DNA of 46,204 nucleotides from positions 1 through 46,204 of IMG/VR virus record IMGVR_UViG_3300017700_000376. One strand, given 5' to 3'. The DNA is from a virus (Duplodnaviria > Caudoviricetes). The notes beneath the pieces are model-generated. The model worked only from the letters and a program-made list of their open reading frames with translations, made no database searches and was not told the DNA's origin. The translations under genes and the position numbers were made by a program. Shown one piece after another: positions 1 through 46,204 of this stretch. Positions within the stretch are counted from its first letter, which is position 1. Each line of letters begins with the position of its first letter.

Positions 1-123
1 GTCGAGCGACTTCGGCGGGCGCAGGCCGGCTTCGCGGATCTTCTTGATTTGCTCCTGTTCGAGCGTCCGCATGGACTGTTCGACAGCCAGCAACGAATGA
101 ACCTTCGTGGCGCTCTGCCACGA
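1..123. repeat. Direct terminal overlap (copy 1), assembly circularisation
   Basis: 1-123 is identical to 46082-46204, and a reading frame runs through the junction. Confidence 0.97.
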
Positions 124-222
124 CGCGTCCATCGCGTCCATGAAGCCCATCAGCGGCGCGGCCGACCCTTCGTCGATCGAGCCGCGGTAGGCGTCGCGGT
201 TGGCTTCGCCGAGCATGCTCAT
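1..222 (-). CDS. 5' part of an internal virion (ejection) protein that continues at 46081 down to 44261 (about 680 aa in total)
   Basis: ATG at 222 overlaps the upstream TGA (ATGA). MSMLGEANRDAYRG... is in frame with the 44261..46174 ORF across the junction. Confidence 0.85.
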   Translation of the reverse strand, partial: MSMLGEANRDAYRGSIDEGSAAPLMGFMDAMDASWQSATKVHSLLAVEQSMRTLEQEQIKKIREAGLRPPKSLD

Positions 223-2981
223 TCAATCACCCGCGGTGGCGCCAGCGGACGCGGTGTCGGCTTGACGGTCACGCTCTGACGCTGGCCAGCGGCGATCAGC
301 CGGTCGGGGTCACCGCGGAAAATGTAGAAGTCCGCCGAGCCGTCCTTGTAAGTCGCCGAGAACAGGTAGCCGCCGTCGCCCATCTTGACCCGGTACTCGC
401 CGGCGCCAAGCGCCTCGAACGTACCTTCGCGCGCGATGGCCGCCGGGTCGGCGATCTTGCCGTCCTTGAAGCGTGGCGGGCCGCCCCACTTCGACAGCGC
501 CGTGTAGTCGTTGATCGTCAACTTATCGAGCGCCCGGTCAAAGTCCGGTCCGTTCATACCCTTGGGCATCAGCGTCGGTGCGCCGTTGACGTTGTCGATC
601 GCGCGCTTGCCGGGGTTCGCGCCGCCGCCGAGCACAAGTTGAACGCTCTCCTCGAACAGTGCCTTGTCGAACTTGCCGGGCGTGGCGCCGCCGCGCGACA
701 ACTGCCGCTCGACGTAGTGCGCCATCGCCGCTTTGCGCGTGTCCGTGCCCAGCGTCGTTCCGGCCAGGGCTTTGCCCACGATGCCCGTGAAGGTCGCCTG
801 CAGGTCGGTGTCGGTCATGCCGATCGTCGCCAGCACGTCCTTGTCGGCCTTGATGCGCTTCTCGCCGCGGATGATGTCGGCGGCGACGCCCTTCTGATCA
901 GGCATCTCGTACGACAGGTTCGCCGCGTAACCGAACAGCGCGTCCTTTTGCTTCAGTTGCTTGATGCCGGCGCGAATTACGTCCGGCGAGCCAAGGGCCT
1001 GCACCGTCCCAATAACGCCAAGCGTCTGTTCCGCGTCACCATCACTGGCGCGCTTCGTGAGCGCTTCAGCTTCGTCCTTTGTGAACGGCTGAAGCTGCGC
1101 TGCCGGGATCTGATGATACTCAGCCACGTTTCCTGCCACGACGCCGCGCCGCGCCATGCCTTCGGGAGTAGCGACGTCGCCAACAGGCCCAAAACGGCCC
1201 GTAGACGCAGCAAACGTGATAGGATCATCCTTCAACCCCTTCACCGTGTTGTTCAGCACCAGTTCGGCCGCCTTGACGCCGGCGTAGTCGACGCGCGACG
1301 GGGCGTTCATGCTGCCCTGCGCCACGAAGCTGCGGACCTGCGCGTTCGTTCGCGGCCGACCGGCCTCGTCGTAGAAGACGGGCTTGTTGGCATCGACCTG
1401 CGCCTTGTCGACCGACTGCGTGGCCAGGCCGTTCGGGGCTTGGTTCGCTGCGTTCAGGAAGCGCGTGGCGCCGCCGACGCCCAAGAAGTGCGCGAAATAT
1501 AGGTCAGCATCATTGACCGGACGTCCGGTGTTGCGCTCCAGCGCTTGCTTGTTGTCGAGCGCGTGCAGCGCCGCGGCCTTGATCTGCCGTTGCGCGCCAG
1601 CTTCCGTGCCGTCCGTCCGCATGGCCTCGATCTGCGCGTCGGTGGCGTTCGGGTCGATACCAAGAGCCGTGGCGTGCTTGCGCACGGTGTCACGCCAGGT
1701 AGACGACACGAATTGTGCAACGCCAGCGGCGTCCGACGTCGGCTTGCCGTCTGCCCCAACGTGCGTCGTGCGCTTGCCGTAGTCGCCGCTGGTGACGTAG
1801 GCGCCGTACTCGAAGTTGATCAAGCCGGCTAGGTACTCGGACGAAATCTGCCCGTTGGTAGCGGCGGCCCCTTCGGTGATGCCGGCCTGCACCGGCGCCG
1901 GTAGGGCCTGGATGCCCTTGGCGTTGCGCATCTCGGCGATCTTGGCGCGCTGCTGGTCGAGCGGCAGGTCGCGGTGCGTCCGGTAGATGTCCTGTTGCTT
2001 GTTGATCATCGCGAACTGCGACAGCAGCGCCGGGTTCTTCGACGTCATGACGACGTCCTGCACGGCCTTCAGTTCGCCAGGGTCGATCACCACACCGTCG
2101 CTGTTGCGCTGCGTGACGCTCTGCAACGCGCTGCGCGCGGCGGCGCTCTCGGCGCTGTTGGCCGCATTCTTCAGCGTCGTGATCTGATCGAGCGTACGAT
2201 CGTACGCCGCGGGTGACATGTTCTTCTTCCACGGACTGTCGGGCAGCACCAGTTCAGCTTCGAGCGTCGACAACGCCTCAGGGTTGTCGCGCGCCGACGA
2301 GATCAACCCCTCGAACCGACGCTTCGCCAGTTCCTCGGCGTAGCCCTGCACCATCGCGTTCTTGGTCGCCGGCGTCAGACCGGGCCGTGACATGATCACG
2401 TCCGACCCCAACTTCAGGGCGTCGTTGTAGGTGTCGATCGAGCCGTCTGACCGGACACGGTTCAACTGCGTCGTGACGCCAGCGTCCGCTTGTAGCTTGT
2501 TGTTCGCGACGGCCTCGCGATCCTCGAAGCTGGCCGCGCTGCCCATGATTGACGGCTTGCGCGCCATGAGATCACGACGGACGCGGTTGCGCACTTCGTC
2601 GTTCGGCATCCCTTCGAGATGCTTGTCAACGTACGCATCGTAGTCGTTCGACACCGTCTGCTGAAACGTCTGCCCGTCCGCCGGCGTCGTCTTCTGCAGT
2701 TCGAGGTAGCGGTTGGTGTAGTCGAACGTCGCGACACCACTGGCGGTTTCGGATTTGGTCTTGTTTTCCTCGACCTGCTGGATGAGGTTGCCGGCCGACA
2801 CGCCGGCACCAATGATCGCGCCGCCAAGCGCCAAGCTGCCCGCCGCCTCGCTCGCGCCTGCGCGCTGTTGCGCCTCGCCGATCTGTGCGCCGAATGCGTC
2901 GGGCGTGGCCATGGCGGGCGAACCACTGTTCGGCAGAACCTGCCGCAACGGGTCGGACGTGATGTACGGGATGCGAGCCAT
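219..2981 (-). CDS. Internal virion/ejection protein with a lytic transglycosylase (SLT/lysozyme-like) domain
   Basis: 920 aa, helical. Central motifs GLINFE, AAGVAQFVSSTW and DLYFAHFLGVGGA are typical of SLT-like domains. Lies after the tail genes. Confidence 0.8.
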   Translation of the reverse strand: MARIPYITSDPLRQVLPNSGSPAMATPDAFGAQIGEAQQRAGASEAAGSLALGGAIIGAGVSAGNLIQQVEENKTKSETASGVATFDYTNRYLELQKTTPADGQTFQQTVSNDYDAYVDKHLEGMPNDEVRNRVRRDLMARKPSIMGSAASFEDREAVANNKLQADAGVTTQLNRVRSDGSIDTYNDALKLGSDVIMSRPGLTPATKNAMVQGYAEELAKRRFEGLISSARDNPEALSTLEAELVLPDSPWKKNMSPAAYDRTLDQITTLKNAANSAESAAARSALQSVTQRNSDGVVIDPGELKAVQDVVMTSKNPALLSQFAMINKQQDIYRTHRDLPLDQQRAKIAEMRNAKGIQALPAPVQAGITEGAAATNGQISSEYLAGLINFEYGAYVTSGDYGKRTTHVGADGKPTSDAAGVAQFVSSTWRDTVRKHATALGIDPNATDAQIEAMRTDGTEAGAQRQIKAAALHALDNKQALERNTGRPVNDADLYFAHFLGVGGATRFLNAANQAPNGLATQSVDKAQVDANKPVFYDEAGRPRTNAQVRSFVAQGSMNAPSRVDYAGVKAAELVLNNTVKGLKDDPITFAASTGRFGPVGDVATPEGMARRGVVAGNVAEYHQIPAAQLQPFTKDEAEALTKRASDGDAEQTLGVIGTVQALGSPDVIRAGIKQLKQKDALFGYAANLSYEMPDQKGVAADIIRGEKRIKADKDVLATIGMTDTDLQATFTGIVGKALAGTTLGTDTRKAAMAHYVERQLSRGGATPGKFDKALFEESVQLVLGGGANPGKRAIDNVNGAPTLMPKGMNGPDFDRALDKLTINDYTALSKWGGPPRFKDGKIADPAAIAREGTFEALGAGEYRVKMGDGGYLFSATYKDGSADFYIFRGDPDRLIAAGQRQSVTVKPTPRPLAPPRVIE

Positions 2982-2983
2982 GG

Positions 2984-3556
2984 TTATCGTCCTGTGGGCG
3001 CGGTGAACGATCGCGCGGCGCCCGAGGCGCCAGCGATGATCGAGGAGGCCGCTTGGTAGGCGCCGGCGTTTCGCGCCGCCGCGGCGCCGATGACGCCGGC
3101 CGACAACGTGTTGCTGGCGCTGTAGCGCAGCAACGACGCCTGCGCGCGAGCCTGCGCCGCCCTGTCGGTCAGCCCGGCCGCCACGACTTCGCCGGTGTAG
3201 AGTGTCTTTTTGACGTCGAGCGATTGCTCGACGGCGGCGGCTTCCAGCACGTCGAGCGGACTGCCCTCCATGGACAGGCCGGACGCGCCGTACGCAGCCC
3301 GGATCTGGCCCAACTGCGCGATGCTTTTCTTGGTGGTGTCGTGGATGTCACTCCACATCTGTTCGAGCGCAATGCCCCGGTCGCGTTCGGCGACTTTGGC
3401 GGTGAAATCGAACTGATCGGCGTTGAAGAAATCCGCGTCCGCCTTGGCACGGTTGGCCGCCAGGATGCCTTGCGCCTGCTGGTTGGCACCTTCCATGGCG
3501 CCGGACGCGCCGATTATGCCACCCACCATCGATAGGCCGGCTGCTGCCTCGGACAT
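2984..3556 (-). CDS. Small internal virion protein (T7 gp14-like position)
   Basis: Ala/Gly-rich, with QIRAAYGASGLSMEGSPLDVL typical of podovirus ejection proteins. SD GGAAGG before ATG 3556. Confidence 0.75.
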   Translation of the reverse strand: MSEAAAGLSMVGGIIGASGAMEGANQQAQGILAANRAKADADFFNADQFDFTAKVAERDRGIALEQMWSDIHDTTKKSIAQLGQIRAAYGASGLSMEGSPLDVLEAAAVEQSLDVKKTLYTGEVVAAGLTDRAAQARAQASLLRYSASNTLSAGVIGAAAARNAGAYQAASSIIAGASGAARSFTAPTGR

Positions 3557-3558
3557 AG

Positions 3559-3993
3559 TCAGACCTTCCGTAGCCACCGATAGAGCGCACAATCACGCCC
3601 CATCGGATCGTACTTCACCATCCGCTCACATTCCAGTTCAAAGCCGAGGAGCTTCGCCCAGCGGTGGCCATCGGTGAAGTCGCACCGCACATCGCAGGAA
3701 ATTCGGTCGTACGGCGACGCCTCGTAGAGCGCCCGGCCGAACCGCGTCAAGCGTAACAATTCCGGGCCTATTGCCTCGCTGGCTATCATCCACGCGACGC
3801 CGTGTTTGTTCCACTGCGGGAACACCCCGCCGGCGACGATGCAGGTCGTCCCGAGCCAGCCCGAGAACGCTAGGGTGCCGGCAACCCGGTTCTCGAAACC
3901 GTTGCCGATCATGTAGTTGAAGCCGTCCCGCTGCACCGGCTGCACGTCTATCAACCTGATGTGCTCCGGGTAGCAGGCGCGAAACTCGATCAT
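3559..3993 (-). CDS. GNAT-fold protein (T7 gp13-like position)
   Basis: 144 aa from ATG 3993 (ATGA overlap). HRWAKLLGFELE motif. Directly follows the nozzle gene. Confidence 0.7.
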   Translation of the reverse strand: MIEFRACYPEHIRLIDVQPVQRDGFNYMIGNGFENRVAGTLAFSGWLGTTCIVAGGVFPQWNKHGVAWMIASEAIGPELLRLTRFGRALYEASPYDRISCDVRCDFTDGHRWAKLLGFELECERMVKYDPMGRDCALYRWLRKV

Positions 3994-6722
3994 GAGGTGA
4001 CGATTTTCGGGATCAAGGCGATGACATTCATGGGTAGCGGATAGTCGCCCGACTGGCCGTAGCTGACCGTGCCCTCGGAACTGAACGCCTGCGGCATGTC
4101 GAGCGTCTTGGTGTCGCCCGTAACCAGCGGGAACGCAACGTCCATTTGCGTCTGCGGCGTCAGATACTCCAAGTCCGTCCAATCGGCCCAGTCGCCATCT
4201 ACGTCACGAGTGCGGTAACGGCCGGCGCCCGTCGTCCACAGCCGCATCTTCATCTCGTAGACGCGCTTGTCGTCGCCCTGCGACACGCCGCTCGATCCGC
4301 CAACTTCCGGCCGCGCCGTTTCGACTTCACTGTCGTAGGGGATGCCCAACACGATCTTGCTGCCTGCCTCGGGCAGCGTGACCATGCCGGACGCCGACAC
4401 CACGACGGGGGTGATCGGCGAGCCGTCACGCAGGCCGGCAATGCGCTGGCCGACATAGTCATACAGGCCGTAGACGTCGGTGATCGGCGAGCCGTCGTAG
4501 ACGACCCCACAATCGACGAAATGTGCGTCGAGCAACGTGCTGTCGAAGTCCCAAAACCGCGTCATGCGTTCGACGAACCGTCGGGTCGAGCCGTTGATGA
4601 CGCGGCGCACCGTCATCCACAACGCGTCCTGCGTGCCGTCTTCGGCTGGCATGACAGAGATGCTTTCGACGAAGCCGTTGAAGTCGAGCAACTGCCAGCC
4701 GACGACATCCTCCTCGCGATTATAGGTCAATGCGGCCACGGTTCCGTCACCGCGGCGCATGAACGCCAAGGCGTGCGGCTCGGGCGAGAAGTCCATCTGC
4801 AGCAGCCGCGGCGTGCCGATGTGCGACGCGAACAGCGACAGCGACGGCGCTCGGTAGCCGTCCGCCTCGAACACGTAGGACACCTCGCGCACGGTGCGGT
4901 TCGACCGCTGCACGAACAGGATCTGGCTGTCTCGAGTTAGGGGCTCGACGTCAGCCGACCCGCGACGAGACGCCGGCCGCGCCTTGGCGGTGCGCGCCGT
5001 GATGCCAACCGTCGTATCGGTCGAGCCGATCGCCCACTCTCCCGAGCCCGTGCCCACCAGCAGCGCGCGACCGTCCGTGGCGATCCAAACAACGCGACTT
5101 TGCTTACGAGCGTTGATCTTCAACACGAGCGCATTGTCGTCGGCAACCTGGCCGTCCGGTTCCGTCTGCGACATGTTCTCGTACCGGCCGGGCACCGACG
5201 CCACGACGTAGTCGGGATAGCCGAACATGCCGCCCATATAGAGCCGATCGTCAAGGAACACGCCGCACGTCGGGTACCCCGTCGTGGCGCTGAACAGGCC
5301 CGGTCGCCACTCCGTCGTGGCGTCCAGCGTCGACAGCGGGTCGCCCTGCGCGCGAGCCGTGATGACGGTGGTGCTCGACCGCGTTGCGATCTTGAACGAC
5401 CGCCAACACCCGTCGACACCCTTGAAGCGCCACAGCCGGCCGACATCGGTCGACTGAAACCCGGTGTCGTTGTTGATGCCCGTGACCGAGCTTGCCGTGA
5501 ACGTCGTCGCCGTCGACGACGGGCTCGTCATCAACAGCCTGGCCACGCGGGGCGGCAGCGCGCCGTTGCGCGTGCATTTCGATATCGTCAGCCGATAGTA
5601 GGGATAGGCGACCGCGTTCTTCAACGAGAAGTACAGCGAGCGGCCGTTGTCGTAGACGAGGTAGCCGATCTTGCTGTCGAGCGTGACGAACGTCGTGCCG
5701 TCCATCGACCCTGCAAACACGAAGTCGCCGGGCGCGTAGTCGAGCGCCGCGTAACTGGTGTCTTCGTTGTCGCGCGCCGTCTCGATCACGTAACCGTCGA
5801 CGACAACGCCGGCGGTGAACTGGAATTGCAGCCACCCCGTCTGATCGGTTGACGGCTCCCAATAAGTCGTCGGGTCTGCGTCAAACGCCTTCCACGCCTC
5901 GTTGCCGACCACTTCGGAACTTTTCGTGACGGTGCCGCCCGTGGTCGCGTCTGCCATGACCGGAACGATGTTGCCCGTGCCGCCGGACGGCGTCAGCGTC
6001 GTAGCCGTCTCGTTGATTGGAGCGAACGGCCCGTCCTTGAAGTCCATCGTCGATACGCGCCAGTCGTAGGCGCCGTATCGCTGCAGCTTACGCGGTGCGT
6101 AGCCGCTGCAAAACAGGAACAAGGTGTCGTTGTCGGGGATGTACCTGACGCTCTGCACATCGGCGTCTGTGTAGGGCGAAACGACGTGGTAGACGCGCGC
6201 CGACTTGGCGTTCGTCAAGCTGCCGACCGTCGTCGGCGTCAGAGTGTCGAGCGTGACGTCGTCACCCGCGACGGCGGTGACGGTTCCGACACGACTGTTG
6301 AGGTTCGTCGAGAACACGAAACCGGATAGGACGATCTGGTCGCCTGTGCTCGCGCCGTGGCCAGGGGCAGTGTACTCCAGCGGGTCGCCGGCGGCGCTGA
6401 GAACGGCCGTGATCGCGACCGGCGTGTAGGCGAGCAACCCCGCCTCGTCATGCCAGCGAAACCGCCCGTTAGCCAACTCGACTTGCATCGTCTGGTCTTC
6501 GTTGAACACGAACGGGATCAACGCCGACACCTTCGTCTCGTCGTACACCGGCGCCTGTTTCATGGTGCCAGGGCGGCGGCTGGTCGGCCCCTGCGGCGTG
6601 ATGATGGTGTTGTAGGCGCGGCGCAGCGAGGCGGCGTATTTCTGGAGATCCGTGCGACCTTCAAGAAGAGCCGACCATTCGCCGGCATTGGCCGACCGCA
6701 CGATGGACGTGACGCGCGGCAT
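3990..6722 (-). CDS. Tail tubular protein B / nozzle with inserted discoidin-like domain
   Basis: 910 aa. N-terminal NAGEWSALLEGRTDL..PQGPTSRRPGT, ALLVGTGSGEW, ILFVQRSNRTVRE and C-terminal PLPMNVIAL. Confidence 0.88.
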   Translation of the reverse strand: MPRVTSIVRSANAGEWSALLEGRTDLQKYAASLRRAYNTIITPQGPTSRRPGTMKQAPVYDETKVSALIPFVFNEDQTMQVELANGRFRWHDEAGLLAYTPVAITAVLSAAGDPLEYTAPGHGASTGDQIVLSGFVFSTNLNSRVGTVTAVAGDDVTLDTLTPTTVGSLTNAKSARVYHVVSPYTDADVQSVRYIPDNDTLFLFCSGYAPRKLQRYGAYDWRVSTMDFKDGPFAPINETATTLTPSGGTGNIVPVMADATTGGTVTKSSEVVGNEAWKAFDADPTTYWEPSTDQTGWLQFQFTAGVVVDGYVIETARDNEDTSYAALDYAPGDFVFAGSMDGTTFVTLDSKIGYLVYDNGRSLYFSLKNAVAYPYYRLTISKCTRNGALPPRVARLLMTSPSSTATTFTASSVTGINNDTGFQSTDVGRLWRFKGVDGCWRSFKIATRSSTTVITARAQGDPLSTLDATTEWRPGLFSATTGYPTCGVFLDDRLYMGGMFGYPDYVVASVPGRYENMSQTEPDGQVADDNALVLKINARKQSRVVWIATDGRALLVGTGSGEWAIGSTDTTVGITARTAKARPASRRGSADVEPLTRDSQILFVQRSNRTVREVSYVFEADGYRAPSLSLFASHIGTPRLLQMDFSPEPHALAFMRRGDGTVAALTYNREEDVVGWQLLDFNGFVESISVMPAEDGTQDALWMTVRRVINGSTRRFVERMTRFWDFDSTLLDAHFVDCGVVYDGSPITDVYGLYDYVGQRIAGLRDGSPITPVVVSASGMVTLPEAGSKIVLGIPYDSEVETARPEVGGSSGVSQGDDKRVYEMKMRLWTTGAGRYRTRDVDGDWADWTDLEYLTPQTQMDVAFPLVTGDTKTLDMPQAFSSEGTVSYGQSGDYPLPMNVIALIPKIVTS

Positions 6723-7306
6723 CAGATCGTCCGCGACGTCAGCCAGCTATAGGCGTCGTCGCCTCCCGTGACGACTTCCGGCCCCAACTCGAACGCGTTG
6801 GTGCGGCGGGCGTCGTCCATGGCGCGCTTGTAGTCGTCCTTCAGGTCCTGTTTCTTGTCGGTGCTCATGGATATCTTTTCGCAGATGGCCTCTGCGATCC
6901 TGCACACCAACGCGTCCGTGAACAAGGGGTCGAACTTCGCCGTCTCGACCTGTACGATGAACTCAACGTCGATATGGCTGTCGCTGGGGTCCAGCAACTC
7001 TCGGCCGCGGACCTGCCACGTCGTCCCGCTGCGCCGTATGGCGCGCACGGCGTCGGTCGGCATGGTGTACCGATACAGCCGGTCGTCGATGTCGTTGGTG
7101 ATGGGCGAGCCGGTCGGCGTCAGGCGGCGGGTGGCCTTGGCGAACAGCCAGCGATGCGAGCGCAGGAGCGCGTCGCGGTGGAACGGATACTGTCGCGCCA
7201 GCAGCCGTTCGTTGGCCTTGACTGGCGCGGAGATGCTGGCGATGGGGTCCGCCCCTAGCTTGTCCAGCGCCAGGTTGCAGATGCTCTCGGGCGTTTGGGT
7301 AGACAT
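6722..7306 (-). CDS. Tail tubular protein A / adaptor
   Basis: ICNLALDKLGA..HRWLFA..FDPLFTDAL motifs and synteny. Confidence 0.88.
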   Translation of the reverse strand: MSTQTPESICNLALDKLGADPIASISAPVKANERLLARQYPFHRDALLRSHRWLFAKATRRLTPTGSPITNDIDDRLYRYTMPTDAVRAIRRSGTTWQVRGRELLDPSDSHIDVEFIVQVETAKFDPLFTDALVCRIAEAICEKISMSTDKKQDLKDDYKRAMDDARRTNAFELGPEVVTGGDDAYSWLTSRTI

Positions 7307-7344
7307 AGGGGCGGAACTTTCTCAGGTGTCGGCAGGCGCCGACG

Positions 7345-7827
7345 TTAGCCGATCATCTCGAAGACGACATAGCCGGCCATCGTGGCGCCGATCGGGATCG
7401 TACCGCCGGTCACGAGCGCACAGATGCTCAGACCCTTGGCCGAAAAGTAGTCCTTCTTGACGGTCGTGCCGAACGTGCCGCTCGTGGCGCTTGAAACGTC
7501 ACGATCGTTCACGAAGTCGTTGAGAATGGCGGCCACGGCGGTGATACCGTCGGACTGCACGTAGGCGCGGACGCCGAGGTCCATGACGCGGCTGGACCCG
7601 AGCGCCGACACGTCGATGCGCGAGAGGCCGGGCAGCACCCGGATCTTGCCGTGCGGCAGGCGAACAAGCTCGACGGACGAGCCGTCGTCGCCGGTGACGG
7701 TCGTGGCCGGCAGGGTGAAGTGGGCGACGCGCAGCTTGCCGCCTTCGGCGGGCCAATACTGGCGGTTGTCCGACAGCTTGCCTTCCTGCTGCGTGTACTC
7801 GGTGGACTTCTGGACGGTGACGGCCAT
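7345..7827 (-). CDS. Putative capsid decoration/cement protein
   Basis: 160 aa, beta-rich, directly after the capsid gene, strong SD (AGGAGAG). Confidence 0.6.
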   Translation of the reverse strand: MAVTVQKSTEYTQQEGKLSDNRQYWPAEGGKLRVAHFTLPATTVTGDDGSSVELVRLPHGKIRVLPGLSRIDVSALGSSRVMDLGVRAYVQSDGITAVAAILNDFVNDRDVSSATSGTFGTTVKKDYFSAKGLSICALVTGGTIPIGATMAGYVVFEMIG

Positions 7828-7857
7828 GGTGGCTCTCCTGAAACTGTGTTGCGAAGC

Positions 7858-7879
7858 GGCCGGGGCCGAAGCCCCGACC
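7858..7879 (-). terminator. GC-rich UUCG-tetraloop hairpin after the capsid gene (attenuator or mRNA stabiliser, no U-tract)
   Basis: Minus strand GGTCGGGGC-TTCG-GCCCCGGCC. Confidence 0.6.
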
Positions 7880-7896
7880 TACCCTTGCACGGGCGT

Positions 7897-8838
7897 TTAG
7901 GTGGCGTTGGCGTCGGCGCACAGCACCTGGAACACGCGGCCTTCCTCGACACGGGTCGCGCCCGCCGAGAAGCAGCCGTGGATCTGCGGGATGTTGTTCT
8001 TGTCCGCACGCTGATTGATCGTGAGGATGAACGACTGCCAGTCGCCGAAGTGCATGCCGCTCGGCACCCAAGCCGGGCAAAGGCGGTTGCCGCCGGTCAG
8101 CAGCCCGTTCTCGACGGACAGCGCGCCCTCCGCCGGGATGAACGTGAAGCCCATGAAGGACGACACCTCACCGTCGACGAGCGGCTTGACCATGTTGTAG
8201 TCGTGCGAGCCGACCACCGTCTCGCCGAGGAGATTGTCGGTCTGTTCCGCGGTGACAGCGATCAGCGGCCGTTCGGCGCCCTGCATGCCCACGCCGCCGG
8301 CCGAGCCGGACCCGAGGTTCAGGAAGCGACGCTTCATGGCCTTGCGCAACGCGCGCAGCTTGGCGAACGTCAGGCCGACGCCGCCCGCGGCGATGATGTC
8401 GCCGGCCGGGAACGTGATCGTCGTCGCGCCGGTCTTGCCGCCGCGCGCGTCGGCGAAAAACGCCTGCGCGATGATGTCGTCCTGCGTGCGGGCCAGGGCC
8501 TCGCGCATGCGCTCGACGTACGGGTTGGTCGGCTCGTAGATCGTGCGCAGCGTGTCGACGCGGTCGATCAGGATCGCGCAGTCCCAGTCGTCGGCCGAGA
8601 TCCAGCGGCTGGTGTGCTCGGGCTCGGTGGCGATCGTGTCGGCGTAGGCCGACGTGCGCTTCTTGAAGAAGATCGGGCCGATGAAATTGACGATCTGCGA
8701 CTTCTCGCCGGAGTAGGTCGCCTGCGAAACGTACGGCATCAGCAGACCGCCCCGGCGCGCAAGAGCCGCCTGAACGTTCGCCGTGTACATGAGCTTGTAC
8801 GCTTCGGTGATCGGATAGTTGTTGACCGTGTCGGCCAT
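7897..8838 (-). CDS. Major capsid protein
   Basis: 313 aa. ALARTQDDII, DYNMVKPLVDGEVSSFMGFTFI and GATRVEE motifs. Follows the scaffold gene. Confidence 0.9.
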   Translation of the reverse strand: MADTVNNYPITEAYKLMYTANVQAALARRGGLLMPYVSQATYSGEKSQIVNFIGPIFFKKRTSAYADTIATEPEHTSRWISADDWDCAILIDRVDTLRTIYEPTNPYVERMREALARTQDDIIAQAFFADARGGKTGATTITFPAGDIIAAGGVGLTFAKLRALRKAMKRRFLNLGSGSAGGVGMQGAERPLIAVTAEQTDNLLGETVVGSHDYNMVKPLVDGEVSSFMGFTFIPAEGALSVENGLLTGGNRLCPAWVPSGMHFGDWQSFILTINQRADKNNIPQIHGCFSAGATRVEEGRVFQVLCADANAT

Positions 8839-8948
8839 TGGGAACCCCTGTTAAATCTCGAACGCCACCGTGTCGGTCGACGTGCAAGAGGGGTTCCCGT
8901 TTGTCTCGGCCCTAGCACGAGGATGTAGCCGATGTAGCGGCTACATCC

Positions 8949-8978
8949 ACAATGATCCACTATTAGCGGATGTGTCAA
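8949..8978 (-). promoter_or_regulatory. Putative capsid promoter TTGACA-N18-CATTGT
   Basis: Perfect -35 overlapping the scaffold TGA. Same -10 and spacing as the promoter at 14967-14996. Confidence 0.6.
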
Positions 8979-9880
8979 GCCGGTTTGCGAACCCGCGCTT
9001 CGAACAGCATCTTGATCCGCTCCACCGCAACCTTGTGTTCGGGGTGTTTCGCATCCGTGTACTTCTTCTGGAACTCACCGTCGCCCTGGAGGCGCGAGAT
9101 TTCCGTAGCCGCCTGTTCGGGCGTCATCTGCGTCGGGTCGGTGGGCAGCCCGCCGGTGGACCCGTTGCCGAGTACGGGCGCTTCGCCCTTCATGTTGGCG
9201 CCGATCGCCGCCATCAGTTCGAGCAACGCCGCGGACCCGATGTTCGCGTCGAGCGCCACCAGCGTCTCGCGCGAGATCGCACCCTTGGCCGCCAGCGACT
9301 TGTAGACGGCTTGCGAGTTGGCCACGGCAGCGTCAAACTGCTGCGCGCCCATCTTCGTCTTCATGCCGTTGATGGCGTCATCGTTCGCCTTGGCGGCGGC
9401 GGTTGTCGCCATGGCGTTCTGTTCCTTGGCAAAGTCCTGCCAGGCGTCGATGCCCTTCTGGAAGAGCGCCGGCGGAACACCCCAGGTGTGCGCGAGTTTC
9501 TTGCTGAACTCGACGAGCGGCGGATGAACTTCGACACCCTCGCCGAACTTCGGTGTATAGGCGTCGGTCGTCGCCGGCCGCACCTTGGCGAGGTACTTGT
9601 CGACCTGCACCTGATCGTCCCAATTGCCGGGCGTGATGATGACGTCGCCGCCGGACAGCGCCTTGTTGGCCTCGTAGTACGATCGAGCCAGGGCGTTCGC
9701 GCCCTTGTTCGGATCGTCATACATACCCTTCGACTTCAGGAGATCGACGACCGGAGCGTCGAGATCCGAGCCCCATGAGAACGCAGCTGGAGGAGCGCCA
9801 CCACCGGCACCGGATGGAGGGGTTCCGCCGGCCGGTGGGTTCCCCGCGGGAGGCGGGCCACCGGGTGCTTGTTCGGTCAT
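8975..9880 (-). CDS. Capsid scaffolding/assembly protein
   Basis: Pro/Gly-rich N-terminus, C-terminal HPEHKVAVER, immediately upstream of the capsid gene. SD AGGAG before ATG 9880. Confidence 0.8.
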   Translation of the reverse strand: MTEQAPGGPPPAGNPPAGGTPPSGAGGGAPPAAFSWGSDLDAPVVDLLKSKGMYDDPNKGANALARSYYEANKALSGGDVIITPGNWDDQVQVDKYLAKVRPATTDAYTPKFGEGVEVHPPLVEFSKKLAHTWGVPPALFQKGIDAWQDFAKEQNAMATTAAAKANDDAINGMKTKMGAQQFDAAVANSQAVYKSLAAKGAISRETLVALDANIGSAALLELMAAIGANMKGEAPVLGNGSTGGLPTDPTQMTPEQAATEISRLQGDGEFQKKYTDAKHPEHKVAVERIKMLFEARVRKPA

Positions 9881-9893
9881 GTGATCATTTCTC

Positions 9894-10238
9894 CTATCCG
9901 AGCTTTGCCACAAGTTCATCGACGGTTAGCTCGATATGGTCGTCGATGCGAAGGGCGACTTCGCGTCGCCCTCCAAGATAGTCGGACAGCCGCGGATCCT
10001 TGTCGTAGGTCGATCGGTTCTTGCGACAGAAATTGGCGATGTCGTTGCGCACCAAGGCGCGATCTTCCGCCGTCGAGTTGCCGTCGACGAAGACGCGCAT
10101 GTAGGCCGTCTTCCTCGCGCGCAGGTACGCCGTGATACGTTCGACCGCTTCCTTGCGGTTGGCCGCGGCGGCGATCTCGACCTGTTCCGTCAGGTTGAAG
10201 TCGTCGTCCAGCCCCTCGAACCCGAGATCGTCGGTCAC
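9894..10238 (-). CDS. Bbp19-like protein
   Basis: AYMRVF..DIANFC..GRREVALRI pattern, between portal and scaffold. GTG start overlaps the portal stop. Confidence 0.7.
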   Translation of the reverse strand: MTDDLGFEGLDDDFNLTEQVEIAAAANRKEAVERITAYLRARKTAYMRVFVDGNSTAEDRALVRNDIANFCRKNRSTYDKDPRLSDYLGGRREVALRIDDHIELTVDELVAKLG

Positions 10239-11941
10239 TGCGGCACCTTGAGATTGTTGTCGGCAACGGTCTTGGCGATCGAGGCGACACCCGGCAACGC
10301 TTCGAGCGCGGTGTTGGTCTGTTTGTCCTGTTCCGCCTGCCTGTCGTCGGCCGCCATCTCTTCGTCGCTCTTGACCCAACGCGCCGGCACGCCCTGCTGC
10401 GTGGCGATCTCAGGCATGGCGATGTCGAAGTTGAGGCGGTTCACCGGCTTCATGTTGCCCGACATCTTGGCGATATTCATCGCCATCTCGGACAAGCGAA
10501 TGAACCCGCTGACCGCTTCGCTGTGCTGCGCCTTGGCCAGGGTCGAGGTGTAGACCGGCTTGTAGTCCGTCTCGAACACTTCCATGGGCAGGTCGTCCGG
10601 CAGCGCGTTGTTCTCGGCGAGCACATGGATCTCGCGCTCAATCGTCGGCCCGAGATCGTCGGCCTGCCAGCGACCCATGGTCGGCGCCAGCGACGACGCC
10701 TCGCGCGCCGCGATGTCCAGCACCTGCGTCGCCGTCATCTGCGGTTGGTCGCGCAGGATCTCGAAGATGCGGCCGAACAGAACGTCCTTCACGTCGTTCT
10801 GTTCCTCGGCGATCATCTTCTCCATGATCTGGAAATTGCCCATCTGCAGCGCGTGAACCAGCGGCTGGCCCTGCGAATTGACGCCGCCGGGGTTCTGCGC
10901 GCCCGGCACGAGATCGACCGTGCCGTTCATCACGCCGTCATCGCGCGTCAGCAACGGCGGCTGCACCGCCAACTGGCCCTGCCGGATCCACGTCTTCTTC
11001 TGCGCGTTCAGCAGGCCGACCGTCGACAACACCGTTTGCGCCGGGCCGTAGCCGTACGGCACGCCACCTTCGGTGGCCGTGCGCGTGATGATCAACGGGT
11101 TGGAACTGTAACCCGCCGGCGGCTGCACGACGCACGGTTCCTCGACATAGATGTAGAACGACCCGATCGGATGCCGGCGGTAGTCGAGCGCGTGTTCGTC
11201 GTAGTCCTGCGACGGCGATATGCACTGAAAGAACTCGTGCATCATTGTCTGATCGGCGCTCGGCGCCTTGCCGGTGGCGATCTCGGCCAGCTTCTGCGGG
11301 CACTTGTCCCCGAGCGCGAGATACGCCTGGCGAGCCGTCCAGTTGATGCGACGGTAACGCGTGTGGATCTGCTCGTCTTCGTCGACGTCCCAAAACAGGT
11401 CGCGGAACGGGATGTTGCGATACAACAGCCCGCCCTTCGACTTCATCTGCGCATTGGGCTTGCGCCAGGTGATCATCTTGCCGGCGTTGCCGTAGGCGCC
11501 GCCCGACATGTACGTCTCAGCCTGCGCGACGGCGAACCTGGCCGACGACTGGTAGCGCATGCGAAACAGCGTCTCGTTCAGCGCCTCGAAACCGAGCCGC
11601 AACGCCCGCGACGTGCGCTTGCGCGCGTCCTCCGCTTCGAGCGTGTGGTACTGCTGCGTGCCCGGCGTCAGGGTGCGTTCGAGCACCGCGGCGTGGATGG
11701 GCAGCGAGCGCCCGAGCGTGCTGTCGTAGGTGTTGATCCGCGACACGCGCGCAGCCCCTGTCGACAGCCCGGCCGGCGCGTTCGTCGTGGTCCAGCCACC
11801 GAACTGCCGCGGCAACCCAAGCTCGGCCACCTTGCGCCAGTCGGCTTCATACGGCGCCCGCGTCGACTTCGCGTTCTGATACCGCTGAACCCAGTCCTTG
11901 GCGAAGTTGTTTTCGCCGAGCCCGATGTCGGCCATGCTCAC
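10235..11941 (-). CDS. Portal (head-tail connector) protein
   Basis: 568 aa. YGYGPA, LAVQPPLL and QMTATQV motifs of podovirus portals. Confidence 0.92.
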   Translation of the reverse strand: MSMADIGLGENNFAKDWVQRYQNAKSTRAPYEADWRKVAELGLPRQFGGWTTTNAPAGLSTGAARVSRINTYDSTLGRSLPIHAAVLERTLTPGTQQYHTLEAEDARKRTSRALRLGFEALNETLFRMRYQSSARFAVAQAETYMSGGAYGNAGKMITWRKPNAQMKSKGGLLYRNIPFRDLFWDVDEDEQIHTRYRRINWTARQAYLALGDKCPQKLAEIATGKAPSADQTMMHEFFQCISPSQDYDEHALDYRRHPIGSFYIYVEEPCVVQPPAGYSSNPLIITRTATEGGVPYGYGPAQTVLSTVGLLNAQKKTWIRQGQLAVQPPLLTRDDGVMNGTVDLVPGAQNPGGVNSQGQPLVHALQMGNFQIMEKMIAEEQNDVKDVLFGRIFEILRDQPQMTATQVLDIAAREASSLAPTMGRWQADDLGPTIEREIHVLAENNALPDDLPMEVFETDYKPVYTSTLAKAQHSEAVSGFIRLSEMAMNIAKMSGNMKPVNRLNFDIAMPEIATQQGVPARWVKSDEEMAADDRQAEQDKQTNTALEALPGVASIAKTVADNNLKVPQ

Positions 11942-12198
11942 GCCCCCAGGAGGTTCGCCGTGGCGCTGTACGTCGATCCTGAAGGAACGCCAAGACCTCC
12001 CGTGAAGCTGGTCCGCGTGGAGCTACCCACGCCGTACTTCTTGCGCTGCGCCGCGGCGCTCGCTTGGATATCAGCGTCGCTGCGCGCCGGCGGCGCCGCT
12101 ACAGCAGTCGGGGCCTGCGGAGCCTGTGGCGCCACCATGTTGATGACCGGAGACGGCGCGTCACCGCCGCCGAACAATGCTTTGACAATTCCGCCCAT
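11938..12198 (-). CDS. Small virion/assembly protein upstream of the portal
   Basis: MGGIVKALFGGG..APPA..LLGA pattern common before podovirus portals. Confidence 0.65.
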   Translation of the reverse strand: MGGIVKALFGGGDAPSPVINMVAPQAPQAPTAVAAPPARSDADIQASAAAQRKKYGVGSSTRTSFTGGLGVPSGSTYSATANLLGA

Positions 12199-12212
12199 GG
12201 TCAACCCAAATG

Positions 12213-13754
12213 TCAGAGTGCCATTTCATCATAGTCCGTTTTGCCCACCCGTGTCGAGCCGCCAGCACCAGCGTTGGCGTACTTGCTCCGATCGCGTCGC
12301 TGCATCTTGTGGACGAAGGTAAGCATCAGAGCGTCCGCGCGGTCGGGACTGGGCAAGCCGCGATCCTTCATGTCGCGCTTGCTTTCCATCTGCATAACCG
12401 TCTCGCCGTTGCCCTTCAACTCGTAGCGGATGGTGGTCAGTTGCTTGAACAGTTCGCCGTCCAGTTCGGGCAGACATAGCCGGGTCTGGATGCTCTCGCG
12501 CATGGCCGACCACATCTCGGCGCGGACGTTCAGGAACGCCTTGGGCTGCGACGACGCGGCGCCAGGGTGAACCTCGATCACGTTGTAGCGCCAGGACCGC
12601 ATGATATCGATCACACCGACGCCCGGCCCGACGCTCTCAATGATCGTCACGTCCGGCTTGTATCGAGAGGCCAGTTCCGCAGCGATCGTCGCGATGGCCA
12701 CGGTATCGAGCCCCTTGCGCGTCGTCCATGGTATCGATCGGCAGTCGATCCCCTGACGGAACGCGAACACCGTCTCGTCGTCGCCGAACCGGGCGACGTC
12801 GATCGCCATCACCAGCGCCGCGCCGCTGTCGTGGAATAGCTCGCGCTGCTGCGCCGCGGTGACGTCGGACGGCGAGATGAACCCGTCGTACGCCTTGACC
12901 GGGAAGCTGCCGAGCACGCGGATGCGGATGTAGTCGTTGTCGGTGCCGCCGTTCGCCCGGATGAGATCGGCGATATGCGCCTTGTTAGTGTGGCTGACTT
13001 CGCGGCTGTCGACGCGCTTTTTCCACCACCTGTTCTCGGGGTCGTTGAGGTGGGTGTCGGCGAACGGGCCGTCCGGCTGCGTCGGGTTGCCGAAGACGAA
13101 GAAGAACGGTTCGCCGTCAGTGAACGCGCCCTCGGCAACCTCCCACAGCTTCCGATCAATACCCGACGCCTCGTCGAAGACGATGAACACGGCGCCGGCT
13201 TCGTTATGCAGACCCGCCCACGCTTCGGTGTTCTCGGCGGCGACGGTCAGCGCGTCGACCTTGTAGTTCTTCTGTTTATCCTCGGGGTAGGCAGCGTAGT
13301 AGAGCGACGCTCCGGTCCATGTGAACCAGTGCTTGTTGATCGCCATGTTGTACCACTTGCCTAGCTCGGGCCACGTCTTGGTCTGAAGCTGGTTGGCGGT
13401 GTTGGCGGTGACGACGCCTCGGGTGTCCATGCGCGTCGACATGATCCAGAGGATGATCCATGCCACGAGCGCCGACTTACCGACGCCGTGGCCTGACGCC
13501 ACGGTCGAGCGGAATACGAGGTAGTCGAGGCCGATCTGTTTACGCCACGCGTTCTCGATCGCATGTGCCGAGACGGCGTGCAGCAATTCGGCCTGCCACG
13601 GCTCTGGTCCAGTCTTCCTGGCCAGGCTGGTGCCGGGCACACCCCACGGGAACGCCGCCATCACGAACCCGTAGGCGTCGTAGCGAAACCGCGCGATCAG
13701 TTCGTTCAGCCGCTTCTCGACGTCCGGTGCGATCTTGGCAACCTGCTGCGCCAT
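12213..13754 (-). CDS. terL: Terminase large subunit
   Basis: Walker A SGHGVGKS, Walker B FIVFDEAS, coupling motif FGNPT, nuclease motifs IDVARFGDD and SPDRADAL. Confidence 0.95.
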   Translation of the reverse strand: MAQQVAKIAPDVEKRLNELIARFRYDAYGFVMAAFPWGVPGTSLARKTGPEPWQAELLHAVSAHAIENAWRKQIGLDYLVFRSTVASGHGVGKSALVAWIILWIMSTRMDTRGVVTANTANQLQTKTWPELGKWYNMAINKHWFTWTGASLYYAAYPEDKQKNYKVDALTVAAENTEAWAGLHNEAGAVFIVFDEASGIDRKLWEVAEGAFTDGEPFFFVFGNPTQPDGPFADTHLNDPENRWWKKRVDSREVSHTNKAHIADLIRANGGTDNDYIRIRVLGSFPVKAYDGFISPSDVTAAQQRELFHDSGAALVMAIDVARFGDDETVFAFRQGIDCRSIPWTTRKGLDTVAIATIAAELASRYKPDVTIIESVGPGVGVIDIMRSWRYNVIEVHPGAASSQPKAFLNVRAEMWSAMRESIQTRLCLPELDGELFKQLTTIRYELKGNGETVMQMESKRDMKDRGLPSPDRADALMLTFVHKMQRRDRSKYANAGAGGSTRVGKTDYDEMAL

Positions 13755-13770
13755 CTGTATCCTCGACCCA
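13735..13770 (+). promoter_or_regulatory. Putative promoter TTGGCA-N17-TATCCT with +1 at the terS ATG (leaderless)
   Basis: -35 at 13735-40, -10 at 13758-63, A of ATG 7 nt later, no SD. Confidence 0.5.
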
Positions 13771-14333
13771 TGGCAAAAGAGATCGCTACCCTAGCATCTA
13801 CGCTTCCGTCTGTCCCGATGGCCCTCGCGCTGGCCGTCATCCAAGACGTGGCGACCGGCAAGACCGTGTCGCGAGCCTGCCGCGATCGAGCCCTCGCCGT
13901 ACCGGCGTTCCGCGCTCTGATCAAGAAGGAGCCGGATCTTCAGCCGATGCTCGACGAGGCGCTGAAGTCTCGAGACGACGCCCTGAACGACATGCTGATC
14001 AACATCGATCAGGAACACAGCGACAGCAAAATGGCCGCGGTGGTGTCGAAGAATATCCAGTGGGTGTTGGAGCGCAGCGACCCGGCGCGCTTCGCGGCCA
14101 GGGTCACGCTGCAGACCGACAACGAGGTCAGCCGGAACCTGGCAGAAGCTCTCAACAAGGCGATGGAGCGGATACCCGCGCTGCCGCAGCGCCTGCAGCA
14201 GATCACCGACGTCACGTTCGAGCCGGTGCCCGACAAAGTTGCGGCGCCGTTGGGGGCGGCGCCGCTAGGTGGGGAGGCGGCACGCTCGGAGGACGCGTCG
14301 CTTGCCGAACTTAGACGGCTCGGCTTCCTGTAG
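13770..14333 (+). CDS. Terminase small subunit-like protein (Sf6 gp1-like), inverted relative to terL
   Basis: N-terminal HTH (GKTVSRACRD..VPAFRALIKK), oligomerisation helices, KNIQWVLERSDPARF. Adjacent to terL. Confidence 0.65.
   Translation: MAKEIATLASTLPSVPMALALAVIQDVATGKTVSRACRDRALAVPAFRALIKKEPDLQPMLDEALKSRDDALNDMLINIDQEHSDSKMAAVVSKNIQWVLERSDPARFAARVTLQTDNEVSRNLAEALNKAMERIPALPQRLQQITDVTFEPVPDKVAAPLGAAPLGGEAARSEDASLAELRRLGFL
13788..13816 (-). promoter_or_regulatory. Candidate terL/late-operon promoter GGGACA-N17-TAGGGT (TGn-extended) inside terS
   Basis: The only promoter-like element I found between the 14335-14380 terminator and terL. Confidence 0.4.
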
Positions 14334-14334
14334 C

Positions 14335-14380
14335 AACAAAAGAAACGGGCCGCCGGGAGAGGAAGCTACCGGCGGCCCGT
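14335..14380 (-). terminator. Intrinsic terminator, 12-bp perfect stem with a 12-nt anti-SD-like loop
   Basis: Minus strand ACGGGCCGCCGG-TAGCTTCCTCTC-CCGGCGGCCCGT-TTCTTTTGTT, between convergent genes. Confidence 0.85.
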
Positions 14381-14399
14381 CACCAAACTGCAGGCGACG

Positions 14400-14939
14400 T
14401 TACTCCTGCGGCTTGGTCCCCTCGTCTCCCACAACGTTGCCAGCGGCGTACCCGCCGAGCCGCTTGCGCTCGATGTGCTCACGCACGTCGCGCTGGTCCT
14501 GGCTCTCGGGCACACCGGGCGCCACGCCCGGCTGGATCATCGTCGCATGGGCCGGGAACTGGTCGATGGTCGGCAGGTTCTCGACCCGGTCCGTCGTCAC
14601 GCCGATCAGGCCCCGCGGCACCGGCGCGGTGTGCCGCACCTCCATCAGCCGGTCCACGTTGTCGAGCGCTTCGTTGCGCTCGTGCGTAAGAGTGGCGATC
14701 GTGGCTTTCGCGGCGCCCAGTTCCGACCGAAGCATGCCGTTGTGCTCGCGGGACTTGCGCCAACACTCGTCCATCTTGGCGTTGTCCGCCTCGAACACCG
14801 ACAGCTTCGTCAGCACTTCGTCGAGCTTGGCCTGAAGGGCGGTGTTGTCGTCGAGCGCTCGCTGCAGTTCCGCGGTGAGGGGTGCCGGCGTCTCGTCCAC
14901 CGGCGCAGAATCGTTCTGTTTCGTCGTCTTGTTGGCCAT
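14400..14939 (-). CDS. Hypothetical coiled-coil protein
   Basis: 179 aa with heptad-like N-half, SD GAGGAG, own promoter. Confidence 0.75.
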   Translation of the reverse strand: MANKTTKQNDSAPVDETPAPLTAELQRALDDNTALQAKLDEVLTKLSVFEADNAKMDECWRKSREHNGMLRSELGAAKATIATLTHERNEALDNVDRLMEVRHTAPVPRGLIGVTTDRVENLPTIDQFPAHATMIQPGVAPGVPESQDQRDVREHIERKRLGGYAAGNVVGDEGTKPQE

Positions 14940-14966
14940 GGGGTTTGCTCCTCGTGAGGGGTTAGG

Positions 14967-14996
14967 ACAATGGGCTCAATGACGTGGTGGCGTCAA
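14967..14996 (-). promoter_or_regulatory. Putative promoter TTGACG-N18-CATTGT
   Basis: -35 overlaps the upstream TGA. Same -10 and spacing as the capsid promoter. Confidence 0.6.
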
Positions 14997-15340
14997 GGTT
15001 GCGACCGCCTCCACACGTCGTACATTTGCCGCCACACAACCTCTACCATGCCGCGCACGTTCGACGTCGGCATCGGGGCGACGGTCCGGGCCGCCTCCTC
15101 GATCATCTCGGCCGTTGCGTCTCGCGGCGGGGTCCGCACCATTACAATCTCGGCCTTCGGCCACGGCCGATCGTCCAGCTTCTTGAACGCGTCGATCATG
15201 CAGTACTTGCAGATGTCACCCGCTATAGGCGCTACCTTCAGTGTGGGGGTCGCGTCGCCGACCTTGATCGGCACATCCACCACGCCGCGGGTTGTTTCGC
15301 GCCCGCAGCCCGGCACGTCGCAGAATATCTTGGTGGCCAT
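14993..15340 (-). CDS. Hypothetical protein, possible Zn ribbon (CDxxxC...CxxC)
   Basis: IFCDVPGCG ... DICKYC, coupled to the upstream stop. Confidence 0.65.
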   Translation of the reverse strand: MATKIFCDVPGCGRETTRGVVDVPIKVGDATPTLKVAPIAGDICKYCMIDAFKKLDDRPWPKAEIVMVRTPPRDATAEMIEEAARTVAPMPTSNVRGMVEVVWRQMYDVWRRSQP

Positions 15341-15492
15341 CACCGCTTCTCCCACACGTCGGCCGTCACGTTCGCGCTCTCGTCGAGGAACGCCACCCGC
15401 TCGCCCTTCGGCCGCATCTTGTAGGCCCACGCGCGCATCTCGATCGCCAGGGCCGTGTGCGAAACGGCGGACTTCAACAGTGTCTTGATCAT
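15340..15492 (-). CDS. Hypothetical protein (50 aa)
   Basis: GAGAGGAACAA-ATG start, coupled to its neighbours. Confidence 0.55.
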   Translation of the reverse strand: MIKTLLKSAVSHTALAIEMRAWAYKMRPKGERVAFLDESANVTADVWEKR

Positions 15493-15707
15493 TTGTTCCT
15501 CTCGTCTCTCATGTGCTGGTAGAATTTCTCCGCGCTGGCGTAGTGCATAACGCGAGTAATAACCGTCCCGGCGGCCAGGGGCATACCACCCGGCAAGCTG
15601 GCGAAGTGCATGAACTCGAAGTCCGTCATCAGACAGACCGTTCCTTTGTGCTCGAACCGCCACATCTCTTTGGGCTCGGGCAACATTATGACCGGACCGA
15701 TGCCCAT
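15489..15707 (-). CDS. Hypothetical protein
   Basis: MGIGPVIMLPEPKEMW..., overlapping stop/start chain. Confidence 0.55.
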   Translation of the reverse strand: MGIGPVIMLPEPKEMWRFEHKGTVCLMTDFEFMHFASLPGGMPLAAGTVITRVMHYASAEKFYQHMRDERNK

Positions 15708-15925
15708 CACGGGTTCGTCACCGGCGGCGCTTCGACGCGCATCAGCGCATCCTTGGCGCGGCTCTTGGCTTCGTCCAGCGTCCGCGCGCTGCCGGCGCCT
15801 TCGCTGCCGCAGTTGCCGCACGTCGCGACCGCCGTGACGTGGCCGAGACTGAGGCCGGTCGAGTACGTCACGAACTGATCGAGATGGCGGCACTGCGGAT
15901 CTTTGAGTACGCGTGGCTGTCTCAT
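15707..15925 (-). CDS. Hypothetical Cys-containing protein
   Basis: CRH...CGNCG, ATGA overlap, SD GGAG. Confidence 0.55.
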   Translation of the reverse strand: MRQPRVLKDPQCRHLDQFVTYSTGLSLGHVTAVATCGNCGSEGAGSARTLDEAKSRAKDALMRVEAPPVTNP

Positions 15926-16191
15926 GTCGGTGCTCCGTTGGCCAGTTCTAGCAAAACGTCCGCATGGCACGCACGAGGCGCGCACCAGCACACCAAGTCC
16001 TTGCCGCGCAGATCGCGCTCGATTTCGTTACGATCGAACGCCGACTGCGCGTGCAGTCGGTACTTCGCGATCACTTCATGCCGGGGGCCGTCCTTGCCGA
16101 TCACGAACGGGTTGCCCCACTTCGACGGCCGGCCAACGTACACAGCGCCTGGCGTGATGATGTCTGTTCGCTGGTTCAGCACCTTCGGCAT
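15922..16191 (-). CDS. DUF4326 family protein
   Basis: AVYVGRPSKWGNPF ... LRGKDLVCWCAPRACHADVL signature. Confidence 0.88.
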   Translation of the reverse strand: MPKVLNQRTDIITPGAVYVGRPSKWGNPFVIGKDGPRHEVIAKYRLHAQSAFDRNEIERDLRGKDLVCWCAPRACHADVLLELANGAPT

Positions 16192-16466
16192 TACGGCTCC
16201 CTCCCGGTCACGACGTACACCACGCCGTCCCACACCTTGCGCCACCACGACCGCAGGCGCAACGCCCGCAGCCGCTCGACGCGAGCGCGCCGGACCCGCT
16301 TCATCGCGACGACGGTCGGGTGATCGTGGAGCAAAGGCGGATTGACGGCGAAGTTCGCCATCTGCGCCAGCGCCGCTTGATACGCGGTGGGCTTCATGAA
16401 CTCACGATGGGTCGCTTCACCACCGATATACCCGCCGCCAAACCGGACGTCCGTTCTGTCAACCAT
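16191..16466 (-). CDS. Hypothetical protein
   Basis: Start-associated motif GCGTAACAGAGAGGAAGCC-ATG. Confidence 0.65.
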   Translation of the reverse strand: MVDRTDVRFGGGYIGGEATHREFMKPTAYQAALAQMANFAVNPPLLHDHPTVVAMKRVRRARVERLRALRLRSWWRKVWDGVVYVVTGREP

Positions 16467-16487
16467 GGCTTCCTCTCTGTTACGCAG

Positions 16488-16745
16488 CTAAATTCCGCCG
16501 GCTAGGACGTAGTCGATCATAGCCGTGTACTCAGCGGCTTTCCGCGCCTCTACAGACGGAAAGCCGCGCGGGGCGCCCAAACCCACTTCAACCATTCCGG
16601 TCGTCGGTTCGCGCATGGCTTCGACGGCCGCCTCGGCCATGGCCAGGCCCTCGCCTATCCACTCGTCGAACGAGTGGCAGTTGCCGGCCGGGTCGGCGTC
16701 GTAGATCGCCTTCGCCACCTTCATGAGTTTCGTCGTGTCGGTCAC
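16488..16745 (-). CDS. Hypothetical protein
   Basis: VAKAIY..AEAAVEAMREPTTGM..AMID pattern common in small alphaproteobacterial phage proteins. Confidence 0.7.
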   Translation of the reverse strand: MTDTTKLMKVAKAIYDADPAGNCHSFDEWIGEGLAMAEAAVEAMREPTTGMVEVGLGAPRGFPSVEARKAAEYTAMIDYVLAGGI

Positions 16746-17080
16746 GTCGCGTCCTTCGCGGCCGGTGCGCCGTCCGAGAGTTTCGTCGCGATGACCACCA
16801 GCGCGCCGGCAAAGCGCTCCTGTAGTTCAGCTATGCGGTCCACCGCCCGCACCGTGTCGCCCAACATCATCAGCAGTTCCACTGTCTCGCCCTTCACGCG
16901 CGCCTGGCTTTCGAGAAGCATGATGGCGGCGATCTCGGTGAGGTCCACGCCTAAACCTTCAGCCCGTCGACTGACCGCCCGGTCCCGCAGCACGCTCGCC
17001 ACGTACTTCAGGTCGTCGATGCTGACGTCGCCCGGCACGCTCAACGCCGCGTCCACTATTCCGTCCAGCCGTTTGTCCAT
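16742..17080 (-). CDS. Hypothetical protein
   Basis: ATG 17080 preceded by GAGAGGAAG and a promoter. Confidence 0.7.
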   Translation of the reverse strand: MDKRLDGIVDAALSVPGDVSIDDLKYVASVLRDRAVSRRAEGLGVDLTEIAAIMLLESQARVKGETVELLMMLGDTVRAVDRIAELQERFAGALVVIATKLSDGAPAAKDAT

Positions 17081-17092
17081 CGTCTTCCTCTC

Positions 17093-17135
17093 TGTTACGC
17101 AGCGCATGTTACGCACACGCCGGCGGCGCCGTCAA
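17093..17135 (-). promoter_or_regulatory. Promoter TTGACG-N18-TAACAT with tandem GCGTAACA repeats
   Basis: -35 at 17130-35, repeats at 17093-100 and 17107-14. Confidence 0.7.
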
Positions 17136-17413
17136 CGGCGTTCGCGTGCGATCGAGCTTTTCAGCGCCTCGAACTCCTTGCGCAACTGCGCCGTCAGTTC
17201 AAGGGACGTCACCAACGACCCCGCCGTGCTGGTCAAGAGCCGCACGGCCTCGTCGAGATCGTCCTTCGTCTTGGCCAGGGCTTCGAGCAAGACGATCGTC
17301 GTCAGCGTTGTACGATCGCCTGGCAGCGTGTCGCCTCGTACGTCGGCCGCTCTGTACCGCAGTTCGTCGGCCGTGTAGTCCGCGCCGTCCGAAATCAACT
17401 CTACGTCCGCCAT
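17132..17413 (-). CDS. Hypothetical protein
   Basis: 93 aa, first gene of the leftward unit, GAGAGGAAG RBS. Confidence 0.7.
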   Translation of the reverse strand: MADVELISDGADYTADELRYRAADVRGDTLPGDRTTLTTIVLLEALAKTKDDLDEAVRLLTSTAGSLVTSLELTAQLRKEFEALKSSIARERR

Positions 17414-17430
17414 GGCACTTCCTCTCGTGT

Positions 17431-17472
17431 TGTTACGCAGCGGATGTTACGCGCACATAGGGGTTGCGTCAA
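17431..17472 (-). promoter_or_regulatory. Promoter TTGACG-N17-TAACAT with tandem GCGTAACA repeats
   Basis: -35 at 17467-72, repeats at 17431-38 and 17445-52. Confidence 0.72.
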
Positions 17473-17825
17473 CGCTTGAGAATTGAGTGTGCGCTCAGCT
17501 CGTCGCGTGCGCATAGGCCGTGACGTTTTGGCAATGACGTATTGGCTAAGTGACAAATTTACTCCCCGTATTTTTAGTGCGCAAAGCTCGCCCTCAGTGG
17601 AGTAGAGAGGCCGCGCTTCGACCTCGGGGGTGGCCGGGGGTACCCCTCCCCCTTCCTCGATCGCAACTCAACTTAGCCTTGCCTTGCGTGCGCTGCGTGG
17701 GCATGATCGAGGCAGGGCATCGAGCGCTGGCACACTAGATGATGTGCAATGTGCGCAATAACGCAGCGATCACACATCGCAATGCGGAACGTGACACCTA
17801 ACCCATTGATATCAAAGCATTGTCG

Positions 17826-17853
17826 ATTTTCCACAATGCACATTATGCGATAA
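17826..17853 (-). other. dif-like XerC/XerD recombination site
   Basis: TTATCGCATAA-TGTGCA-TTGTGGAAAAT matches 19/28 of E. coli dif (GGTGCGCATAA-TGTATA-TTATGTTAAAT) with correct 11-6-11 geometry. AT-rich island in non-coding DNA. Confidence 0.75.
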
Positions 17854-18247
17854 CAGGCTGGCGAGGCCGCTGGACGCGTTCGCCCTGGCTTGGCTATGTC
17901 GCCCTATCCGAGGCCATCGACCGCGCTGTGAGGCCGGTTTCTGCCTCGCCTGCGCATGAGCTAGGTGCAAACCAAGATGTGATCTTAGGGAACGTCGTGG
18001 ACTTGGTGACGGAACGGCCGCTTTGGCCAGTCCACCACCCACCAACACTCATTGTACATTTTGTTTATACTCACCCTGAGCATAAAGCATCACCGTCGCA
18101 GAGCGGACATGGGGAAACCCGTAGGGTTTTCCCCATGGTCGCGACAACTGCAAAGGTGGGGAGATACGATGGGGTATCATAGTACCCCACGACCGGGCCG
18201 CCGCGCGCCCAAACCGAACACATCGCATTTTTGTCACTGAGGGGTGT

Positions 18248-18275
18248 TGACAGGGCGCAACGCGACGCCCATATT
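18248..18275 (+). promoter_or_regulatory. Rightward early promoter TTGACA-N17-CATATT
   Basis: Consensus -35 with a 17-bp spacer, upstream of the first plus-strand gene. Confidence 0.7.
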
Positions 18276-18305
18276 GGCGTTGTTAACAGATTGGAGATTA
18301 GCCAA

Positions 18306-18455
18306 ATGACCACGTTTACAGAGCTTGCACGCGCTATCGTATTCGAGTGCAGCTATCAGACTTGGAAGCGCAGCGCACATGACGCCAGCGTTAAAGCGAC
18401 GTTCAATGACAAGGATGCGCGCGGCTGGATGGCCAAGGTGTGCGGCTGGCGCTAA
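18306..18455 (+). CDS. Hypothetical early protein (49 aa)
   Basis: SD GGAG, ATG 18306. Confidence 0.6.
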   Translation: MTTFTELARAIVFECSYQTWKRSAHDASVKATFNDKDARGWMAKVCGWR

Positions 18456-18482
18456 ACGTCAAATAACAGAAAGGTTAGGGCC

Positions 18483-18914
18483 ATGGCCAAGCAAGTCACA
18501 GTGAACAAAGACCGGCGGCTTTATGTGATCCCGTCCGGCACCGGCTATTCGTGCCTTGGTTTCGACAACGCGGAGCGTCAGCGCGTCGCGGTGTTGAAGT
18601 GGGCCGGCGCGTCCATTGAGCCGGTGAAAATCGGCACTTTGGACGCGTACAACGCGTACCACGATGCAATGATGACGGGCTTTGCGCACCACGACGCCAC
18701 AAAGAAGCGGTGCGACATCGAGTTGACGCCTCAGCTTGTCGGCCTTGAGGGCAAGCGCGTGGAGGTGGTGGACTGCGACGGCGAAAAGCGTCGCTTTTAC
18801 GTGGGGCGGTCGACGGGCTGGATGCCCCGCCATCTGGAGATCGCCCAGCGCAACAGTTCAGGCGGTTGCGGCGTCTATGGAGCGCCATTCAAATCTGTCC
18901 GCGTCGTGTACTGA
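18483..18914 (+). CDS. Hypothetical early protein (143 aa)
   Basis: Protein-like composition, AACAGAAAGG leader. Confidence 0.8.
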   Translation: MAKQVTVNKDRRLYVIPSGTGYSCLGFDNAERQRVAVLKWAGASIEPVKIGTLDAYNAYHDAMMTGFAHHDATKKRCDIELTPQLVGLEGKRVEVVDCDGEKRRFYVGRSTGWMPRHLEIAQRNSSGGCGVYGAPFKSVRVVY

Positions 18915-18988
18915 CACTGAACACTAGGCGCCCGCCGCGACAGGGGGCCTAGAATTGAGTGCCAGTGTTCAACAGAGAGGGAAAGACC

Positions 18989-19261
18989 ATGCTGTACCGC
19001 ATCACACACCGAAAAGGACCCGCGCTAGCGCCCGTCGTTGTAGAAAAGGCCCGTGTAGACGCCGCGTGCCTCGCGGGCGCCCGTGCGGTTTACGCGGCCG
19101 CCGACGCGCAATCTTTGCGAGACAGACCCGTCGCGCACGCTGCGGTGCGCGACGCCAAGGCGTTCGGCGGCCGGGGCTGTCTGACAAACATTCGTGTAGG
19201 ATACCACACCATCACTATAGAAGACGTGACCTTGACGCATGGGCGCGGCCACCCTTGGTAG
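18989..19261 (+). CDS. Hypothetical early protein
   Basis: AACAGAGAGGGAAAGACC-ATG. Confidence 0.7.
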   Translation: MLYRITHRKGPALAPVVVEKARVDAACLAGARAVYAAADAQSLRDRPVAHAAVRDAKAFGGRGCLTNIRVGYHTITIEDVTLTHGRGHPW

Positions 19262-19352
19262 CGCGGCAAGCTCTGACCTTTGCGCCCGCTGTGTACGTGG
19301 CGGGCGACTAGGCCAGCGCATTGCTGGATCTGCAACAGAGAGGAACCGACAC

Positions 19353-19736
19353 ATGACCAAGATCGACGAAAAGTTTGTCGCCGCCGTCAAGCGCATGGAA
19401 GCCCGCACGTCACGCGTCAAGGCGTTCGTGGTGGTCCCGAATATCGGGAGTGCCAAGGTCACGGCGTACGGCCGTATCGTGATCAGCTATCCGGCGGACG
19501 GTGCCGGGCGTCTGTATGCCATCGCGTGGCTGCCTGGGGCGCCCGGTGCGCAAGGCGACCTGATACGCCACCATGGCCACGCTGGCGGCGGCGGCTACGA
19601 CAAGGCCACGGCCGCAATGGGTGGTGCGACATACTTCGACATGATGACAGGCAGCATGCGCGCGCTCGTCGACCAGGGTCACGACTTTCGGCGTCAGTTG
19701 GAAGCGGCCGGCTACACGGTCGTTCAGGCTGTCTAG
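19353..19736 (+). CDS. Hypothetical early protein (AGGGGYDK motif)
   Basis: AACAGAGAGGAACC leader. G-x-GYDK motif seen in other phage early proteins. Confidence 0.75.
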   Translation: MTKIDEKFVAAVKRMEARTSRVKAFVVVPNIGSAKVTAYGRIVISYPADGAGRLYAIAWLPGAPGAQGDLIRHHGHAGGGGYDKATAAMGGATYFDMMTGSMRALVDQGHDFRRQLEAAGYTVVQAV

Positions 19737-19823
19737 GATGCCCTGACCTTCACTGCCTCGCGGCCGGTGTGTCGCGAGGCAGGACAGGCCAGCGCATCCC
19801 GCGACTGGATCGAGAGGAACACA

Positions 19824-19970
19824 ATGGACCTTAACAGAGCAAACGGCCGACTTGCGGCCCTGACCGGAAAAGCGCGCATCACCGGATTGGCTGGCGCCGC
19901 TAGAGTGGCGTGGCTGGCCGGTTGGGATAGCGTACCGGCGGACCGTCGCGGCGCGCATCGCGGCGCGTGA
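19824..19970 (+). CDS. Hypothetical early protein (48 aa, AWLAGWD)
   Basis: GAGAGGAAC leader. G..AALTGK..AWLAGW weakly resembles ribosome modulation factor-like phage proteins. Confidence 0.6.
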   Translation: MDLNRANGRLAALTGKARITGLAGAARVAWLAGWDSVPADRRGAHRGA

Positions 19971-19971
19971 C

Positions 19972-20331
19972 GTGCGCTTCGCCCTGCTAGACCGCGAGAA
20001 CGTCGCGCCACCACGTCGCTTTGCCACAAAGGCAGCGGCCGGCGCGGCCCTCCTGGCGATCGCCGTCAAGCGATACGTCGTGAAGAGAAAACCTTTGCCC
20101 TCGCTGGTCTACGAAAACGCGGGCAAACGCATCATCCCGTTCGGGCTGTACGTCCATCGTGAAGGGCGCGGCCTTGAGCTTGTCGGCTCGTTCTACGCGC
20201 GCAACCGCGAGATAGCGTTGAAGTATCTCCTGGCCGCAGCGGCGGGCCGGGACTGGCCGGACACACCGGCCGCCATGTTCCATGTCGTCGAATTGACGGC
20301 AGCGGAACAACGCCGCTACAATGCTGCGTAA
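19972..20331 (+). CDS. Hypothetical early protein
   Basis: 119-aa ORF filling the operon. Start uncertain. Confidence 0.55.
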   Translation: MRFALLDRENVAPPRRFATKAAAGAALLAIAVKRYVVKRKPLPSLVYENAGKRIIPFGLYVHREGRGLELVGSFYARNREIALKYLLAAAAGRDWPDTPAAMFHVVELTAAEQRRYNAA

Positions 20332-20333
20332 CA
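20293..20333 (+). promoter_or_regulatory. Promoter TTGACG-N18-TACAAT followed by GCGTAACA
   Basis: -35 at 20293-98, -10 at 20317-22, motif at 20326-33. Confidence 0.7.
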
Positions 20334-20349
20334 CAGAGGAAGGAAAACC

Positions 20350-20529
20350 ATGATTGACGGAACGTTGAAGTTAGTCGGCGGCGTGTTGATAGCGTTCGGC
20401 GTCGTGTTCTGTTTCACAACGGCCATGCTGGCGGTGTGGTTTGGCGTCTGTGGCACCGGGGCTTTCTGGTGGTGGGTGTTCAGTCCCGGCAGCCTAGGCG
20501 TGGCGTTCGTGAAATCGTGTGCGCTCTAA
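20350..20529 (+). CDS. Small membrane protein (59 aa, not in the ORF track)
   Basis: MIDGTLKLVGGVLIAFGVVFCFTTAMLAVWFGVCGTGAFWWWVFSPGSLGVAFVKSCAL, strong RBS. Confidence 0.7.
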   Translation: MIDGTLKLVGGVLIAFGVVFCFTTAMLAVWFGVCGTGAFWWWVFSPGSLGVAFVKSCAL

Positions 20530-20547
20530 CAGAGAGGAAGGAAAACC

Positions 20548-20748
20548 ATGCCGAGGCCGGAACAGATCGAACAGGCTAAGACGCCGCTTATCAAGGTGCT
20601 AGAAGCTGCGAACGCAGCGGGCGTGCGTCTCGACAAGTTCGAGAACAACCACCGCAACATCGGTATCAGTGCCGGCATGGCGCTGGCTATCGAACTGCTG
20701 AAGCGCGGCGTGCGTTTTGACGGACAGGAGGAAACTCCCAATGGCTAA
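20548..20748 (+). CDS. Hypothetical protein
   Basis: GAGAGGAAGGAAAACC-ATG. Confidence 0.7.
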   Translation: MPRPEQIEQAKTPLIKVLEAANAAGVRLDKFENNHRNIGISAGMALAIELLKRGVRFDGQEETPNG

Positions 20749-20944
20749 ATACTACGCGCAGTACGCCAACGGCTACACGGTGTTTGTCCGCACCGACGCG
20801 GAGTACAATGCGTTGTGGCTGCACAAGCGCAAGCCGAATAAAGTCGGCGCGTTGCGCAACGCCGGCCCCGTCACAGTTAGCCGGTTCATCCATCGCAACC
20901 TCAAGGCCGCCGACCCCAAGAAAATCATGGAGGTGTTCCAATGA
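20741..20944 (+). CDS. Hypothetical protein
   Basis: SD AGGAGG, ATG 20741. Confidence 0.7.
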   Translation: MAKYYAQYANGYTVFVRTDAEYNALWLHKRKPNKVGALRNAGPVTVSRFIHRNLKAADPKKIMEVFQ

Positions 20945-21243
20945 GCGACCGCTACACAGTATCCGAAAACCCTTTCGGCTTCGAGGACGAAGTAGGCACG
21001 GCGCGCTTGCGTTACGCGCTGACCGACAACCGCCCGACGCATGTCAGCGTCCACAAGGCGCGCGACCGTGAGCATGTGCTAGTGCCTAACAAACCGAACG
21101 ATCCTAACGCACTGTACGTGCACGCGCCGTTCCGGCATCTGTGCTACGGGCCGCATAAGGAAGACCTGCAGACCCTGGCCGACGCGATGAACGTCGCTTT
21201 TCGGATGGATCTCGACGAGAAGGAGCGCAGCCATGGCCTATAG
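20941..21243 (+). CDS. Hypothetical protein
   Basis: SD GGAGGT, ATGA overlap. Confidence 0.7.
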   Translation: MSDRYTVSENPFGFEDEVGTARLRYALTDNRPTHVSVHKARDREHVLVPNKPNDPNALYVHAPFRHLCYGPHKEDLQTLADAMNVAFRMDLDEKERSHGL

Positions 21244-21439
21244 CAAGTCGCCGCGGCCGTATCGCCGCTACAGCGTGCGGATGCTCGACGGCGCGCTGTA
21301 CGAAGTGCGGGCACACGACGCGGAACACGCAAAAACGCTGGCCGACCGCAGATATCGGCGGGACATGGCGTTCCCTCGCGCGACGAAAACTCGTGTGTCA
21401 GATGTTTATGAAGGGACGGTGCGTCGTGCCACATCCTAA
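21233..21439 (+). CDS. Hypothetical basic protein
   Basis: SD AAGGAG. Confidence 0.6.
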   Translation: MAYSKSPRPYRRYSVRMLDGALYEVRAHDAEHAKTLADRRYRRDMAFPRATKTRVSDVYEGTVRRATS

Positions 21440-21638
21440 ACCCTGGCCGATCAGCGAAAGCGAATACGTCATGAGCTTAGATACGGCTCGACTTGCCGCG
21501 TATTACGCCTCTACATCTTCATGGCAGGCGTGGGCGGCGCAGGCCACTATCGAAAACCACAACGTGGCAGTTACGGCCCTTGACGAACTGCGTGACGTGG
21601 CGGAACGCTACTACACAGCTGCGGGGTTCAGGTCATGA
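21426..21638 (+). CDS. Hypothetical protein
   Basis: Fills the operon. Start (GTG 21426) uncertain. Confidence 0.5.
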   Translation: MPHPKPWPISESEYVMSLDTARLAAYYASTSSWQAWAAQATIENHNVAVTALDELRDVAERYYTAAGFRS

Positions 21639-21853
21639 ACAAGACACGTAGGCGGAAGGCGCGAGCGCGTCGACAAGAGGAGAAGACCCGGCGGCAACGG
21701 CGTGCAGTCTTGAAAGCGGCGACGTTTCCGTATCGATTTGGCACCGCAGAACTGCTGGTGCTAGGCGTCGACCCCGGCGCCACACCCGCCGCGCACGTCG
21801 TTTTGATGCATCATTCGGACGGTCGATTGGAGATCATCCAATCTGACGCTTGA
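21635..21853 (+). CDS. Small protein with an N-terminal arginine-rich motif
   Basis: MNKTRRRKARARRQEEKTRRQRR, ATGA overlap. Confidence 0.6.
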   Translation: MNKTRRRKARARRQEEKTRRQRRAVLKAATFPYRFGTAELLVLGVDPGATPAAHVVLMHHSDGRLEIIQSDA

Positions 21854-21879
21854 CGCCTTCCATCGTGTGTGCGTAACAT
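21850..21879 (+). promoter_or_regulatory. Promoter TTGACG-N18-TAACAT containing GCGTAACA
   Basis: -35 overlaps the upstream TGA, motif at 21871-78. Confidence 0.7.
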
Positions 21880-21911
21880 CTGCGCGCACACGAAATCACG
21901 GAAGGAAGACC

Positions 21912-23150
21912 ATGCTCCCCTACTCGCAGATCTTTACGATGATGGCCGCCCACAAGGCGGCCATTTTGGCTGAAGGCGTACGCCAGGCGCAGATGCTGGC
22001 GCCTGGCGCGCTACCCACCCTGGACATGATGAAGGGCGCGTGCGTCGGCTATGCGCGCGAGATCGGGAAACAGTGGCTGCTGCCGGGCGCGATCGAGACG
22101 CTGCAGGGCGCGGTGGCGACCTACCAGACGCAGATGGGTCCGCGACCGGCCACGCCGATTTCTGCTGGCGACCCCGACAGCATCGCGTGGCGCGACGCCT
22201 TCGACGAGCACATCATGGACGTGATTGGCAAGGACATGCTGCGCGACATCGGCCAGGACTTCATCGGCGAGTGGCTGACCGACAGCGAGATCGACAACCC
22301 CGATACGCTGACGCGCGCTGCGCAGGTGATGACCGACCGGCTCCTGGACGCCGCCGTGCGCGGCCGTGCGAACGGGGCGCTCCTCGCCGAAATGGACATC
22401 ACCATGACGGACCTGGCGCCCTACGGCACGCCGCCGTCCGCCGACCAGGTGAAGGCCGCTGCGATCGAGGCCAAGCCGATCGACGAGGCTGTCGCCCGTG
22501 GCCATGTCGAGCGCATCGTCGGTGCCTACGGCATCAAGCTCGGCGCCGCCAACTTCGACATGGTCGCCGTGACCGAACTGCTGAAGTCGGCCTTCGACGA
22601 CGAGGAGTTCCTGGCGCTCGGCTACATCGAGACGATGGGCGGCAAGCGCGAGGACTGGCCGTACTTCGCGGCCTATGCCAAGGCGTCGCCGACGCACATC
22701 GACGATACGGTCAACGCGGCCTTCATGGCGGCGATCACCGGCCAGGTCGTCGAGATGCCGAAGGGTGCGCCGAAGCCACCCAAGGAAAAGAAGCTCACCA
22801 AGAAGGAACTGGCGCTGCTGGCAAAGGGCGAGGCCGCTTTGAAGCCACCGCCGCTTGTAGTGGCGGAAGGCACCGTCTCGCCACCTGTAGTTCTAGCGCC
22901 CGGCACGGTGGCAAAGGCTTCGGAAGCCGCCGACCTGCGGCGCGTCATCGAACTGATGCGCGAGCACGGTTCGGATGGTGAGGAGGCGCTGGGAAAAGTG
23001 CTGGGCGTCAGCCGCGGTACGGTGAACAACATCGTCAAGAAGGGCAAGGCGTGGGTGCCGACGCTGGAGGTACAACAGGCGGTGATCGACCTGTTGGACA
23101 GCCGCATCAAGGGCCTGCAAGAAGCCCGAGACATGCTGACGCCGTTTTAA
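21912..23150 (+). CDS. Large protein with a C-terminal XRE-like HTH (putative regulator)
   Basis: EEALGKVLGVSRGTVNNIVKKG after a Lys/Pro linker. ATG 21912 with GGAAGGAAG. Confidence 0.7.
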   Translation: MLPYSQIFTMMAAHKAAILAEGVRQAQMLAPGALPTLDMMKGACVGYAREIGKQWLLPGAIETLQGAVATYQTQMGPRPATPISAGDPDSIAWRDAFDEHIMDVIGKDMLRDIGQDFIGEWLTDSEIDNPDTLTRAAQVMTDRLLDAAVRGRANGALLAEMDITMTDLAPYGTPPSADQVKAAAIEAKPIDEAVARGHVERIVGAYGIKLGAANFDMVAVTELLKSAFDDEEFLALGYIETMGGKREDWPYFAAYAKASPTHIDDTVNAAFMAAITGQVVEMPKGAPKPPKEKKLTKKELALLAKGEAALKPPPLVVAEGTVSPPVVLAPGTVAKASEAADLRRVIELMREHGSDGEEALGKVLGVSRGTVNNIVKKGKAWVPTLEVQQAVIDLLDSRIKGLQEARDMLTPF

Positions 23151-23179
23151 CGGGCGGCTCGTTGTTGCGTCGTGCGCTG

Positions 23180-23431
23180 ATGGCCTCGGGCGTGCCGCCT
23201 GACGTGTTCGCCCGAGAGATCGGCATGACGACCAAAGACCTGCTATGGCTGGCCGCCAAGGACAGCCGCAAGATGGAAGGCGACGTCACCCGCATGTGGA
23301 CGTTGCTGATGGATCTGCTGAACAGGAAGATGGGCGAGATCATGGAATTGCGGATCGAGATCGAGAAGCGCGAGGCCAGGGCACGCGAACGCCTCGTGGC
23401 TCGCCGTATGCAACAGGAGCAACGTCGATGA
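23180..23431 (+). CDS. Hypothetical protein (possible HTH plus coiled coil)
   Basis: PDVFAREIGMTTKDL. Start uncertain. Confidence 0.55.
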   Translation: MASGVPPDVFAREIGMTTKDLLWLAAKDSRKMEGDVTRMWTLLMDLLNRKMGEIMELRIEIEKREARARERLVARRMQQEQRR

Positions 23432-23793
23432 CTGAACGTCCTGTGACGCCGCAACAAGTTGCCCGTATGAAAGCGCGCATAGCCGAACTAGAAAAACTCG
23501 TTAACACGCCGGCGATCGACGACTGGTTTAACGGTGTGCGAATGGAGGCGGCGCACCAACAAGAACGTTGGGGGTCAAAACACGACGCAGGTAAGGACGC
23601 CACCGATTGGTTTTGGTTGCTCGGATACCTAGCAGGTAAGGCCCTGGCCGCCGCGGTGTCTGGCGATCGAGATAAAGCAAAACACCACACAATTTCTAGC
23701 GCCGCCGCGTTATTTAACTGGTGGCGAGCGCTCAACGGCGACACCGAGGCGAAGATGCGGCCAGGTATCAAGGAGCCATCAGATGGCCGATAA
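23428..23793 (+). CDS. Hypothetical protein, distantly MazG/all-alpha NTP-PPase-like
   Basis: EAAHQQERWG..H..DWFWLLG..SAAALFNW pattern, but the acidic catalytic residues are not evident. Confidence 0.5.
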   Translation: MTERPVTPQQVARMKARIAELEKLVNTPAIDDWFNGVRMEAAHQQERWGSKHDAGKDATDWFWLLGYLAGKALAAAVSGDRDKAKHHTISSAAALFNWWRALNGDTEAKMRPGIKEPSDGR

Positions 23794-23959
23794 GCCAACA
23801 GATACGCAGCGGGTTATAGACGCCCTCCGTTTGGTCGATAAAGGCTTTCGGACAAATCGTCTGAAGGACGTTTCGATCATTGTCGGCAACGACGTCAAAG
23901 CGTTGAGTGCCATCGTGGCAGACGCGTTGAAGTCTGAAGGCACGGCCAATGGCCGGTGA
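23783..23959 (+). CDS. Hypothetical protein (58 aa, not in the ORF track)
   Basis: SD AAGGAG, MADKPTDTQRVIDALRLVDKG... Confidence 0.55.
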   Translation: MADKPTDTQRVIDALRLVDKGFRTNRLKDVSIIVGNDVKALSAIVADALKSEGTANGR

Positions 23960-24236
23960 CTTCATCAAGGGCAACCTCGCCCGCCAGCGCACGCCCAAGG
24001 TCGGCGAGTTCGCGACGTGGGACATCCAAGCCAAGGTCGACGGCGGCCTGCACGGCGGCTTCAAGGACTGGCCGGCGAACATACAGGACGGCGTGATGCG
24101 CGCCGTCGCCGAGTGCGAGCCGAAGCCCGGCTACAGCGTGCGGATCGTGTCGAGCGGCTGTTACAAGGACGGGCCGGGCGAGCCGTTCTACATCCGCGTC
24201 GTCGTTCAGGAATTTCCACCGGAAGTGAGGCACTGA
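23949..24236 (+). CDS. Hypothetical protein
   Basis: 95 aa with phage-typical codon usage. Confidence 0.7.
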   Translation: MAGDFIKGNLARQRTPKVGEFATWDIQAKVDGGLHGGFKDWPANIQDGVMRAVAECEPKPGYSVRIVSSGCYKDGPGEPFYIRVVVQEFPPEVRH

Positions 24237-24337
24237 TGGAGCCCGTCGACTGGATGTTCGCGAGATGGACGGTCGCGATCGGCGCTGCGTTCTCTGTCGG
24301 GTACTGGCTGGCGTTGTGGGCTAACGGATGCTCCTGA
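24236..24337 (+). CDS. Small membrane peptide (33 aa)
   Basis: TGATG coupling, SD GAGG, hydrophobic. Confidence 0.5.
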   Translation: MEPVDWMFARWTVAIGAAFSVGYWLALWANGCS

Positions 24338-24915
24338 TAGCCGGTATCGACCCCGGCGCCACTGGCGCCATCGCGGTCTACGACTTCGAGGCCGACAAGC
24401 TCGTTTCGATATGGGACCTGCCGAACTACAAGGTCGCAGTCGGCAAGACGATGCGCACGCGCCTCGACATCGACGACCTGTTCGCGCAGTTCGAGACGTT
24501 GAAGATGATGGGCGTGCGACTGATCGGCATCGAGAACGTGCAGGCTGGCGTGTTCGGCAGCGGGCGCAAGCAAGGCGCCAGTAGCGCGTTCTCGTTCGGC
24601 TACACGTTCGGCTTGTTGACCATGGCGGCCAGGGGCACGGGCATTCCCTACGACGTGGCCTCGCCGGCGGTGTGGAAGCTGCAGGAGAAGGTGCCGCGGC
24701 ACGAGGTCGGCATCGTCGGAAAGGCCGACAAGGAGTTCCCCGAGCACCGCGACCTGTTCCGCACCACGCGCGGCCGGCTGCTGCACGATCGAGCCGAAGC
24801 GGCGTTCCTGGCGCGCTATTTCGCCCGCATCAAATGGCCGGCAATGCAGCCGCGCGAGAGCCTGCGCAAGCTGGCGGCCGGTTTACCGAAGACGAAACGA
24901 GGGAGAAAGTCGTGA
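24328..24915 (+). CDS. RuvC-like Holliday junction resolvase
   Basis: IAGIDPGATG, IGIENV, SAFSFG, SPAVWK and DRAEAAFLA motifs. Confidence 0.88.
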   Translation: MLLIAGIDPGATGAIAVYDFEADKLVSIWDLPNYKVAVGKTMRTRLDIDDLFAQFETLKMMGVRLIGIENVQAGVFGSGRKQGASSAFSFGYTFGLLTMAARGTGIPYDVASPAVWKLQEKVPRHEVGIVGKADKEFPEHRDLFRTTRGRLLHDRAEAAFLARYFARIKWPAMQPRESLRKLAAGLPKTKRGRKS

Positions 24916-25205
24916 ACCCACCGCTTATCAAGATAGAGATCGAGGGCATGCGGCAGATCGTCATGCACGCCATGTCAGAGCGTTTCGCTGCGATGGACGC
25001 AGAGGTTCAGGCGGCACTCGACAGCGCCTGTAAAAATTTCGATTACCAAGGAGAGACGGTCCGCATTGCGAACGATTGTATTCGACGAGCAATTGACGAG
25101 GCGGTGCGGGCGCAGTTCAGTTACGGCGGCGCCGGGTACGAAGCCGTGCAGGCCGTCGCTAAAACACTGGCAGAAAACGCGCTCAAAAAGGTCGCCAAGC
25201 GATGA
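24912..25205 (+). CDS. Hypothetical protein
   Basis: GTGA overlap, SD GGAG. Confidence 0.65.
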   Translation: MNPPLIKIEIEGMRQIVMHAMSERFAAMDAEVQAALDSACKNFDYQGETVRIANDCIRRAIDEAVRAQFSYGGAGYEAVQAVAKTLAENALKKVAKR

Positions 25206-25351
25206 TCGTTCTTGCAGCCGCATTGATTGTCGTCGGCGTGCTGTTGTTTGGCATGTCGATGCTGATGGGCCTCGAAACGTCGTGGGTGTGGCGCTTGGCG
25301 CTGGCCGCGGCGTTCGTCGGGATCGTGATGGTTGGGGTGAACGGACGATGA
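25202..25351 (+). CDS. Small two-helix membrane protein (49 aa, not in the ORF track)
   Basis: MIVLAAALIVVGVLLFGMSMLMGLETSWVWRLALAAAFVGIVMVGVNGR, ATGA overlaps at both ends. Confidence 0.65.
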   Translation: MIVLAAALIVVGVLLFGMSMLMGLETSWVWRLALAAAFVGIVMVGVNGR

Positions 25352-25941
25352 CACACGTCATCTTGCTCAACGGTCCGGCCGGCGTCGGCAAAGACACCGC
25401 CGCCGACGCGATGGTCGCGAAGTGGCCCGCGTGGAAGGCGTCGAAGATTTCGCGTGGCATCAAGTTGATGGCGCTCGACGCCTACAATGTGCCTCGCGAA
25501 CAACTCGAGTTTTACGATCAGCCGGCCATCAAGGACGTGCCGTGCATGGAGTTCGACGGCGAGAGCTTCCGCAACGTCGTCATCGAGATCGGGCAGCAAG
25601 AGCGCATGCGCGACCCTTACACCGTGGCCAAGGCATGGGCCGAAGACCTGAAGCCGACGCTGCAGTTCGGCTACCCGGCCGTCGTCGTGTCGGACTGCCG
25701 CTTTATCGAGGAGTTCATCGTCGCCTGCGATCTCGTCGGCGGCTCGAACGTCTATCTGATGCGGATCATGCGACCCGGTCACGACTGGACGAACGACATC
25801 GGCAGCTATTTCCCGTTGGACGCGGTGTTCGGCAACGGCGAAGTGACGGTGCTGAACGACACGGACGAAGACTACTTCAAGCTCGAAACCACGGTGTTTG
25901 CCCACGGGTTCGTGGCGCGGCGCCAGCCGAAGAAGTCCTGA
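25348..25941 (+). CDS. Deoxynucleoside monophosphate kinase
   Basis: P-loop LNGPAGVGKDT and VVVSDCRF. Confidence 0.82.
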   Translation: MTHVILLNGPAGVGKDTAADAMVAKWPAWKASKISRGIKLMALDAYNVPREQLEFYDQPAIKDVPCMEFDGESFRNVVIEIGQQERMRDPYTVAKAWAEDLKPTLQFGYPAVVVSDCRFIEEFIVACDLVGGSNVYLMRIMRPGHDWTNDIGSYFPLDAVFGNGEVTVLNDTDEDYFKLETTVFAHGFVARRQPKKS

Positions 25942-27329
25942 TGGCGCTTGAAGTCTTCCCCTACCAGGCGACCGGCGCTGCGTTCCTCGCTGAACGCACG
26001 CGCGGCGGCCTGTTCGACGAGATGCGCGTCGGCAAGTCGGCGCAGGCGATCCGCGCCATGGACCTGTTGGCGTTGAAGCGCGGCATCGTCATCTGTCCCG
26101 GCACGGCGCGCGAGGTGTGGCGCGGCGAGTTCGCCAAGTTCCAAATCATGCAGCGCGGCATCGTCAAGGGCGTCGACATCCACGACTATGTCTCGTGGAT
26201 GCGCGGCCGGTTCGACGTGCTCGTCACCAGCTACGAACAGGCCACCCGATGGGCCGACAAGATCGCCAGCCAGGGTGAAATCCTCGACTTCTGCGTGATC
26301 GACGAGGGGCACTACTGCAAGAACAGCGAGGCCGCGCGCACCAAGGCTATCCTCGGCGACTACACGGTCCCGGTCGGCAAGGGCAAGGCGGGCATCGTCG
26401 ATTGGGCGCGCTACTCGTGGATCTTGACGGGTACGCCCCTGGCCAACGACCCGATGGACATCTACACGTTCCTGAGGTTCAGCAACTGCATGCCGCTGAT
26501 GCAGGGCGTTTTCCAAAAGCGGTACTTTCACGAGTTCAAGAAGACGTACGGTTCGCGCAACACGCCGCGTAACGACAAAGTTGAGGAGCTACGCCGGCTG
26601 ATCAAGAACAACTCGCTGCGCCGGACCCAAAAGGAAGCGGGCATGCAGCTTCCGCCGATCTTCCTGACAAACATCACGCTCGACGGCGACAACACGGCCG
26701 TGCGCGAGTTGCTGTCTCAGTTTCCCGGCCTCGACATTGCGATCGTACAGGCCATGAAGACGGGCGGCCTGTCGTTCCTAGACGCGCAGCACATCGCGAC
26801 GTTGCGCCGGCTCGTTGGCGAAGCCAAGGCCGTGCCGTATGCGGCGCTGCTGTTCGAGGAGTTGCAGAACACCGACCACAAGTTCGTGGTGATGGGCATC
26901 CACACCAAGACGCTGAAGACGGTGCAGGACTATTTGACGGCGCGCGGCATCACGTCGGTGCTAGTGAACGGCGAGGTTCCCGAGAAGCACCGCGGCCCGC
27001 TGATCGAGGCGTTTCAGACCGACCCGCGCGTTCGCGTGTTCCTCGGCAACCTGCGCGCCGCCGGCACCGCGATCTCGCTGACCGCGGCGCCGTTCATCGA
27101 CTTGCTGGAAAGCTCGTGGCAACCCGCCGAGAACGCGCAGGGTCTGATGCGCGTGCAGGGCGTCTCGCAAAAACGCAACATCCGAGCAAGGTTCATCACC
27201 CTGGCCGCCTCGATCGACGAGGCCGTCAACGAAATTGTTGCCGGAAAGACGGCATCAATCGCCGCTGTGCAAGGCGGTCAGTTGTTTACACATGAAGATC
27301 ATGTTGACCTGACCGGCGCCGCTGCGTAA
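25941..27329 (+). CDS. SNF2-family helicase/ATPase
   Basis: FPYQ, DEMRVGKS, VIDEGH, LTGTP and AGTAISLTAA motifs. ATG 25941. Confidence 0.9.
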   Translation: MALEVFPYQATGAAFLAERTRGGLFDEMRVGKSAQAIRAMDLLALKRGIVICPGTAREVWRGEFAKFQIMQRGIVKGVDIHDYVSWMRGRFDVLVTSYEQATRWADKIASQGEILDFCVIDEGHYCKNSEAARTKAILGDYTVPVGKGKAGIVDWARYSWILTGTPLANDPMDIYTFLRFSNCMPLMQGVFQKRYFHEFKKTYGSRNTPRNDKVEELRRLIKNNSLRRTQKEAGMQLPPIFLTNITLDGDNTAVRELLSQFPGLDIAIVQAMKTGGLSFLDAQHIATLRRLVGEAKAVPYAALLFEELQNTDHKFVVMGIHTKTLKTVQDYLTARGITSVLVNGEVPEKHRGPLIEAFQTDPRVRVFLGNLRAAGTAISLTAAPFIDLLESSWQPAENAQGLMRVQGVSQKRNIRARFITLAASIDEAVNEIVAGKTASIAAVQGGQLFTHEDHVDLTGAAA

Positions 27330-27332
27330 CAT
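27304..27332 (+). promoter_or_regulatory. Promoter TTGACC-N17-TAACAT containing GCGTAACA, upstream of the replication genes
   Basis: -10 overlaps the helicase TAA. Confidence 0.68.
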
Positions 27333-27363
27333 CACGTCGTTGATCAACACTGAAGGATTTGAA

Positions 27364-27885
27364 ATGGCAAAACCCACTTACTCGATCGGCGGGCTCGACT
27401 TCGATATGCTCGTCAAGGTCAATGCGTTTATGAACGGCGGCACGCCTGTCAACGCCAACATCGCGGCGGCTGTGGTTCCGGCCGCACCGCCCGCGCCGTC
27501 GGCTCCTCCGGTCGCCGCTGCGCCCGTGCCGGCCGCTCCCCCGGCGCCGCCCGTTCCGGTGATGCCGACCCCGGCCGCGCCGCCTGCGCCCCCGGCCCCG
27601 CCGATGCCGACCCCGCCGATGTCGATGCCGGCCCCGCCGATGCAGCCGACCGCTCCTGTCGCGCCGCCGGCGCCGCCCGCCCCGGCCGGCATGCCGACGC
27701 AGGCCGAGGTCATCAAGGCCATGGCCGACGCCGTCGCGCGCTGTGGCGCTGGTGGTGCCGGCAAGGTCGGCCCGCTGATGGCGCAGTACAACGCCGAGAC
27801 GCCCGGCGTCGCCGGCACGGTCGCCAAGGTCGACCCGGCGCAGTACGGCAACCTGAAGGCCGCCCTGGACGCGCTGCAGCCGTAA
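27364..27885 (+). CDS. Pro/Ala-rich protein typical upstream of DUF2800
   Basis: PAAPPAP repeats, small helical C-terminal domain, synteny. Confidence 0.75.
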   Translation: MAKPTYSIGGLDFDMLVKVNAFMNGGTPVNANIAAAVVPAAPPAPSAPPVAAAPVPAAPPAPPVPVMPTPAAPPAPPAPPMPTPPMSMPAPPMQPTAPVAPPAPPAPAGMPTQAEVIKAMADAVARCGAGGAGKVGPLMAQYNAETPGVAGTVAKVDPAQYGNLKAALDALQP

Positions 27886-29174
27886 TGGACGACGCGCAGC
27901 CTGCGCATTACGAGTACGGGGCGTCCAGCGCGAAACGCTGGACGTCCTGCCTCGCCTCCGTGCGCCTCAACAAGAAGTGCCCGCCGTCCGCCGACAGCGA
28001 GTGGGGCGTCGAGGGCCGAGACGCGCACGAACTTCTCGAACAGTGCTTGGTCCATGGCGTGCGCAACGCCAGCGAGTACGTCGGTGTCAGCCCCAACGTC
28101 ACGCCCGAGATGGCCCGCGCCGTTCAGGTGTGCCTCGACTACGTCTACGAAATTTGCGCGGAACACCCTGACGCCATCGTCTCGATCGAGAACAAGCTGC
28201 GCGTCCCGTCGTCCGTTGTGCCCGACCGCATGGGCGGCACCTACGACGTCCGCATCTACATCCCGTCGCTGAAGTGGCTGATCATCGTCGACTACAAGCA
28301 CGGCGCTGGCATTTACGTCGAGGAAGAAGACAACCTGCAGATGGAGATGTACGACATCGCTTCGATCTGGAGCATGTCGGAACCCGTGGCCAGGGTGACG
28401 AACACGATCGTGCAGCCGCGCTCGTGGGTGGCTGGCGGCGCGGTGCGTAGTGCCGACGTCACGGTCGAACGGCTGCTGTGGCGTCACAACTGGTTCGAGG
28501 AGAAGGCGAAGCTGACGCTCGACCCCGACGCGCCGTTCGCGCCGACGCCCGAGAACTGCCGGTGGTGCCCGGCCGGTGGTTACGGCCTGTGTCCGGCCGT
28601 GACGGCGGTCGCAGTGGCGACGCTGAACAGCGAAGCCAAGAGCTTCGAGGATCTGAACGTCGTCGGCCTGCCGGACGGAACCAAGCTGTCGATCGCGCGC
28701 ATGGCCTTCATGCTGTCCAACGAGGCGTTGGTGACGGCGTTGTTCAAGAACGCGCGCATGACGGCCACCGGCTTCGTCCGCAACGGCGGCGACTTTCCCG
28801 GCTTCAAGATGGTCATGGGCACGCCCGAGCGCGCTTGGTACGGCACGCCCGAAGTGATCGCGCAGCAGCTTATGGTGCTGTTGAACGCCTCGATCGACGA
28901 GGTGTTCCCGCGCTCGCTGATCACGATCACCGAAGCGCAGAACCGCTTGACCGATCTGTTCCGTCACGGCCTCGTGCAAGAGCCTGGCGAGACGAAAAAG
29001 GCGTTCAAGGTCCGACAGAACAAGGCGTCCGAAATGGCGGTGGAAGCGCTCGCCTACATGACGCTCCGAGAACCCCGCGGGGGACCGCGGCTTGTGCCGA
29101 TCAGCGATCCACGACCGGCACTCAACACGTCTGTTCCGCATTTCGCCGGCCAGATCAACCTCGAAGGGATGTAA
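27885..29174 (+). CDS. DUF2800 / Cas4-like PD-(D/E)xK exonuclease
   Basis: ASSAKRWTSC, GGTYD, IVDYKHG, QMEMY, CRWCPA..CP. Confidence 0.9.
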   Translation: MDDAQPAHYEYGASSAKRWTSCLASVRLNKKCPPSADSEWGVEGRDAHELLEQCLVHGVRNASEYVGVSPNVTPEMARAVQVCLDYVYEICAEHPDAIVSIENKLRVPSSVVPDRMGGTYDVRIYIPSLKWLIIVDYKHGAGIYVEEEDNLQMEMYDIASIWSMSEPVARVTNTIVQPRSWVAGGAVRSADVTVERLLWRHNWFEEKAKLTLDPDAPFAPTPENCRWCPAGGYGLCPAVTAVAVATLNSEAKSFEDLNVVGLPDGTKLSIARMAFMLSNEALVTALFKNARMTATGFVRNGGDFPGFKMVMGTPERAWYGTPEVIAQQLMVLLNASIDEVFPRSLITITEAQNRLTDLFRHGLVQEPGETKKAFKVRQNKASEMAVEALAYMTLREPRGGPRLVPISDPRPALNTSVPHFAGQINLEGM

Positions 29175-29175
29175 C

Positions 29176-29937
29176 ATGCAAGTTCCGCGCGATAGCAAGA
29201 TGCCGCTGGAGTGGATCCAGAAGGTCTGCACGGACAATCCGGTCAAGAAGCTCCTCGACCCCAAGACCGGCCAGTTCGTCGGCAACTATTCGACCGGGCC
29301 GGTGCGCCTCGCCTGGACGAAGGGGCTGGTCGAGGCGCAGAAGAACGACGATGGCAAGGAAAAATATTCCGTCACGCCGTTGGTGCCGCCGGGCGTCGAT
29401 TTGTCAGTGCTCGTGCAGGCCGTCAACGAGTGCGCCGCGCTGAACTGGCCTGAGAACATGAACAACGGTCAGTTCTCGTGGGCCGGTCTGTCGTCACCGT
29501 GGCACGATCAAGCGGAGAAGGCGGCCACGTACAAAGGGTACACGCCCGGCGCGTTCACCTTCAACTGCGGAACCTATTTCAAGCCGCGCATCGTCGACAT
29601 CAACATGAACGACATCGTCGATCTCGATAACCGGCTGTACGGCGGCGTGTGGGCGATCCTGGCCGTCAACGTCTTCGCCTACGGCAAGATCAAGCGACCC
29701 GGCGGCAAAGCCGGCAAGAAGGGCATCAGCTTCGGCCTGCAGTCGACGGTGCTGATCGGCGACGACGAGAAGTTCAGCGGCGGCGGGCTCGATCCGAAGG
29801 CGGCCTTCAAGGGCATCCAGATCGACAACTCGACGAACATCGCGGCGGCGTTTAACGGTCCGATCACGCCGCCGGTGGCGCCGCTGACGGGCGGGCCGTC
29901 GCCGGAAGATCAGCTTCGCGCGCTCGGGCTGCTGTAG
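29176..29937 (+). CDS. DUF2815 single-stranded DNA-binding protein
   Basis: TGPVRLAW, KYSVT, PRIVD, YGGVW, KGISFGL, DDEKFSGG motifs. Lies between the exonuclease and polymerase. Confidence 0.88.
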   Translation: MQVPRDSKMPLEWIQKVCTDNPVKKLLDPKTGQFVGNYSTGPVRLAWTKGLVEAQKNDDGKEKYSVTPLVPPGVDLSVLVQAVNECAALNWPENMNNGQFSWAGLSSPWHDQAEKAATYKGYTPGAFTFNCGTYFKPRIVDINMNDIVDLDNRLYGGVWAILAVNVFAYGKIKRPGGKAGKKGISFGLQSTVLIGDDEKFSGGGLDPKAAFKGIQIDNSTNIAAAFNGPITPPVAPLTGGPSPEDQLRALGLL

Positions 29938-29939
29938 TC

Positions 29940-30047
29940 ATGCGCGATATGCTGGACGGCTTGGGTACCGCGATGCTGGTGTTCGCGGTGTTCGCGGCCG
30001 TGCTCGGAGCCGCAGTTGTGGGTCTGCTGTGGTGGATCTTCGGGTAG
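29940..30047 (+). CDS. Small membrane peptide (35 aa, not in the ORF track)
   Basis: MRDMLDGLGTAMLVFAVFAAVLGAAVVGLLWWIFG exactly fills the SSB-polymerase gap. Confidence 0.55.
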   Translation: MRDMLDGLGTAMLVFAVFAAVLGAAVVGLLWWIFG

Positions 30048-32327
30048 ATGCTGCCCAAGCTGCATCTGGACTTCGAGACGCGCTCGCTCCTGAAACTAGG
30101 CAGGGGCGGCGTCGGGCTGTATCGGTATGCGGAGCACCTGACAACGAGCATCTGGTGCTTTGCGTATCGGTTCGGCCTTGAAGGTCCGGTGTCGATCTGG
30201 TGGCGTGACGAACCGCTGCCGACCGAAGTCGTCGAGCATGTGCGCGCTGGCGGTATGATGACGGCGCACAACGCCGGCTTCGAGCGCCGCATATGGAACG
30301 TCGTCCTGAACAGGATGATGAACGGCTACCTCCCGCAACTCGAGATCGGGCAGATGGATTGCACGGCGGCCAGGGCTCGCGCCTTGGGCCTGCCGGGCGA
30401 TCTCGAACGCGCCGCCAAGGTGGTGCGCGCGCCGCATCAGAAGGATCTCGCCGGCGGGTCCGTGATGAAGAAGATGGCGGCGCCCAAGGCCGTGTCGTTC
30501 GAGCACCCTGCGGCCGCTGCCGGGTGGCCGAACAACATCGTGCGCGTGTTGGACGACCGACGCGAATACAGCACCTACTCATGCCACGGCGGAACAGTCC
30601 GCATCGACTGGCACTACGACGAGGCGCTGCACGCCACCCAAACCGAATACTGCAAGACAGACGTCCTAGCCGAGACGGGCGTCGACATGGTCGTAGTCGC
30701 GTTGCCCGAGCGCGAGCGTCGCATATGGGAACTGAACGAAAAGATCAACGACCGCGGCTTCCCCATCGACGTGCCGCTCGTGCGCAAGGTTCAGGCCATT
30801 GTCGATCTGTCGTCCGCACGGGCTAACCGCCGCATGTGGACGATCACCAACGGCACCGTTAAAACCTGCAGCAATCACGCCGGGTTGAAGAAGTGGCTCG
30901 ACGGTCGTGGCATCAAAGCCTACGTGATCAAGAACGGTGAGTTGAAACAGTCCGTCAGCAAAGGCGCCAAAGACGACCTGCTGGTGGCGGCCACGAACGA
31001 CCCGCTGGCCCGCGAAGCGATCGAACTGCATAGCGCCACGTCACGCGTCGCCTACGCCGGCAAGATCGGCAAAACGCAAGACGTGATGAACACGGACGAC
31101 AACCTGCGGGGAGCGTTCCAATACCACACGTCGCCGACCGGCCGGTTCTCGTCGGCCGATAGTTGGCAGGCACAAAATCTCGTGCGCGTTGACGAGGAGA
31201 TGGAGCTTCCGACGCTGCGCGAACTGATCAAGATTTGCGAGCGGTTCGAGGCGGATTTGGCAACGGACGTGATCGACATGGCAACAGGGCAGACTTTGTT
31301 CTGGATGCCGAAGATGTCGCGGCCGATCATCCGGGCGCGCAAGGGCCGCATCTTCCGCGGCGCCGACCTGTCGAACATCGAAGGTCGGGTCAACTCGTGG
31401 ACGGCCGGCGAAGATTGGAAGCTCGACGCGTTCCGCGCGTTCGACGCCAAGATCGGGCCGGATCTCTACAAGGTGACCGCCGGGAACATCTTGAACATCG
31501 CGCCTGCACAGGTCACGAAAGCGCAGCGCCAGACGCTCGGCAAGGTGCCCGACCTGGCCGGCGGCTATCAGGGTTCCGTCATGGCCTACGTGTCGATGGG
31601 CGCCAACCTCGGCGTCGACCCTACGATGATCGCCGGCGTCGCCGCCGAGACGACGGACCCCAAGGTGTGGGCGGCCACGGCGAAGGCTTATCGGCCGCGC
31701 TTCTCCTGCGGCCTCGAACAGTCGGTGTGGACCGGCATCAAGGTCGTCGTCAACGCCTGGCGCGCTCGCCACCCGGCGATCGTGCAGTCGTGGTGGGACC
31801 GGCAGGACGCCGCGATCGCCGCGGTGTCGTCGCCCGGCTCGATCCACGAGTGCTGCGGCGGGCGCATCAAGTATATGAGCCAAAGCGGCTTCCTGTGGTG
31901 CATGCTCCCGAGCGGTCGGTTGCTGGCCTACCCGCAGCCCGAGATGGTGCGGGTCAAGTACATCAAGGAAGAGAAACAGGAGATCGACGGCGTCGAGGTT
32001 GTCGTCGAGGTTGAAGCCTACAAGAACGCCGTGCAGGTGTGGGGCCTGGAGAAGAACCAGTGGGTGCCGTACACCCTGTATGGCGGGCTGCAGTGCGAGA
32101 ACGACACACAGGCCATTGCGCGCGACGTGTTCTGCGACGGCGGCCTCGATCTCGACGCGCTCGGCTACTACCTGATCTTCCATTGCCACGACGAGTACCT
32201 GTCGGAAGACGAGCCGAATTTCGGGTCTACCGAAGAAATGGTGCGTGTGTTATCTAAGACCAGAAGTTACGCAGAAACGCTCCCACTGGCCGCCGCGGCG
32301 TGGGAAGACGATCGTTACGTTAAGTAG
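30048..32327 (+). CDS. Family A DNA polymerase with 3'-5' exonuclease (APSE/BPP-1 type)
   Basis: Exo motifs LDFETRS, AHNAGFE, YCKTDV. Motif A ADLSNIEGR, motif B RQTLGKVPDLAGGY, motif C HCHDE. Confidence 0.95.
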   Translation: MLPKLHLDFETRSLLKLGRGGVGLYRYAEHLTTSIWCFAYRFGLEGPVSIWWRDEPLPTEVVEHVRAGGMMTAHNAGFERRIWNVVLNRMMNGYLPQLEIGQMDCTAARARALGLPGDLERAAKVVRAPHQKDLAGGSVMKKMAAPKAVSFEHPAAAAGWPNNIVRVLDDRREYSTYSCHGGTVRIDWHYDEALHATQTEYCKTDVLAETGVDMVVVALPERERRIWELNEKINDRGFPIDVPLVRKVQAIVDLSSARANRRMWTITNGTVKTCSNHAGLKKWLDGRGIKAYVIKNGELKQSVSKGAKDDLLVAATNDPLAREAIELHSATSRVAYAGKIGKTQDVMNTDDNLRGAFQYHTSPTGRFSSADSWQAQNLVRVDEEMELPTLRELIKICERFEADLATDVIDMATGQTLFWMPKMSRPIIRARKGRIFRGADLSNIEGRVNSWTAGEDWKLDAFRAFDAKIGPDLYKVTAGNILNIAPAQVTKAQRQTLGKVPDLAGGYQGSVMAYVSMGANLGVDPTMIAGVAAETTDPKVWAATAKAYRPRFSCGLEQSVWTGIKVVVNAWRARHPAIVQSWWDRQDAAIAAVSSPGSIHECCGGRIKYMSQSGFLWCMLPSGRLLAYPQPEMVRVKYIKEEKQEIDGVEVVVEVEAYKNAVQVWGLEKNQWVPYTLYGGLQCENDTQAIARDVFCDGGLDLDALGYYLIFHCHDEYLSEDEPNFGSTEEMVRVLSKTRSYAETLPLAAAAWEDDRYVK

Positions 32328-32336
32328 GGGGCTGTG

Positions 32337-32720
32337 ATGGCGACCAAGAAAAAGACGAAGCGGATCGACGAACAGTTCGTCAAGACGTTCGCGGCTGAAG
32401 CGCAGAAGATGGCCGGTCGAACGGCGCTGCGGAAACTTAGCCCGAAGAAGCGGACGTGGAAGCCGACCATCGGTGCGAAATTCGGGCCGCAGGAACAGAA
32501 GCTGCGCGCGGCGTTGACCGTTCACAAATCCGCCGACGTGGCCTTCCTGTTCCGCGCCATCATCGGTCCATTGGGCGTCTGTGGCGGGCGACTGACGACG
32601 CCGCGCATGATGCACCAGCGCATCGGTGCCATCGCTGCGCGCCACAACCGCAAGGTCAAGTCGCCGCACATCGTCGCCGGCGATCAGCCCGGCACCTACC
32701 GTCTCAAGCGCATCCGCTAG
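32337..32720 (+). CDS. Basic hypothetical protein, possible winged helix
   Basis: Lys/Arg-rich, C-terminal PGTYRL. Confidence 0.6.
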   Translation: MATKKKTKRIDEQFVKTFAAEAQKMAGRTALRKLSPKKRTWKPTIGAKFGPQEQKLRAALTVHKSADVAFLFRAIIGPLGVCGGRLTTPRMMHQRIGAIAARHNRKVKSPHIVAGDQPGTYRLKRIR

Positions 32721-32735
32721 TCAGCGTCGACCATC

Positions 32736-34712
32736 ATGTCGATGCTCGACGCGGCCTTGTCGTGGGCGGCGAGGGGCTTCCGCGTCTTCCCGCTGGCTGA
32801 AGGCACCAAAGACCAACCGCTGTGCAGCTTCACCAAGGAAGCGAGCACCGACGAGGCGCTGATCCGCGCGTGGTGGTCGGACCCGATGACGGGCGCGGTG
32901 CGCAGCCACAACGTCGGTGTGCTCACGACGGGCATGGTGGTCGTCGACGTCGATGTCAGAGATGCTAAACCCGGCCTCGTCAACTTCCTGAACCTCGCTG
33001 GCGGATTTGACACGCTGACGGTTCGCACCCCGAGCGGCGGCTACCACTGCTACTACACCGGACCCGACAGCGCCGGCCGCCAGGGCAAGTACGGGCTTGG
33101 CAGCGGCCTCGACATCCGGTCACACGGGAACTACGTCGTGGCGCCCGGCAGCGTCACCCCGGAGGGGGTCTACAGCGTCGAACTCGACCTGCCGGTGTCT
33201 GTGGTCCCCCCGGCCGTCGCCGTGCGCCTGAAGCCGCCCCTGACACGCGACAACGCCTCGAACTACACGCTCGACGAGACGCCCGGCCTAGTGGCCAGGG
33301 CAACGGCCTTTCTGACGTCGGATCAGGCGCCTCCCGCGGTCGAGGGAGAGAACGGCGACGACACGACCTACCGGGTGGCGTGCCGCCTGCGCGACCTTGG
33401 CGTCTCCGAGCAAGCTGCCTTTGCATTAATGCTAACGCACTACAACGATCGCTGCGTCCCGCCGTGGGATGCGGACGATCTGAACGCCAAGGTCGAGAAC
33501 GCTTACAATTATGCCACGGGTGCTGTCGGGCAGATGTCGCCCGAGACGCACTTTGCAGATTTGCAAATACCGCCGGTGCCGGCGCCCGAGCCGATCAACA
33601 GCGGCGCCTTCACGTTCGGCAACGCGATCGACCCCAGGCACATTCCACCGCGGCCGTGGCTGATGACCCGCATGCTGCTGCGCCAGCACATCACCGTGCT
33701 CGCCGGCCCCGGCAGCGTCGGCAAGTCGGTGCTGGCGCTGACCATTGCCGCGCACCTGGCCATGGGCCTACCCTTTCTGTCCTACACGCCCAAGTACGGC
33801 GCCGCGCGCTCGATCATCTACGACGAGGAAGACGACGTGGCCGAGATGTCGCGCCGGCTTTGGGCGATCTGCCACGAATACAATTTCGACTTCACGTTTG
33901 TGCGTAACGAAATTGCGTTGGTGTCTCGCAACGAACTGTCGTTCAGGCTGACGACCGGCGACCCGCCGTCGATCAACGTGCCACACGTGCAGGCGCTGGT
34001 GAACGCTGCGAAGGATCCGCGCGTCGGGCTCGTGGCGCTCGGGCCGTTCGTCTCGATCCACACCACCGCGGAAGACGACAACGTGCGGATGGCGTTCGTC
34101 ATGGGCGTCGCCCGCGAGATAGCCGAGGCGACGAACGTCGCGATCCTGTTGGGCCATCACGTCTCGAAGCCGAGCGGCGCCACCAGCCGCGCCGGTGACG
34201 CCAACTCGGCGCGCGGCGCCGGCGCCATCATCAACAGCGCGCGCTTTGCGTTCACCATGGCGACGCCGACAGAGATCGACTGCGACCTGTACGGCGTGAA
34301 GAAGGACGAGCGGTACGACTACGTTCGCCTCGACGATGCGAAGATGAACTACGCCAGGGCGACGGCACAGGCGAACTGGCTGGTCAAGCGGTCGGTGAAG
34401 CTGGCCAACACCGATGAGGTGGGCGTGCTGATGCCGCACGACATGGAGCACACGGCGCTCGTGACGCAGACGATGTGGGCGACGACGATCGCGGCCGGCA
34501 TGAAGGGCGCGGCCACGGGTTCGTGCTCGCTGTCCGACGCCGCCAACTATCTACGCGCCGCCGACCCCCTGGCCGCCAAGCTGCCGGTGGCGACGCTGCG
34601 CGCTCGGGTGATGACGGCGTTGGGCGCCGCGATCGAGACGGAACACGGTAAGATCCGCGCGATCGGCGAGATCAAGAGTGGCAAGATGGAAACGGTTGTG
34701 GTGCTCGAATGA
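32736..34712 (+). CDS. Bifunctional Prim-Pol primase fused to an AAA_25/RepA-like helicase
   Basis: VFPL, VVDVD, TPSGGYH, YVVAPGS, Walker A GPGSVGKS, LGHH, ARGAGA. Confidence 0.9.
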   Translation: MSMLDAALSWAARGFRVFPLAEGTKDQPLCSFTKEASTDEALIRAWWSDPMTGAVRSHNVGVLTTGMVVVDVDVRDAKPGLVNFLNLAGGFDTLTVRTPSGGYHCYYTGPDSAGRQGKYGLGSGLDIRSHGNYVVAPGSVTPEGVYSVELDLPVSVVPPAVAVRLKPPLTRDNASNYTLDETPGLVARATAFLTSDQAPPAVEGENGDDTTYRVACRLRDLGVSEQAAFALMLTHYNDRCVPPWDADDLNAKVENAYNYATGAVGQMSPETHFADLQIPPVPAPEPINSGAFTFGNAIDPRHIPPRPWLMTRMLLRQHITVLAGPGSVGKSVLALTIAAHLAMGLPFLSYTPKYGAARSIIYDEEDDVAEMSRRLWAICHEYNFDFTFVRNEIALVSRNELSFRLTTGDPPSINVPHVQALVNAAKDPRVGLVALGPFVSIHTTAEDDNVRMAFVMGVAREIAEATNVAILLGHHVSKPSGATSRAGDANSARGAGAIINSARFAFTMATPTEIDCDLYGVKKDERYDYVRLDDAKMNYARATAQANWLVKRSVKLANTDEVGVLMPHDMEHTALVTQTMWATTIAAGMKGAATGSCSLSDAANYLRAADPLAAKLPVATLRARVMTALGAAIETEHGKIRAIGEIKSGKMETVVVLE

Positions 34713-35302
34713 ACATCCTCGTCGGGTGCGAGGAGAGCGGTGTCGTGCGTGACGCGTTCATCGCCCGCGGCCACTTCGCGGTATCGGTGGATCTCGAACA
34801 CGCGTCGAGATCGTTGGGCGGCTGGCACGTTCAGGATGATGTACGCCATTACCTCAACGGCGGGTGGGATATGGGCGTGTTCTTCACGCCCTGCACGCGG
34901 CTCGCTAACAGCAGCAACAAATGGCTGTACGTCGGCCAGAAGAAAGAGAACGGCATCGACCCTGAACAATGGGACGTCATGCTGCATCTCGCCGAATTGT
35001 TCATGGCCTGCTACAACGCGCCCATCCCGCGGAAGTGCAACGAGAACCCGATACAGCACTCGCACGCTCGGGCGGTCATCCCGAAGTACACGCAGATCGT
35101 CCAGCCGCACTGGTTCGGCACGCCAGAACAGAAGGCTACGTGCTTGTGGCTTCAGAACCTGCCGAAGCTGCGCCGCCGAACGTGGATCGAGCCGCCGTAT
35201 CACCAGAGGGTGTGGTTGATGTCGCCGGGTCCAAACCGTCAGCGAGATCGAAGCGCCACCAACCCCGGCATGGCGCAGGCCATGGCCGAAGATTGGGGTT
35301 GA
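34709..35302 (+). CDS. Short phage C5 cytosine methyltransferase-like protein
   Basis: VGCEESG motif I variant, catalytic PC (TPCT), ENP, QPHWFG..KATCLW. Confidence 0.78.
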   Translation: MNILVGCEESGVVRDAFIARGHFAVSVDLEHASRSLGGWHVQDDVRHYLNGGWDMGVFFTPCTRLANSSNKWLYVGQKKENGIDPEQWDVMLHLAELFMACYNAPIPRKCNENPIQHSHARAVIPKYTQIVQPHWFGTPEQKATCLWLQNLPKLRRRTWIEPPYHQRVWLMSPGPNRQRDRSATNPGMAQAMAEDWG

Positions 35303-35433
35303 CCTGTGCGTAACACTAGTGCATAACACTTGAAGGTTCGATCCTTCGATCTGCAGGTCGATCAGAACCTTACCGCAGGATCAGCGGGAGGCAGACCAGC
35401 ATCAGAATACCGGATGGACGTAGCCGGTGTAGG

Positions 35434-35679
35434 TCAGTCTCCGAACCCGCTGGACGTCAGGCACGCCTTGTCTCGGGTTCGCACGAACCCCAGCAGCCAG
35501 GTCATCAGGGGTTCCCACACCGCGGGCTTGTCGATCGCTTCAGCCTTCATGGCCTGCGTCAGCGGCGGTCGGGTGGTGCTCGTGCAGAGGGTGTCGACGG
35601 CGACCTTAACGGCCGGCGGGCTTGCCGTCGAACAACTCGTCAAGGCGATCGCGATAAGGAACAGCGCGCACATCCGCAT
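35434..35679 (-). CDS. o-spanin (Rz1-like lipoprotein)
   Basis: Signal peptide with lipobox LTS-C. Overlaps the i-spanin 3' end in another frame. Confidence 0.75.
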   Translation of the reverse strand: MRMCALFLIAIALTSCSTASPPAVKVAVDTLCTSTTRPPLTQAMKAEAIDKPAVWEPLMTWLLGFVRTRDKACLTSSGFGD

Positions 35680-35896
35680 CGGTCTTCTCCCGCTCAACTC
35701 GAGACTTTTCCTGCGTCTCGATCGTCTTCGACTGCACGGCGTTGGTGATCTCGGCGGCGCCGGCCTTCTTGCCGTCGTCACGAACGTCGCGGATGTACCA
35801 CGCCACGGCGCCCACGACGAGCATGAACGCCAGCGTCGCCAAGCCGATCTTGACGACCGGCTTGGACAGGAAGGCCAGGACGCCGGCGACGATCAC
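35606..35896 (-). CDS. i-spanin (Rz-like)
   Basis: N-terminal TM plus a charged helical tail. GTGA overlap with the endolysin. Confidence 0.75.
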   Translation of the reverse strand: MIVAGVLAFLSKPVVKIGLATLAFMLVVGAVAWYIRDVRDDGKKAGAAEITNAVQSKTIETQEKSRVEREKTDADVRAVPYRDRLDELFDGKPAGR

Positions 35897-36408
35897 AGTG
35901 GCAGCTTCCCTTGGTTCGGGTCGCGCGACCCGCCGCACAACATCGCCTGGTTGTAGTTGCCGTCCCACGCCGAGCGGTGCGGCATGCCCGGACGCCAGTT
36001 GCGGATGTAGTAGTCCCACGCGTGGTCCTTGGCGCCAAGCTCGGGCAGAGCGGCCTTGTCCTGCCACAGCAGCAGCCGCGCCATAGCGCAGGCGAGCGGG
36101 TCGTGCCACGCCATTGCCTCGAACACGTCGTCGGCCAGCTGCGGGATGTCCCAATAGTCGCACAGCGCGCGAAGTTGCTTGGGCGTCTTCTGGAACAGTT
36201 CGGCCACGCCGCCGTGCCGCTCGAACTGCCAGTAGCTGCGCGCCGGGCCGCCGACCTGGCGGCGATGAGACCACGCGCTCTCCTGGCCGGCGATCGCCAT
36301 GATCATCACGCGCGCCTCGTCGGTGACTGGAATTGCGATCTCGGGCATGGCGAACATGCGTTGCAGGGACGGTTCGACAATGCGAGTGAAGAACAGTGCT
36401 GGTTTCAT
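35893..36408 (-). CDS. Endolysin (lysozyme-like/transglycosylase fold)
   Basis: AIAGQES, GPARSYWQFE, WDYYIRNWRPG motifs. Sits between holin and spanins. Confidence 0.75.
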   Translation of the reverse strand: MKPALFFTRIVEPSLQRMFAMPEIAIPVTDEARVMIMAIAGQESAWSHRRQVGGPARSYWQFERHGGVAELFQKTPKQLRALCDYWDIPQLADDVFEAMAWHDPLACAMARLLLWQDKAALPELGAKDHAWDYYIRNWRPGMPHRSAWDGNYNQAMLCGGSRDPNQGKLPL

Positions 36409-36599
36409 AGACCGTGACCTCCGTATATTTCCTCGGCCGCGTACTTCAGACGGGCCGCGTAACGCTGTTGTACCTCGATCTCGCGGACCGTGTCACGCGT
36501 CTCGTTACGCAGGTCTTCCTTGATGCGCTTCAGGTTCTCGATGTCGATGTCGTTCGCGTCGTGGCGGGCTCGAACGATCGTGGGCTTTTCGATAGCCAT
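36405..36599 (-). CDS. Hypothetical protein in the lysis cassette
   Basis: 64 aa, charged, SD AAGGTGA. Confidence 0.6.
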   Translation of the reverse strand: MAIEKPTIVRARHDANDIDIENLKRIKEDLRNETRDTVREIEVQQRYAARLKYAAEEIYGGHGL

Positions 36600-36603
36600 G
36601 ACG

Positions 36604-36888
36604 TCACCTTTGGTTCTGCAGAAGGGTCTTCACCAATTGGTTCTGATCGGCCAGGGCGGCCCCGATCTTCTCCAGCGCCGCCTTGCGCGCCGGCTCGGCT
36701 TCGATCTGCGCCATCAGCACCGCTTTGTACTCCGACTGCAAGCCGTCGAGCTTGGTGTTGAGCCGCGCGATCTCGTCGTTCTTCGCTTTGTAGACGGACG
36801 CGGCGACCTTCGTGACGACACCGCCAATAGCCGTGGCCACGACGCCGATCGCTACGGCCAGGTTCTCAGGGATAACGTAGTCGGCCAT
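36604..36888 (-). CDS. Putative holin/antiholin (1 TM plus coiled coil)
   Basis: LAVAIGVVATAIGGVV helix, first gene of the lysis cassette, SD GGAGG. Confidence 0.6.
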   Translation of the reverse strand: MADYVIPENLAVAIGVVATAIGGVVTKVAASVYKAKNDEIARLNTKLDGLQSEYKAVLMAQIEAEPARKAALEKIGAALADQNQLVKTLLQNQR

Positions 36889-36957
36889 GGTATAGTTGCC
36901 TCCCCTTATGAAGGCACAATATGTAGCACAGGCGGTGCAGCCAGTCTGTACGGCAAG

Positions 36958-37326
36958 TTACGTGCCGCGTTCGTACGTGGTGAACACCACGTCGCCGGCG
37001 CCTTCAGGGCAGATGACGGATATGGCACACCGCGCCGCCGGCCGCAGCTTGTCCGCCGATGGCACCAGAAACAGTAAGTCTCGACCCGCCCACACGATCG
37101 TGTCGGTGTTCGCGGCGCGCACCAGCGTTTCACCCTCTTTGCACATGCGAAAGTGGATGTCGTACGCGCCGGTGTTGGCGACGCTTAGGATGTCGCCCGG
37201 CACACCCGGCAAGACGGCCGGCACGCTCGGCGTCGAACTGGCGGTCACGCGCAGCCCGGTTTGTCCAAGACGCGGCGCCAAAGGAACGTGGTCGTTGTAA
37301 ATGACGGTGATGCTCTCGGGTATCAT
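36958..37326 (-). CDS. Hypothetical protein (tail-associated?)
   Basis: 122 aa, beta-rich, follows the tailspike, SD AGGA. Confidence 0.6.
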   Translation of the reverse strand: MIPESITVIYNDHVPLAPRLGQTGLRVTASSTPSVPAVLPGVPGDILSVANTGAYDIHFRMCKEGETLVRAANTDTIVWAGRDLLFLVPSADKLRPAARCAISVICPEGAGDVVFTTYERGT

Positions 37327-37336
37327 GGTCCTGCCC

Positions 37337-39664
37337 CTACTGTGCGAATGCCGAGAACGGCTTGTCCGAGGCGCCGGCGATCAGCGCGGCCGGCGAGATT
37401 TCGAAGTAGTCGGCCGCGCCAGCGGTACCCACCGGCGCCATCTGGATACACAGGCAGGCGTTGCCGATGCCGGCCGGTAGGACATGCCGAACGTTGTAGA
37501 ACCGGCCGGTCGGGTCGAGCGTGACGTTCACGTTGGCGGTCTGCGCCGGTCCGGTCGTGTACGTGCCCACGCTGGCGCCGCTGGTGATCAAGGTTTCGCC
37601 CACACCCGTCCCGGTTCGGAAGAACGTGCGGATCTGCGACAAGGACGTCGACAGGTTGGCGCCGGCGCGGGCGTCGAAAATGAACGTGACTTCTTTGCCT
37701 TCGAGTTGGCGAACGAGCGAAGACGCCAGTTCGAACGCGAGGAATATCGACTGCGTGCTCGCATTGCCGCTGTCGCGCTGCACGCGCAGGCAGCTTTCGG
37801 TTCCCGCAAAGCCCGTCTGTTTCGAGATGGTGGCGGCCAGGGCACCGCGCCACGTCTTCCAACCCGTGGCCACGTCGTAGATCGTGTTGCTGGCCAGGAT
37901 GGCTACCGGCGAGCCCGCCGGCCAGTCGAACAGCGGGTTGCTCAGCAGGTTGCTCGACCCCTCCGTCGCGCGGTCGCGCACGAGGTTGGTCGTCGTGACG
38001 GTAGCCAGCCCCTCGTCGGTCACGAGCAAGCGGCCGTTGGTGCGCCGACTATCGTAGTCGAGTAGCGCCGCCTTGCAGCCGACGTCGAACGTCACGCGCC
38101 CTTGTGCAGTGACCGTAAGGCCCGTCGCCGGGTCGACGTTGATGATGTCGATGTCGGGGCCGATCGTGGCGCGGTCTACGTTGAACAGCCGTGCGAGCGT
38201 GATGGGAATAGGCGTGGCGTTCTCGGCGCGCAGATTGCCTTTGCGCAAATTGACCGTGCCGATGTTCGGATAGCCGGACGTGTTGGCGATGAGCAACCCG
38301 ATCTGCGTCGTCGCATCGCCGCGGAACACACCTGACACGCCGATGTTGACGTTCACGGGCGTGCGGCCTCGGCCGATCGGGTTGCCGACCGCAACTGCCG
38401 GCACTGAAGACGCGCTGCCGGACCAAACGTGGGTGGGGTCCATGTCCATGTGCGCATCCCAGTCGACGTACTTGGTGTCGTAGAACTCGAACGCAGACGG
38501 TCTGTTGCTGCCCGACGTAGTCTTGGCGTTGATGATCCGGCTGCGGCCGGACACGGACTCGACCATCTCTGTGTAGAAACAGCCGCGCGATCCGATAGAC
38601 ACCGCCTCGTTCCATAGGACGAGCCGGCGCGCGTTGCGCAGCTTGTAGGCCATGTGCTCGGGCGAGTTGACCGTCAACAAGCTGCCCGTGACGACGACGT
38701 TCTCGGCCGCCGGCATGTCGGGCGTCAAGTCGGGTTCGGTGTCTACGGTGTCGTCGACGCCGTCGATGCTTCCGGTGCCGTATATGGCGTGCGGCGGTGC
38801 GCCTTGCGTCTTCGTTATGTTGTCGGTGAAATGCACGCCCGCCAGTTCGATGTCCTTGACGTACCCGAAGATGCGACCGAAGTCCTCGCCATAGCTGCGG
38901 TGGTTATTGACCACGCCACCCTCTGACGGGTCTTTCACCAAGTACAGCCACACGTCGCCGGTTGGAACCGCAGTTGGCGGGTCCCAAGTAATTACGTTTG
39001 TGCCGGTGTCGTAGGCCGTCACAAGAACGACGGACGTCCAGTTGCCGCCGGTGGTCCCCCTGGCCAGGAAGCGCGCGCCGACCCAATAGTCGGCGCCACG
39101 CTGCTGCGGCGTGTTGAGCTTCAGCGTCGTCGTCGTCATCGACGCGCCGTAAACAGCCGCCTCGTAGTAGCGCTCCAGCCCGCCTATCCACCGGATACCC
39201 GCGATGAAGTTGCGCGTAACGATGTTCTCGATGAGCGGGTCAGGCCCTTGGAGGACAAGCGCCGACGCTTCGGTCCGGCGGAACTCGCCCAAATAACGCT
39301 GGGTGATGTTACCGTTGGTGATGCGCGTTTTCGTTACGGGATTGCGGAGATCCATGTTTCGCACGCGGCAGCGCTTGCCGGTGATGCGCGCGACGTTCTT
39401 GCCGTAGCTCGTTTGGTAGATGGTGGCCACGCCGTTAGGGCAGATGAACTCGATGTCATCCGCCGTGATGTTCAGACCCTGGCTGAGGTTGTAGGCGCCG
39501 GCCGGCACCCTGAGTTGGCGGTGGCCGTCTTCGAGGACGACCTGCAACGTCTTCTGAAACGCCTCGTCGGATAGCGTCGGCTGGTCGGGGTACGCCCCGA
39601 ACGTGGCGACACTAAGCGGCTCTGTGCGGATGAGCAAAGCCGATTGTTTGCTGGACCGCTCCAT
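37337..39664 (-). CDS. Tailspike/depolymerase (beta-helix plus C-terminal CBM-like jelly roll)
   Basis: SVATFGA..D..AFQ..VPAGAY pectate-lyase-3-like start. NLLSNPLFD begins the CBM-like domain. Confidence 0.8.
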   Translation of the reverse strand: MERSSKQSALLIRTEPLSVATFGAYPDQPTLSDEAFQKTLQVVLEDGHRQLRVPAGAYNLSQGLNITADDIEFICPNGVATIYQTSYGKNVARITGKRCRVRNMDLRNPVTKTRITNGNITQRYLGEFRRTEASALVLQGPDPLIENIVTRNFIAGIRWIGGLERYYEAAVYGASMTTTTLKLNTPQQRGADYWVGARFLARGTTGGNWTSVVLVTAYDTGTNVITWDPPTAVPTGDVWLYLVKDPSEGGVVNNHRSYGEDFGRIFGYVKDIELAGVHFTDNITKTQGAPPHAIYGTGSIDGVDDTVDTEPDLTPDMPAAENVVVTGSLLTVNSPEHMAYKLRNARRLVLWNEAVSIGSRGCFYTEMVESVSGRSRIINAKTTSGSNRPSAFEFYDTKYVDWDAHMDMDPTHVWSGSASSVPAVAVGNPIGRGRTPVNVNIGVSGVFRGDATTQIGLLIANTSGYPNIGTVNLRKGNLRAENATPIPITLARLFNVDRATIGPDIDIINVDPATGLTVTAQGRVTFDVGCKAALLDYDSRRTNGRLLVTDEGLATVTTTNLVRDRATEGSSNLLSNPLFDWPAGSPVAILASNTIYDVATGWKTWRGALAATISKQTGFAGTESCLRVQRDSGNASTQSIFLAFELASSLVRQLEGKEVTFIFDARAGANLSTSLSQIRTFFRTGTGVGETLITSGASVGTYTTGPAQTANVNVTLDPTGRFYNVRHVLPAGIGNACLCIQMAPVGTAGAADYFEISPAALIAGASDKPFSAFAQ

Positions 39665-40000
39665 TTAGATCAGGACGAGACTGAACGCCCGGTTGGCGCC
39701 CGCGTTGACGGGCGTCGTCTTGTCGCCCTGGCGTAGCTTCAGAAAGCGAGCGCCCACCAACATGTCCCGCGGCATCTCGATCGACTGGCTTTCGGCCGCG
39801 ACGATGACGACCGACTTCTCGACGCCGAGATAGTCGAGTACGGGCAGGAACGTCCCGTCGACGGTGGCCGCTTCGAGAAACGTCAGCTTCGTGGTGTCGA
39901 GCGCGGCGGGCGTGATGATGCGCGCCACCTTCTGATCGCGAACGTCGACGACGCTCGACTGGTCGGCGCCGGATGCGATCGTGGCCTGTGCGACGTTCAT
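39665..40000 (-). CDS. Small tail-associated beta-sandwich protein
   Basis: ATIASGA..S..VD ... RFLKLR pattern often found before tailspikes. Confidence 0.6.
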   Translation of the reverse strand: MNVAQATIASGADQSSVVDVRDQKVARIITPAALDTTKLTFLEAATVDGTFLPVLDYLGVEKSVVIVAAESQSIEMPRDMLVGARFLKLRQGDKTTPVNAGANRAFSLVLI

Positions 40001-40024
40001 GGCGGCGCTCCTAGAAGTTGGCGA

Positions 40025-40495
40025 TTACAGAACGCGCGGGTTCAGCAGCACCATGTTGGTGCCGTCGTAGACGAGGAGGCACAGCATGTTGGCGATGATG
40101 TCGTTGTTCGACAACGTCGTGCTCGTGGCCTTGACGATCGTCTTGGCGCCGAGGCCGTTGAAATTGACCGACGCAGCGCCCGTGTTGGCCGTGGCCGCCT
40201 TCAGAACGTAGAGCCGGCCCGTGACGTAGGCGGTTGGCACCGGCGACAACGTGGCGACGTAGGTGTCGGTCGACCCGGCGTCGACGCCGTAGTTCGGAGC
40301 GCCAGCCAGGTCGGTCGTTCCGGCCACCGTCAGATTGCCGGTGATCGTAGCGTTCTCCAGCACCTGAAGCGTCTTGAACGTGTGGTCGCCGATGGCGCCG
40401 GGGAGCGGAAGGGTCTGCGCCGACAGGCCGAGATACATCGGGCCGGCGAGGAGCGCCGTGGTCAGCGCAAAAGCGGCAAGGATACGACGCAGCAT
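40025..40495 (-). CDS. Signal-peptide protein carrying a tail-fibre-type domain
   Basis: MLRRILAAFALTTALLAG N-terminus. ANTGAASVNFNGLGAKTI..LVYDG domain. SD GGAG. Confidence 0.7.
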   Translation of the reverse strand: MLRRILAAFALTTALLAGPMYLGLSAQTLPLPGAIGDHTFKTLQVLENATITGNLTVAGTTDLAGAPNYGVDAGSTDTYVATLSPVPTAYVTGRLYVLKAATANTGAASVNFNGLGAKTIVKATSTTLSNNDIIANMLCLLVYDGTNMVLLNPRVL

Positions 40496-40569
40496 GGGGT
40501 GCTCCCGGAGTGTAGCGGTTACGGCGAGCCATAGTAGCCGCAACCGCCCGGAGACACAAGATGGGCTAT

Positions 40570-41769
40570 TTAGCCGATACGAAGGACGCTGATCACACTG
40601 TCCCTGCCGCGGCCCGACGCGTTATACGCTATCGCCCCGTCCGTGCGGGTGCTTGGGCGCACGCTAAGGCGCACATTCGCGGCGGGGTCTGTGATGCGGC
40701 CGGATAGGTGCGCGTGCCCGTAGTAAGTTCCGGCCACGGATACAAGGTGCATGCGGGTCGACGCTATGACGTTGGTGCCGTCCCACAACTGCACGTCGAC
40801 AATGTCGCCGCCGACCGTGTTCTGAACAGTCACACTCCCTTCAACCAACCACCGACCCGCGGCCACCGATATCGTGGGTCCGTCGAACCACGTTGCGGTG
40901 GCGTTCATCGCAACGTTGGACCCGAGCACTTCCGTGTCGTCTTCCGGCACGAACCCGCCGTTGGCGCGAGGCAGCACGCCCGTGATGTCTACCGTCGCGA
41001 TGTCCACCTGGTCGTACGCCAGCGCGCCAGCGATTACCTTCAGGAACCGATTGTTGGCGCCGATGGGCAGGCGCCCCACCGCATCGTTCGCGGTGCCCAC
41101 CAGCAAATCTCCAGCGGCGTCTACGACCGCCTTCGGGATCGCGGCTGCGGTGGACGCAGCGATGGCGGCTGTCGTTTCGGCTTGGCTGTAGACGCTCAGT
41201 GCAGTGCGTCCGGCGAGCGCGTCCAGCAACTGGACCCACGTCAATCCGAACGTCGTCATGGCGACGTCGGGCGCCGCGGCCCCTGCAACGGCGATCGGCT
41301 TGCCGTTGACGTCGAACCCGAGATATTTCGAGGCGCGCTCCGTAGCAGTCGGCAACGCCGCAATGTTCGCCGCGGTGTCAGTCGTCGGGAACTTCAACGT
41401 CGACGCAAGCGCGTCGCGCAGTTGCTGGCATATGAACACGATGCGGTCGAACATCTGTTCGAGCCGCGCACTGGCCAGGCTGGCCAGGGTGGGGATGTCG
41501 GTCGGCTGCGTGTACGGCACCTCGCGGCGAACTGACACCGTCCCTCCCGACAGCGCCGCGAAACCCGTCATCGGTGTTACGGTGGCGGTAAGGTACTCGG
41601 GAGGAACCAGCGCGACGGTGTAGTGTACGCCCAGCGTGGCGACCGTGTCGGCCGCGCCGTAGCGCACCTTCAATTCGGTCGCCGCCTGAACAGGAAACTC
41701 CACGTTCAGCGGCACGCCGTCGGCGATGCTGGTGTAGACTTCGGAACTTTGTTCGGTCGCTACGGTCAT
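40570..41769 (-). CDS. Tail fibre protein (T7 gp17-like N-terminal adaptor)
   Basis: N-terminal F..LKV..G..YTV ... LEQMFDRIVFICQQL. AAGDLLVGTA..RLPIG repeat. Confidence 0.82.
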   Translation of the reverse strand: MTVATEQSSEVYTSIADGVPLNVEFPVQAATELKVRYGAADTVATLGVHYTVALVPPEYLTATVTPMTGFAALSGGTVSVRREVPYTQPTDIPTLASLASARLEQMFDRIVFICQQLRDALASTLKFPTTDTAANIAALPTATERASKYLGFDVNGKPIAVAGAAAPDVAMTTFGLTWVQLLDALAGRTALSVYSQAETTAAIAASTAAAIPKAVVDAAGDLLVGTANDAVGRLPIGANNRFLKVIAGALAYDQVDIATVDITGVLPRANGGFVPEDDTEVLGSNVAMNATATWFDGPTISVAAGRWLVEGSVTVQNTVGGDIVDVQLWDGTNVIASTRMHLVSVAGTYYGHAHLSGRITDPAANVRLSVRPSTRTDGAIAYNASGRGRDSVISVLRIG

Positions 41770-44279
41770 GGCGTGCCTCTGTATTCAGGGAGACGTGACG
41801 GCAGCGGCTGACCCGGCCCCCACCAGCTTTCGTTTCCAAAGTCCTTGACGCGCTGACGTTCCTTGCGGTCCATCTTCAGCGCGCCCCTCGGGTCACTCAT
41901 AGCACGAAGCGGGTCGAATAGCTCGCGCTGGAGCGCCGTGCGGCCCCACCACACCGACGAGCCGGGCGTGTAGCGCGAACCGAACTCGACCGCCTTCGCC
42001 AGCCACGGCGCCGACTTGTCGTTCTTGTCAGCCTTCAGCGTGCCCATCTCGTCGGCGAACTTGAACATGCTGCCGAACGCCAACTGCGTCACGTCGCCAG
42101 CGAACCCGGCGATCGGACCGGCCGCCATCTCTGTCGGCCCCTGGCCTTGCTTGTTGATGCCCGAGAACAGGAAGTCGCCCCACAGCGCCATGCCGCCGGA
42201 CGCCAGCGTGGCCTTGCCCCAAAAGGCTGGCGTGTCCATCGGCAGCGGATCTCGACCCTTCGCCATCTCGCGAAGCTGCAGACCCACGGCGCCGGCGAGA
42301 ACGAGCGACGTTCCCATGCCGGCGAGGAACCCCAGTCTCGAGTTTCGGTTCGGCGTCGCCATGGCCACGCGGCCGTACATCAGCGCCAGGCTGACCGGGA
42401 AGTTCTTGTACATCGCGAACGAGTGCAGCAGGGCGCCGGGCAGGCTATCAGGGCGCAGGTTGCCCTTCAGCGTGATCGCCGCCTCTGACGTGCTGGTCGG
42501 CACCATGTAGCGGCTCTCCTGCCACATCATGTTCTGAAAGCGCTGGTAGATATCCTGCGCGCCGCCAACCTTGCTGTTCAGGATGCTCGACGGCCGCATC
42601 AGGTCGACGCCTTCGCGCCACGTCCACAACGGGACTGCGCGCATTTTGTCCCAATCGGCGGCCGTGATGCTGTACCGCTCCATCATCGGCTTGAACGGCA
42701 GCTTGTCGAACTCTGTGTCTTTCAGGGCGCCCAACGCCGACATCATCTCCTTGATGTTGACCGACCGGGCGGCGTTGGTGTGGGCGTTCATCATCGTTGC
42801 GCGCATGGTGACGTCGGCGATCTTCTTCGTCACGGCCGGGCCGTACTCGGCGAGCCCGCTGAAGCGCGACTTCGTGTAGATGCTATGCACCATTTCATCG
42901 ATGATGAACCCCGACTGCAGGGCGAACCGCTGCATCTCCGCGGGCTTCAGCAGCTTGAAGTAGTCGAGCGTTCCCGTCAGGAACGGCAAGCCGTTCAGCG
43001 CGCGCATGATCATCGACGACGCAAAGTCGCCGGGCATGGCGGCCAGGGACGCCGAACCAAGCTGCGCCGCCGTGAGCACGTTGCCCGTTCCGATCACGGC
43101 GTTGGCGGTGACGCTCTCCGGGTTCATGGCATTGCTGCGAAGTTGGAACTCGGCGAGCGTGTCGAACTTCAGCAGCGCGGCCGACGTCTCCTGCCCGGCC
43201 TTGGCGCCGATCGCCTCGCCGCGCTTCATAGCCATCGCCTTGACGGTCTTGATCATGGCCTCGGGGTTGCTGCCGAATACGCGTAGCAGGCCCATCTTGT
43301 GCGCCATGTTGTCGACGTAGCTGGTCATCACCTCGTAGACGTTGCCGTCGCCGTACTTGCCGTGCATGTCGAGCCACGCCTGGCCGTCCTTGAAGACGAG
43401 GAAGCGGTGTTCGTCGACAGCGTTGCCGAGCGCGCTGCCGTTGCCGCCGAACTTGTTGGGGTCGATCTTGTTCTGCCCGTCGCTCGACAGCGTGCGCCAC
43501 ACTTCCTTCAGGACGTCGGCGCGTTCGGCCGGCTTGATGGGCGCACCGTTCGGCCACCGCATGCGGTCCCAATCCAGCCAGTTCATGTGGTCAGCGATCC
43601 ACTGCGCGCCCTCTTTGCCACCGGCCTTGATGATGCGGCCCTGCGACTGAAGCTGCGGCAGGCCCCAATTGTCCAGACGACGCATCGTGCCGCCGGCGTG
43701 GTTCCACAGGTCGACGGCCATGCCGGCGGTCTTGTTCCACGCCGTCGCCATTTGCTTTGCGACGTCGTCGCCGGTCGCCTTGCCGAAAATCTCGTGGACG
43801 ACGTTCTCCATGTAGGCTTTACCCTTCTGGAAACCGAACGCGCCCTTGCCGAGCGTCTCGATCACGTCGCCCATCGCCGCGAACATCTGGTCGCGGTACG
43901 ACGCCGCCATCTGTTCGACGTTGAGGCCGGACTTGCTGCGCGCGTCGGGCGTCAGCAGCGCCATCGCCGCGGCTGCCGGGCTCGCCTTCTGGTTCGTGGT
44001 GCCCAAGATCGCCGTGTTGTAGTCGAAGTTCTCGAAGTGCATGTTGATGGCGGACTTCTTCAACAGCGTGTCGTAGGCGCGGCGGTTCTTCTCGCGGGTG
44101 GCAAGCTCCGTCTCGGCAAGCACGCGCGACATGGCCAGGGTGTCGGGGTCGGGCGCACCTTCCGCGACGTAGGCTTCGCGCAGCCCCTGAAAGCGATCGA
44201 CGATCTCGGCTTGACGCTTGTCGCCGTAGCCGCGCTTCGTCAGTTCTTCGGTCAGGCAGGTCAGGAAGGGCGAGAGCAT
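41766..44279 (-). CDS. Large internal virion/ejection protein
   Basis: 837 aa. FAMYKNFP, EMAKGRDP, SGGMALWGDFL motifs typical of BPP-1-like ejection proteins. Confidence 0.8.
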   Translation of the reverse strand: MLSPFLTCLTEELTKRGYGDKRQAEIVDRFQGLREAYVAEGAPDPDTLAMSRVLAETELATREKNRRAYDTLLKKSAINMHFENFDYNTAILGTTNQKASPAAAAMALLTPDARSKSGLNVEQMAASYRDQMFAAMGDVIETLGKGAFGFQKGKAYMENVVHEIFGKATGDDVAKQMATAWNKTAGMAVDLWNHAGGTMRRLDNWGLPQLQSQGRIIKAGGKEGAQWIADHMNWLDWDRMRWPNGAPIKPAERADVLKEVWRTLSSDGQNKIDPNKFGGNGSALGNAVDEHRFLVFKDGQAWLDMHGKYGDGNVYEVMTSYVDNMAHKMGLLRVFGSNPEAMIKTVKAMAMKRGEAIGAKAGQETSAALLKFDTLAEFQLRSNAMNPESVTANAVIGTGNVLTAAQLGSASLAAMPGDFASSMIMRALNGLPFLTGTLDYFKLLKPAEMQRFALQSGFIIDEMVHSIYTKSRFSGLAEYGPAVTKKIADVTMRATMMNAHTNAARSVNIKEMMSALGALKDTEFDKLPFKPMMERYSITAADWDKMRAVPLWTWREGVDLMRPSSILNSKVGGAQDIYQRFQNMMWQESRYMVPTSTSEAAITLKGNLRPDSLPGALLHSFAMYKNFPVSLALMYGRVAMATPNRNSRLGFLAGMGTSLVLAGAVGLQLREMAKGRDPLPMDTPAFWGKATLASGGMALWGDFLFSGINKQGQGPTEMAAGPIAGFAGDVTQLAFGSMFKFADEMGTLKADKNDKSAPWLAKAVEFGSRYTPGSSVWWGRTALQRELFDPLRAMSDPRGALKMDRKERQRVKDFGNESWWGPGQPLPSRLPEYRGTP

Positions 44280-46204
44280 GTCACCACCGATTTCAAAGCG
44301 TCGTTGTCCTTCTGCATCTCGCGCAGGAAGTCGCGCACGCGCATCTGCGTCTCAACACCGTTGGCATCGACGTACGGCACGAGATCGTTGAACTGATCGA
44401 GCCGCGAGCCGTCCGGCAACGTGACGTACTTCAGGTCGTCGATCTCGGCGCGCAGTTTGGCGATCTGTTCGGCGGCGTTCTCGGCTTTCGGGTCGACCTT
44501 GGCAATCTTTTCTTCGAGCGCGTTCAAGGCGTCACGGATCTCGACGTCCGTCATCTTCGTCACCTTGGCGGCCGACGTCACGAACGCGTCGACCTTCTCG
44601 TCGACGGCAACCGTCTGGTCCGCCACGTTCGAGCGCACGCGCTCGGTCGCATCGGCGTTGGCGTTCACCCGCACTTTGCCCTCGACGTCAGGGGTCAGCC
44701 TGGCCAGGGGCACGGCATCGTCGATCGTGCGCGCGGGCGTCATCGGCGCCTTGGTGTCGGTCAGGCGCATCGGCTGTTCCGTCAACGACGGCTTGCCTTC
44801 GCCGCGGTAGCGGAACCCGGTGCCGTCCTCGAGCCGCTTCAGGAACTCCATCGTGTTCCAATCCATCGGCGTCGACCGCCACTCCTTCTCGGCGGCGCTG
44901 TAGGCGCGCGTCACCAGCGGCGCCAAGTCGCGCATCTGGTAGTCGACGTCCTGCAGCTTCAGGCGCAAGTCTAGGTCTGTTGCCACCTGCCATTTGGCGT
45001 ATTCGGCGGCAACGTCGGGGCGATCGGCGCCCCGGCGAACATCCGGACCCGCTGTGCGCTCAATCGCAGCGCGTATTTCGTCTCGCTGCACTGCCAGCTT
45101 GTCGTATGTGCGGAACAGGTCGGGGTCGACACGTCGCGCGATGTCGTCGACGGTGTCGAGGTTGTCAATGTACTTCTGATACGGTCGGTCATACGTCACC
45201 CCTTCAACTTCACGCGTGAACGTCACGTCGGCACGCGGCGGCGCGATTTCATACGGCGCCGGGCCGTCCCATCGGTCAAGCTCACGCGAAACGTGATCGA
45301 GATCGAGTGCCCGACGCAGTTCAGCCGGACGCGTCTTGCCGTACGTCTCCTCGAAGTCGAGCTTGTGCGCCGTCCGGTACGTCTCGTAGTCCGGATAGTC
45401 GTTGAGCGGGCGTCCGGCGGCCATGGGCGGCGGAACCTCGCCGATCGGGTCGGGTGGCGGCAGCGGGCGCCCGGCGGGCTCGGGGGGCGGCGGCACGTCG
45501 TTGAACCAACGTCCGGTCGTCAAGCGACGCGCGCCCATCGATACGGCTTCACCCAGCGCCTGGCCGCCGGCGCCGCCGGCCGCGGCGAACCCGAGACGCG
45601 CCATGTCTTCGCCAAACGTCGGCTGGCGCCCTAGCAAGATGTTCTCGTTGTTCGGCGTGATCGCCATGTTGCCGGCCTCGACGCCGGCGTTCAGCGCACC
45701 CTGCACACCGATGCGGCCGACAACGGTAGTGCCGCCGCCGGCGAACATCGTGGCCGCGTTGAGCGGATCCGACACCGGGTTCATGGCACCCGCCGCGCCA
45801 CCGATGAAACCGCCGATCGTGCCGGCGAACGTCGTGGGTCCCTGCGCGCGCTTCTCGATCTCCTGCGACTGTTCGCGGACCTTGGCAAAAATGTCTTCGT
45901 AGGTCATCAGCCCGAGATCGGGCCGTTCCTTGCGCAACGCCTCGATCTCTTTGTTCCGTTCGGCCACAAGCTCGTCTGTGTACCAGCCGCCGCCGTCGAC
46001 GACCGACTGTGCCGCTGCGCTGTAGCGGCCCTGACGAAACTGCGCGCCACCGAACGGGCCGACACCGACGTCTTCACTGTCGTCGAGCGACTTCGGCGGG
46101 CGCAGGCCGGCTTCGCGGATCTTCTTGATTTGCTCCTGTTCGAGCGTCCGCATGGACTGTTCGACAGCCAGCAACGAATGAACCTTCGTGGCGCTCTGCC
46201 ACGA
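44261..46204 (-). CDS. Internal virion/ejection protein (3' part, starts at 222 across the junction)
   Basis: Gly/Ala-rich amphipathic segment, located between the other ejection genes. Confidence 0.78.
   Translation of the reverse strand, partial: SWQSATKVHSLLAVEQSMRTLEQEQIKKIREAGLRPPKSLDDSEDVGVGPFGGAQFRQGRYSAAAQSVVDGGGWYTDELVAERNKEIEALRKERPDLGLMTYEDIFAKVREQSQEIEKRAQGPTTFAGTIGGFIGGAAGAMNPVSDPLNAATMFAGGGTTVVGRIGVQGALNAGVEAGNMAITPNNENILLGRQPTFGEDMARLGFAAAGGAGGQALGEAVSMGARRLTTGRWFNDVPPPPEPAGRPLPPPDPIGEVPPPMAAGRPLNDYPDYETYRTAHKLDFEETYGKTRPAELRRALDLDHVSRELDRWDGPAPYEIAPPRADVTFTREVEGVTYDRPYQKYIDNLDTVDDIARRVDPDLFRTYDKLAVQRDEIRAAIERTAGPDVRRGADRPDVAAEYAKWQVATDLDLRLKLQDVDYQMRDLAPLVTRAYSAAEKEWRSTPMDWNTMEFLKRLEDGTGFRYRGEGKPSLTEQPMRLTDTKAPMTPARTIDDAVPLARLTPDVEGKVRVNANADATERVRSNVADQTVAVDEKVDAFVTSAAKVTKMTDVEIRDALNALEEKIAKVDPKAENAAEQIAKLRAEIDDLKYVTLPDGSRLDQFNDLVPYVDANGVETQMRVRDFLREMQKDNDALKSVVTCSRPS
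46082..46204. repeat. Direct terminal overlap (copy 2)
   Basis: Identical to 1-123. Confidence 0.97.

What the first reader, a model, noticed from the sequence alone, without database searches (positions are those of the whole stretch)
14335..14380. Candidate phage anti-Shine-Dalgarno RNA: terminator loop complementary to the shared RBS of many small phage genes
Seen: the minus-strand terminator has a perfect 12-bp stem and an unusually long loop, UAGCUUCCUCUC. Its complement GAGAGGAA(G) precedes the starts at 15492, 16466 (10-nt match GAGAGGAAGC), 17080, 17413 and 20548 (9 nt), 19353 and 19824 (8 nt), with variants at 18989 and 20350. Virion genes use ordinary SDs instead (AGGAG, AGGGG, GGAAGG). 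Established: loop-exposed CU-rich anti-SD seeds are how alphaproteobacterial AbcR and cuckoo (CCUCCUCCC) sRNAs and S. aureus RNAIII repress targets, and 3' UTR-derived sRNAs exist. Inference: a late-expressed 3' UTR RNA shuts off a whole early-gene regulon tagged by a common address sequence. I do not know of a described phage system like this.
Basis: partly seen in the sequence, partly recalled or inferred. Interest (0 to 1): 0.82.

Follow-up and report, generated by a model that had tools for sequence, protein, structure and literature searches.

The report
Phage terminator loop mirroring early-gene tag
At the end of a small-gene cluster this uncultured phage has a predicted transcription-stop hairpin whose loop is the exact mirror of a private ribosome-binding tag on eight of its small genes, so the RNA may damp those genes together, although more distant relatives keep the hairpin with other loops and no transcript has been seen.

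Summary
The hairpin has a 12-bp stem (14345-14380), loop UAGCUUCCUCUC and a U-tract. The loop matches 8 of 21 small-gene starts by at least 8 nt and 0 of 33 other starts. Chance per loop is about 0.0003-0.003, and the tag is private to this lineage.

'Late RNA' is not supported: the hairpin ends the leftward small-gene (inferred early) unit, and its last gene has its own sigma70-like promoter. Co-variation could not be shown. Five more distant relatives keep a terminator here with other loops; L014 lacks both tag and loop. The nearest relative keeps the pairing bases, but an insertion appears to close part of the loop. The tag is also a good SD for a CCUUUCU-type 16S tail.

In cluster K mycobacteriophages, the lone reversed start-associated sequence sits in an open hairpin loop in 4 of 11 phages, in Adephagia in the gap where late transcription starts. 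That parallel is real but patchy.

Best reading (0.5): a terminator whose loop doubles as an anti-tag feedback seed. Main rival (0.35): ordinary terminator, chance match. Earlier scan notes report this pattern in other phage genomes (unchecked).

The parts
14345..14380 (-). Predicted intrinsic terminator hairpin: 12-bp stem, 12-nt loop (14357-14368) complementary to the start tag
   Evidence: of 4 strict terminator-like hairpins in the window it is the only one outside my gene calls
14335..14344 (-). U-tract of the terminator
14382..14417 (-). Second hairpin around the stop codon of the 14939 gene; a hairpin is predicted at this position in L006, L013 and L014, with different sequence
14415..14423 (-). 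Invariant 9-mer GAGGGGACC, in 4 of 4 aligned phages; past the stop codon in L014; not followed by a start codon; role unknown
14400..14939 (-). 179-aa ORF of no known family, last gene of the leftward cluster; the hairpin is its 3' UTR
14967..14996 (-). sigma70-like promoter candidate TTGACG-N18-CATTGT before the 14939 gene (L014: TTGACC-N17-CATCCT); lacks the GCGTAAC repeats
   Evidence: read by eye; not listed by the scan
13770..14333 (+). Sf6-type small terminase gene, converging on the hairpin and head-to-head with TerL
   Evidence: PF20901
12213..13754 (-). Large terminase, first gene of the minus-strand virion operon
15496..15503 (-). Tag before start 15492 (8-nt match)
16468..16485 (-). 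GCGTAACA leader plus tag before start 16466 (10-nt match)
17084..17135 (-). Full cassette: TTGACG-N18-TAACAT promoter, two GCGTAAC repeats, tag before start 17080
17418..17472 (-). Full cassette before start 17413
18975..18982 (+). Tag variant before start 18989 (6-nt match)
19338..19345 (+). Tag before start 19353
19812..19819 (+). Tag before start 19824
20293..20342 (+). Promoter TTGACG-N18-TACAAT, GCGTAAC leader and AGAGGAAG tag before start 20350
20532..20540 (+). Tag before start 20548 (9-nt match)

Best explanation
The hairpin is the predicted intrinsic terminator of the leftward small-gene unit, and its loop, the exact complement of this phage's private start tag, likely doubles as an anti-RBS seed that would damp translation of the tagged genes. 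Shown: hairpin, U-tract, tag positions, the promoter-leader-tag cassette, and the tag's restriction to the two small-gene clusters. Inferred: host sigma70 polymerase reads the cassette promoters and the promoter before gene 14939 early, and transcripts end at this hairpin. Inferred: the 3' end piece (the 9-mer, second hairpin and terminator, about 90 nt), or the mRNA 3' end itself, builds up and pairs with tagged leaders. Four tags lie on the same leftward unit and four on rightward transcripts, so the effect would be negative feedback that grows with early RNA, not a dedicated late switch. The loop would be a lineage-specific addition to an older terminator module.
For: Chance per loop 3e-4 to 3e-3; 0 of 173 other terminator loops hold TCCTC. 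The tag precedes 7 ATGs per 46 kb here, against 0.05 and 0.48 in two sets of related loci. Predicted net binding after opening both RNAs is -5.5 to -13.8 kcal/mol at the 8 tagged starts, and the duplex is stronger than the 16S-tail duplex at all 8. In the predicted duplexes the 16S tail pairs with the tag only up to GGA, while the loop also pairs with the following A (8 of 8) and G (5 of 8). L014 keeps the cassette promoters but has ordinary AGGAG(G) sites and a GAAA loop, so tag and anti-loop are absent together. Parallel tested here: in 4 of 11 cluster K mycobacteriophages the reversed SAS lies in a loop predicted 92-99% unpaired, with stem letters that differ between phages while the fold is kept; in Adephagia late transcription starts in that gap (PMC11373665 section 19).
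Against: 0 of 5 homologous terminators (L006, L013, L014, L021, L098; 12 loci examined) have a CU-rich loop; their loops are 4-6 nt. In X2 a base inserted behind 14367 would, by eye (not folded), let GAG/CUC close a CUUC tetraloop over part of the seed. X2 differs at three places in the 36-nt hairpin, so ten unchanged bases are weak evidence. The tag pairs with a CCUUUCU-type 16S tail at -9.9 to -13.0 kcal/mol, so it needs no other reason to exist. With G-U pairs the loop also binds untagged starts (16191 net -9.9; late start 36888 duplex -15.1 but net -2.8). 13 of 21 small-gene starts lack the tag. In cluster K, 7 of 11 phages keep SAS copies without a reversed copy in the region fetched. A crude detector gave one chance-like hit (L136, antisense to a coding end) among 26 other tagged loci.
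Confidence: 0.5

Rival explanations
1. Ordinary terminator and coincidence. The tag is a strong SD carried in a mobile promoter-leader cassette. The 'loop' is a CUUC-type apex plus the decayed arm of a once longer stem, and it happens to mirror the tag.
For: The tag pairs 7-8 bp with the CCUUUCU tail read from 3 of 4 proteobacterial genomes, and AGAAAGG SDs in the window and in L014 fit such a host. Relatives close this stem with 4-6-nt loops. The nearest relative appears to have a more closed apex. X2 homology breaks at or next to tags and start codons (17084, 17410, 20352), as expected for cassette shuffling (PeSLs, PMC2839356 abstract). A scan of many windows will surface 1e-3 coincidences.
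Against: Needs a 3e-4 to 3e-3 event at the one intergenic strict terminator. Does not explain the tag's GGAA(G) end. Does not account for the same geometry in cluster K1 phages.
Confidence: 0.35
2. One reading: the hairpin RNA is made or persists late, for example from the 14996 promoter that lacks the GCGTAAC repeats, or as the terminated leader of an antiterminated late operon, and it shuts off the early regulon. This is a timing variant within the best explanation.
For: The hairpin lies on the virion-gene strand, about 580 nt upstream of TerL, with only the antisense of TerS between. In Adephagia the analogous loop is in the gap where late transcription starts. The 14996 promoter candidate lacks the repeats found in the cassette promoters.
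Against: No late promoter or antiterminator gene was identified. The upstream promoters are all sigma70-like. The U-tract separates the hairpin from the late operon.
Confidence: 0.15
3. A tag copy was captured into the hairpin apex at DNA level by the recombination that spreads the cassette, and has no RNA function.
For: Cassette breakpoints in X2. The L006 terminator apex carries TGTGCGTAAC, which matches the cassette's promoter repeat.
Against: Only 9-10 nt match, short for recombination (own knowledge). The L006 match can be a GUAA-type loop plus stem by chance.
Confidence: 0.07
4. The functional strand is the plus strand: the TerS 3' run-through shows the tag itself in a loop, as a decoy for a tag-binding protein or as a sponge for the anti-tag RNA.
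For: TerS converges on the hairpin and has no U-tract of its own, so run-through would be fully antisense. Pope 2011 left open that SAS bind a phage or host RNA or protein.
Against: No U-tract, so no defined 3' end. The loop reads GAGGA, not the ANGGA motif of CsrA/RsmA (motif recalled). No RNA-binding protein was identified among 57 plus 22 ORFs scanned.
Confidence: 0.07

Closest known systems
Start-associated sequences (SAS/ESAS) of cluster K mycobacteriophages (PMC3203893, passages; PMC11373665, passages and section 19)
   Same: Asymmetric repeat at the RBS of non-structural genes, linked to sigma-type promoter cassettes, with a single copy not at a start. In 4 of 11 phages tested that copy is the open loop of a hairpin on the sense strand.
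   Different: Different sequence and unrelated phages. The cluster K loop is in the gap where late transcription starts and was not seen with a U-tract; here it is a terminator after a small gene. The passages read do not mention the hairpin or an antisense role.
OppZ and CarZ, autoregulatory 3' UTR-derived sRNAs of Vibrio cholerae (PMC7398697, abstract)
   Same: The 3' end of an operon pairs with its own transcript to block translation: negative feedback.
   Different: Host sRNAs cut out by RNase E that act on their own operon. Here the target would be a shared tag on two divergent gene clusters; processing and Hfq dependence untested.
c4 antisense RNA of phages P1/P7 (PMC12197685, passages)
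   Same: Phage RNA whose loop-placed sequences pair near a phage RBS and block translation.
   Different: c4 controls the antirepressor operon in immunity. No Rfam match in this window, and no integrase or repressor was identified here.
Cuckoo RNAs (PMC4615179, abstract); AbcR and RNAIII (recalled; AbcR seen only in a search listing)
   Same: CU-rich anti-SD motif in a hairpin loop.
   Different: Cuckoo has 2-4 adjacent hairpins, each with CCUCCUCCC. Here only one loop is CU-rich and its sequence differs.
PeSL regulatory cassettes of T4-type phages (PMC2839356, abstract)
   Same: Repeated sigma70-like promoter cassettes in regions of small non-essential genes, with gene swaps at the cassette.
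   Different: PeSLs include a stem-loop terminator; these cassettes have GCGTAAC repeats and an RBS tag instead.

Membership tests
Intrinsic terminator | GC-rich stem followed by a U-tract, after a stop codon | tested here: met
   same position in 5 of 12 related loci
Intrinsic terminator | Transcripts end at the U-tract | not testable with these tools
   no RNA holder listed
SAS-like start tag | Asymmetric repeat a few bases before starts of non-structural genes, rare elsewhere | tested here: met
   8 of 21 versus 0 of 33 starts; private to the lineage
Cluster K SAS (membership) | 13-bp SAS consensus with ESAS inverted repeats | tested here: not met
   different motif; upstream repeats are direct GCGTAAC repeats
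Cuckoo RNA | 2-4 adjacent hairpins, each loop CCUCCUCCC | tested here: not met
   one CU-rich loop with another sequence; no Rfam hit
c4 / Rfam antisense families | Match to the Rfam model | tested here: not met
   0 matches at gathering score
Anti-SD trans-acting sRNA (works like) | Accessible seed that pairs over target RBSs | tested here: met
   opening cost 1.8 kcal/mol, net -5.5 to -13.8 at 8 starts, predicted only
Anti-SD trans-acting sRNA (works like) | Seed conserved or co-varying with targets | tested here: inconclusive
   kept in the nearest relative; absent in 5 of 5 distant terminators; L014 lacks both tag and loop; no case of a different tag with a matching loop
3' UTR-derived autoregulatory sRNA (OppZ/CarZ-like) | Stable processed 3' fragment that represses its own transcript | not testable with these tools
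   geometry fits (four tags upstream on the same strand); no RNA data

The most novel reading that the evidence does not exclude
Phages repeatedly evolve a private RBS tag on their non-structural genes together with a hairpin RNA, at the early/late junction, whose loop is its complement: a self-encoded RNA switch for a whole gene class. This window is one instance and the reversed SAS of cluster K1 mycobacteriophages another, which would give SAS, unexplained since 2011, a function testable in Adephagia.
Probability: 0.4. Interest if true: 0.85.

Novelty: new variant of a known kind. Interest (0 to 1): 0.55.

Why it matters
If true, a tailed phage controls a gene class after transcription with one short RNA and an address tag, without a repressor protein. 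I found no paper describing this in five searches of open-access text. The same geometry in Adephagia and Anaya makes the open question of SAS function directly testable in a cultured phage on M. smegmatis. This window is a weaker example, because co-variation could not be shown.

Tried and rejected
Rfam at gathering score: 0 matches. Pattern scan for the hairpin in viral contigs: 3 hits, all read as unrelated. Pattern scans for the cassette (14 hits; 51 hits) and for the 3' module (85 hits) gave no new relatives: no tblastx hit for the first set, two methyltransferase-only hits in the second, no TerS or TerL in the third except the known L006. A viral scan with the 21912 gene found nothing. 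Sequencing runs: no RNA holder listed; run X3 laid nothing on the hairpin; neither counts for or against expression. X1 is near-identical and may be the source, and L011 is the window itself; neither was counted. Tag letters in X2 were not displayed, so tag conservation there rests on alignment coverage only. The X2 hairpin was judged by eye, not folded. The general tag/anti-loop detector missed both known cluster K cases because of a stem bulge, so it gives no frequency for the class; its one new hit, L136, was rejected as antisense to a coding end with no U-tract. The 14939 protein has no family. A CsrA/RsmA site was rejected by motif (recalled). The host is not identified; TerL matches in GTDB were at most 61% identical, mostly about 40%. 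A five-term search for divergent TerS/TerL found no paper, which is a weak search.

Full report
Setting. The window is a whole 46-kb virus record. Virion genes lie on the minus strand, replication genes on the plus strand, and two divergent clusters of small unknown genes lie between about 14400 and 23150. Early timing of these clusters is inferred from their sigma70-like promoters. The flagged hairpin lies between the last leftward small gene (14939-14400) and a converging Sf6-type small terminase gene (13770-14333).

Observation. Stem, loop and U-tract are as described. GAGAGGAA occurs 8 times, 7 before starts and once in the loop. Counting AGAGGAAG too, 8 of 21 hand-curated small-gene starts carry an 8-10 nt complement of the loop, against 0 of 33 other starts. 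The tag is the 3' end of a cassette: TTGAC-N17/18-TAACAT, GCGTAAC repeats, then the tag. It is private: 7 per 46 kb before ATGs here, against 0.05 and 0.48 in two sets of related loci. A random 12-mer would match five or more starts with P=3e-4 to 3e-3. None of 173 terminator-like hairpins in 238 other loci has TCCTC in the loop; four duplicate loci were dropped first.

Feasibility. ViennaRNA closes two pairs inside the loop, but opening it costs only 1.8 kcal/mol. Net predicted binding at the 8 tagged starts is -5.5 to -13.8 kcal/mol. The same sites pair with a CCUUUCU-type 16S tail, read from 3 of 4 proteobacterial genomes, at -9.9 to -13.0, and AGAAAGG SDs in the window and in L014 fit such a host. 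The tag is therefore a good SD anyway. Its last A and G pair with the loop but not with the tail. G-U pairs let the loop bind some untagged starts too (16191, 36888).

Relatives. Of 12 distinct related loci with the TerS 3' end, 5 have a U-tailed hairpin within 12 nt of the TerS stop, with loops UAAC, GAAA, GAAA, CUAACA and GUAAAA; none is CU-rich. L014, the only one of the three at 52-58% TerS identity whose small-gene starts are visible, keeps the cassette promoters but uses AGGAG(G) sites, so it lacks both tag and anti-loop. That fits joint gain in this lineage but is not co-variation. The nearest relative (run X2, a 46,624-base contig) has one substitution and two insertions in the hairpin and none in the 10 tag-pairing bases. 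By eye, the insertion behind 14367 adds a pair that closes GAG/CUC around CUUC, while the change at 14355 bulges the stem below. Its homology to the window breaks at or beside tags and start codons, as in cassette shuffling (PMC2839356, abstract). Four aligned phages share an invariant GAGGGGACC and a second hairpin just upstream, so an older 3'-end module of about 90 nt is conserved with variable apices.

Timing. Four tags lie upstream on the same strand, and the last gene has its own promoter candidate, also seen in L014. I found no late promoter. An RNA made early that gives feedback, as with OppZ and CarZ (PMC7398697, abstract), fits better than a late switch. The hairpin does sit on the virion strand just ahead of TerL, so late persistence is not excluded.

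A parallel tested here. Pope et al. 2011 describe SAS repeats before non-structural genes of cluster K mycobacteriophages, with a single opposite-orientation copy not at a start (PMC3203893, passages). I fetched 11 such phages, nine of them as 4-9 kb stretches only. In 4 (Adephagia, Anaya, Peanam, LilPharaoh) the reversed copy is the unpaired loop of a long hairpin whose stem letters differ while the predicted fold is kept; I did not count the pairs with a tool. Of 10 aligned, Amohnition has a CU-rich variant and 5 have other apices, though all keep forward SAS copies. In Adephagia late transcription starts in this gap, and gp39 is listed with an Hfq-like fold (PMC11373665 section 19). The geometry recurs in an unrelated group but is patchy, as here. 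After that test I searched earlier scan notes: 34 findings match one word search and 7 another, several describing the same pattern and the cluster K link. They are unchecked and I do not count them as support, except for the cluster K point, which I tested myself.

Verdict. The terminator and the tag cassette are real. That the loop acts as an anti-tag seed is about even odds (0.5), against an ordinary terminator with a chance match (0.35). It is not a cuckoo, c4 or SAS member. If active it would work like a 3' UTR anti-SD sRNA aimed at the phage's own tag. Five searches of open-access text found no description of such a system; subscription papers and supplements were not seen.

Noticed in passing
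window 13735-13772; L006, L007, L009, L013, L014, L019-L022, L098: TerS and TerL are head-to-head (start codons 15 nt apart in the window) in 10 of 11 distinct loci that hold both. TerS appears leaderless from a sigma70-like promoter overlapping the TerL start (TTGGCA-N17-TATCCT; -10-like hexamers 6-7 nt before the ATG in several relatives). Late transcription of TerL must start within or run antisense through TerS.
   Followed up: partly
window 14415-14423; L006:5358, L013:1056, L014:3577: Invariant GAGGGGACC 5' of the double hairpin, single-copy in each sequence, non-coding in L014. SD-like without a start codon; it could be a 5' stabiliser or pair with the U-tract (predicted in the window and L014 folds).
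   Followed up: partly
L243:33683 (Adephagia), L244:34871 (Anaya), L245:3127, L246:3127: The reversed SAS of cluster K1 phages is an open hairpin loop in a conserved two-hairpin region behind a conserved promoter-like motif; not described in the passages read.
   Followed up: yes
L006 and L013, second hairpin: Both loops carry the same GACGCCAUCC, complementary to GAUGGC(G) start contexts such as their TerL starts; absent in the window and L014.
   Followed up: no
window 16485, 17100-17114, 17438-17452, 20326, 21871, 27324, 35308: GCGTAAC repeats over the -10 and +1 of the cassette promoters, kept in L014; candidate operator for an unidentified phage regulator.
   Followed up: partly
L007:12881, 14041, 14488: Three copies of a repeat ending in a UUCG-type hairpin in a related phage's small-gene region, PeSL-like.
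   Followed up: no
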